A stretch of 64,000 bases of DNA, from contig JAIXTP010000020.1 of NCBI GenBank assembly GCA_027483895.1, positions 27,359-91,358 of the forward strand, written 5' to 3'. Shown here in pieces: positions 1-64,000 of this stretch. Source of the DNA: Hyphomicrobiales bacterium. Lineage in GTDB: Bacteria > Pseudomonadota > Alphaproteobacteria > Rhizobiales > Beijerinckiaceae. The translations under genes and the position numbers were made by a program. Each line of letters begins with the position of its first letter. Positions within the stretch are counted from its first letter, which is position 1. Below the pieces are notes generated by a model. It was not told the DNA's origin and made no database searches. It saw only the letters and a list, made by a program, of their open reading frames with translations.

Positions 1-208
1 GCGCCCCGAAAAGCAAAACGCCTCGCCGGGGTTCGACGAGACGTTCGGTGATCGAGCGGGGAACCGCGCCGGTACATCCGCGGTCGCGGTCGCCCGTCGA
101 TGATCCCGATATGGGCACGGCTCACCGTTTCCGCAAGGGCGCGGATCGGCCCGTTCGCGCGCGACGCGGCGCATTGAAGCCCGGCGCGGGTCGAGCTACG
201 ATTCCGCC

Positions 209-544
209 ATGGCTTCCGACCGTTCCGCTCCGCCGCCGCCGTCCGGATCCGAGCGCCGCGCTTCGCCGCGCATCGATCCCGAAGACCGCGGCGTGATCCT
301 GTTCGACGGCGTGCGCCTCGTCATCGGCGACGTGGCGCGCGGCGGCTTCCGCATTCTCGTTCCGCCGCCGCTGCGGTTTCTGCCCGGCGCGGTCTATGAA
401 TTCGATCTTCTGCTGAGACCCAAGCGCAGGTTCCGCTTCGGCGGCGGCACGGTCGCGGCGCGCTGCGTCTGGTGCCGCCCCGGTCAGGCCGGATTCCGCC
501 TCACGGATCCATCCCGCGCGATCGACGTGGCGGACCTGACGTGA
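209..544 (+). CDS. PilZ-domain (c-di-GMP receptor-like) protein
   Basis: 111-aa ORF. RASPR (RxxxR) is followed about 20 aa later by GDVARGG (D/NxSxxG-like), the spacing typical of PilZ. Its stop overlaps the GTG start of the next gene (GTGA at 541-544). Confidence 0.5.
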   Translation: MASDRSAPPPPSGSERRASPRIDPEDRGVILFDGVRLVIGDVARGGFRILVPPPLRFLPGAVYEFDLLLRPKRRFRFGGGTVAARCVWCRPGQAGFRLTDPSRAIDVADLT

Positions 545-1188
545 CGCCATCGGAGGAGGGCGGCGAACTCCGGTTCGGCCGCCATCATGCCGAAGACGAC
601 CCCGGGCGGACGGCCGAGGGCGCGATCGCCCGGGTGCGGACCGTCGCGCTGCTCAATCTCGGCTATTTCGGGGTGGAATTCGGCGCGGCCTTCGTCATCG
701 GCTCGGTCGCGCTGTTCGCCGACGGGATCGACTTTCTCGAAGATGCCGCGGTCAATCTCCTGATCCTGCTGGCGGTGGGGTGGAATGCCCGGGCGCGCTC
801 CGCGGTCGGCATGGTCGCGGCCGTGCTGCTGCTGGTTCCCGGGATCGCGGCCTTCTGGACGGCCGTGGCCAAGGCCGCCGATCCGGTGCCGCCCGATCCC
901 GTCGTGCTGACCGCGGTCGGCGCCGGGGCGCTCGTCGTCAACGGCTTCTGCGCTTTCCTGCTCGTACGCTTCCGCGAGGAGGGAAGCCTGTTCAAGGCGG
1001 CGTTCCTCTCCGCCCGCAACGACGTCGCGGCCAATCTCGCGGTGATCGGGGCGGGTTTCGTCACGGCATGGACGATGTCGCCTTGGCCCGACGTGACCGT
1101 CGGCATCGCCATCGCTCTGTTGAACGCTGATGCCGCGCGCGAGGTCTGGGGCGCGGCGCGGGACGAGGCCCGCAGCGTGCGGAGCTGA
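541..1188 (+). CDS. cation diffusion facilitator-like membrane protein with six predicted TM helices and no C-terminal cytoplasmic domain
   Basis: Hydrophobic six-helix pattern with an acidic TM2 motif (ADGIDFLEDAAVN) and a TM5 NDVAAN motif reminiscent of CDF metal sites. The ORF ends right after the last helix. Start set at GTG 541, in frame with the 472 ORF. Confidence 0.55.
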   Translation: MTPSEEGGELRFGRHHAEDDPGRTAEGAIARVRTVALLNLGYFGVEFGAAFVIGSVALFADGIDFLEDAAVNLLILLAVGWNARARSAVGMVAAVLLLVPGIAAFWTAVAKAADPVPPDPVVLTAVGAGALVVNGFCAFLLVRFREEGSLFKAAFLSARNDVAANLAVIGAGFVTAWTMSPWPDVTVGIAIALLNADAAREVWGAARDEARSVRS

Positions 1189-1194
1189 GGCTTC

Positions 1195-2739
1195 TCAGCC
1201 CGCGCGTTCCGCAACCGGTTCCGTCGCTTCCGAACGCATGACCCGGTTTCGACCGTCATGCTTCCCGGCATAGAGGGCGCGGTCGGCCCTTTGATAGACG
1301 TGAGAGGAGTCGTCGGCGGGACGGACCTCCGCGACGCCGATCGTGATCGAGATCCGCTGCCCGGCGATGCGGCGTGCCGCGACCCGCGCCCGCAGCCGTT
1401 CGGCCAAGCGAAGGGCCTCCTCTTCCGTCGTCTCGGTCAGGATGACGGCGAATTCCTCGCCGCCCACGCGGAAGGCGAAGTCCGTCTCGCGCACTTCCCG
1501 CCGCAAGAGACGCCCGATGCCGATCAGCACCTTGTCGCCCGTGCCGTGCCCGTGCGTGTCGTTGATCGCCTTGAAGTGGTCGACGTCGATGAGCAGCAGG
1601 ACGAAAGGCGAACCGTAGCGGGCATGGGCCGCGATCCGCGCCTTCATCCTGCCGTCGAAGGCGCGGCGATTGGGCAGGCCCGTGAGGCCGTCCGTCATGG
1701 AAATCGTGCGCAGATCCGCATTGGCCCGCTCGAGCGCGGCGGTGCGCTTGCGGACCTCCTTTTCCAGCGTGCCCGCGAGCGCCTCGGCTTCGGCCTTGCT
1801 CGCCGCGAGCCGGTTGGTCGCGGAGGCGAGGATGAAACCCATGACGGCGATGGCGGCGCAGACGAGCAGCCCCACCATGATCATCATGCCTACGCCCGCC
1901 GTGATCTCCTCGAAGGCGGCGCTTTTCGAAATGCGCGTCGAGACGACGAGCGGGTACTCGGCCAGACGGAGATAATAGGAGAAATAGCCGTGGCCGTTCT
2001 CCGCGTCGCCTTCGATCCAGCCCTCGGGAAATTCGGCGGCCCGCGCCGCCAGAGACGGTCGCGTCTGGCCCTCGGCCAGAACGGCCTCGACGTTCTGAGA
2101 CGTCATCCGCACGACGCCGTCCATGCCGGTGAGCGCGATCTCGTCTTCCGCCGAAAGGCCGAGCCGGTCCCAGAGCTTCGCCAGATAGGCGGGATCGAGC
2201 GAGGCCACGAGGACGCCCGCGAGCGAGCCGTCCTTCTCCTTCACGGCGCGGGTGATCTGGACGGACCATTTCTTGGAGACGCGGCCGAGCACCGGCTTGC
2301 CGATGAAGAGGCCGCCCGCCGACGCCGGCAGGAGCCGATCGAGATGCACGCGGATGTGCTCCCGGTCGACGAGCGAGACCGGCTCTGCCGGGCCCTGCTC
2401 CGTCTCGCGCACGCGCCCGTCGGCGCCCACCAGCGTGAGCAACACGAGATCCCGGGCGGCGAAGCCGTTCTCGCGCACGAGAGAAGCGAGGGAGGTGCCT
2501 TCGGGATTCTGGACGAGATCGCGGGCGGTGACCTTCAGCAGGCTGTCGATGGTGGCGATGGTCGCGGCGACGCGCTCGCCGAAGATGATGGTCGCCGAAC
2601 GGGCCTTGTCGCGCGCCTCGGCCTCCGCCGCCATGGTGATGCGGGAAATCGTGAAGCCGATCAGGATCGTGAATGCGGCAATCAGCGCCGATGTCACGGC
2701 AATGATCGCCTTGGAGGTCGACAGTCGCTGAACGGTCAA
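1195..2739 (-). CDS. membrane-anchored sensor diguanylate cyclase (periplasmic Cache-like sensor domain, TM, coiled coil, GGDEF)
   Basis: C-terminal GGDEF domain: DGLTGLPNRRAF, DVDHFKAINDTHGH, active-site GGEEF with an RETD I-site 5 residues upstream. N-terminal TM helix plus a second TM flank a domain of about 250 aa. Confidence 0.9.
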   Translation of the reverse strand: MTVQRLSTSKAIIAVTSALIAAFTILIGFTISRITMAAEAEARDKARSATIIFGERVAATIATIDSLLKVTARDLVQNPEGTSLASLVRENGFAARDLVLLTLVGADGRVRETEQGPAEPVSLVDREHIRVHLDRLLPASAGGLFIGKPVLGRVSKKWSVQITRAVKEKDGSLAGVLVASLDPAYLAKLWDRLGLSAEDEIALTGMDGVVRMTSQNVEAVLAEGQTRPSLAARAAEFPEGWIEGDAENGHGYFSYYLRLAEYPLVVSTRISKSAAFEEITAGVGMMIMVGLLVCAAIAVMGFILASATNRLAASKAEAEALAGTLEKEVRKRTAALERANADLRTISMTDGLTGLPNRRAFDGRMKARIAAHARYGSPFVLLLIDVDHFKAINDTHGHGTGDKVLIGIGRLLRREVRETDFAFRVGGEEFAVILTETTEEEALRLAERLRARVAARRIAGQRISITIGVAEVRPADDSSHVYQRADRALYAGKHDGRNRVMRSEATEPVAERAG

Positions 2740-3167
2740 AGGCTTGCTCGCACGAATCCCGGGGCCGCGGTCATCTTCGCCTATATTGAGCGATTTAGCC
2801 GAAAACAGGCGCGCGATGCAAGTCGAAGATCAATTTTTGCAATTTTCGGATAATCGGATCGATTTCCCGACGGGAACCGATGATTAACTCCGGTCCGTGA
2901 TCTGAATCGGCATGCAACATCGCGCGACATAGATTAGATGTCGATCCGTCCTGCCGGTCCTACGTGCAGGGGTATCCCGGGGAACGGATCCGAGGAGGTC
3001 GCTCGAGAGGGTGGGTACCCGAATGTCAGTCCGGCCGTCGTTGTACCCCGTCGATCGGGCGGGCCCGCCCGATGGACGCTTGTCCGGCGAGGCGATCCGC
3101 CTCATCCCTTTCGAACTCGTCGGCCGAGAGGCTCCGGCTTCCGACCGACTGCGTAGAGGCTGCATGC

Positions 3168-3764
3168 GTGTCGAGACGACCGATCGGAAAGGTGCTCGCT
3201 TCTGCCGGGTCGGTCCTGGGCTTCTTCCTGATGCTCGGCAGGGCCGAGGCGGGGCCCGTCTTCGACGTTCTGGAGGCGACCCATCTCGTCGGCGTGAAGG
3301 AGGGTTCGCGTCTTTCGGATGTTCCGTTTCGGGTCAGTACGGAATCCTACGAACTGAGCGACGGCACGCCGGTCGATATGGAGAAGTGGTATCGACGCAA
3401 GTCGGTCGACATGCAGTTCGACTTTCTCACCCAGACAGGACCGAACACCGGTATCTTGTGGGGCTTCGGAACGGGAGAACGGGGCAAGAAATACAAGATC
3501 GAGCCGTCTTTCAGGATCGGCCTGATCGCGATGACGCAGCCCACGCCGATGTTGACGTTGTCGTTTTCGGTGACGACGACTTTGGGCGGCATGCTTCGCG
3601 AACGGACCTGTACTGCGGATTACGGGGCGATCGGCGGAATTCAGGTGGTCAATTGCCGGTTGGCCGCCTCGACGCTCGAACCGGCGGAGACGTTGAAATA
3701 TCTGTGGCGGACGAAGCCCACGGACCACACGCGGCTCGGACTGAGGGTCCAGCTGCAGTTCTGA
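3168..3764 (+). CDS. hypothetical secreted / outer-membrane beta-barrel-like protein
   Basis: Signal-like N-terminus (LASAGSVLGFFLMLGRAEA), alternating beta-strand pattern and a C-terminal RVQLQF ending in Phe, as in OM proteins. Lies 17 nt upstream of the subtilase gene. Start (GTG 3168) is uncertain. Confidence 0.4.
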   Translation: MSRRPIGKVLASAGSVLGFFLMLGRAEAGPVFDVLEATHLVGVKEGSRLSDVPFRVSTESYELSDGTPVDMEKWYRRKSVDMQFDFLTQTGPNTGILWGFGTGERGKKYKIEPSFRIGLIAMTQPTPMLTLSFSVTTTLGGMLRERTCTADYGAIGGIQVVNCRLAASTLEPAETLKYLWRTKPTDHTRLGLRVQLQF

Positions 3765-3780
3765 GGAAGGGTCGGACATC

Positions 3781-4734
3781 ATGACGACGATGAAGCGCTT
3801 CACTCTCTCGGTCTCGGCCGCGGCGTTCGCCTGCGGTCTCGCTTCGGCGGCGACGGCCGGCGACGGGGTTCCGGTCTTCGGCTCCGTCTCCGCGGCGCCC
3901 CGGTTCTCGACCGGCCCGATCCTTCAGCCCTGGATGAGCCCGGAACTCGGCGATGCGTGGAAGCAGGGCTTCAGCGGCGCCGGCGTGACGATCACGGTCG
4001 TCGACGATTTCCGCAGCGGGAATTTCTATTACGGCAATCTCGGCAACGGCACGCAGCTGCGGCGCCACGGCGAGTGGACCTATCTCGAGACCAACATGGT
4101 CGCGCCCTCGGCGACCATGAAGTCGCAGGACTTCACCTCCGGCCAGACGGTGAAGCTGAACCGCGGGCTGAACGTGCTCAATCTCAGCTACGGGATGTAT
4201 GCCGCGGCGGGCTACAGCGTCGGCCAGATCGGCTGGAGCGCGCAGGAAGGCTCGATCATCTCCTATGCGAAGAACGGGCAGGCGGTGATCGCCAAGGCGG
4301 CGGGCAACGATGCCGTCGCCGTAGGCGCCGCGAATGCGCGGGGGCAGGTCGACTATCTGAACGCCTCTCTCGTCGGCACGCCGACCGCGATCTTCGTGGG
4401 TGCGCTCGACCGCAACGGCACGGTCGATCAAAAGGCCGTTCTCGCCTCCTATTCGAACTATGCGGGCACGAACACGGCGGTGCAGAAGAACTTCCTGACG
4501 GTCGGCGTGCGCGGCGATTTGACGGGGCTTTACGGCACGTCCTTCGCGGCGCCCGTGGTCGCGGGCTATGCGGCGGTGCTGGGCAGCAAGTTCACCAGTG
4601 CGAGCCCGACGCAGATCACCAACCAGCTTCTGAACACCGCGCGCACCGACACGATCCAGGGCTATAACGCCGCCGTCCACGGCCGCGGCGAAGCGAGCAT
4701 CGCGCGCGCTCTCGCGCCGCGGGCCATCCAGTAA
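3781..4734 (+). CDS. secreted subtilisin-family (S8) serine peptidase
   Basis: Signal peptide (FACGLASAATA). Asp motif VTITVVDDF, His motif RRHGEW, oxyanion Asn in AAGND, Ser motif GTSFAAPVVAGYAAVL. Confidence 0.85.
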   Translation: MTTMKRFTLSVSAAAFACGLASAATAGDGVPVFGSVSAAPRFSTGPILQPWMSPELGDAWKQGFSGAGVTITVVDDFRSGNFYYGNLGNGTQLRRHGEWTYLETNMVAPSATMKSQDFTSGQTVKLNRGLNVLNLSYGMYAAAGYSVGQIGWSAQEGSIISYAKNGQAVIAKAAGNDAVAVGAANARGQVDYLNASLVGTPTAIFVGALDRNGTVDQKAVLASYSNYAGTNTAVQKNFLTVGVRGDLTGLYGTSFAAPVVAGYAAVLGSKFTSASPTQITNQLLNTARTDTIQGYNAAVHGRGEASIARALAPRAIQ

Positions 4735-4982
4735 GCCCGACCGATCCGGCGGGGCGGCCGAGCCTCTCCCGCCGGTCGGCCTCTCCGTCCGAAAACGGAC
4801 GAAGGCCGGATGACCAAAGCTGCGCGGAGCGCCGGCTTCGGGTCGCTCGACCGGATCCGGACTTTCGAGGCGGCCGAAATCGTTAAACGGGATCTCGATC
4901 CTGCGCCCTCGGATGCGGGAGTCGTTTTTTGCGGCGCTCGGCCTCTCGACCGGGCGCCGCCGACATTTTCGAGAGTCCCGAC

Positions 4983-6458
4983 ATGCAGACGCGCTCGCGG
5001 CGAACCGGCCCTTACCGGATCAGCCTGCTCATCACGATGCTGACCGCCGCCCAAGCGAGCGCCCAGACGATCAATACGATCGGCGAGACGGATTCCAACA
5101 ATCTGGGCTGGGGCTATCAGGTGAGCACCACCTGGAGCATGTTCCAGACCTTCCGGACGCCCTCGGGCTACGCGGTTCTGACGACGCTGCGCTTTCCCGC
5201 GGCGGGGACCGCGGCGAGCGGCACCGTGAGCGTGCGGGAGTTCACGGGCGGTACTTTCCTGTCATCCGTCTATTCCTCGTCGATCGGCGTGAACGGCTCG
5301 ACCACGGTGCTGCTGCAGCCCAAGGTCAGCCTCGACCCGACGAAGACTTACGCGCTTTATTGGACCACGAGCTCCGGCAGCTACACGCTCAACGACGTCT
5401 ACCGGCCGTCCTCCTACTATTACGCGGACGGGCAAAGCGGCTACGTATCGGGGGGAAGCGTCTCCTATATCAGCGACGCCTCGTTCGAATTCTACATGGC
5501 GTTCGGCACCGCCGGACCCGACTCCGCCAACACGCTGACGGCGTTGAAATCGAGCGCGGCGGCCGTCCGCAACCGGTTGGTCGCGGGCGAGGCGGTGCTG
5601 GCCTCGACGCTGGCTTACGACTCGAACGCATTCGGCGAGGGCGACGTCAGCCTGTCCTTCATCGGGCGCTACACCGCGCTGTCGGACTCGAGCGGGGAAG
5701 GGGCGGGGGCTCTCGTCGCCGCCTACCGGCTTCAACCGAACCTCCGCCTCGGAGCGTTCTTCGATTACGCGCCGGGGCGCGACGCCCCGACCGGAACCGC
5801 GCTCTCCGAAACGGAGCCGTCGCTCGGCGTCTTCGGCGTCTACGAGCAGAACAAGGACCTCACCGGCCTCAATATCCGCCTCGCCGGCGCTTATGGTCAC
5901 GGCCGGCTGACGGTGACGCGCGACGCTTCGCTCGCCGATACCGAAGCGGGTTCGGGCAAGGCGGGGACCAACGCCTTCGCCGTCTCCGCCGAGGCGGGCT
6001 TCGGCCTGCGCATCGCGCCGACGATCGTCGCGGTTCCCTATGTCGGTCTCCGCCGCACGGACGTGACCCGCAAGGGCTATACGGAAGGCACGACGACGGA
6101 CGTCAGCGCGCCGCTGACCTACGACGACTACGGCCTGCGGCTCACTACGGCTCTCGGCGGCGTCCGTTTCCACGGCCGGCTCGACGAGAAGATCGCCGCC
6201 GTCGTCGGTCTCGGCGCCGAATACGACGTCGGCCGCAAGATGGACGCCTATGCGGGGACGAGTTCGATCTCCGGTCTCGAGACCTTCTCGATCGCCACGA
6301 ACTCCCACGCGAACCGCCTCCGGCCGTCGGCAGTCGCGGGCGTCGCATACGAGTTCGCCGCGAACCGGACGCTTTCGGCGCAGATCGCGGTGCGCGGCCA
6401 GGCCTATTCGGCCGATCCCTCGCTGACTTCGACCGTCAAATATTCCGTGGGGTTCTGA
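4983..6458 (+). CDS. autotransporter outer-membrane protein (short passenger plus C-terminal beta-barrel translocator)
   Basis: Signal peptide (LLITMLTAAQASAQ), a passenger of about 170-200 aa, then a region of about 280 aa with alternating amphipathic strands ending in KYSVGF (terminal Phe), typical of the autotransporter beta domain. Start at ATG 4983 inside the 4929 ORF. Confidence 0.8.
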   Translation: MQTRSRRTGPYRISLLITMLTAAQASAQTINTIGETDSNNLGWGYQVSTTWSMFQTFRTPSGYAVLTTLRFPAAGTAASGTVSVREFTGGTFLSSVYSSSIGVNGSTTVLLQPKVSLDPTKTYALYWTTSSGSYTLNDVYRPSSYYYADGQSGYVSGGSVSYISDASFEFYMAFGTAGPDSANTLTALKSSAAAVRNRLVAGEAVLASTLAYDSNAFGEGDVSLSFIGRYTALSDSSGEGAGALVAAYRLQPNLRLGAFFDYAPGRDAPTGTALSETEPSLGVFGVYEQNKDLTGLNIRLAGAYGHGRLTVTRDASLADTEAGSGKAGTNAFAVSAEAGFGLRIAPTIVAVPYVGLRRTDVTRKGYTEGTTTDVSAPLTYDDYGLRLTTALGGVRFHGRLDEKIAAVVGLGAEYDVGRKMDAYAGTSSISGLETFSIATNSHANRLRPSAVAGVAYEFAANRTLSAQIAVRGQAYSADPSLTSTVKYSVGF

Positions 6459-6585
6459 GGGCGGGGCGCGCTTCGGCCGTGACCCTGTCGCGGGGCTCTT
6501 CCGACGGCCAGCGCCGAAGGCGCGTCCTCAAAAAAAGGCGCCCCGGGTTTCCCCGGAGCGAAGTCGACCTTGGAGGTTCGAGCTT

Positions 6586-7371
6586 TCAGAACTTGTAGGC
6601 GAGACCGGCGCGGATCTGATGGACGTTGGTGCCGATCTTGACGGGACCGAAGACGTCCTCGTTCGAATAGGTCTGCTTGCCGTAGCCGCGGAACTGGTAT
6701 TCGGCGCGCATCACGAAATTCGAGGTGAACGCGTAGTCGAGGCCCGCGCCGACGGTCCAACCGACATGGGTCTTGGACTTGCTCTCGCTTCCGGTGCCGA
6801 TGAGCCCCGTGGTGTCCTCGGTGATCGAGGCGGTGCCCTTCATGTCGGCGAAGGCGATGCCGGCGGTGACGAAGGGCAGGGCGTTGCCCATGGCGTAGCC
6901 GAGACGGCCGCGGATCGTGCCCGAGACGCGCTCCTTGAGCGAAACCGACGCGCGCACCGTGTCGGTGCCGTCCGTCGCGACGGCCGTATCCTTGCGCTCC
7001 AAGGTCCCGAAATTCACGTCGCCTTCGAGGCCGTAGACGAGGTTCGCGGACTGCAGGTTGTAGCCGGCATAGAGGCCGCCCACGAAGCCGTTGAAGTCGC
7101 CCTTGTTGCGGGAATAGGTGGCCCCGACGAGGTTCGCGGTATCGGCCGCGGCCTGATCGAAGGCGCTCAGGATCCCGTTGACCCCCGAAACGGTGCCGAA
7201 GCCGTAGCCGGCATGCGCGCCGACATAGGGGCCGGCCCAGGAATGAACGCTCGCCGCCTTGGGCGCCTGAGGCGCGATCGGCGACGTACGGGCCGGGAGA
7301 TCGGCCGCGAAAGCGGCCGGAGCCACGAGAATGGCGGCCGCGGAGGCCATGGCGAGCGACTTCAGTTTCAT
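6586..7371 (-). CDS. Omp25/Omp31 (RopB)-family outer-membrane beta-barrel porin
   Basis: MKLKSLAMASAAAILVAPAAFAADLP signal peptide, SWAGPYVGAHAGYGFG, GFVGGLYAGYNLQ, RGRLGYA, C-terminal IRAGLAYKF. This is the classic rhizobial Omp25/31 pattern. Confidence 0.88.
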   Translation of the reverse strand: MKLKSLAMASAAAILVAPAAFAADLPARTSPIAPQAPKAASVHSWAGPYVGAHAGYGFGTVSGVNGILSAFDQAAADTANLVGATYSRNKGDFNGFVGGLYAGYNLQSANLVYGLEGDVNFGTLERKDTAVATDGTDTVRASVSLKERVSGTIRGRLGYAMGNALPFVTAGIAFADMKGTASITEDTTGLIGTGSESKSKTHVGWTVGAGLDYAFTSNFVMRAEYQFRGYGKQTYSNEDVFGPVKIGTNVHQIRAGLAYKF

Positions 7372-7383
7372 TGCGATCCTCAC

Positions 7384-7690
7384 GGAATGCTCTTTTCAAA
7401 GCCCAAAATGGGCTGTACGGCTCGTTACATAGTTCACTTTGATGCGGTAAGTCTAGAGGAACCCAAAATGAGTCAACAGGGTGTGTTCTATGTGCAACAA
7501 GGCAATTATCAAAAATCAAAAATATCGGAACGTGATACGTGGTGTATGAAGGCAAGCAAGATGACAATATAAAAGCTGAAAGCAAGATCGAAGATCAAAA
7601 ATATAGTTTTTGATAGTTCGCGAAGAATGTGGAAGCCTTGGAAAGGCGTTGCGTGGTGGTGTGAAGTGTTATCCGAATGGTTCGGTTCGA
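7384..7690. other. conspicuously AT-rich intergenic region between the porin gene and the recombinase gene
   Basis: Composition by eye departs sharply from the GC-rich flanks. Contains repeated ATCAAAAA motifs, a CCCAAAATG direct repeat (7402 and 7462) and a 34-codon ORF preceded by an SD. Confidence 0.7.
7594..7614. repeat. 21-bp palindrome ATCAAAAA-TATAG-TTTTTGAT, resembling hix/gix-type invertase half-sites
   Basis: Perfect 8-bp inverted arms read directly. More ATCAAAAA copies occur in direct orientation at 7508-7515, with a 7-nt TCAAAAA copy at 7516-7522. The palindrome lies about 180 bp upstream of the serine recombinase start. Confidence 0.4.
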
Positions 7691-7796
7691 TCGTGGTCCT
7701 GATTCGGCGTCCGCTCGGCGGCCGGCCGAAGCGCCGCGGCCTGCGTTCTGAAGGGTTGCGGGCGTGTTCTCGGAGCGCCGAGCGGCGGGCCGCGCC

Positions 7797-8357
7797 ATGA
7801 TCGTCGGATACGCGCGCATATCCGCCGTCGAGCCGAAGGCGGCCTTGGATGCTCAGAAGGACGAGCTCGCGGCAGCCGGTGCCGAGAAGATCTTCGCCGA
7901 ATCGGCGGGGTCCGAGGGACTGCGCGTCGAATGGGATGCGGCCTCGGCATTCGTCCGCGAAGGCGACGTTCTGATCGTCACCGCGCCGGGTCGGCTCGCC
8001 CGCTCGGTCCTGCATCTGGGCGAGATCGTCGCCGATCTCGACCGACGCGGCGTCTCGCTCCGCGTGCTCTCGCTCGGCGCGGATACGGCCACGCCCGAAG
8101 GCCGGCGCATGGTCGACTTCCTTGCCGCGCTCGTGCGGTTCGAGCGGGAGGCGATGCTGGAGCGTCGGCGCGAGGGGATCGCCAAGGCGCGGCAGGAGGG
8201 GCGCGCGAGGGGCAGGTCGCCCACGGCTCGGGCAAAGAGCGACGACGTTCTCAGGCTCGCTGCCGACGGGATGAAGCGCGCCGCCATCGCGAAGTTGCTC
8301 GGGATCGGCGTCGCGAGCGTCTATCGGATCCTGAAGGACCGGCGCGCGCAACAGTGA
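7797..8357 (+). CDS. small serine recombinase (resolvase/invertase family, about 186 aa, C-terminal HTH)
   Basis: N-terminal VGYARIS (catalytic Arg/Ser), GDVLIV..GRLARS, FEREAMLERRREG (E-helix), C-terminal HTH IAKLLGIGVASVYRIL. Size and layout resemble Hin/Gin/gamma-delta resolvase. Confidence 0.85.
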   Translation: MIVGYARISAVEPKAALDAQKDELAAAGAEKIFAESAGSEGLRVEWDAASAFVREGDVLIVTAPGRLARSVLHLGEIVADLDRRGVSLRVLSLGADTATPEGRRMVDFLAALVRFEREAMLERRREGIAKARQEGRARGRSPTARAKSDDVLRLAADGMKRAAIAKLLGIGVASVYRILKDRRAQQ

Positions 8358-8468
8358 CGGCGTCCGGCGCTCCTGCACGCGACGGGCGGGCTCGACCGCG
8401 GACCGCCGGAAGAACCTCGGAGGGACGCGCCGGCTGCAGGATTTCGTCGGATTTTTTTATCTGGAAGA

Positions 8469-8544
8469 TGGTGCCCAGGGGCGGAATCGAACCACCGACA
8501 CTGCGATTTTCAGTCGCATGCTCTACCAACTGAGCTACCTGGGC
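8469..8544 (-). tRNA. tRNA-Phe (anticodon GAA)
   Basis: The reverse complement reads GCCCAGGTAGCTCAGTTGGTAGAGCATGCGACTGAAAATCGCAGTGTCGGTGGTTCGATTCCGCCCCTGGGCACCA. It forms a cloverleaf with a GAA anticodon loop, a T-loop GGTTCGATTCC and an encoded CCA. Confidence 0.95.
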
Positions 8545-8938
8545 GTGCCCGGGCCGACACCGGAGCGTCGCGGACGAACGGGCTTATAGAGACTCGAATC
8601 GGGACTGTCCAGCACCGCGAGGCCGGGTTCTTCGTCGCAGTGCGAAGGGCGCCTCGGGGGCGGGGGCGAGGGCCCGGGACGGGGCGCGGAACCTCTGCCG
8701 GGCGGCGGCGCCGCCCTCGGTACGGCCCGGATCGGGCAGGCAAGGCGGCGGAGATCGGCGGGGTGCGGGAGAGCGGGCTTCCGACGCCTTGGCGCGGCGG
8801 GGTTCGGGTGCTATGGCGATGCCTTCGCGGGTGCACACGGGAATCGGCCCCGCTTTCGTCTTCCGCGGACGCGTTCCGGACCGGGTCGTCGCTTCGGCCC
8901 CGGCGGCCGCTCCGCACCAAGTGCGAGGAGATCGAGCG

Positions 8939-10246
8939 ATGAGCGCGCAGGCCGCCGGACGCCCCAACCACATGACGAACAGCTTCTTCGCCGCGTCGCT
9001 CGCCGACCGCGACCCGGAGATCGCCAAGGCCGTCGAACTCGAACTCGGCCGCCAGCGCGACGAGATCGAGCTGATCGCCTCCGAGAACATCGTCTCCCGC
9101 GCCGTGCTCGAGGCGCAGGGCTCGGTGATGACGAACAAATATGCGGAAGGCTATCCGGGCCGCCGCTATTACGGCGGCTGCCAGTTCGTCGACATCGCCG
9201 AAAACCTCGCCATCGAACGCGTGACCAAGCTGTTCGGCTGCCGCTTCGCCAACGTCCAGCCGAATTCCGGCAGCCAGGCGAACCAGGCCGTGTTCCTCGC
9301 GCTGCTCCAGCCGGGCGATACCTTCATGGGTCTCGACCTCGCCGCGGGCGGCCATCTCACCCACGGCGCGGCGCCCAACATGTCGGGCAAGTGGTTCAAG
9401 GTCGTCAGCTACGGCGTCGACCGCGAGACGCATACGATCGACATGGACGAGGTCGAGCGCATCGCCAAGGAAACCCGGCCGAAGCTGATCATCGCCGGCG
9501 GCTCGGCCTATGCGCGGCATTGGGACTTCGCGCGCTTCCGCGCCATCGCCGACGAAGTGGGCGCCTTCTTCCTCGTCGACATGGCGCATTTCGCCGGTCT
9601 CGTGGCGGGCGGCTCGCATCCCTCGCCGTTCCCGCATGCGCATGTCGTGACGTCGACGACGCACAAGACGCTGCGCGGCCCGCGCGGCGGCCTGATCCTG
9701 ACCGACGACGAGGCGATCGCGAAGAAGATCAACTCGGCCGTGTTCCCCGGCCTGCAGGGCGGCCCGTTGATGCATGTCATCGCGGCGAAGGCGGTCGCCT
9801 TCGGCGAGGCGCTGACCCCGGAATTCAAGCTCTATGCGCAGGCCATCGTAGAGAACGCCAAGGCGCTTGCCTCGACGATCGCGGACGGCGGCTTCAAGAT
9901 CGTGACGGGCGGCACCGACAACCATCTGATGCTCGTCGATCTGAGGCCGAAGGGCCTCAACGGCAAGATCTCGGAAGCCGGGCTCGGCCGCGCGCACATC
10001 ACCTGCAACAAGAACGGCGTGCCCTTCGACACCGAAAAGCCGATGATCACCTCCGGCATCCGTCTCGGCACGCCCGCCGCCACCTCGCGCGGCTTCGGCG
10101 TCGCGGAGTTCAAGAAGGTCGGCGAGCTGATCGTCGAGACGCTGGATGGCCTCGCCAAGAACGGCGAGGAAAACAATGCCGCGGTCGAGGCCTCGGTGAA
10201 GGACCGGGTGCACGAACTCACCCGCCGCTTCCCGATCTACGCCTGA
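8939..10246 (+). CDS. glyA: serine hydroxymethyltransferase
   Basis: [38 protein letters not shown], the PLP-lysine region [15 protein letters not shown], and an SHMT-length product from ATG 8939. Confidence 0.95.
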
Positions 10247-10270
10247 TCCGGACCTTCGGGAGAGAGCGTC

Positions 10271-10762
10271 GTGCGTTGTCCTTATTGCGGCGGTCTCGAA
10301 ACGCAGGTGAAGGACTCGCGTCCGAGCGACGACAACGCCGCCATCCGCCGCCGCCGGGTCTGCCCGGATTGCGGCGGACGCTTCACGACCTTCGAGCGGG
10401 TGCAGCTGCGTGAACTGACCGTGGTGAAGCGGTCGGGCCGGCGCATCCCCTTCGACCGCGACAAGCTGCAGCGCTCGGTCGAGATCGCGCTGCGCAAGCG
10501 GCCGGTCGATGCGGAGCGCGTGGAGCGGATGGTGAACGGCATCGTGCGGCAGCTCGAAAGCTCGGGCGAGGCGGAAGTGCCCTCCGAGACGATCGGCGAA
10601 CTGGTGATGGAAGGGCTGAAGGGCCTCGACGACGTCGCCTATGTGCGCTTCGCCTCGGTCTATCGGAATTTCCGCGAGGCCAAGGACTTCGAGGACCTGC
10701 TCGGCGAGCTTTCGGGCGACGAGGCGGAAGGCGCCTTGCCGGAGAAGCGGGTCGAGCCATGA
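10271..10762 (+). CDS. nrdR: transcriptional repressor NrdR
   Basis: MRCPYCG...[14 protein letters not shown] zinc ribbon followed by an ATP-cone domain. Sits in the conserved position between glyA and ribD. Confidence 0.95.
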
Positions 10763-11907
10763 GCGTCGCCGCCCCGGCTGCGGCGTTGCGCGCGTCCGCG
10801 CGCGACGAGGCCGCCGTCATGGATCACGCGCTGGCGCTCGGCCGGCGCGGGCTGGGGCTGACTTGGCCCAACCCCGCCGTCGGCGCGGTGGTGTGGCGGC
10901 CGACGCCGCAAGGCCCCCTGATCCTCGGGCACGGCCATACGCGGCCCACCGGGCGGCCCCATGCCGAGACGGAAGCGTTGAAGGCGGCGGGCGAGGCCGC
11001 GCGCGGCGCCGTGATGACGGTGACGCTCGAACCCTGTTCCCATCACGGCCGGACGCCGCCCTGCGCCGAGGCGATCATCGCCGCCGGCATCGCGCGCGTG
11101 GTCACGGCCATCGAGGACCCCGATCCGCGCGTCGCGGGCCGCGGCCATGCGATGCTCCGCGCGGCGGGGATCGAGGTCGAGGTCGGCATTCGCGCCCGCT
11201 TGGCCTTCCTCGCCCATCTCGGCCATATCCGCCGCGTGACCGAGGGGCGGCCGGGCGTGTTCCTGAAGCTCGCGCGCACGGCGGACGGTTTCGCGGCAGC
11301 GGAGCCGGGACGGCAGCTGATGATCACCGGCCCGATCGGTTCGGCGCGCGTGCATATGGAACGCGCGGCGGCGGACGCGATCATGGTGGGGATCGGGACG
11401 GTGCTGGCCGACGACCCGCGGCTCACCTGCCGGCTGCCGGGGCTCGCCGATGCGAGCCCGATCCGCGTGGTGCTCGACGGCGATCTGCGCATGCCGCTCG
11501 ATTCCGGCCTCGTGCGCACGGCGCGCGATGTGCCGGTCTGGGTCGTGGCGGCGGAGGATGCGGAGCTTTCGCGCGAGGCGGCGCTGCGCGCGCATGCCGT
11601 GGACGTCATCCGGGTGCCGCGCAAGGGCGAGCGGATCGATCTCGGCTGCGCGCTCGGTGCGCTGGGCGAGCGGGGCATCACGCGGGTGATGAGCGAGGGC
11701 GGGCCGACGCTCGGCGACGCGCTCGCCGCCGATGGCCTCGTCGACGAGGCGACGCTGATCACGCATGAGACGCCGCTCGGCCGCCCGGGCGTTCCCGCCG
11801 TCGGCCCGAACCTCGCGGCCGCGCTCGCCGACCGGGCGCTGTTCGAGGCTCTTCCCGCCGCCGTTCACGGCCCCGACCGTTTCGAGCATTTCGTGAGGAC
11901 CGCCTGA
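10759..11907 (+). CDS. ribD: bifunctional diaminohydroxyphosphoribosylaminopyrimidine deaminase / 5-amino-6-(5-phosphoribosylamino)uracil reductase
   Basis: Deaminase zinc motifs HAETEAL and [18 protein letters not shown], plus a C-terminal reductase domain. ATGA overlap with nrdR. Confidence 0.93.
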
Positions 11908-12548
11908 TGTTCACCGGCATCATCACCGACGTCGGCACCGTGGTTTCGGTCGCCGCCCCGCAGGACAAGCTCCGCCGCATCCGCATCCGCGCCTCTTACG
12001 ATCCGGCGACGATCGAACTCGGCGCCTCCATCGCCTGTTCGGGCCCGTGCCTCACGGTGGTGGGCTTCGGGCCCGGCGAAACGGGCGGCTGCTGGTTCGA
12101 GGTGGACGCGGCGGCCGAGACGCTCGCGCGCACCACGGTGGGCGACTGGCGCGAGGGCACGCGCATCAATCTCGAACGCGCGCTGAAGATCGGCGACGAA
12201 CTCGGCGGCCATATCGTGACCGGGCATGTCGATGCCGTGGCCGAACTCGTCGCCCGCACCGAGGTGACCGGCGGGGAGGGACCTTGGGCCGCCTCCGCCC
12301 GTTTCGACCTGCGCATTCCGAAGCCGCTGGCGGGCTTCGTCGCGGAAAAGGGCTCGGTGACGCTCGACGGCACGTCGCTGACCGTCAACACGGTCGACCG
12401 CGACATGTTCTCGGTACTGCTGATCCCGCACACGTTGCAGGTGACGACCTGGGGCGACCGCAAGGCGGGCGACAGGATCAATTTCGAAGTCGACATGATG
12501 GCCCGCTACGCCGCGCGGCTTGCATGGGCGCGCGCCGAGGGCTACTGA
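11907..12548 (+). CDS. ribE: riboflavin synthase (alpha chain)
   Basis: [13 protein letters not shown]-terminus and the internally duplicated lumazine-binding repeat (GHIVTGHVD in the second half). Confidence 0.93.
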   Translation: MFTGIITDVGTVVSVAAPQDKLRRIRIRASYDPATIELGASIACSGPCLTVVGFGPGETGGCWFEVDAAAETLARTTVGDWREGTRINLERALKIGDELGGHIVTGHVDAVAELVARTEVTGGEGPWAASARFDLRIPKPLAGFVAEKGSVTLDGTSLTVNTVDRDMFSVLLIPHTLQVTTWGDRKAGDRINFEVDMMARYAARLAWARAEGY

Positions 12549-12575
12549 CCTCCGCCTAACGAAGGTCGAGGCTCC

Positions 12576-13070
12576 ATGGTCGCTCAGTCGCATACCCGCC
12601 CGGCGGGAGAACCCGTGCCGGGCGCGCGCATTCTCGTCGTCGAGGCACGTTTCTACGAGGATCTCGCCGACGAGCTTCTGAGCGGCGCACGCGGCGCGGC
12701 CGAGCGGGCGCAGGCGACGGTCGAGGTGGCGACGGTGGACGGCGCGCTCGAAATTCCCGCGACCATCGCCATCCTGCTCGATGCGGCCGCCGCGGCGGGT
12801 CGGCCCTATGATGCGGCCGTGGCGCTCGGCTGCGTGATCCGCGGCGAGACGGGGCATTACGACATCGTGGCGGGCGAAAGTTCGCGCGCGCTGATGGATC
12901 TCTCCGTCGCGCGCAAGCTGCCGCTGGGCAACGGAATCCTCACCGTCGAGAACGACGCGCAGGCATGGGCCCGGGCGCGCGTGAGCGAAATGAACAAGGG
13001 CGGGGGCGCGGTGGACGCGGCGCTCGCGGTGCTGCGCCTCAAGCGTGCGGCCGAAAGCCGGGGGCGCTGA
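12576..13070 (+). CDS. ribH: 6,7-dimethyl-8-ribityllumazine synthase
   Basis: [46 protein letters not shown]. Typical length and rib-operon position. Confidence 0.9.
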
Positions 13071-13071
13071 G

Positions 13072-13536
13072 ATGTCGAAGGGCGAAAAACGCTCCGCCGC
13101 GCGGCTCGCCGCCGTTCAGGCGCTCTACCAGATGGACATCACGCACAAGCCCGTCACGGACGTGCTGGCCGAATTCGAGGCGCATTGGATCGGCCGCGAG
13201 GTCGAGGGCGTCGAGATGAAGGAGGCGGAGGAGGAGTTCTTCCGCGCGATCGTGCTCGGCGTGGTGAAGGACCAGGTGCAGATCGACCGCCGCATCGACG
13301 ATACGCTCGCCGAAGGCTGGCCGCTCGCGCGCGTCGAGGCGGTGCTGCGCGCGGGCCTGCGCGCCGGCGGCTACGAACTCCTGCGCCGCAAGGACGTGCC
13401 CGCGCGCGTCGTCATCAGCGAATATGTCGACGTGATCCGCGCCTTCTACGAGGGCGAGGAAACGGGCATGGCCAATGCCGTGCTGGACCGGATGGCGCGC
13501 GAATGGCGCCCCGGCGAACTCGAGCCGCGCCGCTGA
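13072..13536 (+). CDS. nusB: transcription antitermination factor NusB
   Basis: SAARLAAVQALYQMD N-terminal motif and the conserved ribH-nusB adjacency. Start at ATG 13072, just after the ribH stop. Confidence 0.9.
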   Translation: MSKGEKRSAARLAAVQALYQMDITHKPVTDVLAEFEAHWIGREVEGVEMKEAEEEFFRAIVLGVVKDQVQIDRRIDDTLAEGWPLARVEAVLRAGLRAGGYELLRRKDVPARVVISEYVDVIRAFYEGEETGMANAVLDRMAREWRPGELEPRR

Positions 13537-13582
13537 GGTTCGGCCGTCGCCAAGCGGCGACGAAGACGTCATAGTTCCGCGC

Positions 13583-14557
13583 ATGACCGAAGACGATCTC
13601 ATCGCGCGCTTCTTCGCGCCCTTGGCGGGCGCGGGCGGGCTCGGCCTGAAGGACGATGCGGCCTGCGTGAGCCCGCCGCCCGGCTGCGATCTCGTCGTCA
13701 CCGTCGATGCGCTCGTCGCGGGCGTGCATTTCTTCCCCGACGACCCGCCGGACTCGATCGCGCGCAAGGCCTTGGGCGTGAACCTCTCCGATCTCGCGGC
13801 GAAGGCCGCCGACCCCATGGGCTACGTGCTCGCGCTCGCGCTGCCCGAGGGAACCGACGACGCGTTCCTTTCGGCCTTCGCGTCCGGGCTCGGGCGGGCG
13901 GGGCTCGACCATCGCATCGCGCTGCTCGGCGGCGATACGGTGCGCACCCCCGGACCGCTGACGGTATCGGTGACCGCGTTCGGCGTCGTGCCCGGGGGCC
14001 GGATGGTGCCGCGGACGGGCGCGCTGCCCGGCGATCTCGTCGCGGTCACCGGAACGGTGGGCGATGCGGCGCTCGGGCTCCTGTCGCGGACGCGGCCGGA
14101 ACTGTTCGGCGCGGACGGGCCGCCCGCGGCGGCTGCGGCGCATCTGCGCGACCGCTATCTGCATCCGCAGCCGCGAAACCGCTTGGCGCCGGCGCTGCGC
14201 ATGTATGCGCGCGCCGCGATGGACGTGTCCGACGGGCTCGCGGGCGACTGCGCGAAGATGCTGCGGGCCTCGGGCGCGAGCGGCATGATCGATGTCGGCG
14301 CGGCGCCGTTCTCGCCGGCGGCGCAGGCGGTGATCGGAGAGCCCGCGCTGTTCGAGGCCGCGGTGACCGGCGGGGACGATTACGAGATCCTGCTGACCTT
14401 GCCGCCCGAGAACTGGGAGAGCTTCCGGCGCGATGCGGAGAGCGAAGGGATAGCGGTGACCGCGATCGGCCGGGTGGAGGAGGGCGATGCCCCGCTCCGT
14501 CTGCTCCGCCGCGGCGTGCCCTTCACGCCGGCGAAGACCTCCTTCTCGCATTTCTGA
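13583..14557 (+). CDS. thiL: thiamine-monophosphate kinase
   Basis: EDDLIARFFAPLAG, LKDDAA, DALVAGVHF, LGGDT, AAMDVSDGL (AIR-synthase-related fold). Conserved nusB-thiL order. Confidence 0.9.
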   Translation: MTEDDLIARFFAPLAGAGGLGLKDDAACVSPPPGCDLVVTVDALVAGVHFFPDDPPDSIARKALGVNLSDLAAKAADPMGYVLALALPEGTDDAFLSAFASGLGRAGLDHRIALLGGDTVRTPGPLTVSVTAFGVVPGGRMVPRTGALPGDLVAVTGTVGDAALGLLSRTRPELFGADGPPAAAAAHLRDRYLHPQPRNRLAPALRMYARAAMDVSDGLAGDCAKMLRASGASGMIDVGAAPFSPAAQAVIGEPALFEAAVTGGDDYEILLTLPPENWESFRRDAESEGIAVTAIGRVEEGDAPLRLLRRGVPFTPAKTSFSHF

Positions 14558-14730
14558 GCGGAGGCCGAGCCCCTCCGCCATGACGAGGCCGTCGCGCGCC
14601 ATGCGTGCCGCGCGCAGCCGAAGCGACGATTTTGTGCTTACACTCCCGTGCCCGGACCATCCTGACGGAATCGGGCCCATGTCGACCGGCGACGTCGACG
14701 GGCGAACGAAAAGCGAAGGCGAGGAAGACG

Positions 14731-15966
14731 ATGACGGCCCATGCGGATGCGGCGGCGACGCCGCTGTCGGGAGACGCGCTCGCGCGTCGGAACGCGCTTC
14801 TTCTCGCTGCGGCGACGGCGCTCGCGGGCGCCAACGCCTCCGTGATCTTCGCGACCGGCGCCATCACCGGCGCCGTTCTGGCGCCCGAAGCGGGGCTCGC
14901 CACGCTGCCGATCACGGTCTTCGTCATCGGCATGGCCTTCGCCACGATCCCGAACGGGATGATCGCCCGGCGCTGGGGGCGCCGCGTCTCCTTCCTCGTC
15001 GGCGCGACCGCTGGCGTGCTGATGGGCGTCATCGGCGCCACGGCCGTCGTGAAGGGCTCGTTCCCCCTCTACAATCTGGCAACGTTCTTCGGCGGCATCT
15101 ATGCGGCCGTCGCGCAGTCCTACCGTTTCGCGGCGGCGGATTCCGCGTCCCCCGCCTTCCGCCCCAAGGCGATCTCCTGGACGATGGCGGGCGGCGTCTT
15201 CGCGGGCGTGCTCGGCCCGCAGATCGTCAGCCTGACGATGAATCTCTGGCAGCCTTATCTCTTCGCCGCGAGCTATCTCGCGCAGGCGAGCGTCGCCTTC
15301 GTCGCGATGGGCATCCTGATTTTCGTGAAAGCGCCGTCCCCCGCCGCGGCCGCCGCGGCGGCGGCCGAATCGGCGCCCGCCCGGCCGCTGATCGAGATCA
15401 TCACCCAGCCGCGCTTCGTCACGGCCGCGATCTGCGGCGTGGCCTCCTACGGCCTCATGAACCTCGTGATGACGTCGGCGCCGCTCGCGATGAAGCTGTG
15501 CGGGCATGATCTCACGGCGTCGAATCTCGCGATCCAGTGGCACGTGATGGCGATGTACGGACCGAGCTTCTTCACCGGCGGTCTGATCGCGCGCTTCGGC
15601 GCGAGCCGCGTGATCGGCGCAGGTCTGCTCCTCACCGCGGCCGCGGCCGTGGTGGATCTTGCGGGCACCTCCGTCGCGCATTTCTGGGCCGGGCTGATCC
15701 TGCTCGGGATCGGCTGGAACTTCGGCTATGTCGGCGCTTCCGCCATGGTCACGGAAACGCACCGCGCCTCGGAGCGCAACAAGGTGCAATCGTTCAACGA
15801 TTTCCTCGTGTTCGGCACGATGGCGCTCGGCTCCTTCTCGTCGGGCAAGCTCCTTACCTATTTCGGCTGGGACGCGGTGAATCAGGTCGTCTTCCCGCCC
15901 GTCGTTCTCGGCATGATCGCGCTCGTCTGGCTGTCCTGGCGTCGCGCACAGGGCCGCCTCGCCTGA
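14731..15966 (+). CDS. MFS transporter
   Basis: Twelve-helix hydrophobic pattern with an MFS loop 2-3 motif (GMIARRWGRR). Start at ATG 14731, preceded by GAGGAAG. Confidence 0.8.
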   Translation: MTAHADAAATPLSGDALARRNALLLAAATALAGANASVIFATGAITGAVLAPEAGLATLPITVFVIGMAFATIPNGMIARRWGRRVSFLVGATAGVLMGVIGATAVVKGSFPLYNLATFFGGIYAAVAQSYRFAAADSASPAFRPKAISWTMAGGVFAGVLGPQIVSLTMNLWQPYLFAASYLAQASVAFVAMGILIFVKAPSPAAAAAAAAESAPARPLIEIITQPRFVTAAICGVASYGLMNLVMTSAPLAMKLCGHDLTASNLAIQWHVMAMYGPSFFTGGLIARFGASRVIGAGLLLTAAAAVVDLAGTSVAHFWAGLILLGIGWNFGYVGASAMVTETHRASERNKVQSFNDFLVFGTMALGSFSSGKLLTYFGWDAVNQVVFPPVVLGMIALVWLSWRRAQGRLA

Positions 15967-16115
15967 GCCCGTCGCCCGTCCACGAGGCGGATTTGCCTCG
16001 CTCGCGTCGATTTGCCTAAACTTCGCCACCTCGTTCGGGATCGGGTCGCCGCGGCCGATTCCACCCCCAAGAATCGAGGATCGAAGCCGCGGCGACGGGA
16101 CACAAGGACGGCAAC

Positions 16116-18254
16116 ATGATTTGGTTCATCATTCTCGGGGGGCTGCTCGCGGTCGCCTACGGGGCTTGGGCGATCGCGGACGTGAACGGACGCGATGCCG
16201 GCTCGGCCCGGATGCAGGAGATCGCGGAAGCGATCCGCGAAGGGGCGCAGGCCTATCTCGCGCGGCAGTACACCACGATCGGCATCGTGGGCGCGGTGCT
16301 CTTCGTCATCATCGCCTGGCTGCTCGGCGTGACGGTGGCGGTCGGCTTCGCGGTCGGCGCGGTGCTTTCGGGGCTTGCGGGCTTCATCGGCATGAACGTC
16401 TCCGTCCGCGCGAACGTCCGCACGGCGCAGGCCGCGACCCAATCGCTGGCGGGCGGCCTCGACGTGGCCTTCAAGGCGGGCGCCGTCACCGGCCTCCTCG
16501 TCGCGGGCCTCGCGCTGCTCGGCGTGGCCGTCTACTACTGGGTGCTGACCGGCCCGATGGGCCATGCGCCCGCGAGCCGCACGGTGATCGACGCGCTCGT
16601 CGCGCTCGGCTTCGGCGCCTCGCTGATCTCGATCTTCGCGCGTCTGGGCGGCGGCATCTTCACCAAGGGTGCGGACGTCGGCGCGGACCTCGTCGGCAAG
16701 GTCGAAGCGGGCATTCCCGAGGACGATCCGCGCAATCCTGCGACCATCGCCGACAATGTCGGCGACAATGTCGGCGACTGCGCGGGCATGGCGGCGGACC
16801 TTTTCGAGACCTATGCGGTGACGGTCGTCGCCACGATGGTTCTCGCGGCGATCTTCTTCGCGGGCCAGCAGGTGCTGGGCGCGACGATGCTCTATCCGCT
16901 CGCGATCTGCGCGGCCTGCATCCTCACCTCGATCGCCGGCACCTTCTTCGTGAAGCTCGGCGCCGACAATTCGATCATGGGCGCGCTCTACAAGGGCCTC
17001 TGGGCCACGACGGGCCTCTCCGTCATCGGTCTGGGTGCCGCGACCTCGCTGACCATCGGCTGGGGCACGGTCGGCACCGTCGGCACGATGACGATCACCG
17101 GCACGAACCTGTTCATCTGCGGCATCATCGGCCTCGTCGTGACGGGCCTGATCGTCTGGATCACCGAGTACTACACCGGCACGGGCAAGCGCCCGGTCGT
17201 CTCGATCGCGCAGGCGTCGGTGACCGGCCACGGCACCAACGTGATCCAGGGCCTCGCGGTCTCGCTCGAGTCGACCGCGCTTCCCGCGATGGTGATCGTG
17301 GGCGGCATCATCGGCACCTATCAGCTCGCGGGCCTCTTCGGCACCGCGATCGCGGTGACGACCATGCTCGGCATCGCCGGCATGATCGTGGCGCTCGACG
17401 CCTTCGGTCCGGTCACGGACAATGCGGGCGGCATCGCCGAGATGTCGGGCCTGCCTAAGGAAGTGCGCCAGTCGACCGACGCGCTCGACGCGGTGGGCAA
17501 CACGACCAAGGCGGTGACCAAGGGCTACGCGATCGGCTCTGCCGGTCTCGGCGCGCTGGTTCTGTTCGCGGCCTACAGCTACGACCTGAACTACTTCACC
17601 GCCAATGCCGACAAGTTCCCCTATTTCAAGAACATCGGCACGGTCTCCTTCGACCTCTCCAACCCCTATGTGGTGGCAGGCCTGATCTTCGGCGGTCTGA
17701 TCCCGTATCTCTTCGGCGGCATCGCCATGACGGCCGTGGGCCGTGCGGCGGGCTCGGTCGTGGAAGAGGTGCGGCGCCAGTTCCGCGAGAAGCCCGGCAT
17801 CATGCAGGGCACGGATCGTCCGGATTACGGCCGCGCGGTGGACATGCTCACCAAGGCCGCGATCAAGGAGATGATCATCCCCTCGCTGCTGCCGGTCCTG
17901 GCCCCGCTCGTCGCCTATTTCGGCGTGCTCGCCATCTCGGGCTCCAAGGCCTCGGCCTTCGCGGCTCTCGGCGCCTCGCTGCTGGGCGTGATCGTCAACG
18001 GCCTGTTCGTCGCCATCTCGATGACCTCGGGCGGCGGCGCGTGGGACAACGCCAAGAAGTCCTTCGAGGACGGCTTCGTCGACAAGGACGGCGTGCGTCA
18101 CCTGAAGGGCTCCGAGGCCCACAAGGCCTCGGTGACCGGCGACACCGTCGGCGATCCCTACAAGGATACCGCGGGCCCGGCCGTGAACCCGGCGATCAAG
18201 ATCACCAACATCGTCGCGCTGCTCTTGCTGGCGGTGCTGGCGCACGTGGCCTGA
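16116..18254 (+). CDS. hppA: membrane-bound proton-translocating pyrophosphatase
   Basis: 712 aa and polytopic, with diagnostic motifs [41 protein letters not shown] and [15 protein letters not shown]. Confidence 0.96.
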
Positions 18255-18302
18255 TCCGGCGGGGCGCCTCTCGGCGAGGGGCGCCCTTCCGATCGCACGG
18301 AC

Positions 18303-18336
18303 AAAAAACCCCGCGGAGCGATCCGCGGGGTTTTTT
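18303..18336. terminator. bidirectional rho-independent terminator between hppA and bamE
   Basis: A-tract, then stem CCCCGCGGA/TCCGCGGGG, then TTTTTT, read directly. Confidence 0.8.
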
Positions 18337-18362
18337 CTTCCGTCGGGCGAGGGCAGGAGGGC

Positions 18363-18824
18363 TCAGTAGCCCGGCATCTGCCCGGTGGCGCGCATGAGCT
18401 GGCGCACCATGGTGAGCTCGTTTCCGCTGGTCGGGGTCGTGCGCGAGATGAAATCGAACACGACGCCGTCCTGCATGCCGTAATCGGCGACCTTCTCGAC
18501 CTTGAGGTTCTTGGTGAAGTTGATGGCGACGACGCGCCGGTCCACGATGCGCGGCCCCATGAACTGGAGCTTCACCTCGACCTTTTCGCTGATGTAGTAC
18601 CAGGTCTGGTTGCCGACCGTGGAGACGGTCGACGGCGTTCCCATGACCTGCAGGACCTGCTGGGCGTCCATGCCGGGCTTCACGGTCGCGAGCGCCTGCT
18701 CGTCGAGCAGATAGCCCTGCGTGTAGGTCTCGTTCGCGCAGCCCGCGAGGCCCGCGGAGAGCATCGCTGCGATCATCGCCGCTCCGGCGGTCCGTCCGAA
18801 AGTGCGAGTGGTCCGGCGCGTCAT
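18363..18824 (-). CDS. bamE: outer membrane protein assembly factor BamE (SmpA/OmlA lipoprotein)
   Basis: Lipobox LSAGLAGC, then GYLLDEQALATVKPGMDAQQVLQVMGTPS...WYYI, typical of BamE. Start at ATG 18824. Confidence 0.8.
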   Translation of the reverse strand: MTRRTTRTFGRTAGAAMIAAMLSAGLAGCANETYTQGYLLDEQALATVKPGMDAQQVLQVMGTPSTVSTVGNQTWYYISEKVEVKLQFMGPRIVDRRVVAINFTKNLKVEKVADYGMQDGVVFDFISRTTPTSGNELTMVRQLMRATGQMPGY

Positions 18825-18955
18825 GACATCGGTCTCCGCGTTGCGGCGGTCGCCCGCCGCGCTTTTTTCCTTGCGATGGACCGTAGCGATGCCGTAACCC
18901 GCGATCAAATGCAAGGACAGCACCGGAGCTCGCGCTTCGGCCTGCGGATGGGCCC

Positions 18956-19513
18956 ATGATCTTCGGACTTTTCGGCGCCGGTCGGCGCAACACGGCGATC
19001 ATCGAGCGGCTGCATGCGGCCGTGGTCGAGGCCGCGCGGCGCCCCGCCTTCTATACGGATCTCGGCGTCCCCGACACGTTCGAGGGGCGGTTCGACCTCG
19101 TCACGCTCCATGCCGCCCTGACCGTGCGGCGCCTTCGCGCGTTGCCCGACCCCGCCTCGGCCCTCGCGCAGGACCTCGTCGACGCCCTGTTCCTCGGCTT
19201 CGACCGGGCGCTCAGGGAGATGGGCGTGGGCGATCTCGCGGTGCCCAAGCGCATGAAGACGATGGCCTCCGCCTTTCTCGGCCGCGCCCGTGCCTATGAG
19301 GCGGCGCTGCTCTCCGGCGGCGTCGACGAATTGGAGACCGCGCTCGCGCGGAACGTCTACGGCGCCTCGGGCGTCGTTTCTCCCGAGGCTCGACGGCTCG
19401 CCGGCTATGTGCGCGCCGCGTCGGCGGCGCTCGAGGCTGCCGATTTCGCGGCCTTCGAAGGGGGGCGGCCGCCGTTTCCCGATCCTCTCGCGACCGAGGA
19501 GGCCGCCCGATGA
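18956..19513 (+). CDS. ubiquinol-cytochrome c chaperone (Cbp3-like) family protein
   Basis: MIFGLFG...[39 protein letters not shown] matches the conserved alphaproteobacterial family that sits between bamE and yceD. Confidence 0.75.
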
Positions 19514-20013
19514 CCCCCGAAACCCCGCTGCTGTCGCGCCCGCTGGTCGTCGACGACATCCCGGAGAAGGGCGCGACGGTCGAAGTCGCGGCCGATGCGG
19601 ACGAGCGCGCGCTGCTCGCGAAGGCCTTCGGCCTGGTCGAGATCAAGGCGCTGACCGGTCGTTTCGAGGTGAAGCGCAAGGGCCGCGAGGCGGTCGCGAA
19701 GGGCGAGGTGACGGCGACCGTCGTGCAGACCTGCGTGGTGACGCTCGACCCGTTCGATGCGGAGGTGAAGGAGGCGGTCGACCTGCGCTTCGCCCCCGAC
19801 GCACCGGCGCTCGACGACGATACCGCGCCGCCCGACGCGCCCGATCCCATCGTGGACGGGCGCATCGATCTCGGCGCGATCACGGCGGAGTTCCTCGCGC
19901 TCGGCCTCGATCCCTATCCGAAGAAGCCGGGCGCCTCCTTCTCCTTCGAGGGCGAGGACGACAAGGAGAACCCCTTCGCCGCACTCGCCGCGCTCAAGCG
20001 CGACGAAGGCTAG
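19510..20013 (+). CDS. yceD: YceD/DUF177 family protein
   Basis: Acidic 167-aa protein with the [12 protein letters not shown] motif, upstream of plsX as usual. ATGA overlap with the previous gene. Confidence 0.8.
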
Positions 20014-20132
20014 GAGCGTTTCCCCAAAAAGCCGTTGCCTCGGGCGGTCCCTTCGCTATTGTCGCGCGTCCCCGCGGGGGCGGGCCGACCAGCGGTCGAC
20101 TCGCCGGGGACGGGGTGGGCGATCAGAATTCG

Positions 20133-21182
20133 ATGAACGATACGGTCAGGATATCGGTGGACGCGATGGGGGGCGATCATGGCCCGTCGATCGTGATCCC
20201 CGGCGCGGCGCTCGCCTTGGAACGGCACCCGGACATCCGCTTCGTGATCCATGGCGACGAGACCGTCTGCCGGCCGATCCTCGATGCGCATCCGAAGCTC
20301 GCCGCCGCCTCGGAATTCGTGCACGCGCCGGTCTCGATCCGCATGGACGACAAGCCGAGCCAGGCTCTGCGGCAGGGGCGCGGCAAGTCCTCGATGTGGA
20401 AGGCGATCGAGTCGGTGAAGACGGGCGACGCCGATGTCGCCGTCTCGGCCGGCAATACCGGCGCGCTGATGGCGATGTCGACCTTCTGCCTGCGCACCAT
20501 GGCCAAGATCGACCGCCCGGCGATCGCGGCGATCTGGCCGACGATGCGCGGCGAGAGCATCGTGCTCGACGTCGGCGCGACGATCGGCGCGGACGCGCCG
20601 CATCTCGTCGATCTCGCGGTGATGGGCTCGGCGATGGCCTCCATCATGTTCGACATCCCGAAGCCCAAGGTCGGGCTGCTGAATGTCGGGACCGAAGAGG
20701 TCAAGGGCATCGAGGACGTGAAGCTCGCGGGCCGGATGCTGAAGGAATACGACTTCCCGAACCTCGATTATGTCGGCTTCGTCGAAGGCGACGACATCGG
20801 CCGGGGGACGGTGGACGTAGTGGTCACCGAGGGATTCTCGGGCAATATCGCGCTGAAGGCCGCCGAGGGGACCGCCAAGCAGATCGGCGCCTATCTGAAG
20901 GCGGCGATGTCGCGGACCTGGCGCGCCAAGCTCGGCTATCTGCTCGCCAAGGGCGCCTTCGACGCGCTGCGCGAGAAGATGGATCCGCGCAAGGTGAACG
21001 GCGGCGTCTTCCTCGGTCTCAACGGCGTGGTGATCAAGAGCCACGGCGGCACCGACGCCACCGGCTTCGCGGCCGCGGTCGACGTGGGCTACGACATGGT
21101 GAAGTACAAGCTTCTAGCGCGCATTTCGGAAACGCTGGCGCGCGGCGAGAACCGGCCGCCGGTCGAGGAGGTCGCGTCGTGA
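20133..21182 (+). CDS. plsX: phosphate acyltransferase PlsX
   Basis: [40 protein letters not shown] motifs. Confidence 0.94.
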
Positions 21183-22156
21183 GCGTCCGTCGTTCCGTAG
21201 TGGTCGGCTGCGGCCATCATCTTCCCGAAAACGTCGTCACCAATGCCGATCTCGCCAAGCGGGTCGACACGTCGGACGAATGGATCATCGAGCGCACGGG
21301 CATCCGCGAGCGGCGCATCGCGGCGGAAGGCGAGACCACCTCGCAGCTCGCCATCAAGGCGGCGCGCGCGGCGATCGCCGATGCCGGCCTCGAGCCCGGC
21401 GACATCGACCTGATCGTGCTCGCGACCGCGACGCCCGACTACACCTTCCCCTCCACCGCGACGCAGGTGCAGGCCGGCCTCGGCATCACGCACGGCGCGG
21501 CGTTCGACGTGCAGGCCGTCTGTTCGGGCTTCGTCTACGCGCTCGCGACGGCGGACAACTTCCTCAAGGCGGGGTCGCACAAGCGCGCGCTCGTCATCGG
21601 CGCCGAGACCTTCTCGCGCATCCTCGACTGGCAGGACCGGACCACCTGCGTGCTGTTCGGCGACGGCGCGGGCGCGCTCGTGCTCGAAGCGCAGGACGGG
21701 GAGGGCGGCATCGCCGATCGCGGCATCCACTCGACGCATCTGCGCTCCGACGGCCGCCATCTCGACAAGCTGTATGTCGACGGCGGCCCGTCCTCGACCA
21801 TGACGACCGGCCATCTCAGGATGGAAGGCAAGGAAGTGTTCCGCCACGCGGTCACGAACCTCGCCGACATCATCGAGGAAGCATTTCGCGCCACCGGGCT
21901 CAAGGCCGACGACATCGCCTGGTTCGTGCCGCATCAGGCCAATCGGCGGATCATCGACGCGACGGCCAAGAAGCTGTCGATCGACCCGTCGCGCGTGGTG
22001 ATCACGGTCGAGAAGCACGGCAATACGTCCGCCGCCTCGATTCCGCTGGCTCTGGCGACCGCCTATGGCGACGGCCGCATCAAGAAGGGCGACCTCGTCC
22101 TCATGGAGGCGATGGGCGGCGGCTTCACCTGGGGGTCCGCGCTCGTCCGCTGGTAG
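21179..22156 (+). CDS. fabH: beta-ketoacyl-ACP synthase III
   Basis: [14 protein letters not shown], active-site [19 protein letters not shown] and [16 protein letters not shown] overlap with plsX. Confidence 0.94.
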
Positions 22157-22289
22157 TGAAGTTTCAACCGGCGAGTGGGAAATCTCCTACCGAATCATTA
22201 ACATCGGTTGACGGTCCGAAGGGTGCCGGCTAGCGTTTCGCGGTCGTCTCGCCTCGGCGTCGACGTCGCGCCGGGCCTAGGGGGGCTGG

Positions 22290-22595
22290 ATGTCACAACG
22301 CACGATCACGCGCGCCGAACTCGGCGAAGCGGTCTATCAGCGGATCGGTCTGTCGCGCACCGAGTCCGCCGCACTGGTGGAACTGGTGCTCAAGGAAATC
22401 TCGGACTGTCTCGCGGGCGGCGAGACCGTGAAGCTCTCCTCCTTCGGCTCCTTCGTGGTGCGCGAGAAGGGGGCCCGCGTCGGCCGCAATCCGAAGACCG
22501 GCATCGAAGTGCCGATCGATCCGCGTCGCGTCATGGTGTTCAAGCCCTCGAACATCCTGAAGGCCCGCATCAACCGCGAGGGCGAAGACGCCTGA
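22290..22595 (+). CDS. ihfA: integration host factor subunit alpha
   Basis: [29 protein letters not shown]...[25 protein letters not shown] (HU/IHF fold with the beta-arm proline). Confidence 0.94.
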
Positions 22596-22612
22596 ACGCA
22601 GGGGAGGACGCC

Positions 22613-23266
22613 GTGGAGAAAAGCGCCGAAGCGTTCCGCACCATCAGCGAGGTGGCGGACGATCTCGACCTTCCCCAGCACGTGCTCCGCTTCTGGGAGA
22701 CCCGTTTCGGGCAGATCCGGCCGATGAAGCGCGGCGGCGGCCGCCGCTATTACCGCCCGGACGACATCGACCTTCTGCGCGGCATCAAGCACCTGCTTTA
22801 CGGCGAGGGCTACACGATCAAGGGCGTGCAGCGCATCCTCAAGGAAGAGGGCGTGCGGTTCGTGCAGGCCGTCGGCCGCGAGGGAACGCTGACGCCGTCG
22901 AGCGTGGCGCCTGCCGCTGAGCCGCCCGTCGACATGCCCGACGCCCCGCGGCCCGCAGCGCCGACGGTGGAGGCCGCGCGTGCCGCCGCTGCCGCTGCGG
23001 CCCGGCCGCGCGATCCGCTGCTCGACATGGAAATCCGGCCGACGCCGCTGCCCGCGGCGCGCGAACCCGTGATCGACGAGGAGACGGCGCGTGCGCGGGC
23101 CAAGGGTCCCGCGCTGCCGCTGTTCGACGGACTTCCGGGAACGCTCTCGCCCGCGGCGCGCGAAACGCTGCGGCGCGCCTTGGCCGAACTCGAAGCCTGC
23201 CGGCGGATGCTGGCGGATGCCGATCCGGCCGAGGCGGTCGATCAGGGGCTCGAAGGCGCCGCCTGA
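22613..23266 (+). CDS. MerR-family transcriptional regulator (conserved ihfA-linked type) with an Ala/Pro-rich C-terminal extension
   Basis: [56 protein letters not shown] is a MerR HTH. Start at GTG 22613. Confidence 0.8.
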
Positions 23267-23270
23267 TCCT

Positions 23271-23723
23271 TCAGGCGGGGCGCTTGAGCATCATCGCGTT
23301 GCGCCGGCACTCGCAGACGAGCTCGTCGCGCTGGTTGTAGGCGCGGTGCATCAGCGTGACGATGCCCTGCGTCGGCCGCGAGCGGCTTTCCCGCTTTTCG
23401 AGGATCTCGGTTTCGGCGCGGATCGTGTCGCCGATGAAGACCGGCTTCGGGAACTTCACGTCCTCCATGCCGAGATTGCCGACCGTGGTGCCGAAGGTCG
23501 TGTCGCCGACCGACAGGCCTATCACGAGGCCGAGCGTGAAGATGCTGTTGACCAGCGGCTTGCCGAAATCGGTGCCCGCCGCGTGGTCGTAATCCAGATG
23601 GATCGCGGCCGGGTTCATCGTCATGGTCGAGAACAGCACGTTGTCGGTCTCGGTGACGGTGCGCCGGACCGCATGGCGGATCACCGCGCCCGCCGTGAAT
23701 TCTTCGAAATAAAGCCCCGGCAT
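23271..23723 (-). CDS. MaoC-like (R)-hydratase / hot-dog fold dehydratase
   Basis: 150 aa; [43 protein letters not shown]; typical MaoC dehydratase length. Confidence 0.85.
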
Positions 23724-23889
23724 TCCCGCTCCCCCGCGCCGACCGCATCCGATCGATTCATAGACCGATCCGGAAAGCCGCGCATCGCGCCTCAGTCGAA
23801 GTGATGAAATCCCCTCGGGCGATCATGCGGAAAGGGTAAAGGCTCGACTTTTCGGCGGCATATTCTACAACCGCGGGCTGTACAGTTTC

Positions 23890-25833
23890 GTGAGTGCTCC
23901 TTCCATGCGTCGTGCTCTTGCCGCCTTGCTGTTGGTCCTCGGTCTCGGGGCTCCGGCCCATGCGCAGCCCAATCCGCTGGGAGACATTCTGGGCGGAATG
24001 ATCGGGGCCGCGATGGTCGACAATGCCCGCCGCGAGTGGCTTCAGGTGCCCGAAGCCGAGCGGGGCTGTCTCGAGGTCGGTCTTCGCCGGAGCGGCACTT
24101 CGGCGGACCGTCTGGTCCGGCAGGGCATCGGCCCCTCGGACGGACGGCTGAACAACATCCGCAACGTGTGCCGCCAGCTTCTGAGCCGCGAGCTCGCGGC
24201 CGACGTGGACTGCACGCTGACGCCGCCGGGCTCCCGGCCCTATGCCACGCGCTGCCGCGAAGTGTTCGCGCGGATCGACAATCGCGGCAATCCGATGCCG
24301 ATCGGCCTCGACGAGGCGATCGACGACGCCTTCGCCGGCCGTCGGCCGGACGTGAGCCGGTTCGAGCGGCCCGACGCGGCGAACCGCCGGCGCGAGCAGC
24401 TGGCCGCCGGCGGCGACCCCTCGCGCGTCGTCGCGCCGACCTGGTCCTGCGAAAAGGCAAAGAAGCCGAGCGAGATCGCGATCTGCAATTCCTATGAGCT
24501 GACGCTCTACGACAACCAGTATTCCGAGCTGTGGATGCGGGCGAGGCCGCTCGATCCGAAGGGCGACGTCGCCAAGCAGCTCGCTGCGAACAACCGCAAC
24601 CGCGACGCCTGCAACGCCTCCGTACCCTGCATCCGCGACACGACGGAGAAGGGCATCACGATCGTCGCCGAATTCCTGCGCTCCAAGGGCCAGACGGTCG
24701 CGACGCTGGCCGACGACGCGGCGGAGCGGCGCAAGCGCGAAGCGGACGAACAGGCCCGTCGCGACGAGATCGCCAAGGCGCGAGCCGAGCAGCTGAAGGC
24801 CGAAGCCGAAGCCGCCAAGGAGACTGCGCGGCAGCGCGCCGAACAGGCCAAGGCCGATGCCGAGGCGGCGAAGGAAGCGGCCCGCATCAAGGCCGAACAG
24901 GCGCAGGCCGATGCCCGCCGCCGGCAGGAAGAGGCCCAGCGGCGCGAGACGGATGCGGCGGACTATGCCGCCAAGCTGCGCGACGCGGTGGCCTCGCGGC
25001 GTGCCGCACGCGTGCCGGATCTGCTCGTCTTCCCGCCGCCGCAGAAGGAGGATCTCACCGAAGAGGAGACCCGCCTGGCCGACGGACCCTGCGCCGTGAC
25101 CCTGCGCAATCCGGATGCGCTGCTCGCGGCCTACCGGCTCTCGCAGGAGACGAAGAGCGACGTGGTGCGCCGCAGCTGCAAGGCCGAGATGGGCTTTTAC
25201 GAACTCACCTCGGGGCGCCGCGAGGAGGGTCTTGCCTGGCTCGCGGCGGCGGTCGTCGGTGCCGAGCATTCCTCGGGCAGCATGTTCGCGGCTTGGATGC
25301 GCGTCGCCAAGGATCTGACCGAGGGCGGCAAGGCGAGCGAGGCTGATGTGTGCGCCGCGATCGACAAGGCCCAGCCGGCCTTCTCGGCCAAGCCGACGCG
25401 TCTGCGCGACGGCAAGACGATGATGGTGGCGAGCGTGCCGGCGGCGGCGTCGATCGGGCTCGGCTGCGACAAGCTCGTTCCGCTGCGCACCGTACTCGAC
25501 CGGCAGAAGGCGCTGTGCGGGCTCGAGGCGCCGAAAGGACCGCTCGAACCCTTCACGGAGCAGGCGCGCAACACCTGCTGGGTGCGGCCGACCGGCTTCG
25601 TCGAGCTGCGCGAGCGCACCGGCGCGCGTCTCGTGAAGGAGACGCAGGAGGTCTACGAGGAACAGCGCCTCGCCAAGGTGGTGTCCGCCACATCGGCCGA
25701 ACGCCGCGCCTTCGCCGAGAAATACGACGAGTGCCGTGCGGCCGTCGAAACCTATGCGGGCAAGACGCCCGGCGATCTTCCGGCGGCGCTCGGCAAGGTC
25801 GACGCGCTCTGCCGCGAATTTCTGAAACCCTGA
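23890..25833 (+). CDS. hypothetical secreted Cys-rich protein with a central TolA-like Ala/Lys/Glu coiled-coil repeat
   Basis: Sec signal MRRALAALLLVLGLGAPAHAQ, multiple Cys, CEKAKKPSEIAICNSYELTLYDNQYSELW (LprI/DUF1311-like Cys motif), and charged repeats AEQxKAxAEAAKExAR. An alternative start is ATG 23905. Confidence 0.6.
   Translation: MSAPSMRRALAALLLVLGLGAPAHAQPNPLGDILGGMIGAAMVDNARREWLQVPEAERGCLEVGLRRSGTSADRLVRQGIGPSDGRLNNIRNVCRQLLSRELAADVDCTLTPPGSRPYATRCREVFARIDNRGNPMPIGLDEAIDDAFAGRRPDVSRFERPDAANRRREQLAAGGDPSRVVAPTWSCEKAKKPSEIAICNSYELTLYDNQYSELWMRARPLDPKGDVAKQLAANNRNRDACNASVPCIRDTTEKGITIVAEFLRSKGQTVATLADDAAERRKREADEQARRDEIAKARAEQLKAEAEAAKETARQRAEQAKADAEAAKEAARIKAEQAQADARRRQEEAQRRETDAADYAAKLRDAVASRRAARVPDLLVFPPPQKEDLTEEETRLADGPCAVTLRNPDALLAAYRLSQETKSDVVRRSCKAEMGFYELTSGRREEGLAWLAAAVVGAEHSSGSMFAAWMRVAKDLTEGGKASEADVCAAIDKAQPAFSAKPTRLRDGKTMMVASVPAAASIGLGCDKLVPLRTVLDRQKALCGLEAPKGPLEPFTEQARNTCWVRPTGFVELRERTGARLVKETQEVYEEQRLAKVVSATSAERRAFAEKYDECRAAVETYAGKTPGDLPAALGKVDALCREFLKP
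24784..24945 (+). repeat. three imperfect in-frame 54-nt (18-aa) tandem repeats inside the 647-aa ORF
   Basis: AEQLKAEAEAAKETARQR / AEQAKADAEAAKEAARIK / AEQAQADARRRQEEAQRR, read from the translation and the DNA. Confidence 0.75.
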
Positions 25834-25846
25834 GGACCGCGAAACG

Positions 25847-26257
25847 ATGACGAGCGAGAACGAAAAGAAGGCCGGCGACGCCGGCGCGATGCTGGCGCTG
25901 GTGCGCGAAGGGGCCAAGACGCTGGCCTTCGTGGCCGTGGCCTTCACCTTCATCCAGATCGGGCTGAGCGTTCCGACGATCACGCGCGTGGCCGAAGAGC
26001 AGGCCAAGCTCGGCGCGCTGCAGACCCGCCAGCTCGAACGGTTGATCGCCGACACCGAGAAGATCTCGGCCGCGGTGAACGACGCCGCGCTGATCTATGC
26101 CGCGCGCACCGCTTCGGCGGACAAGTCGATCCCCGCCCGCAATGCCGACCAGATCGTGGACGCGGCCACCGAACGGCTCGCGGGCCGCTTCGGCAAGGAC
26201 TGGGAAGTCATCATCCGCGGCGCCGTCGCGAAGCTCGACCTGATCTCGCGCCGTTGA
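25847..26257 (+). CDS. hypothetical single-pass membrane protein, likely co-transcribed with the 647-aa gene
   Basis: 136 aa with one TM helix (TLAFVAVAFTFIQIGLSV). Starts 14 nt after the upstream stop, and GAGGA lies 9 nt before the ATG. Confidence 0.5.
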   Translation: MTSENEKKAGDAGAMLALVREGAKTLAFVAVAFTFIQIGLSVPTITRVAEEQAKLGALQTRQLERLIADTEKISAAVNDAALIYAARTASADKSIPARNADQIVDAATERLAGRFGKDWEVIIRGAVAKLDLISRR

Positions 26258-26508
26258 CGCGCATTCCCGCCCGGCTCAGGTCGGGCGGGTCCGCCCGCAC
26301 CGCGCGGGTACCGACAAGTCGGCGCGATCGCGCCGCAAGGCCGGATCTCCCACGTCGGACAGGTCTTCCCCGTCGCGACGCGTGACGTCGCCCGCTTCGA
26401 AAAATCTCGTCGACGCGCGCTTTTTCCGGTCATCCGGAGCACTGCCGATATTCCCGATTGCGTGCCGAATGCATACACTGTGTTCGTGCAATCTTCGGGC
26501 AGGGCGAC

Positions 26509-27936
26509 ATGACGGGCCATTTCGACACCATCATCCGCGGCGGGACCGTGGTGACCGCGGGCGACAGCGTGCGTTGCGACGTCGGCATCCGCGACGGAAA
26601 GGTCGCGGCGCTCGGCATCGATCTCGGCACCGCCGACCGCGTGATCGATGCGGCGGGCAAGCTCGTGATGCCGGGCGGCATCGACAGCCACGTGCACATC
26701 TCGCAGCCCTCGGGCGAGGGCATCGTGATGGCCGACGATTTCGAGAGCGCGACGCGCTCGGCGGCCTTCGGCGGCACCACGACGGTGATGCCCTTCGTGA
26801 TGCAGGAAAAGGGCGTGCCGCTGCGCAGCACGGTCGAGGCCTATCACAAGCTCGCCGCAGGCGAATGCCATGTGGACACCTCGTTCCACCTGATCGTCAG
26901 CGAGCCTTCCGAAGCGGTGCTCGGCCAGGAACTGCCGGCGCTGGTGGAGGACGGCTACACCTCCTTCAAGATCTTCATGACCTATGAGGGGCTCGCGTTG
27001 AACGACCGCGAGATCCTCGAAGTGCTGGACACCGCGCGCGGCTGCGGCGCGCTCGTGATGGTCCATTGCGAGAGCTACGACGCGATCCGCTACATGACGG
27101 AAAAGCTCGAACGCGAAGGGCGGACCGCGCCGAAGTACCATGCGACCTCACGCCCGAAGCTCGTGGAGCGCGAGGCCACGCACCGCGCCATCGCGCATGC
27201 CGAACTCGTCGACGTGCCGATCATGATCGTCCATGTCTCCAACCGCGAGGCGATGGAGCAGATCCGCTGGGCCCAGCAGAAGGGGCTGAACATCCTCGCC
27301 GAGACCTGCCCGCAATATCTCGTGCTGACGGAAGCCGATCTCGACGGGCTCGGGATGGAGGGCGCGAAATATGTCTGCTCGCCCCCGCCGCGCGACCGCG
27401 ACAGCCAGGACGCCTGCTGGGAGGGGCTGCGCACGGGCGTGTTCGGGGTCTTCTCGTCCGACCATTGCCCGTTCCGCTACGAGGACGAAAAGGGCAAGCA
27501 GAACCCCAAGGGGCGGACGAGCTTCCGCTGGGTGCCGAACGGCATGCCCGGCGTCGGCGCGCGTCTCGCGATCCTCTTCTCCGAAGGCGTAATGAAGGGG
27601 CGGCTGACGCCCGAGCAATTCGTCGCGTTGACGGCGACCAATCACGCGCGGACCTATGGCCTCTACCCGCGCAAGGGCACGATCGCCGTGGGCTCCGACG
27701 CCGACATCGCGATCTGGGATCCCGAGCGGAAACTGGTGCTGAGCCACGACCACCTGCGTGACGGGTCCGACTACACGCCCTATGAAGGCCTCGACATCAC
27801 GGGCTGGCCGATCCTCACCATGGTGCGCGGCCGGACCGTCGTGGAAGACGGACGTCTCGTCGGCGAGAAAGGTCACGGGACCTATCTTCCGCGGGATCGC
27901 TCTCCCTATGCGGTACAAGCGAAGGCTGAGGCATGA
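26509..27936 (+). CDS. D-hydantoinase / dihydropyrimidinase (cyclic amidohydrolase)
   Basis: FDTIIRGGTVV, GGIDSHVHI (HxH metal site), SFKIFMTYEG (carboxylated Lys), VMVHCES, CSPPPR and SDHCPF motifs. Confidence 0.9.
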   Translation: MTGHFDTIIRGGTVVTAGDSVRCDVGIRDGKVAALGIDLGTADRVIDAAGKLVMPGGIDSHVHISQPSGEGIVMADDFESATRSAAFGGTTTVMPFVMQEKGVPLRSTVEAYHKLAAGECHVDTSFHLIVSEPSEAVLGQELPALVEDGYTSFKIFMTYEGLALNDREILEVLDTARGCGALVMVHCESYDAIRYMTEKLEREGRTAPKYHATSRPKLVEREATHRAIAHAELVDVPIMIVHVSNREAMEQIRWAQQKGLNILAETCPQYLVLTEADLDGLGMEGAKYVCSPPPRDRDSQDACWEGLRTGVFGVFSSDHCPFRYEDEKGKQNPKGRTSFRWVPNGMPGVGARLAILFSEGVMKGRLTPEQFVALTATNHARTYGLYPRKGTIAVGSDADIAIWDPERKLVLSHDHLRDGSDYTPYEGLDITGWPILTMVRGRTVVEDGRLVGEKGHGTYLPRDRSPYAVQAKAEA

Positions 27937-28595
27937 CCGACGACGTCGAGGACGGCCATGCTTCGGGCGCCGGCATCAACCTCTCGAACCTCGCCTACAA
28001 CTCCATTTCGGAGATGATCCGCAGCCGCAAGCTGCGCGGCGGGGATACGGTGGTGGAAGCGCGGCTCGCCGAGACGCTCGGCATCTCGCGGACGCCGCTG
28101 CGCGAAGCGTTGCAGCGGCTGGAAGGCGAGGGGCTCGTCGTCAAGGGGAACGGCCGTTCCTATCTCGTCCGGCAGGTCGATCTGCGGGAATATCTGCACA
28201 GCCTCAAAGTCCGCGAGATCCTCGAAGCGGAGGCCGCCGCGCTCGCCTGCGGGCGCATCTCCGGCGCCGACCTCGCGCGGGTGCGCCATGAGATCAACGA
28301 ACTCAGGCAGGCCACGCGCTACCACACCGACGCGCATTGGCGCTCTGACGACAATCTGCACGGCCTCTATGTGGACGCCTGCGGCAACGAGGTGCTTGGC
28401 CAGATGATCCGGTCGCTGCGGGTCACGACGCGGCTTTTCGAGATCGCGCGCCTCGCGGATCGGCTGGAGCCCGACTCGGCCGAGCATCTCGCGATCCTCG
28501 ACGCGCTCGAAGCCGAGGATACGAAGGCCGCGCGCAAGACCGTCGCGACCCATATCCGGAGCCTCGCCGATTTCGCGCTCGATACCGTGCGCTGA
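27933..28595 (+). CDS. GntR-family transcriptional regulator (FadR/FCD C-terminal domain)
   Basis: Winged HTH: LAETLGISRTPLREALQRLEGEGLV, followed by an all-helical FCD-like domain. ATGA overlap with the hydantoinase gene. Confidence 0.85.
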   Translation: MTDDVEDGHASGAGINLSNLAYNSISEMIRSRKLRGGDTVVEARLAETLGISRTPLREALQRLEGEGLVVKGNGRSYLVRQVDLREYLHSLKVREILEAEAAALACGRISGADLARVRHEINELRQATRYHTDAHWRSDDNLHGLYVDACGNEVLGQMIRSLRVTTRLFEIARLADRLEPDSAEHLAILDALEAEDTKAARKTVATHIRSLADFALDTVR

Positions 28596-29549
28596 TCAGG
28601 CGCGCCCTTCGCCGACGCGGAACAGGGCGGCCGGGATCGACGTCACCATCGGCCGGAGCGCATCTCGGGACAGGCCGCAGGTTTCCAGCAGCAGCAGGAA
28701 TTCGCGGAGCCCGTCGACGGGCGGCGGCAGGAGATAGACGCCGCAATCGCCGTTGAGCACGACCCGCGTCGGATCCGCGGCGCGGATCAGGTCCACCATG
28801 AGGGGCGCCGGAACCGGCGTGACCGTATGGGCCTGCGCGTCGACATGGGTGAGGCCCGCCTGCGTGGCGTGGGAGACGAAGAAGAACGAGAACTCGGCAT
28901 GCGCGCCGAGCCGCGAGACCTCGCGGATCGTCTCCTTGTCGTAATGGGCGCAGGGCACGAGGATGCGGCTGCAGCCCGCCGCGCGCGCCGCCTCCACGAG
29001 CCGCACCGCTTCCGGCCCCGAGACGTGCCCGGTGTTGAAGACGACGTCCGCCTTCGCGCAGAGATCGAGGATCTCGGGCAGGGGCTCGGGCATCGGCCCG
29101 CGCTCGGGCACCGCGAAGCAGGTTTCGACATAGAGGGGCGAGCGGCCCTCCATCAACGCGATGTTGCGCGTGTGATGCGTGGGGATGGAGATGAAGCGCG
29201 CTCCGGTGCCCGGCCCGTAGCCGTAGGCGAGCGCGATCCGCACCGCATCGGCGGAGATGCCGCCCGCGGGCGGCTCCATGATCAGCCCGCCCCAGACATC
29301 GACGCCGAGATGGCCGAGATGGCGCATCGCGAGGGCGGCGATCCCGGAGGAATTGGCGAAATTGTCCATGAGGCCGATGCCCGCCATGCCGGCGGCGGCC
29401 GCGTCGCGGACCGCGTCGAAGACGTCGATCGAGCGGCCGTTGATGTGCGGGCAGGCATGGACGTGGTTGTCGACCGCGCCGACGAGAAGCTCGGCTCCCG
29501 GTCGGAGCCTCGGCGGTGCGGCGGCGAGATCGGGAGCGGCGGTCGGCAT
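28596..29549 (-). CDS. amidohydrolase-superfamily metal-dependent hydrolase (uncharacterised family)
   Basis: N-terminal VDNHVHACPH (HxH metal motif), later conserved His/Asp (THHTRN, NTGHVSG, LNGDCG), TIM-barrel-like length. Confidence 0.6.
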   Translation of the reverse strand: MPTAAPDLAAAPPRLRPGAELLVGAVDNHVHACPHINGRSIDVFDAVRDAAAAGMAGIGLMDNFANSSGIAALAMRHLGHLGVDVWGGLIMEPPAGGISADAVRIALAYGYGPGTGARFISIPTHHTRNIALMEGRSPLYVETCFAVPERGPMPEPLPEILDLCAKADVVFNTGHVSGPEAVRLVEAARAAGCSRILVPCAHYDKETIREVSRLGAHAEFSFFFVSHATQAGLTHVDAQAHTVTPVPAPLMVDLIRAADPTRVVLNGDCGVYLLPPPVDGLREFLLLLETCGLSRDALRPMVTSIPAALFRVGEGRA

Positions 29550-29560
29550 GGCAGAATCCT

Positions 29561-30298
29561 TCAGTGCCGCAGGATCTTCGAGACGAAGTCCCGCGTGCGT
29601 GCTTCCTCGGGCGCGTCGAAGATCTTGGCGGGCGTGCCGCGTTCGACGACGCGGCCGGCGTCCATGAACACGACTTCCTTGGAGACCTCGCGGATGAAGC
29701 CCATCTCGTGCGAGACGATCAGCATGGTCATGCCTTCGCGGGCGAGCACGCGGATCGTATCGAGCACTTCGGAGACGAGTTCCGGATCGAGCGCGGCGGT
29801 CACTTCGTCGAGCAGCAGGATCTCCGGGCGGAGCGCGAGGGCGCGCGCGATGGCGACGCGCTGCTGCTGGCCGCCGGACAATTCGTCCGGATAGCGGTCG
29901 AGCTTGTCGGCGAGGCCGACCTTGGCGAGGAGCCGCACGGCCTCCTCGCGGACCTCGGCGGCGGCGCGCTTCTTGATCTTGGTCGGGGCGATCATGACGT
30001 TCTGAAGGACCGTCATGTTCTGGAAGAGATTGTATTGCTGGAACACGATGGCCAGCCGGTCGCGCAGACGGCGGACGTCGCCGGGCTTGGCATAGTCGAT
30101 ATGCTCGCCGTCGATCTCGACCGAGCCCGCGGCGGGCGGCGTGAGCCCGACGAGCGTGCGCAGGATCGTGCTCTTTCCGGAGCCCGACGGACCGATCAGC
30201 CCGACCACGTCTCCCGACGCGACGTCGAGATCGATGCCGTCGAGGACCTTGAGCGAGCCGTAACGGGCCTCAAGGCCGTTGATGACGAGGCGAGGCAA
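29561..30298 (-). CDS. polar amino-acid ABC transporter ATP-binding protein
   Basis: Walker A GPSGSGKST, signature LSGGQQQRVAIARAL, Walker B LLLDEVTAALD, H-loop SHEM. Confidence 0.94.
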   Translation of the reverse strand: MPRLVINGLEARYGSLKVLDGIDLDVASGDVVGLIGPSGSGKSTILRTLVGLTPPAAGSVEIDGEHIDYAKPGDVRRLRDRLAIVFQQYNLFQNMTVLQNVMIAPTKIKKRAAAEVREEAVRLLAKVGLADKLDRYPDELSGGQQQRVAIARALALRPEILLLDEVTAALDPELVSEVLDTIRVLAREGMTMLIVSHEMGFIREVSKEVVFMDAGRVVERGTPAKIFDAPEEARTRDFVSKILRH

Positions 30299-30965
30299 GG
30301 CGCTGCTCCAGATGTTTGCCGAGCCGCGACAGCGGCCACGACACGAGGAAATAGGCCACGAGGATGGTGCCGAAGACGAGCACGGCCGAGAAGCCCTTGT
30401 TGTTGAGGACCTTGCCCGCGAAGGTCAGTTCGATGACGCCGATCTGCGAGGCGAGCGCTGTGTCCTTGATGAAGAGGACGAAGAAGCCGAAGGCGGGCGG
30501 CAGGATGATGCGCCAAGCCTGCGGCAGCACGACGTAGCGCACGGTGTCGAGCAGCCCGAAATTCATCGCCGCCGCCGCATCCCATTGGTTGCGGTGCACG
30601 GATTCGAAGCCCGCCCGCACGATCTCGGCGAGGAAGGCCGAGGCGATGAGCGTGACGCTGACGGCCGCCACCCAGAACATCGGCAGATCGACCTTCGAGA
30701 GCTGGAAGGCGAAGAAGACGAGCATCAGCGTGACGAGGAAGGGCACGCGGCGGAAGATCTCGGTGTAGAGCGCCGCGATCCAGCGCAGCGGCGCGAGCGG
30801 CAGGCGCGTGGTGAGGCGGAGCAGGGCGACGAGACTGCCCAGAACGATGCCGATGATGCAGCCCAGAGCGGAGAGGGCCACCGTCGCCAGCGCCGCCTTT
30901 CCGAGGAAGACGAGGTTGTAATAGCCGAAGAAGCGCGGGGCTTCCTCGATCAGCCGCTCCCACAT
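30270..30965 (-). CDS. amino-acid ABC transporter permease (His/Glu/Gln/Arg family)
   Basis: EAA-type loop AEIVRAGFESVHRNQWDAAAAMNFG...VVLPQA. Start ATG 30965 overlaps the upstream stop (ATGA). This is the C-terminal part of the artefactual 741-aa ORF. Confidence 0.85.
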   Translation of the reverse strand: MWERLIEEAPRFFGYYNLVFLGKAALATVALSALGCIIGIVLGSLVALLRLTTRLPLAPLRWIAALYTEIFRRVPFLVTLMLVFFAFQLSKVDLPMFWVAAVSVTLIASAFLAEIVRAGFESVHRNQWDAAAAMNFGLLDTVRYVVLPQAWRIILPPAFGFFVLFIKDTALASQIGVIELTFAGKVLNNKGFSAVLVFGTILVAYFLVSWPLSRLGKHLEQRLASPRHQRP

Positions 30966-31642
30966 CAGAACATCCTCATGCGCGCGCGGAACACGGTGGT
31001 GCCGATCACCGCGAGAAGCGCGGACGCGACGAGCGTGACCGCGATGTAGAGCAGCGCGGTGACGGAGAAGATCTCGAGCGAGCGGAACGTGACCGAGTTG
31101 ATGTTGAGCGCCTGACCCGTCAGCTCCTCGACGCCGAACACGGCCGCCATGGAGGTGCCGAGCGTCATCAGGATGAAGTGGTTGGACAGCGGCGGGAACA
31201 GAACGCGCGCGACATGCGGCAGGATCACGTAGCGGATCTGCTGGACGCGAGAGAAGCCGAGCACTTCGGCGGCTTCCATCTCCGACTGCCGGCGGCTTTC
31301 GAACCCGGCGCGCTGGATCTCGGTGAGATAGGCGCCGGCATTCAGCGTCATGCCGAGCAGCACGGCCGTGAAGGACGACAGCACGATGCCCATGTCGGGC
31401 AGCGCGAAATAGAGGAAATAGATCTGCACGAGCTGCGGCGTGTTCGTAAAGAAGCTGACGTACCAGCCGATGATCCGCCGCACGACGCCGCCCGCGAAGG
31501 TGAGGAGCGCCGCGCCGACGGTGCCCAGAAGCAGGCCGCCGCAGAAGGAGAGAACGGCCAGCTCGAGGGCCACGACCGCCCCGTCCAGAAGACGGGGCAG
31601 GTAGGGCACGATCTGGCCGAACTGGAACGTATAGTCGAGCAC
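30965..31642 (-). CDS. amino-acid ABC transporter permease (His/Glu/Gln/Arg family)
   Basis: LTEIQRAGFESRRQSEMEAAEVLGFS...VILPHV loop with five or six TM helices. Confidence 0.88.
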   Translation of the reverse strand: MLDYTFQFGQIVPYLPRLLDGAVVALELAVLSFCGGLLLGTVGAALLTFAGGVVRRIIGWYVSFFTNTPQLVQIYFLYFALPDMGIVLSSFTAVLLGMTLNAGAYLTEIQRAGFESRRQSEMEAAEVLGFSRVQQIRYVILPHVARVLFPPLSNHFILMTLGTSMAAVFGVEELTGQALNINSVTFRSLEIFSVTALLYIAVTLVASALLAVIGTTVFRARMRMF

Positions 31643-31696
31643 GTGGTCTCGTCCCGGTGTCCGTGAGGAAGCGCCGGGCCGAAGCCCGTCGCCCGA

Positions 31697-32503
31697 TCAG
31701 AAATAGGGGGTGAACCCGGTCGGATAGATCATCTTCATGCCGAACCACTTCTCCCACAGCGCATCGGTCTTGCCGCGGCGGTGCATTTCGAAGATGGCGA
31801 CGTTGAGCCAGTCCTTGAGGCCGGTGGAGTTCTTCGCGACGCCGAGGCCGCAATAATAGACGTCCACCGGCGTGGGAACGATCTTCCACTTCACCTTGTG
31901 GCTGTTCATGTGCTCGCCCATGAAGTCGAGCACGTCCACCATGGCGTCGCCGCGGCCCTGAGCGAGCGCGCGGATCGCGTCCGGATAGTTGTCCAGAAGC
32001 GTGACCTTGGCGTTCTTCAGATTGTCCTCGATGTACTTCACCGGGGTCGAGCCGCGGACCTGGACGAGATTGATCGTCGGCTTGTCGAGGTCCTTCACGT
32101 CGTTGATCGGCTTGCCGTCGATCGTGAGCACGCCGAAGACTTCCGTATGCGCCGGAACGGTGAAGTCGATCACCTTGGCGCGTTCCGGATTGCGCGTCAT
32201 GGCGCCCATCACGAAGTCGATCTTGCCGCTGACGACGAAGGGAATGCGGTCGGGCGAGCCCACCTGCACCACTTCGAGCTTCACGCCGAGCATCTTGGCG
32301 ATCTCGGCGGCGAAATCGACGTCGAAGCCGACGATCTCGTTCTTCTCGTTGAACTTGCCGAGCGGCGGCAAGGTCGGATTCACGCCGACCCGGATCGTCC
32401 CCGACTTGATGATCTCTTCGAGCGGCCGCGCTTCGGCGACCGATCCCCAAGACAGCCCAACCATCGCGACCGCGGCCGCGAAACCAGCCATCCAACGCTT
32501 CAT
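31697..32503 (-). CDS. periplasmic polar amino-acid-binding protein (ABC substrate-binding, family 3)
   Basis: Signal peptide MKRWMAGFAAAVAMVGLSWGSVAEA, then IRVGVNPTLPPLGKFNEKNEIVGFDVDFAAEIAKMLG. Start at ATG 32503. Confidence 0.88.
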   Translation of the reverse strand: MKRWMAGFAAAVAMVGLSWGSVAEARPLEEIIKSGTIRVGVNPTLPPLGKFNEKNEIVGFDVDFAAEIAKMLGVKLEVVQVGSPDRIPFVVSGKIDFVMGAMTRNPERAKVIDFTVPAHTEVFGVLTIDGKPINDVKDLDKPTINLVQVRGSTPVKYIEDNLKNAKVTLLDNYPDAIRALAQGRGDAMVDVLDFMGEHMNSHKVKWKIVPTPVDVYYCGLGVAKNSTGLKDWLNVAIFEMHRRGKTDALWEKWFGMKMIYPTGFTPYF

Positions 32504-32653
32504 GTCCCGATCCCCTTCCGAAAACGCCTTTGCCCGTCCCCGCGAGCGCCGGCCGTTTGCATTAACGTGGACACTATGTATACGATCTGAAGACATGTAA
32601 AGGCCGCGCCGCACCCGCATGACGCGTGCGGCGAAGTTGCGCAGGACTGCAGA

Positions 32654-32950
32654 ATGATCGAGCGGGACGGAGCATTCCACAGGCGTGCGGCCCCGGGCGC
32701 GCGCATGGTGGAATTGACCGTGGACGGCCGCGCGGTGACGGCCCCCGAGGGCGAACCGCTCGCCACGGCGCTCGCGGCGGCGGGCATTCTGCTGCTGCGC
32801 CGGAGCCCGCGCGCGGGCGCTCCGCGCGGGGCCTTCTGCTTCATGGGCGTCTGCCAGGAATGCGCGATCTTCGTGGACGGCGCGCTTCGGCAGGCCTGCA
32901 TGACGCCCGTCGCGGCGGGCATGCAGGTCGAACTCAGGGGCGTGCCGTGA
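32654..32950 (+). CDS. (2Fe-2S)-binding small subunit of a three-component HcnA/OoxA-N/LhpE-like dehydrogenase
   Basis: 98 aa. VDGRAVTAPEGEPLATAL...CFMGVCQECAIFVDG...ACMTPV is the Cys pattern of HcnA-type 2Fe-2S proteins. GTGA overlap with the next gene. Confidence 0.72.
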   Translation: MIERDGAFHRRAAPGARMVELTVDGRAVTAPEGEPLATALAAAGILLLRRSPRAGAPRGAFCFMGVCQECAIFVDGALRQACMTPVAAGMQVELRGVP

Positions 32951-34368
32951 AAAGCGATCTCATCGTTCTCGGCGGCGGGCCCGCGGGCGGCAACGCCGCG
33001 CTCGCGGCCGCGGCGGCGGGCCTGTCGGTGGTTCTCTTCGACGAGCAGCCCGCGGCGGGCGGGCAGGTCTGGCGTGCGCCTTGGGCCGGCAAGGCCGATC
33101 CTCATGATTCGCCGGAACGGCGTGAAGGCGACGCTCTCAGGGACGCCTTGGCGTCATCGCCCGTCGATCTCCGATTCGGTCGTCGCGTCTGGTCGGTCGG
33201 CCGCGCGTTCCGCGTCGATGCGCTCGGCCCGGACGGAAACGAATGGGTGGAAGCCCCGCGGCTGATCGCGGCCACCGGCGCGCATGAGCGCGTGGTGCCT
33301 TTCCCCGGCTGGACGCTGCCCGGCGTGATCGGCCTCGCGGCCGCGACGGTGCTGTTGAAATCCCATGCCGCGCGGCCCGCCGGGCCCGTGGTGGTCGCGG
33401 GTTGCGGGCCTCTTCTCGCCGCGGTCGCGGCGGGAATCCTGAAGGCGGGCGGCGACGTGGCGGCGGTAGTCGATCTCGCCTCCGCACGCGACTGGCTGGT
33501 CGCCGTGCCGCATCTCGCCTCGCGGCCGTCCCTTCTGGCACAGGGGCTCGGCTGGACGCTGAAGATCGCCGGCCGCGGCGTGCCGGTGCTGTTCCGCCAT
33601 GCTGTGCGGCGCGTCGAGGGCGCGGAGCGGGCCGAGCGCGTCGTGATCGCGCCGGTCGATGAAACGGGCGCCTTCACCGGCGGGTCGGAGCGGAGCTTCG
33701 AGATCGGTTCGCTCGTCGTCGGCCACGGCCTCGTGCCGGGCGGCGAGGTGCCGCGCCTGTTCCGCGCGAAGACGCGATTCGATCGCTTGCGCGGCGGGCA
33801 CGTGCCCGAGCTCGATGCCGACGGGCGCACCAGCATCGCCGGCCTCTATGCCGCGGGCGACGGGGTGGGAATCAAAGGCGCCGCGGCGGCGGTGCTGAAC
33901 GGCACTCTGGCGGGGCTCGCGGCCGCTCGTGATGCGGGGCGCCTGAGCGAGAGCGAATGGCGGAAACGGGCCGAACCGGCGCGCACCGCCGCCGCCGGGC
34001 TTGCGCCGTTCTCGGACGCGATCGCGGGGCTGATGGCGCTGAGGGCCGGGCAGGTCGCTTCCGTGCCCGCCGAAACCGTGGTCTGCCGCTGCGAGGACGT
34101 GACGCGCGGCGAAATCGAGGCCGCGGCCGTGGCGGGTGCGACCGAGGTCAACCAGCTCAAGCATTTCACGCGCTGCGGCATGGGCCCCTGTCAGGGCCGG
34201 ATGTGCGGCGAGACGGCGGCGGAGATCCTCGCGCGCTCGCTCGGCGTCGAGCGCGAGGCGGTCGGCCAATGGACCGCGCGCCCGCCGTTGCGGCCTGTGC
34301 CGCTGGCCGATCTCCTCGGCCGCTTCGACTATTCCGACATCCCGATTCCGAAGCCGGCCCCGCTATGA
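32947..34368 (+). CDS. FAD/NAD(P)-binding oxidoreductase large subunit (HcnB / opine oxidase A / LhpF-like) with a BFD-like [2Fe-2S] motif
   Basis: Rossmann motif DLIVLGGGPAGGNAALAAA, a second dinucleotide fold VVVAGCGPLLAAVA, and CRCEDVTRGEI...FTRCGMGPCQGRMCG. Confidence 0.8.
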   Translation: MKSDLIVLGGGPAGGNAALAAAAAGLSVVLFDEQPAAGGQVWRAPWAGKADPHDSPERREGDALRDALASSPVDLRFGRRVWSVGRAFRVDALGPDGNEWVEAPRLIAATGAHERVVPFPGWTLPGVIGLAAATVLLKSHAARPAGPVVVAGCGPLLAAVAAGILKAGGDVAAVVDLASARDWLVAVPHLASRPSLLAQGLGWTLKIAGRGVPVLFRHAVRRVEGAERAERVVIAPVDETGAFTGGSERSFEIGSLVVGHGLVPGGEVPRLFRAKTRFDRLRGGHVPELDADGRTSIAGLYAAGDGVGIKGAAAAVLNGTLAGLAAARDAGRLSESEWRKRAEPARTAAAGLAPFSDAIAGLMALRAGQVASVPAETVVCRCEDVTRGEIEAAAVAGATEVNQLKHFTRCGMGPCQGRMCGETAAEILARSLGVEREAVGQWTARPPLRPVPLADLLGRFDYSDIPIPKPAPL

Positions 34369-35492
34369 CCCGCGTTCATGACCTCGCCGTCGTCGGAGGA
34401 GGCGTCCACGGCGCCACGGCAGCGCTGTTCTGCGCGCGCGGCGGCATGGACGTGGCGCTGCTCGACCGCGGCCCGCTCTGCCGCGAGGCCTCCGGCGTGA
34501 ATGCCGGCACGCTCACGATGCAGATGACCCGCGTGGCGCTGATCCCCTATGCGCTGCGGGCCCATGCGATGTGGGCGTCGGCCTCCGAATGGCTCGGCCA
34601 CGACGTGGGCGTCGTCGTCTGCGACGGGCTGTCGCTCGCCTTCACGGAGCAGGAAGCCGAGATCCTGACCTATCGCGCCGGCAAGCGGCGCGAGGCGGGG
34701 GCGCCGATCCGCATCGTGGACGGGCGCGAGGCGAAGCGCATCGAGCCGGGGCTCTCCGACGAGGTGCTGATCGCGGGCCATTGCGAGGTGGACGGTTATG
34801 CGAACGCCTATCTCACCGGGCTCGCCTATCGACGCGCCCTGATCGAGGCGGGCGTCGCGCTGCATGAGAACCGCGCGGTCGAAGGCGTGGATCAGGGCGA
34901 CGGCGGCTTCACGCTCAGGACGGCGCAGGGGCCCTTGCGCGCACGCCGGATCCTGCTCGCGGGCGGCGTCTGGATCGAGCCGATGCTGGCTTGGCTCGGC
35001 GTCGATCTGCCGATCAAGACGCTCATCAACCAGCTCGCCGTCACCGAGCGCGTGGCGCCGGTGATGCAGACCGTGATCGGGGTCGCGAGCGGGCTTCTGT
35101 CGCTCAAGCAATATCCGCACGGGACCGTGGTGATCGGCGGCGGTTGGCAGGCCGTCGGCGATCGCGAGCGGGGCGGGGTGGAACTCCTGCCCGAGCGGCT
35201 CGTGGGCAATGTCAGGCTCGCCTGCCATGCCGTGCCCGCCCTCGGACATGCGCGGCTCGCGCGCGCCTGGGCGGGACTGGAGGCGGAGACGCGCGACGCG
35301 CTGCCCGCCGCCGGGCCGGTACCCGGCGTGAACGAGGCTTATGTCTGCGGCAGCGTCCATTCCGGCTACACGAGCGGCCCGTATATCGCCCGTCTTCTCG
35401 CGGACCGGATCCTCGGCCGCGAGCCGGATCTCCCGCTTTTCCCGATCGACCGCCTGCTCGCACCCGATCCGTCCGAAGGAACCGCCCCATGA
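34365..35492 (+). CDS. FAD-dependent oxidoreductase (DAO family; HcnC / opine oxidase B / LhpB-like beta subunit)
   Basis: DLAVVGGGVHGATAALFCARGGMDVALLDRG and SGVNAGTL motifs. ATGA overlaps on both sides. Confidence 0.85.
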   Translation: MTRVHDLAVVGGGVHGATAALFCARGGMDVALLDRGPLCREASGVNAGTLTMQMTRVALIPYALRAHAMWASASEWLGHDVGVVVCDGLSLAFTEQEAEILTYRAGKRREAGAPIRIVDGREAKRIEPGLSDEVLIAGHCEVDGYANAYLTGLAYRRALIEAGVALHENRAVEGVDQGDGGFTLRTAQGPLRARRILLAGGVWIEPMLAWLGVDLPIKTLINQLAVTERVAPVMQTVIGVASGLLSLKQYPHGTVVIGGGWQAVGDRERGGVELLPERLVGNVRLACHAVPALGHARLARAWAGLEAETRDALPAAGPVPGVNEAYVCGSVHSGYTSGPYIARLLADRILGREPDLPLFPIDRLLAPDPSEGTAP

Positions 35493-36421
35493 ACGCCTTT
35501 CGTCCCGAACGCCTCGACGGGATCCACGCGGCCACGATCGTGCCGATGCGGGCGGATTTCAGCATCGACGAAGCGGCGCTCGCCGAGCACATCCGCAAGG
35601 TTTCGCACACGCCGGGCATCCGCGGCCTGCTGATCAACGGCCATGCGGGCGAAAATTTCGTGCTCACGCCGGAAGAGAAGCGCCTCGTCACGCGCACCGC
35701 GCGCGCGGTCGCGCCCGCGGACTGCTTCATCTGCTCGGGCGTCAATCAGGAATCCTCGATCGAGGCGGCTCGCGAGGCGCTGGAGATGCAGGAGGCGGGC
35801 GCCGACGGGATCCTCGTCTTCCCGCCGAATTCATGGGCGCTCGGCCATGCCGACGAGGTCGTCTTCACGCATCACCGGATGATCGCGGAAGCCGTGTCGC
35901 TGCCGCTTCTCATCTACGGCGCGCCTGTGGGCGCGGGCGCGATGGCCTATGAGGCCGACGTGCTGCGAAAACTCGTCGCTGATCCGCATTTCGTCGCGAT
36001 CAAGGACGGCAGTTGGGAGGTGGCGCGCTACGAGGCCAATCTCCGCCTCATCAAGGCGCAGCGCCCGGATTTCGTGGTCATGGGCTCGGGCGACGAGCAT
36101 CTCTTGACGAGCTACATCATCGGCAGCGCGGGCAGCCAGGTCTCGCTGGCGGCGGTGGTGCCCGAGGCGCTGTGCGATCTCTTCGCCTGCGCCGCCCGCG
36201 GCGACTGGGCGGCGGCGCGCCGGGCGCATGAACGCATCTACGCGCTCGCCGTGGCCGTCTATCGCGACGGGCCGGGAGGCCGGGCGACGGCGCGGCTGAA
36301 GGCCTGCCTCAAACTGCTCGGCCGGCTCGATTGCGATGCCGTGCGCCCGCCCCAATACGCGCCGACCGCGGCCGAATACCGCGCGCTGGAACACGCGCTC
36401 GTCGCTGCGGGAGCGAAGTGA
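35489..36421 (+). CDS. dihydrodipicolinate synthase (DapA/NAL) family lyase, possibly a 1-pyrroline-4-hydroxy-2-carboxylate deaminase-like enzyme
   Basis: GIHAATIVPM, GLLINGHAGENFVLTPEEK (GxxGE motif), FVAIKDGS (Schiff-base Lys). Translationally coupled to the dehydrogenase genes. Confidence 0.85.
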   Translation: MNAFRPERLDGIHAATIVPMRADFSIDEAALAEHIRKVSHTPGIRGLLINGHAGENFVLTPEEKRLVTRTARAVAPADCFICSGVNQESSIEAAREALEMQEAGADGILVFPPNSWALGHADEVVFTHHRMIAEAVSLPLLIYGAPVGAGAMAYEADVLRKLVADPHFVAIKDGSWEVARYEANLRLIKAQRPDFVVMGSGDEHLLTSYIIGSAGSQVSLAAVVPEALCDLFACAARGDWAAARRAHERIYALAVAVYRDGPGGRATARLKACLKLLGRLDCDAVRPPQYAPTAAEYRALEHALVAAGAK

Positions 36422-36773
36422 AGGCGGTCGCGTTCCGGTCGGTTCTTTCGAGACGGGCGCAGATCATGACGGCGCATGTCTGGGTGCTCGACCTTCGCGC
36501 GGGTGTTGACACGAACGGCTGAACGAGGTCTTTACCCGAATGTGGATCACTGGCGTTTCCTCAACATGAACATGGGTTGCCGCATGGTCCGTCAGATGAA
36601 AAAGAGTTCTCTTGATCGGTTTGTTCGCGGCTTCACGGCGGGCCTTTTTGCTCCGTCGGTTTTGCTGTCGCGTCCTAAGCTCCCCGTTGTCAGGTCGGCG
36701 TCCTCGGTGGAGCGGAGTTGGAAAAACGTCGGCAGCTACATCATGAGCGCCGTAATGAAAGAACGGCGCTCGT

Positions 36774-37304
36774 ATGGGCATCGAAAACACTGAAGACGGC
36801 ACTCCGCACCAAGCTTCCGATAGGACGGCCCAAATCCCGAGTGCCGGTAAAGCTGGTGCAGAAGTGGTCGCTCCTCAGGTGGGTAATGGACACGAGCCCG
36901 TTCTTCGGACTGAACTCGTCGCGAAAAGCGTGGCCGTAGAGTTTTCCGGTCCGATCCCGCCGGCGCATATGCTGGAAGACTACGAGAGGGTCTGTCCAGG
37001 TGCTGCCGACAGAATTCTCGGGATGGCCGAGCGTGAGCAGATTCATGCGCACGCAATGGATCGCCGGGCAGCGCGGTATCCTGCCATCATCGAAGTGATC
37101 GGCCTGATCGGCGGCCTTACAGTCGCCTTGCTCGCAATTGCTGCCAGCGTTTACTGCATCTTGAGCGGGTATGCGTGGGCCGGCGTGGGTCTATTCGGAA
37201 CGACCACCGTAGCCGTGGTCGGAAAAATCATCCACGGACGTCATCAGAATCAGCCTCCACCTGCGCCTTCAGGTCCTCAGCGGCAACGGAAACGACGCCG
37301 CTGA
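36774..37304 (+). CDS. DUF2335-family membrane protein
   Basis: FSGPIPPAHMLEDYERVCPGAADRILGMAEREQIHAHAMD is the signature region of DUF2335, followed by two TM helices. Located in an AT-richer pocket next to tRNA-Pro. Confidence 0.72.
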   Translation: MGIENTEDGTPHQASDRTAQIPSAGKAGAEVVAPQVGNGHEPVLRTELVAKSVAVEFSGPIPPAHMLEDYERVCPGAADRILGMAEREQIHAHAMDRRAARYPAIIEVIGLIGGLTVALLAIAASVYCILSGYAWAGVGLFGTTTVAVVGKIIHGRHQNQPPPAPSGPQRQRKRRR

Positions 37305-37481
37305 GCCGTCATAGGATGAACTTCGGAGTAGCCTCACGAAGGCGGGGCCCCGGGGCGAGCGACAGTTCGATATTTTCGGGACTTTCTGCGACGAAACCGG
37401 CGTTTCCGGTGCTTTCGGTTCGCTTGTCGTTCCAATGAGGCCGACTCCGGTTTCGGCTCTAACCATTGGGAATAAAAAAAG

Positions 37482-37559
37482 TGGTCGGAGCGAGAGGATT
37501 CGAACCTCCGACCCCTAGTCCCCCAGACTAGTGCGCTAACCGGGCTGCGCTACGCTCCG
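37482..37559 (-). tRNA. tRNA-Pro (anticodon GGG)
   Basis: The reverse complement reads CGGAGCGTAGCGCAGCCCGGTTAGCGCACTAGTCTGGGGGACTAGGGGTCGGAGGTTCGAATCCTCTCGCTCCGACCA. The anticodon arm is CTAGT-CTGGGGG-ACTAG, and a T-loop and CCA are present. Confidence 0.93.
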
Positions 37560-37647
37560 ACGAAGCGCGTTATAGTCGGGCGAGGGGGGCGGCGCAACAC
37601 GCGCGGGGGGTTCTGCGGGCTGTTTTTCGGGAGCGGCGCCGACGACC

Positions 37648-37863
37648 TCATGCATCCTCGGGGTCGGGGCGTTCCATCCAGCGGATCAGCGGCATCAGCG
37701 GCACGATCCAGCCCATGCCGACGACCGCATAGAAGATGCCCTGCCAGAGCTTCGAGGCCTCCTGCAGGCGGCCCTGCGCAACCGCCATGGCGAGGAGCGC
37801 GTAGACGCAGACGAAGATCAGGATCGTCACGGCGCCGATGAATTTGCGGGTGCGTCGGTTCAT
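37648..37863 (-). CDS. DUF2842-family small membrane protein
   Basis: 71 aa with two TM helices: RKFIGAVTILIFVCVYALLAMAVA...GMGWIVPLMPLIRWM. This is the conserved alphaproteobacterial family commonly found beside ctaA. Confidence 0.78.
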   Translation of the reverse strand: MNRRTRKFIGAVTILIFVCVYALLAMAVAQGRLQEASKLWQGIFYAVVGMGWIVPLMPLIRWMERPDPEDA

Positions 37864-37967
37864 CCCGGCCTCTTCGGGGGTGTGCGGCGAACGGGTCCGT
37901 TGTGATCCGTCGCGTCCGCCTCTATGTGTCGCGTCGTTCGTCCCGGATCAAGTTCGGAGCCGCGTTC

Positions 37968-39038
37968 ATGGCCCTCGCCGCCGACCTCGCCGTCACCTCC
38001 GCCTCTCCGGAGCCCATGAGCGCCGCCTCGCGGCGCGCCGTGCGCATCTGGCTGTTCGCGTTGGCGGCGCTGGTGCTGTGCATGGTCGTCGTCGGCGGCG
38101 CCACGCGCATGACGGGCTCTGGCCTGTCGATCACCGAATGGCGGCCCGTGACCGGCGCGGTTCCGCCCCTGACGGCGGAACAATGGACCGTCGAATTCGA
38201 GAAGTACCGGCAGATCCCGCAATATCAGCTGCTCAACAAGGGCATGAGCCTCGACGAGTTCAAGACGATCTTCTGGTGGGAGTGGGGCCACCGGCAGCTC
38301 GGCCGTTTCGTCGGCCTCGTCTTCGCGGCCGGCTTCGCCTTTCTCGTGCTGCGCGGCCACCTGCGCGGGCGCAACGCGCTGATCGCGCTCGGGCTCGGTA
38401 TGCTCGGCGGCCTGCAGGGGGCGGTCGGCTGGATCATGGTCGCTTCCGGTCTCAAGCCCGGCATGACGGCCGTGGCGCCGGTGAAGCTGATGCTGCATCT
38501 GACGCTCGCTTCGACGATCTTCGCGCTGCTGATCGCCTGGGCGGTGCATCTGCGCGAGCGCACGGAGCGCGTCGCGCCCCGGCTCGTCACGGCGGCGCGG
38601 GCGCTCCTGGTGGTGTGCCTGCTGCAGATCGCGCTCGGTGCGCTCGTCGCGGGCTCGAAGGCGGGCCTCGTCTACAACACCTGGCCGCTGATGGACGGAC
38701 GGCTGGTGCCGGCCGCGTCGGGACTCTTCGTGGTCGATCCCTGGATCGAGAACTTCGTCGACAACCCCACGCTGGTGCAGTTCAACCACCGGCTCGTGGC
38801 CTATGTCCTTCTGGGCCTTGCGCTGTTCCATGCGTGGTCGGTGGGGCGCGCGGCGCCCGGCACCTCGGCGAACCGCCGCGCGACGATCAATGTGTGGCTT
38901 TTGACGGCGCAGGCGGGCATCGGCATCGCCACGCTGCTGATGGCGGTGCCGCTCTGGCTCGGCCTTCTGCATCAGGCCTTCGCGATGGTCGTGCTCGGCA
39001 TGGTCGCGGCCCATGCGGCGGCGACGAAGGCCGCCTGA
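37968..39038 (+). CDS. ctaA: heme A synthase (COX15/CtaA)
   Basis: GGATRMTGSGLSITEWRPVTG, FWWEWGHRQLGR, QFNHRLVAY. Eight TM helices with conserved His. The start is uncertain (ATG 37968, or the ORF start at 37902). Confidence 0.88.
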   Translation: MALAADLAVTSASPEPMSAASRRAVRIWLFALAALVLCMVVVGGATRMTGSGLSITEWRPVTGAVPPLTAEQWTVEFEKYRQIPQYQLLNKGMSLDEFKTIFWWEWGHRQLGRFVGLVFAAGFAFLVLRGHLRGRNALIALGLGMLGGLQGAVGWIMVASGLKPGMTAVAPVKLMLHLTLASTIFALLIAWAVHLRERTERVAPRLVTAARALLVVCLLQIALGALVAGSKAGLVYNTWPLMDGRLVPAASGLFVVDPWIENFVDNPTLVQFNHRLVAYVLLGLALFHAWSVGRAAPGTSANRRATINVWLLTAQAGIGIATLLMAVPLWLGLLHQAFAMVVLGMVAAHAAATKAA

Positions 39039-39042
39039 GCGC

Positions 39043-39480
39043 TCAACGGTAGACGATCACCGGAAGGGTCGAGTGGGTCAGGACCTTGCGGGTCTGCGAC
39101 CCGAGCAGCAGCGCGGCGATGCCCCGGCGGCCGTGCGAGGCCATGGCGATCATGTCCGCGCCCGTCTGTGCGGCGGCCTTGAGGATGCCTTCATAAGGAT
39201 CGTCTTCGGAGACGTGGACCGTATCGCAGGGCACGCCCGCGTCCTGCGCCGCCCGCTCGACCCGTGACAGGACCGCCCGCGCTTTTTCCGCGACGCGGCG
39301 GTCATATTCGTCGAGCGTGTCCTCCACCATCGGCACGTCCGCGGTGACGACGTGGAACGGCTCCGAGACCGTGACGCCGGTCACGCGCGCGCCGAGCGCT
39401 TTCGCCAGCGCGATGCCCTGCAGCACCGCCTTGTCGGCCAATTCGGACCCGTCCGTCGCGATGAGGATGTTGTGCACCAT
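39043..39480 (-). CDS. universal stress protein (UspA family)
   Basis: ILIATDGSELADKAV N-terminus and the C-terminal ATP-binding motif MASHGRRGIAALLLGSQTRKVLTHSTLPVIV. Confidence 0.88.
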   Translation of the reverse strand: MVHNILIATDGSELADKAVLQGIALAKALGARVTGVTVSEPFHVVTADVPMVEDTLDEYDRRVAEKARAVLSRVERAAQDAGVPCDTVHVSEDDPYEGILKAAAQTGADMIAMASHGRRGIAALLLGSQTRKVLTHSTLPVIVYR

Positions 39481-39595
39481 GATCGTCCTCCCTCGGGCTC
39501 CTTACGGCCCGCGACGATCATGGTTCCGGTCAGTCCGCAGGGCAGTTCGGCCATCCGGCCTAGGGGTCGGCCGGTCGGGGAGGGCGGCGGCGCAT

Positions 39596-39626
39596 GAGAA
39601 AAGGCGCCCGACCGGGTCGGGCGCCT
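39596..39626 (-). terminator. rho-independent terminator downstream of metY
   Basis: Stem GGCGCCCGA/TCGGGCGCC with a U-tract on the minus strand (plus-strand AAAA at 39599-39602). Confidence 0.6.
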
Positions 39627-39654
39627 TTCGGATCGTTTCCTGCGGAGGCGGGCG

Positions 39655-40938
39655 TCAGATGCTCGCCAGAGCCTCGTCGATGTCGGCGATGATGTCGGCC
39701 GCGTCCTCGATGCCGATCGACAGGCGCACCACCTCCGGGCCCGCGCCTGCGGAGCGGAGCTGCTCGGGGGTGAGCTGGCGGTGCGTGGTCGAGGCCGGGT
39801 GGATGACCAGCGAGCGCGTGTCGCCGATATTGGCGAGATGCGAGAGCAGCTTGAGGTTCGAGACGAACTTCACGCCGGCCTCGTAGCCGCCCTTCAGGCC
39901 GAAGGTGAACACCGCGCCCGCGCCCTTGGGCGAATAGCGCTTTGCGAGGTCGTGATACTTGTCGCCCGGCAGGCCGGGATAGCTGACCCACTCGACCGCC
40001 GGATGCGCCTGCAGGTGCTTGGCGACAGCGAGCGCGTTGTCCGAATGCTTCTGCATGCGCAGCGGCAGCGTCTCGATGCCCGTGATGATCATGAAGGCGT
40101 TGAAGGGCGACAGCGCGGGCCCGAGATCGCGCAGGCCGAGCACGCGGCAGGCGATGGCGAAGGCGAAGTCGCCGAAGGTCTCGCCCAGCACCATGCCGCC
40201 GTATTCGGGGCGCGGCTGCGAGAGCATCGGATAACGGCCCGACTTCATCCAGTCGAACCGGCCGCCGTCGACGATGAGGCCGCCGATGGAGTTGCCGTGG
40301 CCGCCGAGGAACTTGGTGGCCGAATGCACCACCACGTCGGCGCCGTGCTCGAAGGGGCGGATCAGGTAGGGGGTCGCCATCGTGTTGTCGACGATGAGCG
40401 GAATGCCCGCCTTGTGCGCGACCGCCGCGATGCCGGCGATGTCCATGATGAGGCCGCCGGGATTGGCGATCGACTCGATGAAGATCGCCTTGGTCTTCGG
40501 CGTGATGGCCTTCTCGAAGGACGCCGGGTCCTCGCCGTCGGCCCACACGACGTGCCAGTCGAAGTTCTTGTAGGAATGATTGAACTGGTTGATCGAGCCG
40601 CCGTAGAGCTTGCGCGAGGCGATGAACTCGTCGCCGGGCTGCAGGATCGTGTGGAACACGAGGAACTCGGCCGCGTGGCCCGAGGCGACGGCGAGCGCCG
40701 CCGTGCCGCCCTCCAGCGCCGCGACGCGCTCTTCCAGCACCGCGCAGGTCGGGTTGCCGATGCGCGAATAGATGTTGCCGAAAGCCTGCAGGCCGAACAG
40801 CGAGGCTGCGTGGTCGACGTCGTCGAAGACGAAGCTCGTCGTCTGATAGATGGGCGTCGCGCGCGCGCCGGTGGCCGCGTCGGGCGCCGCGCCGGCATGG
40901 ACGGCGAGGGTGGAGAAACCGGGATTCTGCTCGGTCAT
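39655..40938 (-). CDS. metY: O-acetylhomoserine aminocarboxypropyltransferase (sulfhydrylase)
   Basis: [33 protein letters not shown]-Lys region [18 protein letters not shown]. 427 aa. Confidence 0.92.
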
Positions 40939-41014
40939 GGTCGTGTTCCTCGGGATCGTTCGAGACGCCTTGCGGTCGTGTTCGATATAAAGAACGATTT
41001 GTTCTTCGTCAAAT

Positions 41015-41578
41015 TCAGCCGCGGCCGGGGCCGCGCGGAGCGATGGTGAGTTTCTGCACGCCCTTGGTCGAGAGGACCGGCTTCTTTGACGACAGGATGC
41101 GCGAATTGATGCCCTGCCAGCCGATCTCGCCGGAGAGGCGGCCGTATTCGATCTTGGGGCAGCGGTTCATGACGACCTGCACCCCCGCGGCCTCGGCCCG
41201 TTCGGCCGCGGCGTCGTTGCGGACGGAGAGCTGCATCCAGATCACCTTGGGCTTCCAAGGGAGCGCGAGCGCCTCGTCGGTGATCGGGCCCGCCGCTTCG
41301 GAATTGCGGAAGATCTCGACCATGTCGACGGGTTCGGCGAGGTCCTTCAGGCTCGCGACCACCGGCACGTCGAGAATGGTGCCTCCCGCCAGCCCGGGAT
41401 TGACGGCGACCATGCGGTAGCCGCGTTCCTTCAGATATTTCAGGACGATCCAGCTCGGTCTTGCCGGATTGGACGAGGCTCCGACCAGCGCGATGGACTT
41501 CGTCGACCGCAGGATCGTGCGGATCAGATCGTCGGGATAGGCGTCGTGGCGGGCGAGGGGGGCGGGGGTGTCGGACAT
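41015..41578 (-). CDS. CoA-binding domain protein (YccU-like)
   Basis: IALVGASSNPARPSWIVLKYLKERGYRMVAVNP, VDMVEIFR and IWMQLSV motifs. Start at ATG 41578. Confidence 0.85.
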   Translation of the reverse strand: MSDTPAPLARHDAYPDDLIRTILRSTKSIALVGASSNPARPSWIVLKYLKERGYRMVAVNPGLAGGTILDVPVVASLKDLAEPVDMVEIFRNSEAAGPITDEALALPWKPKVIWMQLSVRNDAAAERAEAAGVQVVMNRCPKIEYGRLSGEIGWQGINSRILSSKKPVLSTKGVQKLTIAPRGPGRG

Positions 41579-41618
41579 GGCGCGCACGCTATCCCTCGGC
41601 CCCGCCGCGTTCAACCGG

Positions 41619-42362
41619 TCACGACAGAAGAAGCTTGCCCGCGGCCACCAGCAGCACCACGCCGAGCGCCCGCAGGATCATGGGCGTCGCCAGGCCTGAA
41701 ATGCCGAGCCGCGTGCCGAGAAGCGCGCCCGCGATCACCGCGCCGGCGAAGACGGGCAGTTCCGCGGGCAGGGCGCCCACCGCCTTCACATTGCCGAGCA
41801 GCGCGGCGGTGGAATTGATGAGGATGAAGGTGACCGCCGTTCCGGACGCCTTCCGCACCTCGACCCATTTGCCGAAGATCATGATCGGCGACAGGAAGAT
41901 GCCGCCGCCCGTGCCGGTGAGGCCGGAGAGGAAGCCCACCGTTGCGCCCGTACCCGTGGCGAAAGGCCAGAACGGACGCTTCGTTTCCTCGGCGGTCGGG
42001 ATGCGGAGGCCGCCGGGCCACAGGAGCCGGCCGGCCGCGATCAGCAGCACGAGGCCGACCAGCGGACGATACCAATGGCCGGGCAGCATGATGCCGCCGC
42101 CGATGAAGGCCAGCGGGGCGGAGCCCGCGACGAGCGCGAGCAGAAGCTTCGGCTCGATCAGGCCCGCGCGCGCGAAACGGACGGCGGACAGGCTCGCGAC
42201 GATGATGTTGAGGACGAGCGCCGTGGGCCGCATGACCTCCGGCGCGATCCCGAACAGCACCATGGCGGCGAGATAGGCCGAGGCGCCGGCATGGCCGACG
42301 CTGGTATAGAGCGCGGCGCCGAGAAACAGCAGGAAGGGCAGAAGAACGTCGGCGGAAAACAT
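41619..42362 (-). CDS. TauE/SafE-family sulfite/anion exporter
   Basis: 247 aa, 7-8 TM helices, internally repeated GxGGG-containing halves (LTGTGGGIFLSP), typical of TauE/SafE. Confidence 0.85.
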   Translation of the reverse strand: MFSADVLLPFLLFLGAALYTSVGHAGASAYLAAMVLFGIAPEVMRPTALVLNIIVASLSAVRFARAGLIEPKLLLALVAGSAPLAFIGGGIMLPGHWYRPLVGLVLLIAAGRLLWPGGLRIPTAEETKRPFWPFATGTGATVGFLSGLTGTGGGIFLSPIMIFGKWVEVRKASGTAVTFILINSTAALLGNVKAVGALPAELPVFAGAVIAGALLGTRLGISGLATPMILRALGVVLLVAAGKLLLS

Positions 42363-42493
42363 GCAGCGGCCGCGTGAGAGGTCGTCCGCTCCCGCCGGAG
42401 CATGATGGAGTGCGTCGGGCCCGTCGGCTGCGCGGGAGGGAAGCTAGCCGGCCGCCTCCGAAGCGTCAATGTCCGCCTGACGGACGCCAAGTG

Positions 42494-43315
42494 TCACTCG
42501 CCGCGCCATTCCGGGGCGCGCTTTTCGACGAAGGCGCCGATGCCCTCCTCCGCGTCGCGCGCGAGCATGTTCTCCACCATGACCCGCGAAGCATGGGCAT
42601 AGGCGTCCGAGAGCGGCATTTCGAGCTGCTCGTAGAAGGCCTTCTTGCCGATCTTCAAAGTGAGCGGCGATTTGGATGCGACGATCCCGGCCATGCGCAG
42701 CGCCTCGGCCTCCGCGTCGCCCGGGGGCACGACGCGGTTGACGAGGCCCATGCGGGCGGCGTTCTCCGCCGCGATCATCTCGCCGAGCAGCAGCATCTCC
42801 ATCGCGTGCTTGCGCGCCAGATTGCGCGAGAGCGGCACCATGGGCGTAGAGCAGAACAGGCCGATATGGACGCCCGGGGTGCAGAAGCGCGCCTCCGCGC
42901 CGGCCACGGCGAGATCGCAGCTCGCGACGAGCTGCGCGCCCGCCGCCGTTGCGGTGCCTTCCACGGCGGCGACGACCGGCTGCGGCAGCCGCACGATCGC
43001 CTGCATCATGGCCGAGCAGCGGCCGAGAATGTCGGCGAAATAGGCGCGTCCGCGATCGGGATCCGCGCGGCGGGCCGTCATCTCCTTGAGGTCGTGCCCC
43101 GCCGAGAAGACCGGGCCGGCGGCCGCGAGCACGACGGCCCGGACGGAGCGGTCATCCGCGATCGCGGCGAATTCGGCGGCGAGCGCATCGATCAGCGCTT
43201 CGGACAGGGCGTTGCGCGCGGCCGGACGGTTCAGGCGCAAGAGGGCGACGGCGCCGCGATCCTCCCGCAGGAGGGGCGGGGCCGGGGCGGCGGGGGCGGG
43301 CTCGGATCGGGTCAT
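42494..43315 (-). CDS. enoyl-CoA hydratase/isomerase (crotonase) family protein
   Basis: LNRPAARNAL, FSAGHDLKE, PVVAAVEGTATAAGAQLVASCDLAVA, GVHIGLF motifs. Confidence 0.9.
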   Translation of the reverse strand: MTRSEPAPAAPAPPLLREDRGAVALLRLNRPAARNALSEALIDALAAEFAAIADDRSVRAVVLAAAGPVFSAGHDLKEMTARRADPDRGRAYFADILGRCSAMMQAIVRLPQPVVAAVEGTATAAGAQLVASCDLAVAGAEARFCTPGVHIGLFCSTPMVPLSRNLARKHAMEMLLLGEMIAAENAARMGLVNRVVPPGDAEAEALRMAGIVASKSPLTLKIGKKAFYEQLEMPLSDAYAHASRVMVENMLARDAEEGIGAFVEKRAPEWRGE

Positions 43316-43413
43316 GGCGGAAGGCTCGCGCCGGGCGCGGCGCTCGTCAACAGGTTCACAGGCGCGGGCGCGGGCGTTACGACTGTCGCCGAACCTCCGG
43401 GGGAAGTGGACCG

Positions 43414-43839
43414 ATGCGTGAAGCCGTGATGCCGCTGCAGGATCTCGAAGTCTTCCTGCGCAAGGAATTTCCCCAGATCTACATGCAAGGCGACATCTGG
43501 ACGGTCGAGGAGGTGGGGCACGGCCGGGCGGTGATGCGCATGGCCTATCACGAGACCCAGCTGCGCCCCGGCGGCACCATCTCGGGTCCCGCGATGATGA
43601 CGCTCGCCGATCTCGCGCTCTACGTCGCGATCCTCGGTTCGATCGGCCCCGTGGCGCTGGCGGTGACGACGAATTTCTCGATCAATTTCCTGCGCAAGCC
43701 CGAGCCGCGCGCGATGATCGGGGAGTGCCGGCTGCTGAAGCTCGGCAAGCGGCTGGCCGTGGGCGAGGTCCTGATCCGCTCCGAAGGGTCGGACGATCTC
43801 TGCGCGCATGTGACGGGGACCTATTCGATCCCGGCGTGA
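43414..43839 (+). CDS. PaaI-family hot-dog thioesterase
   Basis: GGTISGPAMMTLADLALYVAI...GKRLAVGEVLI... Typical PaaI length and motifs. Divergent from the crotonase gene. Confidence 0.85.
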   Translation: MREAVMPLQDLEVFLRKEFPQIYMQGDIWTVEEVGHGRAVMRMAYHETQLRPGGTISGPAMMTLADLALYVAILGSIGPVALAVTTNFSINFLRKPEPRAMIGECRLLKLGKRLAVGEVLIRSEGSDDLCAHVTGTYSIPA

Positions 43840-43886
43840 CGCGTGCGCCCCGGCGGGGGGCGGCTCCTCACCATGAGGGCATTTCC

Positions 43887-43984
43887 GTCATTGCGAGGAG
43901 CGGAGCGACGAAGCAATCCATTCGTCGGGCATGGAGCGCGGGGGCGGGCGTTTTTCTGGATTGCTTCGCTTCGCTCGCAATGAC
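43887..43984. repeat. REP/MITE-like palindromic element (GTCATTGCGAG...GAAGCAATCCA family)
   Basis: Left arm 43887-43920 (gtcattgcgaggagcggagcgacgaagcaatcca) pairs with right arm 43957-43984 (tggattgcttcgcttcgctcgcaatgac). The arm sequence belongs to the widespread Bradyrhizobiaceae/Methylobacterium-type intergenic repeat. Confidence 0.75.
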
Positions 43985-44188
43985 CGATCAGGTTCGGATG
44001 TGCGGTAAAATAATACCGCTTGTATCAAGTCATTGATTTAAAACATAAAACCCTTTTCTCGGCATCTCGTCCGCCATTGACGCGCGGCCCGGCGTCATGT
44101 ACTTCACCGCTCGAACGAAGGGCCTCGTCGCCCTCCGCACTCTTTCGGCATGCGGGGCGGTCCCGCATGCGACAACGGAAAGCGATCC

Positions 44189-44653
44189 ATGAAGACCTAT
44201 GTGGCCAAGCCCGCCGAGGTCGAGAAGAAGTGGGTGCTGATCGACGCGAAGGGCCTCGTCGTGGGCCGTCTCGCGTCCCTGATCGCCATGCGTCTGCGCG
44301 GCAAGCACAAGCCCACCTTCACGCCTCACGTCGACTGCGGTGACAACGTCATCGTCATCAATGCCGAGAAGGTCGTGCTGACCGGTCGCAAGCGCGACCA
44401 GAAGGTCTACTACCATCACACCGGCTATCCCGGCGGCATCAAGGAACGGTCGGCCAAGTTCATTCTCGAAGGCCGCTTCCCCGAGCGCGTCGTCGAGAAG
44501 GCCGTCGAGCGCATGCTCCCGCGCGGCCCGCTCGGCCGCAAGCAGCTCGGCAATCTGCGCGTCTACAAGGGCGCCGAGCATCCCCATGCGGCCCAGGCGC
44601 CGGAGGCGGTCGATATCGCCGCGCTGAACCGCAAGAACTCGAGGAGCGCCTGA
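44189..44653 (+). CDS. rplM: 50S ribosomal protein L13
   Basis: [30 protein letters not shown]...[19 protein letters not shown]. Confidence 0.96.
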
Positions 44654-44655
44654 AC

Positions 44656-45132
44656 ATGGCCGACACCCTCCAGTCCCTCGCCGATCTGAAGGGCGCGGTC
44701 TCGACCGCCCCCGAGGCTCCCGTGCACGTCCAGAAGCTCGACGCTCAGGGCCGCGCCTATGCCACCGGCAAGCGCAAGGACGCGGTCGCCCGCGTCTGGA
44801 TCAAGCCGGGCTCCGGCACGATCACGGTCAACAAGCGCGCGGTCGACGTCTACTTCGCCCGTCCGGTGCTCCGCATGATCCTGCAGCAGCCGCTGCTGGT
44901 GGCGGACCGCCTGAGCCAGTACGACATCGTCGTCGACGTCGAAGGCGGCGGCCTCTCCGGCCAGGCCGGTGCCGTGCGTCACGGCATCGCCAAGGCGCTG
45001 ACCTATTACGAGCCCGATCTTCGCGGCATCCTCAAGAAGGTCGGCTTCCTCACCCGCGACAGCCGCGTGGTCGAGCGCAAGAAGTACGGCCGGGCCAAGG
45101 CTCGCCGCAGCTTCCAGTTCTCGAAGCGCTGA
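44656..45132 (+). CDS. rpsI: 30S ribosomal protein S9
   Basis: [19 protein letters not shown]...[19 protein letters not shown]...[18 protein letters not shown]. Confidence 0.96.
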
Positions 45133-45169
45133 AGTTTCTTCCTTCGAAGAAATTTCTCCACGACATCGA

Positions 45170-45203
45170 AAAAAGCCGCCCTTCCGGGCGGCTTTTTGTT
45201 TTT
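45170..45203. terminator. rho-independent terminator after rpsI, flanked by an A-tract so possibly bidirectional for cfa
   Basis: AAAAAA, then AGCCGCCC-TTCC-GGGCGGCT, then TTTTTGTTTTT. Confidence 0.8.
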
Positions 45204-45243
45204 CAGGCCGAGCGGCGCGCCGTTCGAGCGCCGCTTGCGAGCG

Positions 45244-46542
45244 TCAGGCTGACGGGGCCTGATCGTAGAGATCGGCTCGCGTGGCGGGCACGGGGAGAAA
45301 GCCCTTCGATTTCCTCGAAGCCAATGTCTGGAAGATGCCGACCGCGCCGCGCTCGAAAGCGAGCGAGCACCCGCCGAGATACATGAGCCACATGCGCGTC
45401 TTTTCAGCTCCGATCCGAGCCTCGGCTTCCGCCCGTCGCTCGAGCAGCCGGTCGTGCCACAGGCGCGTCGTGCGCGCATAATGCATCCGCCACGCTTCGA
45501 CGTCGTGGACCTCGAAACGCGCCCGCTCGAGATTCGCGACCGACATGCCCAGATGGTCGAGTTCGCCGCCGGGAAAAATGTATCGCACCAAGGCCCGATA
45601 CTCGGCGCGCATCTTCCGGAACTCGTTGTCGCTTCCCTTCGCGGGACGGGAAATGGCGTGGTGCAGATAGAGCCCGCCGGGCTTCAGGAGCCGATGAACG
45701 GCTTTGAAGTATTTCTGGTGATTGTCGATGCCGACGGCCTCGAACATGCCGATCGAGGAAATCGTATCGAAGGATCCTTCTTCGAGATCGTTGTAGTCGA
45801 TGACCTGGACCGAAACGCGATCCGACAGACCGAGCGAAGCCACTTTCTCGCGCGCGAGCGCCGCCTGTTCTTCCGAGAGGGTCACGCCGACCGCAGACAC
45901 GCCGTAATGCATCGCGGCATGGCAGATGAGCGCGCCCCAACCGCAGCCGATGTCGAGATGACGCCCGCCCGGCTTCAGGCGCAGCTTCCGGCAGATCATG
46001 TCCAGCTTGTCGCGCTGCGCCTTGGCGATGTCGTCGTGGAAATCGGGCGTGTAGTAAGCGCAGGTGTAGACCATCTCCGGATCGAGAAAGAGCCGGTAGA
46101 ACTCGTTCGAGACGTCGTAGTGATGGGCGATGTTCTGCTTGTTCGTCGCGGCGTCGCCGCGCTTGAGACGGGCATCGTCGCCGCGTCCGCGCGCCAAGGT
46201 CGGCCGGCCCGGAACCGTAAGCAGGTGCAGCGCCGTTCGAACCAGCGGGATCACGCCCAAGGACTTCAGCAAGGCCCCCGGCTTGCCGACGGGCCTGAGC
46301 GCGGCGAGGTCGAAGATCGTCCCGTCTTCCCAATCGAGCCGTCCCTCGGCGTGCAATCGGATGACGGTGTCCAGACGTGGACTTCTCAACAGGCTCGCCA
46401 GGACGCCCTCGTCGGCGATACGGATCCGGAGGGGATGCTCTCCCGCGCTCGGCGGGATTTCCGCTCCGTTCCAGAGACGAAATCCGAATCGGAGATCCGA
46501 CAATTCGCTCACGCGTCGAAGGAACTGTTCGCTAGGCGCCAT
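45244..46542 (-). CDS. cfa: cyclopropane-fatty-acyl-phospholipid synthase family SAM-dependent methyltransferase
   Basis: HYDVSNEFYRLFLDPEMVYTCAYY, SAM motif HLDIGCGWGAL, FDTISSIGMFEAVG, GGELDHL. Start at ATG 46542. Confidence 0.88.
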   Translation of the reverse strand: MAPSEQFLRRVSELSDLRFGFRLWNGAEIPPSAGEHPLRIRIADEGVLASLLRSPRLDTVIRLHAEGRLDWEDGTIFDLAALRPVGKPGALLKSLGVIPLVRTALHLLTVPGRPTLARGRGDDARLKRGDAATNKQNIAHHYDVSNEFYRLFLDPEMVYTCAYYTPDFHDDIAKAQRDKLDMICRKLRLKPGGRHLDIGCGWGALICHAAMHYGVSAVGVTLSEEQAALAREKVASLGLSDRVSVQVIDYNDLEEGSFDTISSIGMFEAVGIDNHQKYFKAVHRLLKPGGLYLHHAISRPAKGSDNEFRKMRAEYRALVRYIFPGGELDHLGMSVANLERARFEVHDVEAWRMHYARTTRLWHDRLLERRAEAEARIGAEKTRMWLMYLGGCSLAFERGAVGIFQTLASRKSKGFLPVPATRADLYDQAPSA

Positions 46543-47080
46543 TCGAATCTCCTCGACGGTCTTCACTGCGCGCGTTCTATAGGGCCTCGCATCGTAGGTG
46601 GTAAGTCGTATTGCGGCGGCGACGAATTCAGCAGAGTTTCCGGGACTCGAAGATACCGGCCGAACGCAGTCGTTTGCAGTAATCCGACCGCTCGAAAACG
46701 GCCCGTAACCGTTCGCATTTCGTGCAGTCGAAAGGATATTCCGGTCCGAAAGCCGGTGGTGATCCGTCGGGCCGAGCCCGCGGATCATGCGGGCGACGTA
46801 TTCGATCCCGTCGAGACCCGGATCGCGGATCCGTCGCAACGAAAGGGACGGCTTTTTTCGTCGATGCTCGGGATGTTCAAGCTGCCGGGAATTCTCAACC
46901 GAGGGTAGCAGGTGCTATGATGAAGCCATGGCACCCGTCGTTCTCCTCAATCTCATCGCGGCACGTCTCGGCCTTCGCAAGTCCGGGCTGCCGCTCGACC
47001 GGCAGGCGCCCGCGGACGAGCCGTCCGTGGACAATCAGCGCGAGATCCTGATCGGGATCGCGATCGTCGTCGTGCTGATT

Positions 47081-48736
47081 TCAATCGGTCTTGCGGCTTG
47101 GCTCGTCGAGAGCGACGGTCCGTTCGGACAGTTCCAGCCATAAGCGCTTCTGCGCCGCGTCGAGCTCCTGCGACCGGGCGATGATCGCGCCGACGGCGGC
47201 GCCGTTGGGAAGGGTCGCGAGCCGTTTCAGCTGTTCGAACAGGATGTGGAACTGCGCCGCGGCGATCTCCGGATGCTCGGTCAGGAATTCCTTCGGCATG
47301 AAGAGGTCGTTCTTGGCGCGCTCCGTTTGCTGGAACTTCGCCTTCTCGATCAGCACCTCGATCTGGTTGTGCGAGATGTTGAGCCGCTTGGCGAGCTGGG
47401 AGACCTTCTCCATCTCCTCGTCCGACAGCACGCCGTCCGACAGCATCACGTTCAGCTCGTTCTCCAATTGCTGCCGCTGCAGCTGCAATTCCTGCATGAA
47501 GGCCGAGGAGAGGATCGAGGCGGGGATCGCGAAGATGCCGATCCCGAGCAGCGCCATGATGAGCGTCATGAAGCGGCCCATCGGCGTGATCGGCGAGATG
47601 TCGCCGTAGCCGACGCTGGCCAGCGTGATGACGGCCCAATAGATCGCCGTCGGGATGTTCTCGAACTTGTCCGGCTGGGCCTCGTGCTCCAGCAGATAGC
47701 CGAAGCTCGCGGCGAGGATCACGAGCAGCATCATCGTGAAGGCGGCGGCACCGATGATGGGCAATTCGCGCCGCACGACCGACATCAAGGTCGACGTCGA
47801 CCCCGTGTAGCGCGTGAGCTTGAACAGGCGCAGCAGCCGGAAGGTGCGCAGGAAGCGCAGGTCGACGAGATGGTGCAGCAGCACCTCGAGAAAGAACGGC
47901 AGGATCGCGAGCAGGTCGATGAGCGCGACCGGGTTGCGCGCATAGCGGATGCGCCCGCCGAGCCAATGCCGGAATTTCGGTTCTTCGACGCAGGAATAGA
48001 GCCTGAACGCGTATTCGAAGCAGAAGACCAGAACGGCCAACACGTCGAGAACGACGAATTCCAGAGCCAGATTGTAATAGATGGAGTCGACCGACTCGAG
48101 GATGACCGCGAGCACGGATACGAGCACCCAGAACACGATGAAGAGATCGTAATAGTGGTGCAGCGAGCCGCTATGGGGCGAGTCGAAGACGAGCGCGTGG
48201 ACCTTCTGACGGAAGGTGCGGCCCTTGTTCAGCTCCACGAATTCGTGGATCGCGGGCATGAGCACGCGGAAGAGCTTCAGAAGCCGCAGCAGCCGCAGCA
48301 CGCGCAGGACGCGCAGGTCCATGGCGAAGAAGGCGCTGAGATAGAAGGGCAGGATCGCGGCGATGTCGATCAGCGCAAAGACGCTGAACATGTATTTCAG
48401 GCGCGGCACGCTGCTGTCCGCGAACTCTTCGTCTTCGGGCGCCACATACAGGCGGATCAGATATTCGAAGGTGAAGATGATGATCGAGAAGACGTCGAAG
48501 ATGTGGAACCACTTCGCGTAGGGCTCGTACAACGACGGGATCAGCTCGAGGAGCATGATCGTGATGTTCGCGATGATGAGGACCGCGATCCATTGCTCGA
48601 CATGCTCGGCGTAGCTGTGGCCGCCGTGCTTGTCGAAGAGCCAGTGATAGACCGTGCTGCGCAGCGTGCGCCTCTGACGGGCGACGGCGGCCGGAGGGAG
48701 CAGGGCGTCGGCTGCGGGGGGCGCCGTTTCGCTCAT
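47081..48736 (-). CDS. voltage-gated K+ channel-like protein with two tandem voltage-sensor domains, one pore domain and a C-terminal helical cytoplasmic domain
   Basis: Two full S1-S4 sets. S2 is FTFEYLIRLY (aa 88-97) and FCFEYAFRLY (238-247). S3 is ALIDIAAILPFYL (121-133) and ALIDLLAILPFFL (271-283). S4 is RVLRVLRLLRLLKLFR (142-157) and RFLRTFRLLRLFKLTR (294-309). These are followed by S5, a pore helix and the selectivity filter TLASVGYGD (371-379), then S6. Confidence 0.85.
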   Translation of the reverse strand: MSETAPPAADALLPPAAVARQRRTLRSTVYHWLFDKHGGHSYAEHVEQWIAVLIIANITIMLLELIPSLYEPYAKWFHIFDVFSIIIFTFEYLIRLYVAPEDEEFADSSVPRLKYMFSVFALIDIAAILPFYLSAFFAMDLRVLRVLRLLRLLKLFRVLMPAIHEFVELNKGRTFRQKVHALVFDSPHSGSLHHYYDLFIVFWVLVSVLAVILESVDSIYYNLALEFVVLDVLAVLVFCFEYAFRLYSCVEEPKFRHWLGGRIRYARNPVALIDLLAILPFFLEVLLHHLVDLRFLRTFRLLRLFKLTRYTGSTSTLMSVVRRELPIIGAAAFTMMLLVILAASFGYLLEHEAQPDKFENIPTAIYWAVITLASVGYGDISPITPMGRFMTLIMALLGIGIFAIPASILSSAFMQELQLQRQQLENELNVMLSDGVLSDEEMEKVSQLAKRLNISHNQIEVLIEKAKFQQTERAKNDLFMPKEFLTEHPEIAAAQFHILFEQLKRLATLPNGAAVGAIIARSQELDAAQKRLWLELSERTVALDEPSRKTD

Positions 48737-48743
48737 CTGGGCC

Positions 48744-49619
48744 TCACAGACTCAACTCGGCGACCACCTTCACGAGGTGGAAGCCGCGACCGCAGACGAC
48801 GACGCGCACGGTGAGGTCCTTCGCCATGGGTTCGGTCCCGTCGAAGGACGAATAGGTGTAGCTCCCGCTCGCCTGCAGGACGCCCTTTTCGATGATGATC
48901 GAGCCGATGTTCTTCCAGTCGGCGGCGTCGCATTTGCGCTGGAGGAGCGGCCGGCCTTCGACGAAGGGATTGAATTTCTCGTGCAGCGGGCCCGCCGCCT
49001 CGACGAGGGCGGCGGCGCATTTGCTCCACGTCGCGCCGTCCTGCTTGCGGCAGGCTGCGGGCTCGAAATCCTCCGCGCTTCGCTTCTCGGCGGTGTCCTT
49101 CAGCCAGACCACGACGTTCTCGGCTTCGGTCTTCACGTCCTCGATGCGACGCACCTCGCCGATCGAATGCTTGCCCAGAAGGACGATGGCGACGGTGACG
49201 CCGCACAGCGCGCAGAGGAACACGACGTCCGGCAAAGTGAGGCTGCGGATGAAGCTCCAAATCTGGCGGGGGCCGAACAGCGGCGGGTGCTTGTGCTTGT
49301 GGTCCTGATGGCGCGCGAGCCGGGGAGCGGGCGGTCGCGGGGCGGGGACCGGTTCGGGCAAGGCCTCGCCCGATGCCGCCCGCGCTTCGGCTGCCGCTGC
49401 GGCGGCGGCCGCCGCTTCTTCGGCCGCGCTTTGCGCGCCGCGGATGTCGATCCAGATCCGGATAAGGGCGGTGCGGTCGGCGAGCGAGAGCTTGCCGCCG
49501 GGCACGCCCGCCCTGTCGTCGGCGATGGCCTTTTGGAATTCTTCGCGGGCGGCGGCACGCTTCGCGTCGTCCCAGGCGGCAGGGTCGCTGCCCCCGTATT
49601 TACGTTGCAAAGGATGCAT
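48744..49619 (-). CDS. hypothetical single-pass membrane protein, first gene of the channel operon
   Basis: 291 aa: a cytoplasmic N-terminal region with a poly-Ala/Pro linker, one TM helix (LPDVVFLCALCGVTVAIVLLG), and an extracytoplasmic C-domain of about 145 aa with four Cys. Its stop lies 7 nt before the channel ATG. Confidence 0.55.
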   Translation of the reverse strand: MHPLQRKYGGSDPAAWDDAKRAAAREEFQKAIADDRAGVPGGKLSLADRTALIRIWIDIRGAQSAAEEAAAAAAAAAEARAASGEALPEPVPAPRPPAPRLARHQDHKHKHPPLFGPRQIWSFIRSLTLPDVVFLCALCGVTVAIVLLGKHSIGEVRRIEDVKTEAENVVVWLKDTAEKRSAEDFEPAACRKQDGATWSKCAAALVEAAGPLHEKFNPFVEGRPLLQRKCDAADWKNIGSIIIEKGVLQASGSYTYSSFDGTEPMAKDLTVRVVVCGRGFHLVKVVAELSL

Positions 49620-49713
49620 GTCGTTTCCGCGCGGCCGACCCTCGTGATCGGTTCTGGAGAAGTCGCCGTTCCGGAATAAAAACGACTGTAATCAGAAGAA
49701 TTTTATCTTTGAT

Positions 49714-49725
49714 CGATTGCAATCG
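49714..49725. promoter_or_regulatory. perfect 12-bp palindrome CGATTGCAATCG in the AT-rich region upstream of the channel operon (candidate operator)
   Basis: Read directly. Lies about 95 nt upstream of the 49619 start codon, within the only AT-rich stretch of this intergenic region. Confidence 0.3.
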
Positions 49726-49771
49726 GCAAAAGGGCGTATTTCTCGACGTCTTGGCACCATAGAACACGATG

Positions 49772-49798
49772 AAAAAGGCGCCCGCATCGACGGGCGCC
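49772..49798 (-). terminator. rho-independent terminator downstream of the SbtA-like permease gene
   Basis: Stem GGCGCCCG/CGGGCGCC with a 6-nt loop. Plus-strand AAAAA at 49772-49776 gives a U-tract on the minus strand. Confidence 0.65.
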
Positions 49799-49830
49799 CG
49801 ACTGTATCGATCGTTTCCGGCGACTTGACG

Positions 49831-50814
49831 TCACCCCCCGAAAACCGAGCTCCAGAGCGCGGCGAGGCCGTAATAGACGGGCAGCCCGATGATCAGGTTG
49901 AAGGGGAAGGTGATGCCGAGCGAGCTCGTCAGGTAGATCGACGGGTTGGCTTCGGGAAAGGCGCTGCGGACGGCGGCGGGCGCGTCGATATAGGAGGCCG
50001 AGGCCGCGACCGCGCCGAGCACGAAGGCCCCGCCGACCGAAAGACCCGCCAGGGTTCCCGCGAGCGTCCCCGCGGCGCCGAAGAGCAGGGGGACGACCGT
50101 TCCGAAGGCGACCATGAAGGGGCCGACCTTCGTGAATTCCCTGAGCCGCCGCGCCGCCGTCATTCCCATTTCCAGCAGGAAGAGGACGAGCACGCCGCGG
50201 AAAAGGTCGACGAAGAAGGGCTCCAGCTTTTCAAAATGGCTCTCGCCGACCGCGTAGCCCATGGTCATGCCGCCGACGAGCAGGACGAGACCCCGGCCCC
50301 GCAGCGTTTCGGCGACGATGGCGCCGAGCGCCCGCGTCCGTCCGTCCGCGCCCGCCATGCTGAAGCGCCCGATGAAGAGCGCGACGAGGATGCCCCATTC
50401 CATCAGCGCGACGAGGCCCGTGAGGAAGCCCTCGGCGGGCGTGCCTTGCGAGGATGCGAAATTCTGCGCGGCGAGGAAGGTGACGGAAGAAACGGACCCG
50501 TAGAGGGCCGCGATGCCGGTGGCGTTCGCCACGTCGAAGCGCCCGAAGAAGCGGGCGATGCCGAAGGCGGCGAGCGGCAGAAGGAGAACGAGGAGAAGCG
50601 TCGCGCCGAGCGCGGCGACGATGGAGCCGAGTTCCGCCTCCGCCAGTTCGCGGCCGCCCTGCAGGCCGATGGAGAGCAGGAGGAAGATCGCGAAGATCTT
50701 CAGAACGGGCTCGGGAATTTCGAGATCGGAACGGATCGCCGCGGCGACCATGCCGAGCACGAAAGCGAGCGTGATGGGAGAAACGAGGTTCTGAACGATG
50801 ATGTCGGATGCCAT
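49831..50814 (-). CDS. SbtA-like (DUF897) sodium-dependent bicarbonate/anion transporter family permease
   Basis: SPITLAFVLGMVAAAIRSDLEIPEPVLKIFAIFLLLSIGLQGG and a second inverted repeat half, about 10 TM helices. Start at ATG 50814. Confidence 0.75.
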   Translation of the reverse strand: MASDIIVQNLVSPITLAFVLGMVAAAIRSDLEIPEPVLKIFAIFLLLSIGLQGGRELAEAELGSIVAALGATLLLVLLLPLAAFGIARFFGRFDVANATGIAALYGSVSSVTFLAAQNFASSQGTPAEGFLTGLVALMEWGILVALFIGRFSMAGADGRTRALGAIVAETLRGRGLVLLVGGMTMGYAVGESHFEKLEPFFVDLFRGVLVLFLLEMGMTAARRLREFTKVGPFMVAFGTVVPLLFGAAGTLAGTLAGLSVGGAFVLGAVAASASYIDAPAAVRSAFPEANPSIYLTSSLGITFPFNLIIGLPVYYGLAALWSSVFGG

Positions 50815-50932
50815 GAGAGCCCCCTCGGCGTGCAAACGCCCGCGTTCATGCCGGCGGCGCGCGGGAACTTGAAACGCGTTTTCCCGATCCGATTTATCGG
50901 TGGAGCCGATGAATTCCGGGGAGATGCCCGCG

Positions 50933-51871
50933 ATGATGATCTACGACGTCGATACCGCGCTGTTGAGGAGCTTCGTCACGCTGGCGGAAACGGGCAGTTT
51001 CTCGCGGACGGGGCGCCGTGTGGGGCGCTCGCAATCGGCGATCAGCGGGCAGATCCAGAAGCTCGAGGACGCGCTCGGCCGCGTATTGTTCGACCGCACG
51101 ACGCGCAAGGTGCGGCTGACGCGGGACGGGGAGGCGCTGCTGGGCTATGCGCGGCGGATGATCGCGACGGCCGATGCGATGATCGAGCATTTCCGCAGCG
51201 CGGACATCGCGGGCGAGGTGCGCTTCGCGGCCCCGGACGATTTCGCGAGCGCCTATCTGCCGGGCATCCTCGGCGAGTTCGCCGCGGCGCATGAATTCGT
51301 GACGCTGCATGTGAGCTGCGAACTCACGCTGCGGCTCATCGAGCAGTTCGAAGCGGGGTTGCACGATCTCGTGATCGTGAAGACCGATCCGGCGCGGCCT
51401 TATCCCGGGGCGCGGAAGCTTCGCCGGGAGGCGCTGGTCTGGGTCGGGGCGCCCGCGCTCGCGCTGCCCTTCGAAGAGGCGCGGAGCCGCTATGCGGCGC
51501 TCGAACGCGCGCTGCCGCTCGTTCTGTCGCCTGCGCCCTGCGTCTACCGCAGCCGTGCGGCGGCGGCGCTCGATGCGCGCGGCGTGGTGTGGACGCCGAC
51601 CTACATGACGCAGAGCCTCGCGGGCTCTCTGGCCGCGGTGCGGGCGGGGCTCGGCTGGTCGGTGATGCCGCGTGCGATGGTGCCGGAGGATCTCGCGGTG
51701 CTCGACGAGCGGCTCGGTTGGCCCGTGCTCGACCCGGCGGAGATCGCGCTTCTGACGCGCGATCCGGCGTCGCCCGCGGCGGCGGCGCTGGCGGGCTTCA
51801 TCGAGGAGCGCGTGCCGGGGGACGCCGAGGAGGCGGCGCCCCGCCGCGTCACTTCAGGATCACGAGGCTGA
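50933..51871 (+). CDS. LysR-family transcriptional regulator, divergent from the SbtA-like gene
   Basis: N-terminal HTH LLRSFVTLAETGSFSRTGRRVGRSQSAISGQIQKLEDALG. The exact start is uncertain (50900-50936). Confidence 0.85.
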   Translation: MMIYDVDTALLRSFVTLAETGSFSRTGRRVGRSQSAISGQIQKLEDALGRVLFDRTTRKVRLTRDGEALLGYARRMIATADAMIEHFRSADIAGEVRFAAPDDFASAYLPGILGEFAAAHEFVTLHVSCELTLRLIEQFEAGLHDLVIVKTDPARPYPGARKLRREALVWVGAPALALPFEEARSRYAALERALPLVLSPAPCVYRSRAAAALDARGVVWTPTYMTQSLAGSLAAVRAGLGWSVMPRAMVPEDLAVLDERLGWPVLDPAEIALLTRDPASPAAAALAGFIEERVPGDAEEAAPRRVTSGSRG

Positions 51872-52643
51872 GCGCCAGCGCGGCCATGCCGCCGACGAGC
51901 CCGTAGGCCGTCTCGCCGCCTTTCGCGTGCCGGCGCGCGGAGGGCATGAGTTCGTGGAGCGAGAGGAACACCATCGTGCCCGCGATCACGCCGAACACGG
52001 CGCCGAAGACGAAGGGGTCCAGATGGGGGCCCAGCACGAGATAGCCGATCAGCCCGCCCAAGGGTTCGGCCGCGGCGGTGACGAGCGTGCCGATCATCGC
52101 CTTGGTGCGGCTGCCGGTGGCGTAGAGCAGCGGAACGGCGACCGAGATGCCTTCCGGGATGTTGTGGATCGCGATCGCGGCCGCGAGCTTCGCGCCCAAG
52201 GACGGCTCGTTCAGCGTGGCGAAGAACGTGGCCATGCCTTCGGGAAGATTATGGGCCGAGATGGCGAGAGCCGTCAGAAGCCCGGCTCGGGCCACCGCCC
52301 TGCGGCCGTCCTCGTCGGGTGCATCGAGATCGGTGCGCGGCAGCATGCGCTCGAACAGGATCACCAGCAGCGTGCCCGCGAAGAACCACAGCGTGGCCAT
52401 GCGGTGCGCTTCGCCCGGCGGCATCACTTCGGCGAAGGAGGCCTGCCCCTTGGCGAGGATCTCGACGAGCGAGACATAGACCATGGCGCCCGCGGCGAAG
52501 GCGAAGCCGAAGGCGAGAAGACGCCGGTCGACCTTTCCCGAAACCACCGCCACCGCGCCGCCCAGAAGAGTGGACGCGGCGGCGGCGGACGTGACCATGA
52601 ATGCCGTCAGGGCCGCATCGTTCAAGCGGATGTCCTCCTGCAA
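51849..52643 (-). CDS. zupT: ZIP-family zinc transporter ZupT
   Basis: SAHNLPEGMA and AIAIHNIPEGISVAVPL metal-binding helices. 264 aa. Confidence 0.88.
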   Translation of the reverse strand: MQEDIRLNDAALTAFMVTSAAAASTLLGGAVAVVSGKVDRRLLAFGFAFAAGAMVYVSLVEILAKGQASFAEVMPPGEAHRMATLWFFAGTLLVILFERMLPRTDLDAPDEDGRRAVARAGLLTALAISAHNLPEGMATFFATLNEPSLGAKLAAAIAIHNIPEGISVAVPLLYATGSRTKAMIGTLVTAAAEPLGGLIGYLVLGPHLDPFVFGAVFGVIAGTMVFLSLHELMPSARRHAKGGETAYGLVGGMAALALSLVILK

Positions 52644-52738
52644 CGCCCGAGATGTAATGCAACCGGAGCGGGCTTGCGAGAGGCTGAAACGAAGACGCCG
52701 CCCGTGCGGGCGGCGCGATCGGCGCGAAGGCGCGAAAC

Positions 52739-53002
52739 TCAGAGGGGATGGGCCTCGGGCGTTACGCCGCAGTTTTCGAGAAACTTCTTGATCTGCATGA
52801 CCTCGGGCTTGGGCACGCTGTGATGGGCGTGGTGGAAGGCGGCCGAATGCCCGTTGAGCGTGACGCCGATGCGGCTGCCGGGCTTGTTCTCGACCTCCGC
52901 GCCGAGCGCGGTCAGGAGATGCTCGACGTCCTTGAAGTCGATGTTCGCGCTGACGGGATGCGCGAAGATCGCGTGCAGCGTCTTGGAATGATGGTGGTTC
53001 AC
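52739..53002 (-). CDS. HicA-like (YcfA/HicA fold) putative toxin with no adjacent HicB
   Basis: 87 aa with a GTG start preceded by GGAAGGG. TLHAIFAHPVSANIDFKDVEHLLTALGAEVENKPGSRIGVTLNGHSAAFHHAHHSVPKPEVMQIKKFLENCGV follows the long-form HicA pattern (TLxxIF..P....I.w.dve.LL.aLG......GS.v.v.lnG....fH.pH......v..ir.fLe..Gv). Confidence 0.5.
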   Translation of the reverse strand: MNHHHSKTLHAIFAHPVSANIDFKDVEHLLTALGAEVENKPGSRIGVTLNGHSAAFHHAHHSVPKPEVMQIKKFLENCGVTPEAHPL

Positions 53003-53097
53003 GGCGTCCCTTCCGATGCTGTTGTGACGACCGTGAGCCTAGCCGCAGGGACGATGCGCGGCTTTGAGATCGGTCAAGCGGAGAGCCGATCCGCGCT

Positions 53098-53979
53098 TCA
53101 GCGGTTCAGCTTCACTTCGCCCGCACGGCTCACGTCGTAGCCGCCGAGATTGTCCGCGCGCCGCCGGAATTCGTGCGTGCGCATGAGGGCGAAGAGCTTT
53201 TGCGGGCCGGGTTCGAAATAAGTGCGCCGCCGCATCGCGAGATCGAAGCGTTCCGTCGCCAGCGGAACGAAGGCGAGGCCGGCGGCGAGCGCTGCGGCGC
53301 GGGTCGCGATGCCGCAATCCGCATCGCCCGCGCGGATGGCCGCGGCGAGATCCGAGCCCGTGGCGAAGACGTCCGCCGCCGAGGCGACCTCGCCGGCGGC
53401 ATGGCCGCCGCGCGCGAGGAGCTTTTCGAGGAGGAGCTGCGCGCCGGCGCCGCCCTGCCGCAGGCCGAAACGGGCGCCCGAGCGCACGGCCGCTTCGACG
53501 CTCGTGAGCCCGCGCGGATCGTCCGGCTTCGCCAGCAGGCCCTGTTCGCGCTCCGCGAAGACGATCAGCACCGCGTCGTGCAGGCCGTGAGCGGCGAGCA
53601 GGGCTGCTTCGTTGGCCTCCTCCGTCTCGGCGGAGTGGAGATGAACGGCGGCGATGGCGACCTCGTCGCGTTCGAGACGGTCGAGGCCCGCGCCGGAGCC
53701 TTCGCTGAGAAGCGCGAGGCCCGAACCCGAACGCCGGGCCGCCCATTCGAGCAGCGGATCATGGCTGCCCCCGATGATGGCGGGCGGGGGCGCATCGCGC
53801 AGGCCGGCCGGGCGGATCAGGCCGGCTTCGACCCATCGGTCGAGCGCCGCGCGCGGGAACAGCCATTTGCCCGTGACCTTGGAACAGGGGATCGCGCCCT
53901 CGGCGACGAGTTCGTAGAGCTTGCGCTCCTTGATGCCGAGATGGGCGGCGGCTTCTTCCGTGTTCAGAAACGTCTTCAT
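53098..53979 (-). CDS. excisionase/MerR-type HTH fused to a periplasmic-binding-protein-like (molybdate/anion-binding-like) domain
   Basis: The N-terminus FLNTEEAAAHLGIKERKLYELVAEGAIPCSKVTGKWLFPRAALDRWV is an excisionase-family HTH. The remaining 230 aa or so have a PBP type-2 alpha/beta pattern. Confidence 0.6.
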   Translation of the reverse strand: MKTFLNTEEAAAHLGIKERKLYELVAEGAIPCSKVTGKWLFPRAALDRWVEAGLIRPAGLRDAPPPAIIGGSHDPLLEWAARRSGSGLALLSEGSGAGLDRLERDEVAIAAVHLHSAETEEANEAALLAAHGLHDAVLIVFAEREQGLLAKPDDPRGLTSVEAAVRSGARFGLRQGGAGAQLLLEKLLARGGHAAGEVASAADVFATGSDLAAAIRAGDADCGIATRAAALAAGLAFVPLATERFDLAMRRRTYFEPGPQKLFALMRTHEFRRRADNLGGYDVSRAGEVKLNR

Positions 53980-54078
53980 CGCGAGCGGAGAATGCCGCGG
54001 GCGGCCGGAAAAGCCCAGCCGGAACGAGAGAGAGCCCCGTCGCTGACGGGGCCCCCGATCTTCGGGCGCGAACGGTCC

Positions 54079-55254
54079 TCAGTCCTTGGCGCGTTTGAGG
54101 CCGGGATGGAGCGCCTTCTCGATGATGGTCTCGTCGCGGCCGATCACGTGCTCGGTGGTGCCGACGATCAGCGGATCCGGTCCCTTGATCACCGAACGGT
54201 CCTTGTTCGGATAGGGCAGAGACGACAGGAAATGCTGCATGCATTCGAGCCGCGCGCGCTTCTTGTCGTCCGACTTCACGACCGTCCACGGCGCGTCGGC
54301 TGTGTCGGTGTAGAAGAACATCGCCTCCTTGGCCTCGGTGTAGTCGTCCCATTTGTCGAGCGAGGCGCGGTCGATGGGCGAGAGCTTCCACTGCTTCAGC
54401 GGATCGTTCTCGCGCGATTTGAAGCGGGCGAGCTGCTCGGCGCGGGAGACCGAGAACCAGTATTTGAACAGGCGGATGCCCGAGCGGACCAGCATCTGCT
54501 CGAAGAGCGGCGCCTCGCGCATGAATTCCAGATATTCGTTGGGCGAGCAGAAGCCCATGACCCGTTCGACGCCCGCGCGGTTGTACCAGGAGCGGTCGAA
54601 CAGGCAGAGCTCGCCGGCCGAAGGAAGATGCGCGACGTATCGCTGGAAGTACCACTGCGTGCGCTCGCGCTCGGTGGGTTTGAGCAGCGCCACGACGCGC
54701 GCCGTGCGCGGGTTCATGTGTTCCATGTAGCGCTTGATCGTGCCGCCCTTGCCGGCCGCGTCGCGGCCTTCGAACAGGATCACGATCTTCTGGCCGGTCT
54801 CCTCGACCCAGCGCTGGCATTTCAGAAGCTCGCGCTGAAGCTCGAGCATGTGAGCCTCGTAGGGCTCGTTGCGCATCTTCGTCCGGTAGGGATATTCGCC
54901 GGTCTCGAACAGCCGCCGGATGAGCGCCGGATCGCTCTTCATCTCGGCGATCGTGGCGGCACGGGCCGGGGCATCGCCGGTGGCCGCGGGCTCGGCCGCG
55001 CCCCGCGGCGCGGAGGGCGCGGCGCCTGCGGCGCTCATGATCGCGCGGGCGCCGTCCGAAGAGCGCGGCTTCGCCGCGGTGCGGGTGCGCGGCGTCTTCG
55101 CGCGGGCGGGGGCGGGACGGGCAGGCGCCTTCGGCTTCGCGGCGGTGCGCGCGGGCTTCTTGGCGGGCAGCGCGATCACGACGGCGGCATCTTCCGCGGG
55201 GCCGCGTTCGGCCGGAGCGTCCGCACGTTCGGTCGGTTCGGTGTCGATGGTCAT
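54079..55254 (-). CDS. ppk2: polyphosphate kinase 2 with an N-terminal basic Ala/Pro/Lys/Arg-rich extension of about 105 aa
   Basis: PPK2 core: ILFEGRDAAGKGGTIKR (Walker A), TQWYFQRYVAHLPSAGELCLFDRSWYNRAGVERVMGF and KLSPID. The N-terminal tail reads AKKPARTAAKPKAPARPAPARAKTPRTRTAAKPR. Confidence 0.9.
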   Translation of the reverse strand: MTIDTEPTERADAPAERGPAEDAAVVIALPAKKPARTAAKPKAPARPAPARAKTPRTRTAAKPRSSDGARAIMSAAGAAPSAPRGAAEPAATGDAPARAATIAEMKSDPALIRRLFETGEYPYRTKMRNEPYEAHMLELQRELLKCQRWVEETGQKIVILFEGRDAAGKGGTIKRYMEHMNPRTARVVALLKPTERERTQWYFQRYVAHLPSAGELCLFDRSWYNRAGVERVMGFCSPNEYLEFMREAPLFEQMLVRSGIRLFKYWFSVSRAEQLARFKSRENDPLKQWKLSPIDRASLDKWDDYTEAKEAMFFYTDTADAPWTVVKSDDKKRARLECMQHFLSSLPYPNKDRSVIKGPDPLIVGTTEHVIGRDETIIEKALHPGLKRAKD

Positions 55255-55354
55255 GCGGGTCTCCGTCGAGGGGGCGATTGCGGAAGGATGCGCCCCTGAG
55301 CGAAAACCGACATGACGCAGGTCAAGTTGCAGCCCCGATTCCCGGATCTCCGCG

Positions 55355-55741
55355 ATGCTGATCGTTCATGACGGCGCATGCCCGCTCTGCCGGTTCTATG
55401 TGCGGCGGCTGCGGCTCGAACGGGCGGCGGGGCCGGTCGAGATCGTCGATGCGCGCTCGGGCGATCCGCGCGTCGCGGAGCTTGCGGCCGCCGGCTACCA
55501 CCTCGATGCGGGCATGGTCGTCGTGCTCGACGGCCGGATCTTTCACGGCGACGAGGCCGTGCATGCGCTCGCGCTGCTTTCGACGCCGATCGACGCCTTC
55601 AACCGGCTGAACCGCGGGCTCCTCGCGCGGCCGGGGATCGCCCGAGCGCTCTATCCGCTCTTCCGGGCGGCGCGCCGCGTCGCGCTGGCGCTGACCGGCG
55701 TCGGGCCCTTGCGCCCCGGTCAGAAGGACCCGGCGGCGTAG
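55355..55741 (+). CDS. DCC-family (DUF393) thiol-disulfide oxidoreductase
   Basis: N-terminal LIVHDGACPLCRFYV (the DxxCxxC motif of the DCC family). 128 aa. Confidence 0.8.
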   Translation: MLIVHDGACPLCRFYVRRLRLERAAGPVEIVDARSGDPRVAELAAAGYHLDAGMVVVLDGRIFHGDEAVHALALLSTPIDAFNRLNRGLLARPGIARALYPLFRAARRVALALTGVGPLRPGQKDPAA

Positions 55742-56517
55742 ACGATCGCCGGAAAGGTCGCGGCCCAGGCGAAGACGAAGCGGTTGAGGCCGAAGAAGCG
55801 GAAGACGAGCAGGTGGAAGACGAGCGCCACCGCGCAGCAGGCCGCGGCGACCGCGGGCGCGACGAGCGCGAGCGGGAAGGCGCATTCCCAGAGAATGAAG
55901 CCCCAGCTGCAGGCGAGCGCCACGGCAGGGCGGCGGAAGACGGAGCCCGGCGGCAGCGGGCCGTAGATGCCGCCGTCCAAGAAGATCGGCAAAGCGCGGC
56001 CGGACCGCCAATCGGCATCGAGCAGCTTCACGGCGCCGGAGACGAAATAGGAGGAGATCGCCTGCACCGCGGCGTACCAGAGCGCCGCCGCCGCTCCGGT
56101 CTCCGCCCGGCCGAACAGCGCGCCCGCATCGGCGATGACGAGCGCGGTGAGAACCGCGACCGTCATGAAGTCGCTGCCGCCGTTGAAGGCGCCGCGCCAG
56201 CGGATGAGGATCGCGAGCGTGCCCAGAAACAGGAACAGGCTCACCGGCAGGCCGAAGCCGAAGGGCAGCAGGAGCGCGGCGACCAGGCGCAGGACGAGAT
56301 GCGCCGTGTGGACCGGCGGGCGCGAGAGCATGGCGAAGGCGGCGCGCACCGGCGCACCGGCATGGGCGAGGTCGCCCTGCTGGACCGCGAAGCTCCACAC
56401 GCCCGCAGGCCCCAGCGGGGCGCGCAGGCGGAGGAATTCGAGCGTCTGGACGACGAGGCTCACGGCGCAGAGCGCGCGCATGAGGGCGAGCGCGTCGAAG
56501 GCGGAGAGAGCGCTCAT
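55720..56517 (-). CDS. HTTM-domain (vitamin K-dependent gamma-carboxylase-like / SdpB-like) integral membrane protein
   Basis: Polytopic, with RWRGAFNGGSDFMTVAVL and SSYFVSGAVKLLDADWRSGRAL, which resemble the conserved HTTM/SdpB core motifs. Start at ATG 56517. The 3' end overlaps the DCC gene by 22 nt (convergent). Confidence 0.6.
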   Translation of the reverse strand: MSALSAFDALALMRALCAVSLVVQTLEFLRLRAPLGPAGVWSFAVQQGDLAHAGAPVRAAFAMLSRPPVHTAHLVLRLVAALLLPFGFGLPVSLFLFLGTLAILIRWRGAFNGGSDFMTVAVLTALVIADAGALFGRAETGAAAALWYAAVQAISSYFVSGAVKLLDADWRSGRALPIFLDGGIYGPLPPGSVFRRPAVALACSWGFILWECAFPLALVAPAVAAACCAVALVFHLLVFRFFGLNRFVFAWAATFPAIVYAAGSF

Positions 56518-57014
56518 GCGGGCAGGCCCGGCGAGAGAAGCACCACGTCTTCCTCGTCGTCCCGCAGGTCCCCGGGCCGCTCGGACCGGATGCGGAACTG
56601 GAAGCGGGCGGCGCCCGGCGCCGCAGATCCGACCTTCTCCCGGGCCAACCGTTCGACGAGGCGGTAGGAGACGAGGGCGGAGGGGTCGTCGCCCTCGCAC
56701 TCGGCGATGTCGGCGGCGAGGTGGTCGACGAGGTTCTGCTCGGTCAGCGCGAGATTGACCTCGGGATTGTGCAGGAGGTTCGCGAGCCGGAAGGGCGCAC
56801 GCGGATGCATCCGCACCCAGCCGGACCAGTCCTCGCCGGAGGACCAGCGATATTCGAGCCGCGGGGCGCGGCCGAGCGCGTGATAGAAGCGCCAGTTCGG
56901 AAAGAAGCTGCGCAGCAGGAACAGCCAGGGCCCGGAGACCGAGCGTCCGCGTGCGACGAGCGCCGTGGCGAGAACGGCGAAATAGGCGAGGAACAGGCCG
57001 AGGGTGAAGGACAC
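56514..57014 (-). CDS. hypothetical N-terminally anchored protein, SdpA-like by size and position
   Basis: 166 aa with one N-terminal TM helix (FTLGLFLAYFAVLATALVA). ATGA overlap with the downstream HTTM gene. Homology to SdpA was not verified. Confidence 0.4.
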   Translation of the reverse strand: MSFTLGLFLAYFAVLATALVARGRSVSGPWLFLLRSFFPNWRFYHALGRAPRLEYRWSSGEDWSGWVRMHPRAPFRLANLLHNPEVNLALTEQNLVDHLAADIAECEGDDPSALVSYRLVERLAREKVGSAAPGAARFQFRIRSERPGDLRDDEEDVVLLSPGLPA

Positions 57015-57089
57015 TGAAAGCGGAACTCCCGCCGCCCTTGGGGCGACGGGAGGGATCCTAGCTTCGGCTCCGCCGTCCGGCCAGCATGA

Positions 57090-58586
57090 TCAGGCCGCGC
57101 CGGGCAGGGCCTTGCGGTCGGTGATCATGCGCCAGGCCATGCCGACCCAGACCACCAGCGTGAGCGCGGCGAGAATGCCCGCGATCGGACGCGAGACGAA
57201 GGGAAGGATGCTTCCGTCCGACTTGATCATGGAGGTCATGAAGGTCTGTTCGAGCATCTCTCCGAGCACGAGCCCGAGAATGATAGGCGCCACGGGGAAG
57301 CCGTTCTCTTCGAGGATCCAGCCCACGACGCCGCCGATCAGCATGATGAGGATGGCGTAGTCGCTGTTCGTGATCGCGAACGAACCCACGATGCAGAACA
57401 TCAGAATGATCGGCGAGAGCACGTTGCGCGGCACGGACAGGATCCGCTTGGCCGACTTGATCGCGACCCAGCCGATGGGGAGCATCAGCAGGTTGGCGAT
57501 GATGAAGACGATGAACACCGCGTAGATGAATTGCGGGTTCTGCAGGAACACGCTAGGGCCGGGGTTCATGTTCTTCATGTAGAGGACGCCGATCACGATC
57601 GCCGTGATCGAGTCGCCCGGGATGCCGAAGACGAGGGCCGGGATCCACGCGCCGCCGAGAGCCGAATTGTTCGCTGAAGTCGCGTCCACGATGCCTTCGA
57701 TATGGCCGGTGCCGAATTTCTCCGGCTCCTTCGACGCCCTCTTGGACACCGCATAGGAGACCCAGGCCGCGATGTCCGCGCCCGCGCCCGGCAGCGCGCC
57801 GATGACGGTGCCGAGAATCGAGCCGCGCAGGAAGTTCACCCAGTACCGACGGAACACGTCGGCGATGCCGGTGAAGATGTTGCCGATCGACTGCGCGAAG
57901 GTGTGGGCCGCATTGTTGATCGTGGGCGCGTTGCGCAGCAGTTCCGAGACCGCGAACACGCCGATCATCACGGGAATGAAGCTCACGCCCGACAGAAGAT
58001 CCACATTGCCGTAGGTGAAGCGCGGCACGCCGGCGGCCGGATCGATGCCGATCGTGCCGATGGCGAGGCCCAGCAGCAGAGCGATGAAGCCCTTCAGCGC
58101 GTCTTCCGTGGCGATGAGGATCGCGCAGGTCAGGCCGAGGAGCGCCAGCCAGAAATATTCGTAGGACGAGAAGTTGATCGCGAGCTCCGCGAGGCTCGGC
58201 GCCATGAAGATCAGGGCCGCGACGCCGACGAGGCCGCCGAGCACGGAAAAGACGAGGTTCACGCCGAGATTGAGCTCCGTCTCGCCCTTCTTGGCCATCA
58301 TGTAGCTTTCGTCGGCATAGGCGGCCGAGGCCGGCGTGCCGGGAATGCGCAGCAGCGTGCCGGGGATGTCTCCCGCGAAGATCGCCATGGTGGTGGCCGA
58401 AACGATGGCCGAGAGCGCCTGCACCGGCGGCATGAAGAACGTCACCGGAACCAGCAGTGCCGTCGCCATGGTCGCCGTGAGCCCGGGCATGGCGCCGACG
58501 AAGATGCCGAACATCGACGACAGGAGAATGGTGAGAAGCACGTCGGCCTGGAAGACGAGGCCGAGCGCCGTGAGGATCACATCCAT
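57090..58586 (-). CDS. tctA: tripartite tricarboxylate transporter large permease TctA
   Basis: 498 aa and about 12 TM helices. GMPGLTATMATALLVP and GALPGAGADIAAWVSY are the repeated TctA motifs. Confidence 0.9.
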   Translation of the reverse strand: MDVILTALGLVFQADVLLTILLSSMFGIFVGAMPGLTATMATALLVPVTFFMPPVQALSAIVSATTMAIFAGDIPGTLLRIPGTPASAAYADESYMMAKKGETELNLGVNLVFSVLGGLVGVAALIFMAPSLAELAINFSSYEYFWLALLGLTCAILIATEDALKGFIALLLGLAIGTIGIDPAAGVPRFTYGNVDLLSGVSFIPVMIGVFAVSELLRNAPTINNAAHTFAQSIGNIFTGIADVFRRYWVNFLRGSILGTVIGALPGAGADIAAWVSYAVSKRASKEPEKFGTGHIEGIVDATSANNSALGGAWIPALVFGIPGDSITAIVIGVLYMKNMNPGPSVFLQNPQFIYAVFIVFIIANLLMLPIGWVAIKSAKRILSVPRNVLSPIILMFCIVGSFAITNSDYAILIMLIGGVVGWILEENGFPVAPIILGLVLGEMLEQTFMTSMIKSDGSILPFVSRPIAGILAALTLVVWVGMAWRMITDRKALPGAA

Positions 58587-58596
58587 GGTCCGGACC

Positions 58597-59070
58597 TCAG
58601 AGGATCGTCGTCAGCACGCCGCGCGGAAGCGGAATGCGGAACAAGGAGCCGAAGAACCAGTGAAAGCCGGCGGTCGCCAGGACGGCGACGACGACGGCGC
58701 GCGGGGGAGACACCTTGAACCAGAGGAACAGGCCCAGAAACACCGCGAAGGCGACCGGAATGAAGCCGATCGGTTCGGACAGGACGAGGTAGAACACGAT
58801 CGCCCCGATGAAGGCGAAGACGTTCAGGACCGCGCGGGTTTCCTTCATCCACTCCTGATGGACGAGGAGAGGTGCGCCCGCCGTCAAGGCCTTGGCTCCC
58901 CGCACGATGAGGCCGACCCCGCAGAGGATCAGGCCTATGCCGAGGATCTTCGGAAACAGATCGGGGCCGTATTTCTGCCCCGGGAAGCCGGGCAGGCGGC
59001 TCGCTTGTTGGATCAGGGCCCCGCCGAGCGCGGCGAAGACGAGACCCGAAACCGCATCGTTGACGCGCAC
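58597..59070 (-). CDS. tctB: tripartite tricarboxylate transporter small membrane subunit TctB
   Basis: 157 aa with 4 TM helices, positioned between tctC and tctA. Confidence 0.8.
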   Translation of the reverse strand: MRVNDAVSGLVFAALGGALIQQASRLPGFPGQKYGPDLFPKILGIGLILCGVGLIVRGAKALTAGAPLLVHQEWMKETRAVLNVFAFIGAIVFYLVLSEPIGFIPVAFAVFLGLFLWFKVSPPRAVVVAVLATAGFHWFFGSLFRIPLPRGVLTTIL

Positions 59071-59137
59071 GGATCGGACCTTTCGGAAATGAAGCGAAGA
59101 GGGCGGACCGTGGTCCGCCCTCGTGAGATCGGTCCGG

Positions 59138-60127
59138 TCAGGACTTGGCGAGGCCCGCGGACTTCATGGCCGAGGCCATGGAGGCGTCGCCCTTCGCCAT
59201 GAAGTCGGCGAATTCGTTGGCGGGAGCCCAGACGGTGCCGAAGCCGCGCGCCTTCATGAAGTCCTTGAACTCCGAAGAGTCGTAGGCCTTCTTCAGTTCG
59301 GCGGTGAGCTTGGCGGCGATGTCGGCCGGCATGCCCTTCGGGCCCGCGATGCCGCGCCACGCGCCGACCGAGTAGTTGATGCCGAGCGTCTCGTTGAGGG
59401 TCGGCACGTCGGGGAACAGCGGGTTGCGCTGCGCGGCCATGATGGCGAGGCTCTTGGCCTTGCCGGCGTCGATCATCGCCTTGCCTTCCGGCACCGAGCA
59501 GGTGACGAGGTCGATGCCGCCCGCGGCGAGGTCCTGCATGGCCGGAGCCGCGCCGTTCGACGGCACCCACGGAACCGCATCGGCCTTGAGGCCCATGGCG
59601 TTCAGCCATCCGACCAGCGCCAGATGCCAGATGCCGCCCTGGCCGGTGCCCGAGGCCTTCAGCTTGCCCGGGTTCGCCTTGATGAACTCGGCGAGCTGCT
59701 TGATGTCCTTGAACTGGCCGTCGGCCTTCACCTGCACGCCGGGCGGGTCCTCGTTCATGAGGGCGAGAGGCGTGTAGCTCGTCGGCTTGAGATCGGTGAG
59801 ACCCTGATGGTGCATCATCGTGATCTCGACCGTGACCATGCCGATCGTGTAGCCGTCCGGCGCCGCGGTCGCGATCGCGGAATGGCCGACCACGCCCGAG
59901 CCGCCGGTGCGGTTCACGACGTTGAAGGGCTGGCCGAGATTCTTTTCGAGGATCGCCGCCACGATGCGCGCGGTGGCGTCCGTCCCGCCGCCCGCGCCCC
60001 ACGGCACGACGAGGGTCACGGGCCGGTTCGGCCAAGCCGACTGGGCGATGGCGGGTTTGGCGATCAGGCCGGCGGAAGCGGCGGCGGCTGCCGACGCGAC
60101 GAACCCGCGACGCGTAAGATCTGTCAT
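59138..60127 (-). CDS. tctC: tripartite tricarboxylate transporter substrate-binding protein TctC (Bug family)
   Basis: Tat-like signal TRRGFVASAAAAASAGLIAKPAIAQ, then WPNRPVTLVVPWGAGGGTDATARI, which is diagnostic of Bug/TctC. Confidence 0.9.
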   Translation of the reverse strand: MTDLTRRGFVASAAAAASAGLIAKPAIAQSAWPNRPVTLVVPWGAGGGTDATARIVAAILEKNLGQPFNVVNRTGGSGVVGHSAIATAAPDGYTIGMVTVEITMMHHQGLTDLKPTSYTPLALMNEDPPGVQVKADGQFKDIKQLAEFIKANPGKLKASGTGQGGIWHLALVGWLNAMGLKADAVPWVPSNGAAPAMQDLAAGGIDLVTCSVPEGKAMIDAGKAKSLAIMAAQRNPLFPDVPTLNETLGINYSVGAWRGIAGPKGMPADIAAKLTAELKKAYDSSEFKDFMKARGFGTVWAPANEFADFMAKGDASMASAMKSAGLAKS

Positions 60128-60312
60128 CGTTTCTCTCCCTTGAAAAAAGGCGGATTGTTCCGCTCTTGGGTCCAAGACTAGACATCACCGGACGGCGCCG
60201 GCAAGCGGGTGATGAATCGATTTAATTCTCCGCCCGCCCGTCCCTTGTGACGACCGCCGCACGCGCGGTCGTCCCTCGCGAGAACCGTCATGCGAGGGTG
60301 CGTTGCCGCGGA

Positions 60313-60660
60313 TCAGTGACGCAGATGCGAGCCCGCGTGTTCGGGGCCCCAATCGCCGTCTCCGGCCGGTTCCTCGTCCGTGTGGGCCAAGGCTTCCTCG
60401 GCATAGTCGGCCATGCCGCTGCGCAGCGCCTCCGTCACGGCCGAGAGCAGCGCGAGACTGTCTTCCGACCGATGGGTGAAGCCGACGATATAGGCGAGGT
60501 CGACGAGGGCATGAGCGGCGAGTTCCGCGCTCGAGACATGGGCCGCCTCGGCCAGCGCCGGAAGGAGCTGGTCGGAGATGGCCTGGCTCAGCCGCTCCTT
60601 GCGGATCTCGTCGTCGTCGGGAAGGTCGGAGAGAACGAACTGCACCGTCTGATCGGCCAT
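60313..60660 (-). CDS. hypothetical small acidic protein
   Basis: 115-aa ORF with GGAGG 7 nt upstream of the ATG. I recognise no motif. Confidence 0.5.
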   Translation of the reverse strand: MADQTVQFVLSDLPDDDEIRKERLSQAISDQLLPALAEAAHVSSAELAAHALVDLAYIVGFTHRSEDSLALLSAVTEALRSGMADYAEEALAHTDEEPAGDGDWGPEHAGSHLRH

Positions 60661-60812
60661 GGCAGTACCTCCGTACGCGATGGACCAAGTGGGCCCTCGA
60701 TTCGCTTAAAGATCAATGACGCTTGCGTCGATCGGATCCGCGCCCTTCGCGCGCCTTGCGTCGGAACGATAGCGCCTCTAGACCGTCGGGACCTTTTCGG
60801 CAGGAGGCGGCC

Positions 60813-61742
60813 ATGGCTGCGACGGTGTTCATCGACGGCGAGGCGGGGACGACGGGGCTCGGCATCCGCGATCGCCTGCGCGACGTCGCGGGCATCGAGA
60901 TCCGCAGCATCGATCCCGCCAAGCGCAAGGATCCGGCCGCGCGCAAGGCGCTGATGGCCGAAGTCGACGCGGTCGTGCTCTGCCTGCCCGACGATGCGGC
61001 CAAGGAATCCGTCGCGCTCGCGGCCGAACTCGGCACGAACGCGCCGCGCATTCTCGACGCTTCGACCGCGCATCGCGTTTCGGAAGGCTGGGTCTACGGC
61101 TTCGCGGAAATGGCGGCGGGACAGGCCGACGCCATCCGCAAGGCGACGCATGTCGCCAATCCCGGCTGCTATCCCACGGGCGGCATCGCGCTTCTGCGTC
61201 CGCTCGTCGAAGCGGGGCTGATGCCCCCCGACCATCCGGTGACGGTGAACGCCGTCTCCGGCTATTCGGGCGGCGGCAAGAGCATGATCGAGGCCTATGA
61301 GGCCGGCACCGCGCCTTCCTTCGAGCTTTATGGCCTGACGCTCGAGCACAAGCATCTGCCGGAGCTTCAGCGCTATGCGGGGCTCGCGCGGCGGCCGATC
61401 TTCGTGCCTTCCGTCGGCAATTTCCGGCAGGGCATGCTGGTCTCGGTGCCGCTCCATCTCGACGCGCTGAAGGGCGCGCCCAAACCCGCCGATCTCGAAG
61501 AGGCGCTCGTCGCGCATTATCGCGGCTGCGAGCTCGTGCGCGTGGTGACGGATGCGGAAGGCGGGCTCGCGGGCGGGCGGATCGAGGCCGAGTCCCTCAA
61601 CGACACCGACCGTCTCGAACTCCGCGTGTTCGGCAGTGCGGCGCGCGGGCAGGCCGTGCTCGTCGCCAAGCTCGACAATCTCGGCAAGGGCGCTTCGGGC
61701 GCCGCGGTGCAGAACCTGAAGCTGATGCTCGGTCTGCTCTGA
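60813..61742 (+). CDS. argC: N-acetyl-gamma-glutamyl-phosphate reductase (short, type-2 form)
   Basis: VFIDGEAGTTGLGIRDRL, active-site NPGCYPTG, and the C-terminal AKLDNLGKGASGAAVQNLKLMLG. Confidence 0.92.
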   Translation: MAATVFIDGEAGTTGLGIRDRLRDVAGIEIRSIDPAKRKDPAARKALMAEVDAVVLCLPDDAAKESVALAAELGTNAPRILDASTAHRVSEGWVYGFAEMAAGQADAIRKATHVANPGCYPTGGIALLRPLVEAGLMPPDHPVTVNAVSGYSGGGKSMIEAYEAGTAPSFELYGLTLEHKHLPELQRYAGLARRPIFVPSVGNFRQGMLVSVPLHLDALKGAPKPADLEEALVAHYRGCELVRVVTDAEGGLAGGRIEAESLNDTDRLELRVFGSAARGQAVLVAKLDNLGKGASGAAVQNLKLMLGLL

Positions 61743-61769
61743 GCCGACTCTCTGGTTCAACTCGAAACG

Positions 61770-61808
61770 AAAAACCCCGCCGCAGCAGATGCTTCGGCGG
61801 GGTTTTTA
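61770..61808. terminator. bidirectional rho-independent terminator between argC and the FAH-family gene
   Basis: AAAAA, then CCCCGCCG ... CGGCGGGG, then TTTTTATTATT. Confidence 0.8.
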
Positions 61809-61828
61809 TTATTCTGATTCCGGGGCGG

Positions 61829-62671
61829 TCAGCCCTGGACGACCTTCTGGTGCTGCTCGCCGAGGCCGGCGATGCCGAGGCGCATCGCGTCGCCGCCCTT
61901 CAGGAACACGGGCGGCTTCATGCCGAGGCCGACGCCCGGAGGCGTGCCGGTGGTGATGACGTCGCCCGGATCGAGCTGAATGAACTGCGAGATGTAGTGC
62001 ACCAGATGGGCGCAGCCGAAGATCATCGTCTTGGACGAGCCGTCCTGCACCATCCGACCGTTCAGCTCGAGCCACATATGCAGGTTCTGCACGTCGGCGA
62101 TCTCGTCGGGCGTGACCAGCCAGGGGCCGAGCGGGCCGAAAGTGGGCGCGCCCTTGCCCTTCATCCACTGGCCGCCGCGCTCGATCTGCCACTCGCGTTC
62201 CGAGACGTCGTTGCAGACCGCATAGCCCGCCACATGGGAGAGGGCGTCCTTCTCCGACACGCGATAGGCGGTGCGGCCGATCACGATGGCGAGTTCGACT
62301 TCCCAATCCGACTTCACGGAGCCGGGCGGCAGGACCACGTCGTCGTTCGGGCCGACGACGCAGTTCGGCGTCTTGTTGAAGAGGATCGGCTCCTTCGGGA
62401 TGGGCGAGCCCGTTTCGGCGGCATGATCCGCGAAATTGAGGCCGACCGCGATGAAGTTGCCGGGGCGGGCGACGCAGGAGCCGATGCGCACGTCCGCGGG
62501 AACGGCCGGAAGCGTCGCCGGATCGAGCTTGGCGAGCTTCGCCAGATTGGCGGGGTCGAGCGCCGCGCCGGCGAGATCGGAGACATGGGCCGAGATGTCG
62601 CGGATCGTGCCCTGAGCGTCGAGCATCGCCGGCTTTTCGGCGCCGGGGCGGCCGTAACGGAGGAACTTCAT
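61829..62671 (-). CDS. fumarylacetoacetate hydrolase (FAH) family protein
   Basis: NFADHAAETG, DWEVELAIVIGR, GKGAPTFGPLGPWLVT and PGDVITTGTPPGVG motifs. Confidence 0.9.
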   Translation of the reverse strand: MKFLRYGRPGAEKPAMLDAQGTIRDISAHVSDLAGAALDPANLAKLAKLDPATLPAVPADVRIGSCVARPGNFIAVGLNFADHAAETGSPIPKEPILFNKTPNCVVGPNDDVVLPPGSVKSDWEVELAIVIGRTAYRVSEKDALSHVAGYAVCNDVSEREWQIERGGQWMKGKGAPTFGPLGPWLVTPDEIADVQNLHMWLELNGRMVQDGSSKTMIFGCAHLVHYISQFIQLDPGDVITTGTPPGVGLGMKPPVFLKGGDAMRLGIAGLGEQHQKVVQG

Positions 62672-62821
62672 CGGGGTTTCCTTGTCCTTGGCCGACCGTT
62701 CTGCGTCGGCAGGCGGGAACTCTGCCGATCCCGCCTCGGCTCCGCAATAGCCGATCGCGATTTCGAGGAGAAGACGCGGCGGGCGGGAGAAGACCCGATC
62801 GGGGCGAGGGGCGGGTGCGCG

Positions 62822-64000
62822 TCAGCTGCGCACGCGCACATATTCTCCGGGCGCGTCGCCGAGCGTCTTGCGGCGTCCGCCCGGCTTTCGCGCCTTCACC
62901 TTCTCGGGCGCCTGCGCCTCGATCCAGCGGATCCAATGCGGCCACCAGCTGCCCGGCGTTTCCTTGGCGCCCGCGATCCAGTCCGAAAGCTCGCCCTCGG
63001 GCTTGCCGCCGGTCCAGAACTGATATTTCGGCTTGTCCGCCGGGTTCACGACGCCCGCGATATGCCCCGATCCCGCCAGCACGTATTCGACCGGGCCACC
63101 GAAGCGCGAGCAGCCGAGGAACACCGATTTCGCCGGCGCGATATGGTCCTCCCGCGCGGCGAGATTGTAGATCGGGATCTTCACCTTCTTCAGATCGAGC
63201 GTCTTGCCGCCGATCACCATCTCGCCCTTGGAGAGCTTGTTCTCGAGGTAGCAGTTGCGGAGATAGAAGGAGTGGTTCGCGGCCGGCATCCGCGTCGAAT
63301 CCGCGTTCCAATAGAGCAGGTCGAACGGGAAGGGCGCCTCGCCCTTCAGATAGACGCTGATCACATAGGGCCAGATCAGGTCGTTGGGCCGCAGCATGTT
63401 GAAGGCCGAGGCCATGCTCGAGCCTTCGAGATAGCCGCGGGCATACATCTTGTCCTCGACCTGCCGGATCTGCTCCTCGTCCACGAAGACCTTCAGGTCG
63501 CCCGCATGGGTGAAGTCGACCTGCGTGGTGAAGAGCGTGGCGGAGGTGATCCGCTCGTCGCCGAGCTGCGCCATATAGGCCAGAGCGACGGAGAGCAGGG
63601 TGCCGCCGACGCAATAGCCGATCGCGGTGACCTCCTTCTCGCCCGAGGTCGCCTCCACGGCGTCGAGCGCGGCGAAGACGCCCTCGCGCACATAGTCCTC
63701 GAAGCTCTTCTGCGCCTGCCGCTCGTCGGGATTCACCCAAGAGATGCAGTAGACCGTGAGGCCTTGGGCGACCGCCCATCGGATGAAGGATTTTTCGGGG
63801 TTGAGGTCGAGAATGTAGAACTTGTTGATCCAGGGCGGCACGATCAGCAGCGGCCGCTTGAAGACCGTCTCCGTGGTCGGCGCGTATTGGATCAGCTCGA
63901 TCAGGTCGTTGCGGAACACGACCTTTCCGGGGCTCATCGCGACGTTCACGCCCACCGCGAATTTCGACGAATCGGATTGGCGCAGCTTCAGCGTGCCTTT
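62822..64000 (-). CDS. phaC: class I poly(R)-hydroxyalkanoate synthase, C-terminal part (the gene continues beyond the window)
   Basis: [17 protein letters not shown], lipase-box GYCVGGTLL, and WNADSTRMP. The reading frame stays open to position 64000. Confidence 0.9.

Follow-up and report, generated by a model that had tools for sequence, protein, structure and literature searches.

Voltage-gated K+ channels of the Kv type, such as the eukaryotic KCNQ/Kv7, Kv4 and Kv1 channels and the prokaryotic KvAP and MVP channels, have one S1-S4 voltage-sensor domain (VSD) per pore domain, giving six TM helices per subunit. In two-pore channels (TPC1-3) and in other tandem 6-TM channels (12TM/2P K+ channels, four-repeat Nav/Cav and tetraKCNG-like channels) there is more than one VSD per polypeptide, but every VSD has its own pore domain, because the whole 6-TM unit is duplicated; the two VSDs of TPCs can have different roles, and one of them contributes little to voltage gating. 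The pore-less proteins Hv1, Ci-VSP/TPTE and TMEM266 have a VSD that is not followed by S5-S6, whereas fungal TOK1 (8 TM) has one S1-S4-like bundle and two pore domains in a single chain. In every voltage-gated cation channel studied so far, each voltage sensor is paired with its own pore domain, and the communication between sensors can therefore only be studied indirectly.

The window analysed here is a stretch of 64,000 nucleotides from a Hyphomicrobiales bacterium (Beijerinckiaceae), in which the ORF at 47081..48736 on the minus strand encodes a protein of 551 amino acids (plus stop codon) with the layout preS1-VSD1, linker, preS1-VSD2, S4-S5 linker, S5-P-S6 and a helical C-terminal domain. 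The original prediction, made from the sequence alone, was that two complete tandem VSDs precede a single pore, and this observation is confirmed. The S2 motifs FTFEYLIRLY and FCFEYAFRLY are at residues 88-97 and 238-247, the S3 motifs ALIDIAAILPFYL and ALIDLLAILPFFL are at 121-133 and 271-283, and the S4 charges are at R142/R145/R148/R151/K154/R157 and at R294/R297/R300/R303/K306/R309; this agreement is far beyond chance. The S3-S4 loops lie around residues 136-140 and 288-292. Pfam Ion_trans matches in two stretches (151 bits against a cut-off of 25), as had been proposed as a test of the layout. The full match covers residues 193-416, and the N-terminal 190 residues alone match profile positions 5-112 of 241, corresponding to S1-S4, with E=3.5e-15 (56 bits against a cut-off of 25). 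VSD1 alone also matches the VSDs of solved channels, with E=1.3e-8 for bacterial Nav (PDB entry: 4bgn) and about 7e-7 for Kv4.2. The two modules are an internal repeat: residues 23-157 align to residues 173-309 with one 2-residue gap at 36.5% identity, with a score of 219 against 35 +/- 5.8 for shuffled sequences (z=31.6), and BLASTP gives E=2e-16. In the AF2 model both four-helix modules have pLDDT values of about 80-94, with 80-92 for repeat unit 1. The loop charges, with 18 K+R in predicted inside loops and 2 in outside loops, predict the same membrane orientation for both VSDs.

The part from residue 173 onward is an ordinary Kv subunit. Repeat unit 2 (47810..48220, minus strand; residues 173-309) consists of a pre-S1 helix and the proximal sensor VSD2, having a Shaker-like R1-R4, K5, R6 pattern in S4 and the charge-transfer residues F238, E241 and D274 together with R245, and it aligns without gaps to the VSD and S4-S5 region of KCNQ5/KCNQ2. 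It is followed by the single pore domain (47483..47809, minus strand; residues 310-418), as shown by one Ion_trans_2 hit at 335-414 (E=6.4e-17) and one GYG. The K+ selectivity filter TLASVGYGD (47600..47626, minus strand; residues 371-379) has Ser374 in place of the usual Thr. The best PDB sequence hits of the protein are KCNQ5 and KCNQ2 (E about 1e-27), Kv4.2 and Kv1.x, and the best structural neighbours are likewise KCNQ2/4/5, Kv4.2/4.3 and Kv1.x. The protein differs from these channels in having one extra complete VSD per pore domain (10 TM plus a P-loop), in its C-terminal domain, for which no match to a Kv7-type or T1-type cytoplasmic domain was found, and in its orphan co-encoded partner. 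It scores far below the NCBIfam equivalog cut-offs for the MVP-type hyperpolarisation-activated K+ channel (NF040645; 73.2 against 300 bits) and for Kch (NF007828; 46.8 against 425 bits). When compared with the two-pore and other tandem 6-TM channels, only the pre-S1 to S4 unit is duplicated, the first repeat ending after S4 and running into the pre-S1 helix of the second; true 12TM/2P and 4x6TM relatives (our sequences P0159 and P0143) were found in the same search and are clearly distinct. When compared with TOK1, the number of TM helices before the pore is also non-canonical, but there are two charged VSDs and one pore domain. No PDB chain or NCBIfam model describes the VSD-VSD-pore layout, and literature searches on tandem or additional voltage sensors and on 10-TMS VIC channels gave no description of it either, although most subscription-journal papers lay outside the text searched and this is absence of evidence only. 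Public annotations such as ‘voltage-gated potassium channel Kch’ and ‘hypothetical protein’ do not reveal the layout.

The layout is conserved across a large clade. At least 513 species-level genomes encode relatives, mostly from freshwater bacteria, and the family is concentrated in abundant freshwater bacterioplankton (Limnohabitans, Polynucleobacter, Comamonadaceae and Beijerinckiaceae). Cultured carriers include Limnohabitans sp. 2KL-17 and Rhizobiales bacterium TNE-4. There are 944 hits with E<1e-30. All of the 120 best hits, among more than 120 full-length homologs, have 54-100% identity, and all 78 listed loci show two S4 motifs about 152 residues apart and one GYGD. The identical 551-residue protein is called on contigs from separate sequencing runs and in an NCBI assembly. 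Clearly, the ORF is not a misassembly, a fusion of two genes by a sequencing error or a decaying pseudogene; nothing in favor of such an artefact was found, and the conservation data refute it, in agreement with the invariant functional residues and the host-like GC3. The suggestion in the original prediction of horizontal acquisition, made because the gene appears AT-richer than its neighbors, does not hold. The GC content is indeed lower (0.619 against 0.676 for the window), but this is explained by hydrophobic codons (GC2 of 0.348), whereas GC3 is 0.899, within the range of the neighboring genes (0.76-0.92).

Because synonymous sites are likely to be saturated at these divergences, constraint was assessed from column conservation, using the mean majority frequency for regions and the residue counts in 200 distinct family sequences. 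The pore domain is the most conserved region (0.85 overall and 0.95 for the turret plus filter); the filter is essentially invariant, with seven of its nine positions unchanged in 200 of 200 sequences and V375 being Ile in 2. VSD2 has a value of 0.77, its S4 charges being kept in 196-200 of 200 sequences, and F238, E241 and D274 are unchanged in all 200. In repeat unit 1 (48266..48670, minus strand; residues 23-157), which comprises a pre-S1 helix and the distal sensor VSD1, the key residues are conserved in 175-200 of 200 sequences: F88, E91, R95, D124, R148, K154 and R157 are unchanged in all 200, R142 in 191 and R145 in 194, with Lys in the other 6. The post-S4 cytoplasmic helix of VSD1 (48221..48265, minus strand; residues 158-172, VLMPAIHEFVELNKG) joins S4 of VSD1 to the pre-S1 helix of VSD2. 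In this helix P161, A162 and N170 are invariant, the linker 161-191 has a value of 0.77, as high as VSD2, and the helix 141-169 is continuous in the AF2 model. VSD1 as a whole is somewhat less conserved than VSD2 (0.69 against 0.77), 25 of 200 members show a gap at its R4 position, and W76 replaces the outer S2 Glu (Glu226) found in VSD2, which is compatible with a modified or weaker sensor.

It is possible, although we regard it as unlikely, that VSD1 is a voltage-insensitive structural module, locked in one state and serving as a scaffold for assembly, lipid binding or docking of the partner or other proteins, while VSD2 alone gates the pore, resembling the functionally differentiated VSDs of two-pore channels. 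The lower conservation of VSD1, the Trp76 substitution and the missing R4 position of some members are in line with this, as is the tree of VSD modules, in which the distal VSDs form long-branched groups apart from the pore-proximal VSDs. However, a locked module has no obvious need for the invariant and near-invariant residues listed above, and the S4 of VSD1 is among the best conserved segments of the protein (0.80). A further possibility, that VSD1 is an independent permeation pathway (an Hv1-like proton pathway or an omega-type cation pathway) coupling K+ flux with H+ flux, is considered very unlikely. VSD1, like Hv1 and VSP, is not attached to its own pore domain and retains a complete charged S4, and ion and pH homeostasis is demanding in fresh water, although the latter link is inference. 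On the other hand, it is covalently fused to a complete channel subunit, position 57 in mid-S1 is Asn in 197 of 200 sequences rather than the Hv1-type Asp, the hydrophobic-plug Phe88 is invariant, S4 carries 5-6 charges rather than the three of Hv1, and the nearest matches of VSD1 are Nav and Kv VSDs, with no Hv1 or VSP among its 12 PDB hits. The proton path, which had been raised in the original prediction, therefore has no specific support.

The helical cytoplasmic C-terminal domain (47081..47482, minus strand, including the stop codon; residues 419-551) is the least conserved part of the protein (0.51). Its approximately 130 residues are modeled by AF2 as helices (residues 439-543) with pLDDT values of about 80-87. 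The segment DGVLSDEEMEKVSQLAKRLNIS at 434-455 had been read as TerB/DjlA-N-like, a reading that has only a recurring sub-threshold signal behind it, a repeated hint that is never significant: TerB (PF05099) scores 14-17 bits (at best 17.2 against a cut-off of 24.4) and recurs weakly in 24 of 62 family members with a best E of 0.0016, DUF533 recurs in 5, and DjlA scores 14.4 bits against a cut-off of 162. A profile built from this domain also hits single-VSD channels of 300-400 residues, and the domain is thus shared with single-VSD relatives. The presence of this domain, and of a conserved periplasmic domain in the partner, neither with an assigned function, could suggest that the channel is not primarily voltage-gated, both S1-S4 modules being vestigial and opening being controlled by the C-terminal domain and/or the periplasmic domain of the partner responding to a ligand, as for MlotiK1, a cyclic-nucleotide-regulated 6-TM channel whose S1-S4 domain is thought not to act as a voltage sensor; a cNMP-binding domain in a 4-VSD relative points the same way. 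This also seems unlikely, because the S4 of MlotiK1 has lost most charges, whereas both S4 helices here keep the full Shaker-like R1-R4, K5, R6 pattern and the charge-transfer center, and because the C-terminal domain is the least conserved part of the protein.

Relatives with more sensors also exist. A 3-VSD relative and a 4-VSD relative (P0165) are confirmed by Pfam, each being seen on two independent contigs. P0165 has four tandem S1-S4 modules before a pore that is followed by a cNMP-binding domain, as in the bacterial cyclic-nucleotide-regulated 6-TM K+ channels MlotiK1 and SthK, while the window protein has no such domain. The VSD tree, which is a neighbor-joining tree without bootstrap, suggests several independent duplications. 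These relatives, the single-VSD sister channels with the same pre-S1 motif and C-terminal domain, and the conserved upstream partner gene were missed in the original prediction.

The co-transcribed partner gene (48744..49619, minus strand) encodes an orphan single-pass membrane protein of 291 residues, with a cytosolic helical hairpin (residues 18-82), one TM helix (about residues 128-150) and a periplasmic domain with four invariant Cys and the motif VCGRGFH. It is found immediately 5' of the channel gene in 74 of 80 related genome loci, with a median stop-to-start gap of 8 nt. None of its 41 homologs is annotated, and there are no Pfam, NCBIfam, PADLOC or PDB sequence hits. Its AF2 model has a pLDDT of 88.7; the long helix plus four-stranded sheet suggested a type-IV-pilin-like ‘lollipop’ fold, but Foldseek finds no pilin and no significant match at all (best E of 0.8 in the PDB and 0.39 in BFVD). 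In being a single-pass membrane protein with an extracytoplasmic domain, genetically tied to a Kv-type subunit, it is comparable to the auxiliary subunits DPP6/DPP10 of Kv4, KCNE of KCNQ1 and BK beta/gamma, and DPP6 and KCNE1 complexes appear among the nearest PDB neighbors of the channel (PDB entries: 7e8e and 9vei). There is, however, no sequence or fold similarity to any of them, and its candidate role as an auxiliary subunit rests only on gene linkage. The partner is not specific to VSD1, because a short homolog (hhalign 95.8%, E=7.9e-9) directly precedes the single-VSD sister channel P0148, and the 3-VSD and 4-VSD relatives lack it; VSD1 is therefore not needed as its docking site. The 170-residue ORF upstream of P0148 was also considered as a split-off stand-alone VSD1, but it is this partner homolog and not a VSD.

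The interpretation in the original prediction is thus partly supported: its core reading holds, whereas its horizontal-acquisition suggestion does not and its TerB/DjlA-N suggestion has only a sub-threshold signal behind it. The sequence data establish that the gene encodes a pore-forming subunit of the voltage-gated K+ channel superfamily, in which an internal duplication of the pre-S1 helix plus S1-S4 unit has placed a second complete VSD N-terminal to an otherwise ordinary Kv-type subunit, that both VSDs retain the charge-transfer center and six regularly spaced S4 charges across a clade of several hundred species, and that the gene is the second cistron of a conserved pair. What follows is inferred, including tetramerization, K+ conduction, voltage dependence and any coupling between the VSDs, the AF2 model being a monomer (pTM of 0.57, with pore pLDDT of about 50-57). 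In this view, to which we assign a probability of about 0.5, four subunits would form one K+-selective pore surrounded by eight sensors, and VSD2 would gate the pore by the canonical route from S4 via the S4-S5 linker to S6. VSD1 would be a second working voltage sensor, its S4 movement being passed on to VSD2 through the strongly conserved post-S4 helix and pre-S1 linker (residues 158-191) and/or through lateral contact, which would shift or shape the voltage dependence of opening by allosteric, serial sensor coupling. The partner would be an auxiliary subunit of this channel subfamily, docking through its single TM helix and presenting a disulfide-bonded periplasmic domain; it would be, to our knowledge, the first dedicated auxiliary subunit of a bacterial Kv-type channel. 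More tentatively, and somewhat less likely than not, these proteins may be a previously unrecognized class of voltage-gated K+ channels with arrays of sensors wired in series, with eight working VSDs per tetramer here and 12 or 16 in the 3-VSD and 4-VSD relatives, in which the distal VSD moves in the field and reshapes gating by the proximal VSD, for example through a second voltage threshold, hysteresis or a steeper effective gating charge, the complex including a dedicated auxiliary subunit with an orphan fold. If the distal sensor moves, the family offers a natural system for measuring VSD-to-VSD coupling separately from VSD-to-pore coupling, for asking how eight or more sensors pack around a tetrameric pore and for engineering channels with altered voltage sensitivity. 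It may also bear on how cells living in very dilute water control membrane potential and K+.

A sigma-70-like promoter candidate is found upstream of the partner-channel pair at 49700..49729 (minus strand), with 9 of 12 consensus matches where 0.2 sites are expected in shuffled sequences, which is weak evidence only. A terminator-like hairpin at 49776..49799 (minus strand), with a 10-bp stem having 8 GC pairs followed by a T-run, ends the preceding Sbt gene and marks the 5' boundary of the two-gene unit, although this is a consensus match only. A role in anti-phage defense was considered and rejected, because PADLOC gives only two weak hits to the C-terminal helices of the channel (E about 1e-3). 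A third VSD was also considered for some relatives of the main clade, in which several tblastn matches span 2.0-2.3 kb, but the ORFs at these loci are of about 550 residues with two S4 motifs, and the extra span comes from one or two additional single-VSD Kv-like genes downstream.

The minus-strand ORF at 47081-48736 encodes the 551-aa protein of the original prediction, in which a K+ channel with two complete tandem voltage-sensor domains (VSDs) in front of a single pore was proposed, and every motif quoted in that proposal is found at the stated residue positions. The observation is confirmed. Pfam Ion_trans matches this protein in two stretches, whereas Ion_trans_2, which corresponds to the pore, matches once, at residues 335-414. 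The first 190 residues alone match the Ion_trans profile positions 5-112 of 241, being S1-S4 only, with E=3.5e-15 and 56 bits against a gathering score of 25, and the same segment matches the VSDs of solved channels, namely the bacterial Nav 4bgn at E=1.3e-8 and Kv4.2 at about 7e-7. When residues 23-157 are aligned with residues 173-309, there is a single two-residue gap and the identity is 36.5%, with a score of 219 against 35 +/- 5.8 for shuffled sequences (z=31.6), and BLASTP gives E=2e-16. The duplicated unit is therefore the pre-S1 helix plus S1-S4, with a period of about 150 aa. In the AF2 model, built on 62 homologs, two four-helix modules are predicted with pLDDT of about 80-94 and the C-terminal domain is predicted to be helical with pLDDT of about 80-87, whereas the pore is weak (about 50-57), as expected when a tetrameric pore is modelled as a monomer. 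The loop charges, with 18 K+R in the predicted inside loops and 2 in the outside loops, predict an N-in topology with both VSDs in the canonical orientation.

The possibility that this ORF is an artefact is extremely unlikely, as the identical protein is called on contigs from different sequencing runs and in an NCBI assembly, and the best 120 database hits are all 529-586 aa long, cover at least 91% of the query and range from 54 to 100% identity. A scan of one genome per GTDB species found at least 513 genomes encoding a relative. Among the best 80 of these, most are freshwater Beijerinckiaceae/Hyphomicrobiales and Burkholderiales (Limnohabitans, Polynucleobacter, Polaromonas, Comamonadaceae), with a few Methylococcaceae, and all 78 loci listed when the S4 and filter motifs were checked have two S4 motifs about 152 aa apart and one GYGD. 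The organism names of a few MAG records look implausible for contigs that carry this freshwater proteobacterial channel cassette (loci L036 and L038, titled 'uncultured Bifidobacterium sp.', and L030 and L080, titled 'Bordetella parapertussis'), and mislabelled or contaminated bins are likely.

The residue conservation was examined in 200 distinct family sequences. In VSD1, F88, E91, R95, D124, R148, K154 and R157 are unchanged in 200 of 200, R142 is present in 191, and R145 is present in 194, with Lys in the other 6. R151, the R4 position of VSD1 (codon at 48284-48286 of the window), is present in 175 sequences, and the remaining 25 show an alignment gap, such that some lineages may have a shortened distal S4. 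In VSD2, every equivalent position is conserved in 196-200 of 200. The filter TLASVGYGD is essentially invariant; it reads S-V-G-Y-G rather than the usual T-V-G-Y-G, and this serine, Ser374 (codon at 47615-47617), is unchanged in 200 of 200. The mean majority-residue frequency by segment is 0.69 for VSD1 (0.80 for its S4 alone), 0.77 for the intermodule linker, 0.77 for VSD2, 0.85 for the pore and 0.51 for the C-terminal domain. VSD1 is thus a constrained, fully equipped sensor rather than a decaying copy. The alternative that VSD1 is a locked scaffold module is considered doubtful but is the strongest of the competing readings.

An exhaustive HMMER search of 1.84 billion cluster representatives gave 21,036 hits, of which 944 are below 1e-30, and the top 150 were dissected with sub-HMMs for VSD1, VSD2, pore, linker and C-terminal domain. 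This identified about 20 clusters with the VSD-VSD-pore architecture, down to roughly 35% identity, as well as single-VSD channels carrying the same pre-S1 motif and C-terminal domain, and 12TM/2P and 4x(6TM) K+ channels. The same search recovered K+ channels (hits P0143, of 1493 aa, P0155 and P0159/P0160) that are built from four, three or two complete VSD-pore repeats, each repeat with its own GYG. Two further relatives carry more sensors: P0144 (691 aa; locus L083, 244-2319) has three tandem VSDs and one pore, and P0165 (848 aa; locus L085, 4001-6547) has four tandem VSDs, one pore and a cNMP-binding domain. Pfam confirms three and four Ion_trans stretches, respectively, with a single pore, and each of these two is seen on two independent contigs. 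In the neighbor-joining tree of the individual VSD modules, which is without bootstrap and therefore only indicative, the distal VSDs of the main family lie apart from the proximal VSDs, which group with the VSDs of single-VSD channels. Both extra modules of P0144 fall among the distal type, whereas the modules of P0165, of P0188 and of P0204/P0231 (other hits of this search) each group with their own chain-mates. This suggests one old duplication for the main family and several independent ones elsewhere. In several Burkholderiales genomes, the double-VSD gene is followed on the same strand by one or two single-VSD Kv-like paralogs (in locus L054 at 6909-7799 and 7800-8726, with the same pattern in L033, L044, L047 and L070), in which the filter is altered and one residue shorter (ITSGYGNVEP, IISGWGNVDP) and which carry the same C-terminal motif. 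It is possible that these are heteromeric partners or non-K+-selective paralogs.

The channel ATG lies 7 nt after the stop codon of a 291-aa ORF on the same strand (48744-49619, minus strand), with a GAGG motif overlapping that stop. This ORF, which encodes a predicted single-pass membrane protein, is found by tblastn immediately 5' of the channel gene in 74 of the 80 reference loci, whereas the other neighbors, a CMAS-type methyltransferase and an Sbt-type permease, are not conserved. The stop-to-start distance has a median of 8 nt and lies between -23 and +37 nt in 73 of the 74 loci. In the window, the pair is preceded by a terminator-like hairpin after the preceding gene and by a promoter-like site, but this is weak evidence. 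The partner protein has 41 detectable homologs, none of which is annotated, and no match was found for it in Pfam, NCBIfam, PADLOC or the PDB sequences. Its AF2 model is confident (pLDDT 88.7) and shows a predicted cytosolic helical hairpin (residues 18-82), a disordered linker, one very long helix (129-179) that contains the TM segment, and a C-terminal α/β domain with four invariant cysteines and the motif VCGRGFH, but Foldseek finds nothing significant for this model in the PDB or BFVD. In Burkholderiales, the partner is a short form of about 180-220 aa that lacks the cytosolic domain. A short partner homolog of 170 aa also precedes, with a 4-nt overlap, the single-VSD sister channel P0148 (411 aa; this arrangement lies at 2492-4236 of locus L088, and is seen also in L089), as judged from an hhalign probability of 95.8% (E=7.9e-9), and this sister channel has the same pre-S1 'linker' motif and C-terminal domain. 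This suggests that the partner-plus-channel cassette predates the extra VSD. Neither the 3-VSD nor the 4-VSD relative has the partner gene upstream. The partner therefore belongs to this Kv subfamily rather than to VSD1, and it is a candidate auxiliary subunit. A reading in which the channel is controlled by a ligand or by the partner, with vestigial sensors, is considered unlikely.

The sequence analysis establishes a subunit of the Kv superfamily with two complete sensors of the same orientation, one K+-type pore, a helical cytoplasmic tail and a conserved co-cistronic membrane partner, whereas its function, including the assembly, conduction and voltage dependence, is inferred. Four subunits would form the pore, since one P-loop per chain requires this in all known K+ channels, and VSD2 would gate the pore through its S4-S5 linker. 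That region aligns without gaps to KCNQ5 and KCNQ2, which no more than hints at a domain-swapped arrangement. In the model, the S4 of VSD1 continues as a helix into the cytoplasm (residues 141-169) and joins the pre-S1 helix of VSD2 through one of the best conserved stretches of the protein, in which P161, A162, N170, R173, R176, A181 and G190 are invariant. The favored model is therefore that VSD1 is a second moving sensor that tunes VSD2 and hence opening, with a probability of about 0.5. An Hv1-like proton path through VSD1 is disfavored by Asn57 in S1, the invariant plug Phe88 and the 5-6 S4 charges, and is regarded as very unlikely.

The nearest sequence and fold neighbors are KCNQ2/4/5, Kv4.2/4.3, Kv1.x and KvAP, and all of the listed PDB matches are ordinary single-VSD Kv chains, each matched in one stretch, from which the present protein differs by its second complete VSD. 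The NCBIfam equivalogs for MVP and Kch are missed by wide margins. Two-pore channels and other tandem-repeat channels duplicate the whole 6-TM unit, and such relatives, which were also found in the HMMER search, are distinct. Hv1 and VSP have a VSD without any pore in the chain, and TOK1 has one S1-S4-like bundle and two pores. No description of a VSD-VSD-pore channel was found in full-text literature searches, although these do not cover the complete literature and are not proof of absence, and this architecture, which is real, widespread and constrained, is apparently undescribed.

The core of the original interpretation is thus supported, but the same does not hold for its side claims. The horizontal acquisition, which had been hinted at by the AT-richness of the gene, is not supported, as the GC3 of the gene is 0.899, compared with 0.76-0.92 for the neighboring genes, and its lower total GC (0.619) comes from a GC2 of 0.348, which reflects hydrophobic residues. 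The proposed TerB/DjlA-N-like nature of the C-terminal region remains a repeated subthreshold signal, with TerB scoring 14-17 bits against 24.4 and matching weakly in 24 of 62 members, and with DjlA scoring 14 against 162. Two long ORFs, at 47246-48814 on the plus strand (522 aa) and at 46953-47966 on the minus strand (337 aa), overlap the channel gene on the opposite strand or in another frame, and their translations are of low complexity, being Arg/Asp/Glu-rich or Arg/Ala-rich; these are probably artefacts of the high G+C content rather than genes.

What the first reader, a model, noticed from the sequence alone, without database searches (positions are those of the whole stretch)
55355..57014. 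DCC thiol-disulfide oxidoreductase, HTTM/SdpB-like membrane protein and SdpA-sized anchored protein, with no visible substrate gene
Seen: a 166-aa N-terminally anchored protein (56514-57014) overlaps by ATGA a polytopic protein (55720-56517). That protein has HTTM-like core motifs (FNGGSDFM, YFVSGAVKLL..W.SGRAL). Its 3' end overlaps, convergently by 22 nt, a DCC-family gene with the DGACPLC redox motif. Established knowledge: HTTM is the fold of vitamin K-dependent gamma-carboxylase. In Bacillus subtilis, SdpA and SdpB (an HTTM-type protein) are needed to mature and export the SdpC toxin peptide. DCC (DUF393) proteins are frequently fused or adjacent to HTTM domains. Inference: this trio may be a membrane-associated redox and protein- or lipid-modification system. 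No SdpC-like small secreted peptide gene is visible on either side (ppk2 and tctA flank the trio), so its substrate is unknown or encoded elsewhere.
Basis: partly seen in the sequence, partly recalled or inferred. Interest (0 to 1): 0.6.

Follow-up and report, generated by a model that had tools for sequence, protein, structure and literature searches.

The report
Split GGCX-like membrane enzyme module
The locus holds a conserved gene pair, an unannotated 166-aa protein coupled to a minimal membrane protein with the fold of the vitamin K-dependent carboxylase, plus an optional dedicated thiol oxidoreductase; it looks like a split bacterial relative of that enzyme with an unknown substrate, and not like a Bacillus Sdp toxin-maturation system.

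Summary
All three ORFs are real, at the stated coordinates and with the stated overlaps. The 128-aa protein is a DCC-family member (Pfam 35 bits, above cut-off). The 265-aa protein (A1) scores below Pfam's HTTM cut-off. Its AlphaFold model (pLDDT 90) nevertheless matches only human gamma-glutamyl carboxylase (GGCX) in the PDB, and more distant homologues pass the HTTM threshold. The 166-aa protein (A2) belongs to a large family with no match in Pfam or NCBIfam: about 1,000 clusters at 50% identity. It matches neither SdpA nor DUF5819.

A2 sits immediately upstream of A1 in 76 of 76 genome loci that have room downstream, usually with a 4-nt overlap. The pairing holds down to about 25% identity. 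The DCC gene belongs to a dedicated subfamily. It is convergent and overlaps A1's 3' end, but it occurs in only 20 of 76 loci, all within one clade of the A1 tree.

No fourth gene or small ORF recurs across lineages. SdpA, SdpB and SdpC models find nothing in the genome. The host has ubiquinone hydroxylase genes but no menaquinone genes. Charge bias places the conserved face of A1 in the cytoplasm.

Best reading: a split, minimal GGCX-like quinol/O2 enzyme complex with an accessory thiol reductase. The closest parallel is the recently predicted DUF5819 + HTTM-DCC complex. The function is inferred, not shown.

The parts
56514..57014 (-). A2: a 166-aa protein with an N-terminal TM helix (residues 3-20), a near-invariant motif R35-x-F-F-P39-x-W41-x-F43, and an alpha/beta domain. 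It founds a family with no match in Pfam or NCBIfam and is always encoded directly upstream of an HTTM protein.
   Evidence: 230 homologues. 1002 clusters at 50% identity reach E<=1e-3 and 604 reach E<=1e-10, nearly all 100-210 aa (a few up to 328), with no fusion seen among the best 150 listed. No Pfam or NCBIfam hit in the protein or in 100 relatives. AF2 pLDDT is 81, with the motif region at about 56. No fold match in the PDB. GC3 is 0.89.
55720..56517 (-). A1: a 265-aa protein with seven TM-length helices and the fold of the GGCX transmembrane (HTTM) domain. Residues invariant across the extended family are N112-G-G-S-D116, K164, W170, E211, F234-H235 and G243-x-N-R-F247.
   Evidence: PF05090 23.2 bits, below the cut-off. 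AF2 pLDDT 90.2, pTM 0.88. Foldseek top 13 PDB hits are all human GGCX, probability 1.00, TM 0.57-0.63 over the whole query; the next hit has TM 0.2. Homologous shorter partners pass Pfam's HTTM cut-off.
55355..55741 (+). A DCC-family thiol-disulfide oxidoreductase (DxxCxxC as D6-G-A-C9-P-L-C12) with no signal peptide. It belongs to a dedicated subfamily found only convergent to A1 and overlapping its 3' end.
   Evidence: PF04134 35 bits, above the cut-off. A subfamily HMM scores 175-210 bits on the A1-linked copies and 12-17 bits on the other DCC genes of the same genomes. Present in 20 of 76 loci and always convergent. Gap to A1's end is -29 to +7 nt in 19 of these and +246 nt in one.
57026..57052 (-). 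A 12-bp GC-rich hairpin in the 75-nt tctA-A2 spacer. Its 3' arm contains the GGGAG run that lies 11 nt upstream of the A2 GTG start. It could be a weak terminator or a hairpin that sequesters the ribosome-binding site. Whether it belongs to the module is uncertain.
   Evidence: Sequence. Fold of the 91-nt stretch gives -42.3 kcal/mol, z = -2.0. The consensus scan called no canonical terminator or sigma-70 promoter in 55100-57300.

Best explanation
[quoted passage not shown] A1 supplies the membrane-embedded catalytic HTTM core. By motif and spacing, its K164, W170, E211 and F247 correspond to GGCX's quinol-deprotonating Lys218, Trp223, the acidic residue Asp263 and Phe299. A2 is made in a fixed ratio by translational coupling. 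It docks its invariant RxFFPxWxF segment onto the conserved face of A1, where it caps the pocket and probably recognises the substrate. This is the role that GGCX's lumenal domain plays, and the role predicted for DUF5819 proteins with HTTM-DCC fusions. The complex would use a membrane quinol plus O2 to generate a strong base or oxidant that modifies a substrate encoded elsewhere. In this host the quinol would be ubiquinol, because menaquinone genes are missing. The substrate could be a lipid, a small molecule or a protein. The reaction would take place at the cytoplasmic face of the inner membrane. The DCC protein is an accessory cytoplasmic thiol reductant, ancestral to one clade and lost repeatedly. 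It would recycle the oxidised cofactor, as VKOR does for GGCX, or keep an active-site thiol reduced. Shown here: the fold, the strict gene pairing, the residue conservation, the dedicated DCC subfamily and the absence of a linked substrate gene. Inferred: physical complex formation, the catalytic chemistry, the cofactor, the topology and the role of DCC.
For: A1 has the GGCX fold, and GGCX is the only significant PDB match. A1 is homologous (E 1e-36 to 1e-42) to shorter partners that pass Pfam's HTTM cut-off. The invariant K164 and W170 are 6 residues apart, with an invariant Phe at +83. This matches Lys189/Trp195/Phe273 reported around the quinone in the bacterial HTTM-DCC protein and is close to GGCX Lys218/Trp223/Phe299. 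A2 is immediately upstream of A1 in 76 of 76 loci. The stop-start distance is -4 nt in 37 of 68 loci and between -13 and +3 nt in 65 of 68. The pairing holds in 8 of 8 independent Alphaproteobacteria hits, in two metagenome loci and on a Paroceanicella plasmid, at about 25% identity. The most conserved A2 segment is the least confident part of the monomer model (pLDDT about 56), as expected for an interface. A preprint predicts the same architecture for DUF5819 plus an HTTM-DCC1 fusion: a single-TM protein of about 190 aa completing a GGCX-like complex. The DCC gene is a dedicated subfamily, always convergent to A1, in Alpha- and Betaproteobacteria with different flanking genes. Three lines place the reaction in the cytoplasm. 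About 10 K+R lie on the motif-bearing loops of A1 against about 0 on the other side. A2 has a predicted N-out/C-in orientation. Distant A2 homologues and the DCC protein have no TM helix and no signal peptide.
Against: A1 lacks any equivalent of GGCX's lumenal clamp domains. By spacing, the position matching GGCX His160 (needed for Glu deprotonation and CO2 use) is Gly113, so Glu carboxylation itself is doubtful. The residue equivalences rest on motif spacing, not on a residue-level superposition. The host shows no menaquinone pathway, and no HTTM enzyme is known to use ubiquinol. A cytoplasm-facing active site would be inverted relative to GGCX, and the charge rule could mislead for long structured loops. 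DCC is absent from 74% of loci, and the subfamily is absent from five checked DCC-less genomes, so it is not essential. Its convergent rather than operonic placement is unusual for a partner. A2 shows no detectable similarity to DUF5819 or SdpA.
Confidence: 0.5

Rival explanations
1. The module is an SdpAB-like maturation or export machine for a secreted antimicrobial peptide whose precursor gene lies elsewhere in the genome.
For: The gene order, a small protein followed by an HTTM-type membrane protein, parallels sdpA-sdpB. SdpA and SdpB are needed to process SdpC (PMC6818787). HTTM genes also occur in linaridin RiPP clusters (PMC9927463).
Against: The SdpA, SdpB and SdpC models (PF17418, TIGR04034, TIGR04033, TIGR04032) find nothing in the proteins or the genome at E<=1, while each rings in the Bacillus subtilis control. 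No precursor-like, immunity or protease gene, and no small ORF, recurs in 76 loci with varied flanks. The partner proteins lack signal peptides and the conserved face of A1 is predicted cytoplasmic. RiPP and toxin precursors are normally clustered with their modifying enzymes.
Confidence: 0.1
2. A2-A1 is a non-redox membrane device that merely reuses the HTTM fold, for example a lipid or quinone handling, scaffolding or transport complex. DCC acts on something else.
For: Only one HTTM enzyme type (GGCX/MloH) is biochemically understood. A1 is far smaller than GGCX and lacks its His160 equivalent. DCC is dispensable in most lineages. Some lineage-specific neighbours are envelope- or lipid-related: an LpxO-like hydroxylase and a MAPEG protein.
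Against: The residues that stay invariant down to about 30% identity are the ones lining the GGCX quinol site: Lys, Trp, an acidic residue, Phe and the NGGSD loop. That pattern points to conserved chemistry rather than a scaffold. Neighbour genes differ between lineages and give no consistent theme.
Confidence: 0.2
3. The DCC gene is only a neighbour and has no functional link to A2-A1. The 'trio' is really a pair.
For: DCC is convergent and not co-transcribed. It is missing from 56 of 76 loci and from the whole Comamonadaceae clade.
Against: The linked DCC is a distinct subfamily seen only at this position. Its 3' end is conserved against A1's end (gap -29 to +7 nt) in 19 of 20 loci. These loci span Hyphomicrobiales, Beijerinckiaceae, Oxalobacteraceae and Burkholderiaceae, and their other neighbours differ. 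HTTM-DCC fusions exist in other phyla. All DCC-linked loci fall in one A1 clade that also carries a clade-specific Cys next to the invariant Glu: 31 of 33 against 0 of 41.
Confidence: 0.1

Closest known systems
DUF5819 protein + HTTM-DCC1 fusion protein (predicted complex, Melghirimyces thermohalophilus; bioRxiv 10.64898/2026.08.19.745780)
   Same: A small protein with an N-terminal TM helix and a domain of about 150 aa is encoded next to an HTTM membrane protein, with a DCC thiol oxidoreductase attached. The HTTM Lys-x5-Trp pair and a downstream Phe are conserved. The combination is proposed to rebuild a GGCX-like enzyme.
   Different: A2 does not match the DUF5819 model (PF19136) in 100 family members or in the six-frame genome search. 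Here DCC is a separate convergent gene rather than a C-terminal fusion, and it is absent from most loci. The hosts are ubiquinone-type Proteobacteria, and DUF5819 was not found in 301 Pseudomonadota genomes.
[quoted passage not shown] PDB 9BUR, 9WFC
   Same: The transmembrane fold (TM 0.6 over all of A1). By motif and spacing, the Lys/Trp/acidic/Phe residues of the quinol site are conserved.
   Different: A1 is 265 aa against 758 aa, with 7 TM-length helices against 9. It has no lumenal clamp or C-terminal domain. The His160 position appears to be Gly. Sequence identity is 15-18%, and HMMER cannot detect the relationship. The predicted orientation is opposite. The host has no vitamin K.
Bacillus subtilis SdpA/SdpB (and YitP/YitO)
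   Same: A two-gene arrangement of a protein of about 160 aa followed by an HTTM-type polytopic membrane protein.
   Different: No match to the SdpA, SdpB or SdpC family models. There is no adjacent toxin precursor or immunity operon. A DCC partner sometimes accompanies the pair instead.
MloH, the malonomycin aspartyl carboxylase of Streptomyces
   Same: A bacterial HTTM enzyme that acts on a non-Gla substrate. It shows that GGCX-type chemistry is used beyond protein Glu carboxylation.
   Different: MloH is a single fused polypeptide inside a biosynthetic gene cluster. The A2-A1 pair is split and is not embedded in any conserved cluster.
DCC1-like / YuxK family (PF04134, formerly DUF393)
   Same: The 128-aa protein passes the family cut-off and has the DxxCxxC motif.
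   Different: It is a divergent subfamily (35 bits, against 78-100 bits for canonical paralogues) and is tied positionally to A1.

Membership tests
HTTM domain (PF05090) | Score at or above the Pfam gathering cut-off (27.7 bits) | tested here: not met
   23.2 bits, E 6e-5, C-terminal half only. Only 6 of 38 close homologues hit at E<=0.01.
HTTM domain (PF05090) | Homology to proteins that do pass the cut-off (transitive membership) | tested here: met
   The A1 profile hits 226-233-aa partners at E 1e-36 to 1e-42. Four of these were scanned and score 35.6-49.1 bits on PF05090. The neighbours in L107 and L108 are precomputed HTTM. RefSeq names the Paroceanicella homologue an HTTM domain-containing protein.
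HTTM domain (PF05090) | GGCX-type transmembrane fold | tested here: met
   Foldseek top 13 PDB hits are all GGCX, probability 1.00, TM 0.57-0.63, using a model with pLDDT 90.
Vitamin K-dependent carboxylase (GGCX orthologue) | Catalytic Lys (K218) with the stacking Trp (W223), the acidic residue D263 and the CO2-site Phe299 | tested here: inconclusive
   K164, W170, E211 and F247 are invariant and similarly spaced (GGCX residues from PMC12647623). No residue-level structural alignment was available.
Vitamin K-dependent carboxylase (GGCX orthologue) | Asn159-His160 pair that binds and activates the Glu substrate | tested here: inconclusive
   Only N112 is present, followed by an invariant Gly-Gly-Ser-Asp. 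By spacing His160 is not conserved, but the alignment is inferred.
Vitamin K-dependent carboxylase (GGCX orthologue) | Lumenal clamp domains that bind a propeptide | tested here: not met
   A1 ends at residue 265 with no extramembrane domain. The A2 model has no GGCX match.
Vitamin K-dependent carboxylase (GGCX orthologue) | A naphthoquinone (vitamin K or menaquinone) available in the organism | tested here: not met
   No MqnA/D family hit. The best MenD hit is 62.9 bits against a cut-off of 244. Two ubiquinone hydroxylases score above cut-off. The genome is 93% complete.
DUF5819 (PF19136) partner of HTTM-DCC proteins | Match to the DUF5819 model | tested here: not met
   No hit among 40 + 54 + 6 family members at E<=0.1-1, nor in the six-frame genome search at E<=1.
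DUF5819 (PF19136) partner of HTTM-DCC proteins | A single-TM protein of about 170-190 aa encoded adjacent to an HTTM protein | tested here: met
   The architecture is described in the preprint.
DUF5819 (PF19136) partner of HTTM-DCC proteins | A confident predicted heterodimer with the HTTM protein | not testable with these tools
SdpABC antimicrobial peptide system | SdpA family protein (PF17418 / TIGR04034) | tested here: not met
   No hit. The control rings in Bacillus subtilis.
SdpABC antimicrobial peptide system | SdpB family protein (TIGR04033) | tested here: not met
   No hit at E<=0.1 for A1 or at E<=1 genome-wide.
SdpABC antimicrobial peptide system | SdpC-type precursor gene | tested here: not met
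   No TIGR04032 hit in the genome. No conserved small ORF beside the pair.
DCC1-like thiol-disulfide oxidoreductase (PF04134) | Score above the cut-off and a DxxCxxC motif | tested here: met
   35 bits against a cut-off of 27.8. D6-G-A-C9-P-L-C12 is conserved in all full-length rows of the 21-sequence subfamily alignment; one row is N-terminally truncated.

The most novel reading that the evidence does not exclude
The A2-A1 pair is a minimal GGCX-type 'base-amplification' enzyme that runs on ubiquinol instead of vitamin K and faces the cytoplasm. A2 is a previously unrecognised family of substrate-selecting subunits. This would extend vitamin-K-style oxygenation-driven C-H activation, whether carboxylation or another reaction, to ubiquinone-only Proteobacteria and to a new cellular compartment. 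In one clade a dedicated DCC protein would act as the soluble counterpart of VKOR.
Probability: 0.2. Interest if true: 0.8.

Novelty: new variant of a known kind. Interest (0 to 1): 0.55.

Why it matters
GGCX chemistry uses quinol oxygenation to create a base strong enough to deprotonate carbon. It is known from one animal enzyme and one Streptomyces biosynthetic enzyme. Bacterial HTTM proteins are widespread but essentially uncharacterised. This locus defines a compact two-gene form of the system, 226-265 aa plus 140-170 aa, together with a new obligate partner family. In one clade it also has a dedicated thiol oxidoreductase. Cultured carriers exist: several Limnohabitans strains, Ramlibacter sp. 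CGMCC 1.61873 and Paroceanicella profunda D4M1. That makes the question of what bacterial HTTM proteins do directly testable. It also raises the specific question of whether the chemistry can run on ubiquinol at the cytoplasmic face. If the module turns out to be catalytically unrelated to GGCX, the strictly coupled A2 family still deserves a family definition.

Tried and rejected
1. Sequence searches of the PDB with the A1 profile and with a 78-aa fragment around K164 did not reach GGCX. I therefore could not obtain a residue-level alignment to GGCX, and the residue equivalences rest on motif spacing.
2. The A2 model has no meaningful PDB fold match (TM at most 0.22), and the A2 profile has no PDB sequence match.
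3. I tried to fetch DUF5819 sequences for a profile-profile comparison by scanning 301 Pseudomonadota genomes. None had the family, so that comparison was not done.
4. I looked for a recurrent fourth gene by clustering all ORFs in 80 loci. Only shadow ORFs and lineage-specific neighbours recur. Small ORFs of 18-90 aa within 700 nt on either side gave the same result.
5. I tested whether cysteines in A1 or A2 track DCC presence. Cys212 tracks the clade, not DCC presence within it, and A2 has no conserved Cys.
6. PADLOC defence models give no hit.
7. Promoter and terminator consensus scans found nothing in 55100-57300.
9. Earlier-findings look-up by sequence returned nothing.
10. The 326-aa GTG-start version of A1 was rejected, because homologues are 260-268 aa and the extension overlaps A2.
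Full report
OBSERVATION. The three ORFs exist as described. They are a 128-aa gene on the plus strand (55355-55741), a 265-aa gene on the minus strand (55720-56517 from the ATG) and a 166-aa gene on the minus strand (56514-57014). The last two overlap by ATGA, and the first two converge with a 22-nt overlap. All three frames show the codon-position GC pattern of real genes in this high-GC genome (GC3 0.88-0.93, GC2 about 0.5). The long overlapping alternative ORFs do not show it. ppk2 and tctA flank the trio. The window lies on contig 20 of a 3.15-Mb, 37-contig assembly that is 93% complete. Its nearest relatives at this locus are freshwater Hyphomicrobiales MAGs.

WHAT THE PROTEINS ARE. The 128-aa protein passes the Pfam DCC1-like model (35 bits against 27.8) and carries DGACPLC.

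The 265-aa protein (A1) hits HTTM only below threshold (23.2 against 27.7 bits, C-terminal half only), and only 6 of 38 close homologues hit at all. Three further results settle the fold.
- A 38-sequence alignment gave an AlphaFold model with pLDDT 90.2 and pTM 0.88.
- The model's 13 best PDB matches are all human GGCX (probability 1.00, TM 0.57-0.63 across the whole query). The next hit has TM 0.2.
- The A1 profile finds shorter (226-233 aa) homologues at E 1e-36 to 1e-42. Four of them were scanned and pass the HTTM cut-off at 35.6-49.1 bits.

The 166-aa protein (A2) has no Pfam, NCBIfam, PADLOC or PDB match. It is nevertheless strongly conserved. It has 230 close homologues. A search of 1.84 billion representative proteins found 1002 clusters at E<=1e-3. 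Nearly all of the 150 best-scoring hits listed are 100-210 aa. The few longer ones that I read carry low-complexity inserts or tails, not extra domains. Its hallmark is the motif R35-x-F-F-P-x-W-x-F43, which follows an N-terminal TM helix.

SYNTENY. A pattern scan of one genome per species returned 162 species with a close A2 relative. I analysed the 80 best loci.
- A1 lies immediately downstream of A2 in all 76 loci that extend far enough.
- The stop-start distance is -4 nt in 37 of 68 loci and within -13 to +3 nt in 65 of 68. That is a signature of translational coupling.
- The pairing persists in much more distant members, at about 25-30% identity. It holds in two metagenome loci, in 8 of 8 hits from an independent sample of 301 Alphaproteobacteria genomes, and on a Paroceanicella profunda plasmid. 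On that plasmid RefSeq calls the pair 'hypothetical protein' and 'HTTM domain-containing protein'.
- Prevalence is low and patchy: 8 of 301 Alphaproteobacteria genomes, and neither of the two other genomes sampled from the window's own family.

The DCC gene behaves differently.
- It occurs in 20 of 76 loci and is always convergent. Its 3' end lies within -29 to +7 nt of A1's end in 19 of the 20, and 246 nt away in one.
- It forms its own subfamily. The subfamily HMM scores 175-210 bits on linked copies and 12-17 bits on the canonical DCC paralogues of the same or DCC-less genomes.
- On the A1 tree, all DCC-linked loci fall in one well-supported clade (100/99) that spans Alpha-, Beta- and Gammaproteobacteria. 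The tree needs about five gains or losses of DCC. The 41-member Comamonadaceae clade has none.

DCC is therefore a real but accessory partner. Nothing else recurs across lineages. Clustering of all neighbouring ORFs and of small ORFs finds only shadow frames and lineage-specific neighbours, which include MinCDE, an M23 peptidase, an LpxO-like hydroxylase, a carbonic anhydrase and a MAPEG protein.

TEST OF THE Sdp IDEA. The SdpA (PF17418, TIGR04034), SdpB (TIGR04033) and SdpC (TIGR04032) models find nothing in the proteins, in 100 A2 relatives, or in the six-frame genome at E<=1. Each model rings above its cut-off in the Bacillus subtilis control. The resemblance to sdpAB is limited to gene order and protein size.

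MECHANISTIC INFERENCE. Residues invariant across the extended A1 family are N112-G-G-S-D116, K164, W170, E211, F234-H235 and G243-x-N-R-F247. In GGCX, Lys218 deprotonates the hydroquinone, Trp223 stacks on it, Asp263 sits beside it and Phe299 holds CO2 (PMC12647623). A 2026 preprint lists Lys189, Trp195 and Phe273 around the modelled menaquinol in a bacterial HTTM-DCC protein. The spacing in that protein (K+6=W, K+84=F) essentially matches A1 (K+6=W, K+83=F). I infer that K164, W170, E211 and F247 form the equivalent site. This is not shown, because no residue-level superposition was available. The position matching GGCX His160 appears to be Gly113, so Glu carboxylation as such is doubtful.

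The same preprint predicts that a DUF5819 protein forms a confident complex with an adjacent HTTM-DCC1 fusion. That protein has an N-terminal TM helix and a domain of about 160 aa. Its helix and domain take the places of a GGCX TM helix and of part of the lumenal clamp. A2 has the same architecture and gene position but no detectable DUF5819 similarity. Its most conserved segment is the least confident part of the monomer model (pLDDT about 56). That fits a segment which becomes ordered only on binding A1.

Two features set this system apart from GGCX.
- The genome has ubiquinone hydroxylases (382 and 307 bits) but no MenD or MqnA/D above threshold. Any quinol cofactor would therefore be ubiquinol.
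- The loops that carry all the conserved motifs hold about 10 Lys+Arg on average, against about 0 on the opposite, very short loops. A2 has its positive charges after the TM helix. Distant A2 homologues lack the TM helix and have no signal peptide, including in RefSeq's own gene call. The DCC protein also has no signal peptide. All of this points to a cytoplasm-facing active site, the opposite of GGCX's lumenal one.

VERDICT. The best-supported reading, at about 0.5, is a split, minimal GGCX-like enzyme (A1 catalytic core plus A2 cap or specificity subunit) with an accessory dedicated DCC reductant. It would act on an unlinked substrate, probably a lipid, a small molecule or a housekeeping protein. 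It is a new variant of a known kind. The A2 family and the A1 subfamily are effectively unannotated, and the closest parallel was itself only predicted in 2026. All functional statements are inferences. The decisive tests are co-folding, a superposition on GGCX, topology mapping, and genetics and biochemistry in cultured Limnohabitans, Ramlibacter or Paroceanicella strains.

LIMITS. No multimer prediction was available. DUF5819 and SdpA sequences could not be fetched for profile-profile comparison.

Noticed in passing
window 57026-57052 (minus strand): A 12-bp GC-rich hairpin (CUCCCGUCGCCC-CAA-GGGCGGCGGGAG) lies in the 75-nt spacer between tctA and the 166-aa gene. Its 3' arm contains the GGGAG run upstream of the GTG start. 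It could be a weak terminator or a structure that masks the ribosome-binding site.
   Followed up: partly
L023-L086 (e.g. L032:4869-5792, L067:2723-3529): In Oxalobacteraceae- and Polynucleobacter-type loci, the A2-A1 pair sits beside a divergent LpxO-like Asp/Asn beta-hydroxylase (PF05118, 177 bits). An alpha-carbonic anhydrase (PF00194) lies 3-4 genes away. This is lineage-specific synteny, but it is curious next to a carboxylase-fold protein.
   Followed up: partly
L027, L030, L058, L062, L074, L076, L088 (e.g. L030:5181-5573): In one Limnohabitans group, a MAPEG-family membrane glutathione-transferase-like gene lies directly upstream of A2 on the opposite strand. These lineages lack the DCC gene.
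   Followed up: no
window 55882-55884 (A1 residue Cys212, motif WEC): The Cys next to the invariant Glu211 is present in 31 of 33 members of the A1 clade that contains all DCC-linked loci. It is present in 0 of 41 members of the DCC-free Comamonadaceae clade. It is kept in most clade members that have lost DCC.
   Followed up: partly
L111-L117 (e.g. L117:3399-4498, Paroceanicella profunda plasmid pD4M1F): A shorter sister form of the module exists. The partner is 130-180 aa by my ORF calls (139 aa in RefSeq's call) and has no TM helix, with the motif LLxPALxPSWRFF at or near its N-terminus. The HTTM protein is 226-233 aa and lacks the 31-66 loop. The 4-nt overlap is retained. One copy is plasmid-borne in a cultured marine strain.
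   Followed up: partly
G000 contig 13: 246129-246449: The genome has a second, canonical DCC gene (77.7 bits on PF04134) that is unlinked to any HTTM hit.
   Followed up: no
window 54079-55254 (minus strand): The ppk2 gene product has an N-terminal extension of about 125 aa, rich in Ala, Pro and Lys and of low complexity, before the PPK2 domain (domain at residues 128-353).
   Followed up: no
L023, L029, L044 and L028, L045, L053, L056, L063, L089: Several MAG records are titled 'uncultured Bifidobacterium sp.' or 'Bordetella parapertussis'. Their loci cluster with freshwater Burkholderiales in the A1 tree and share their synteny, so the titles look mislabelled.
   Followed up: no
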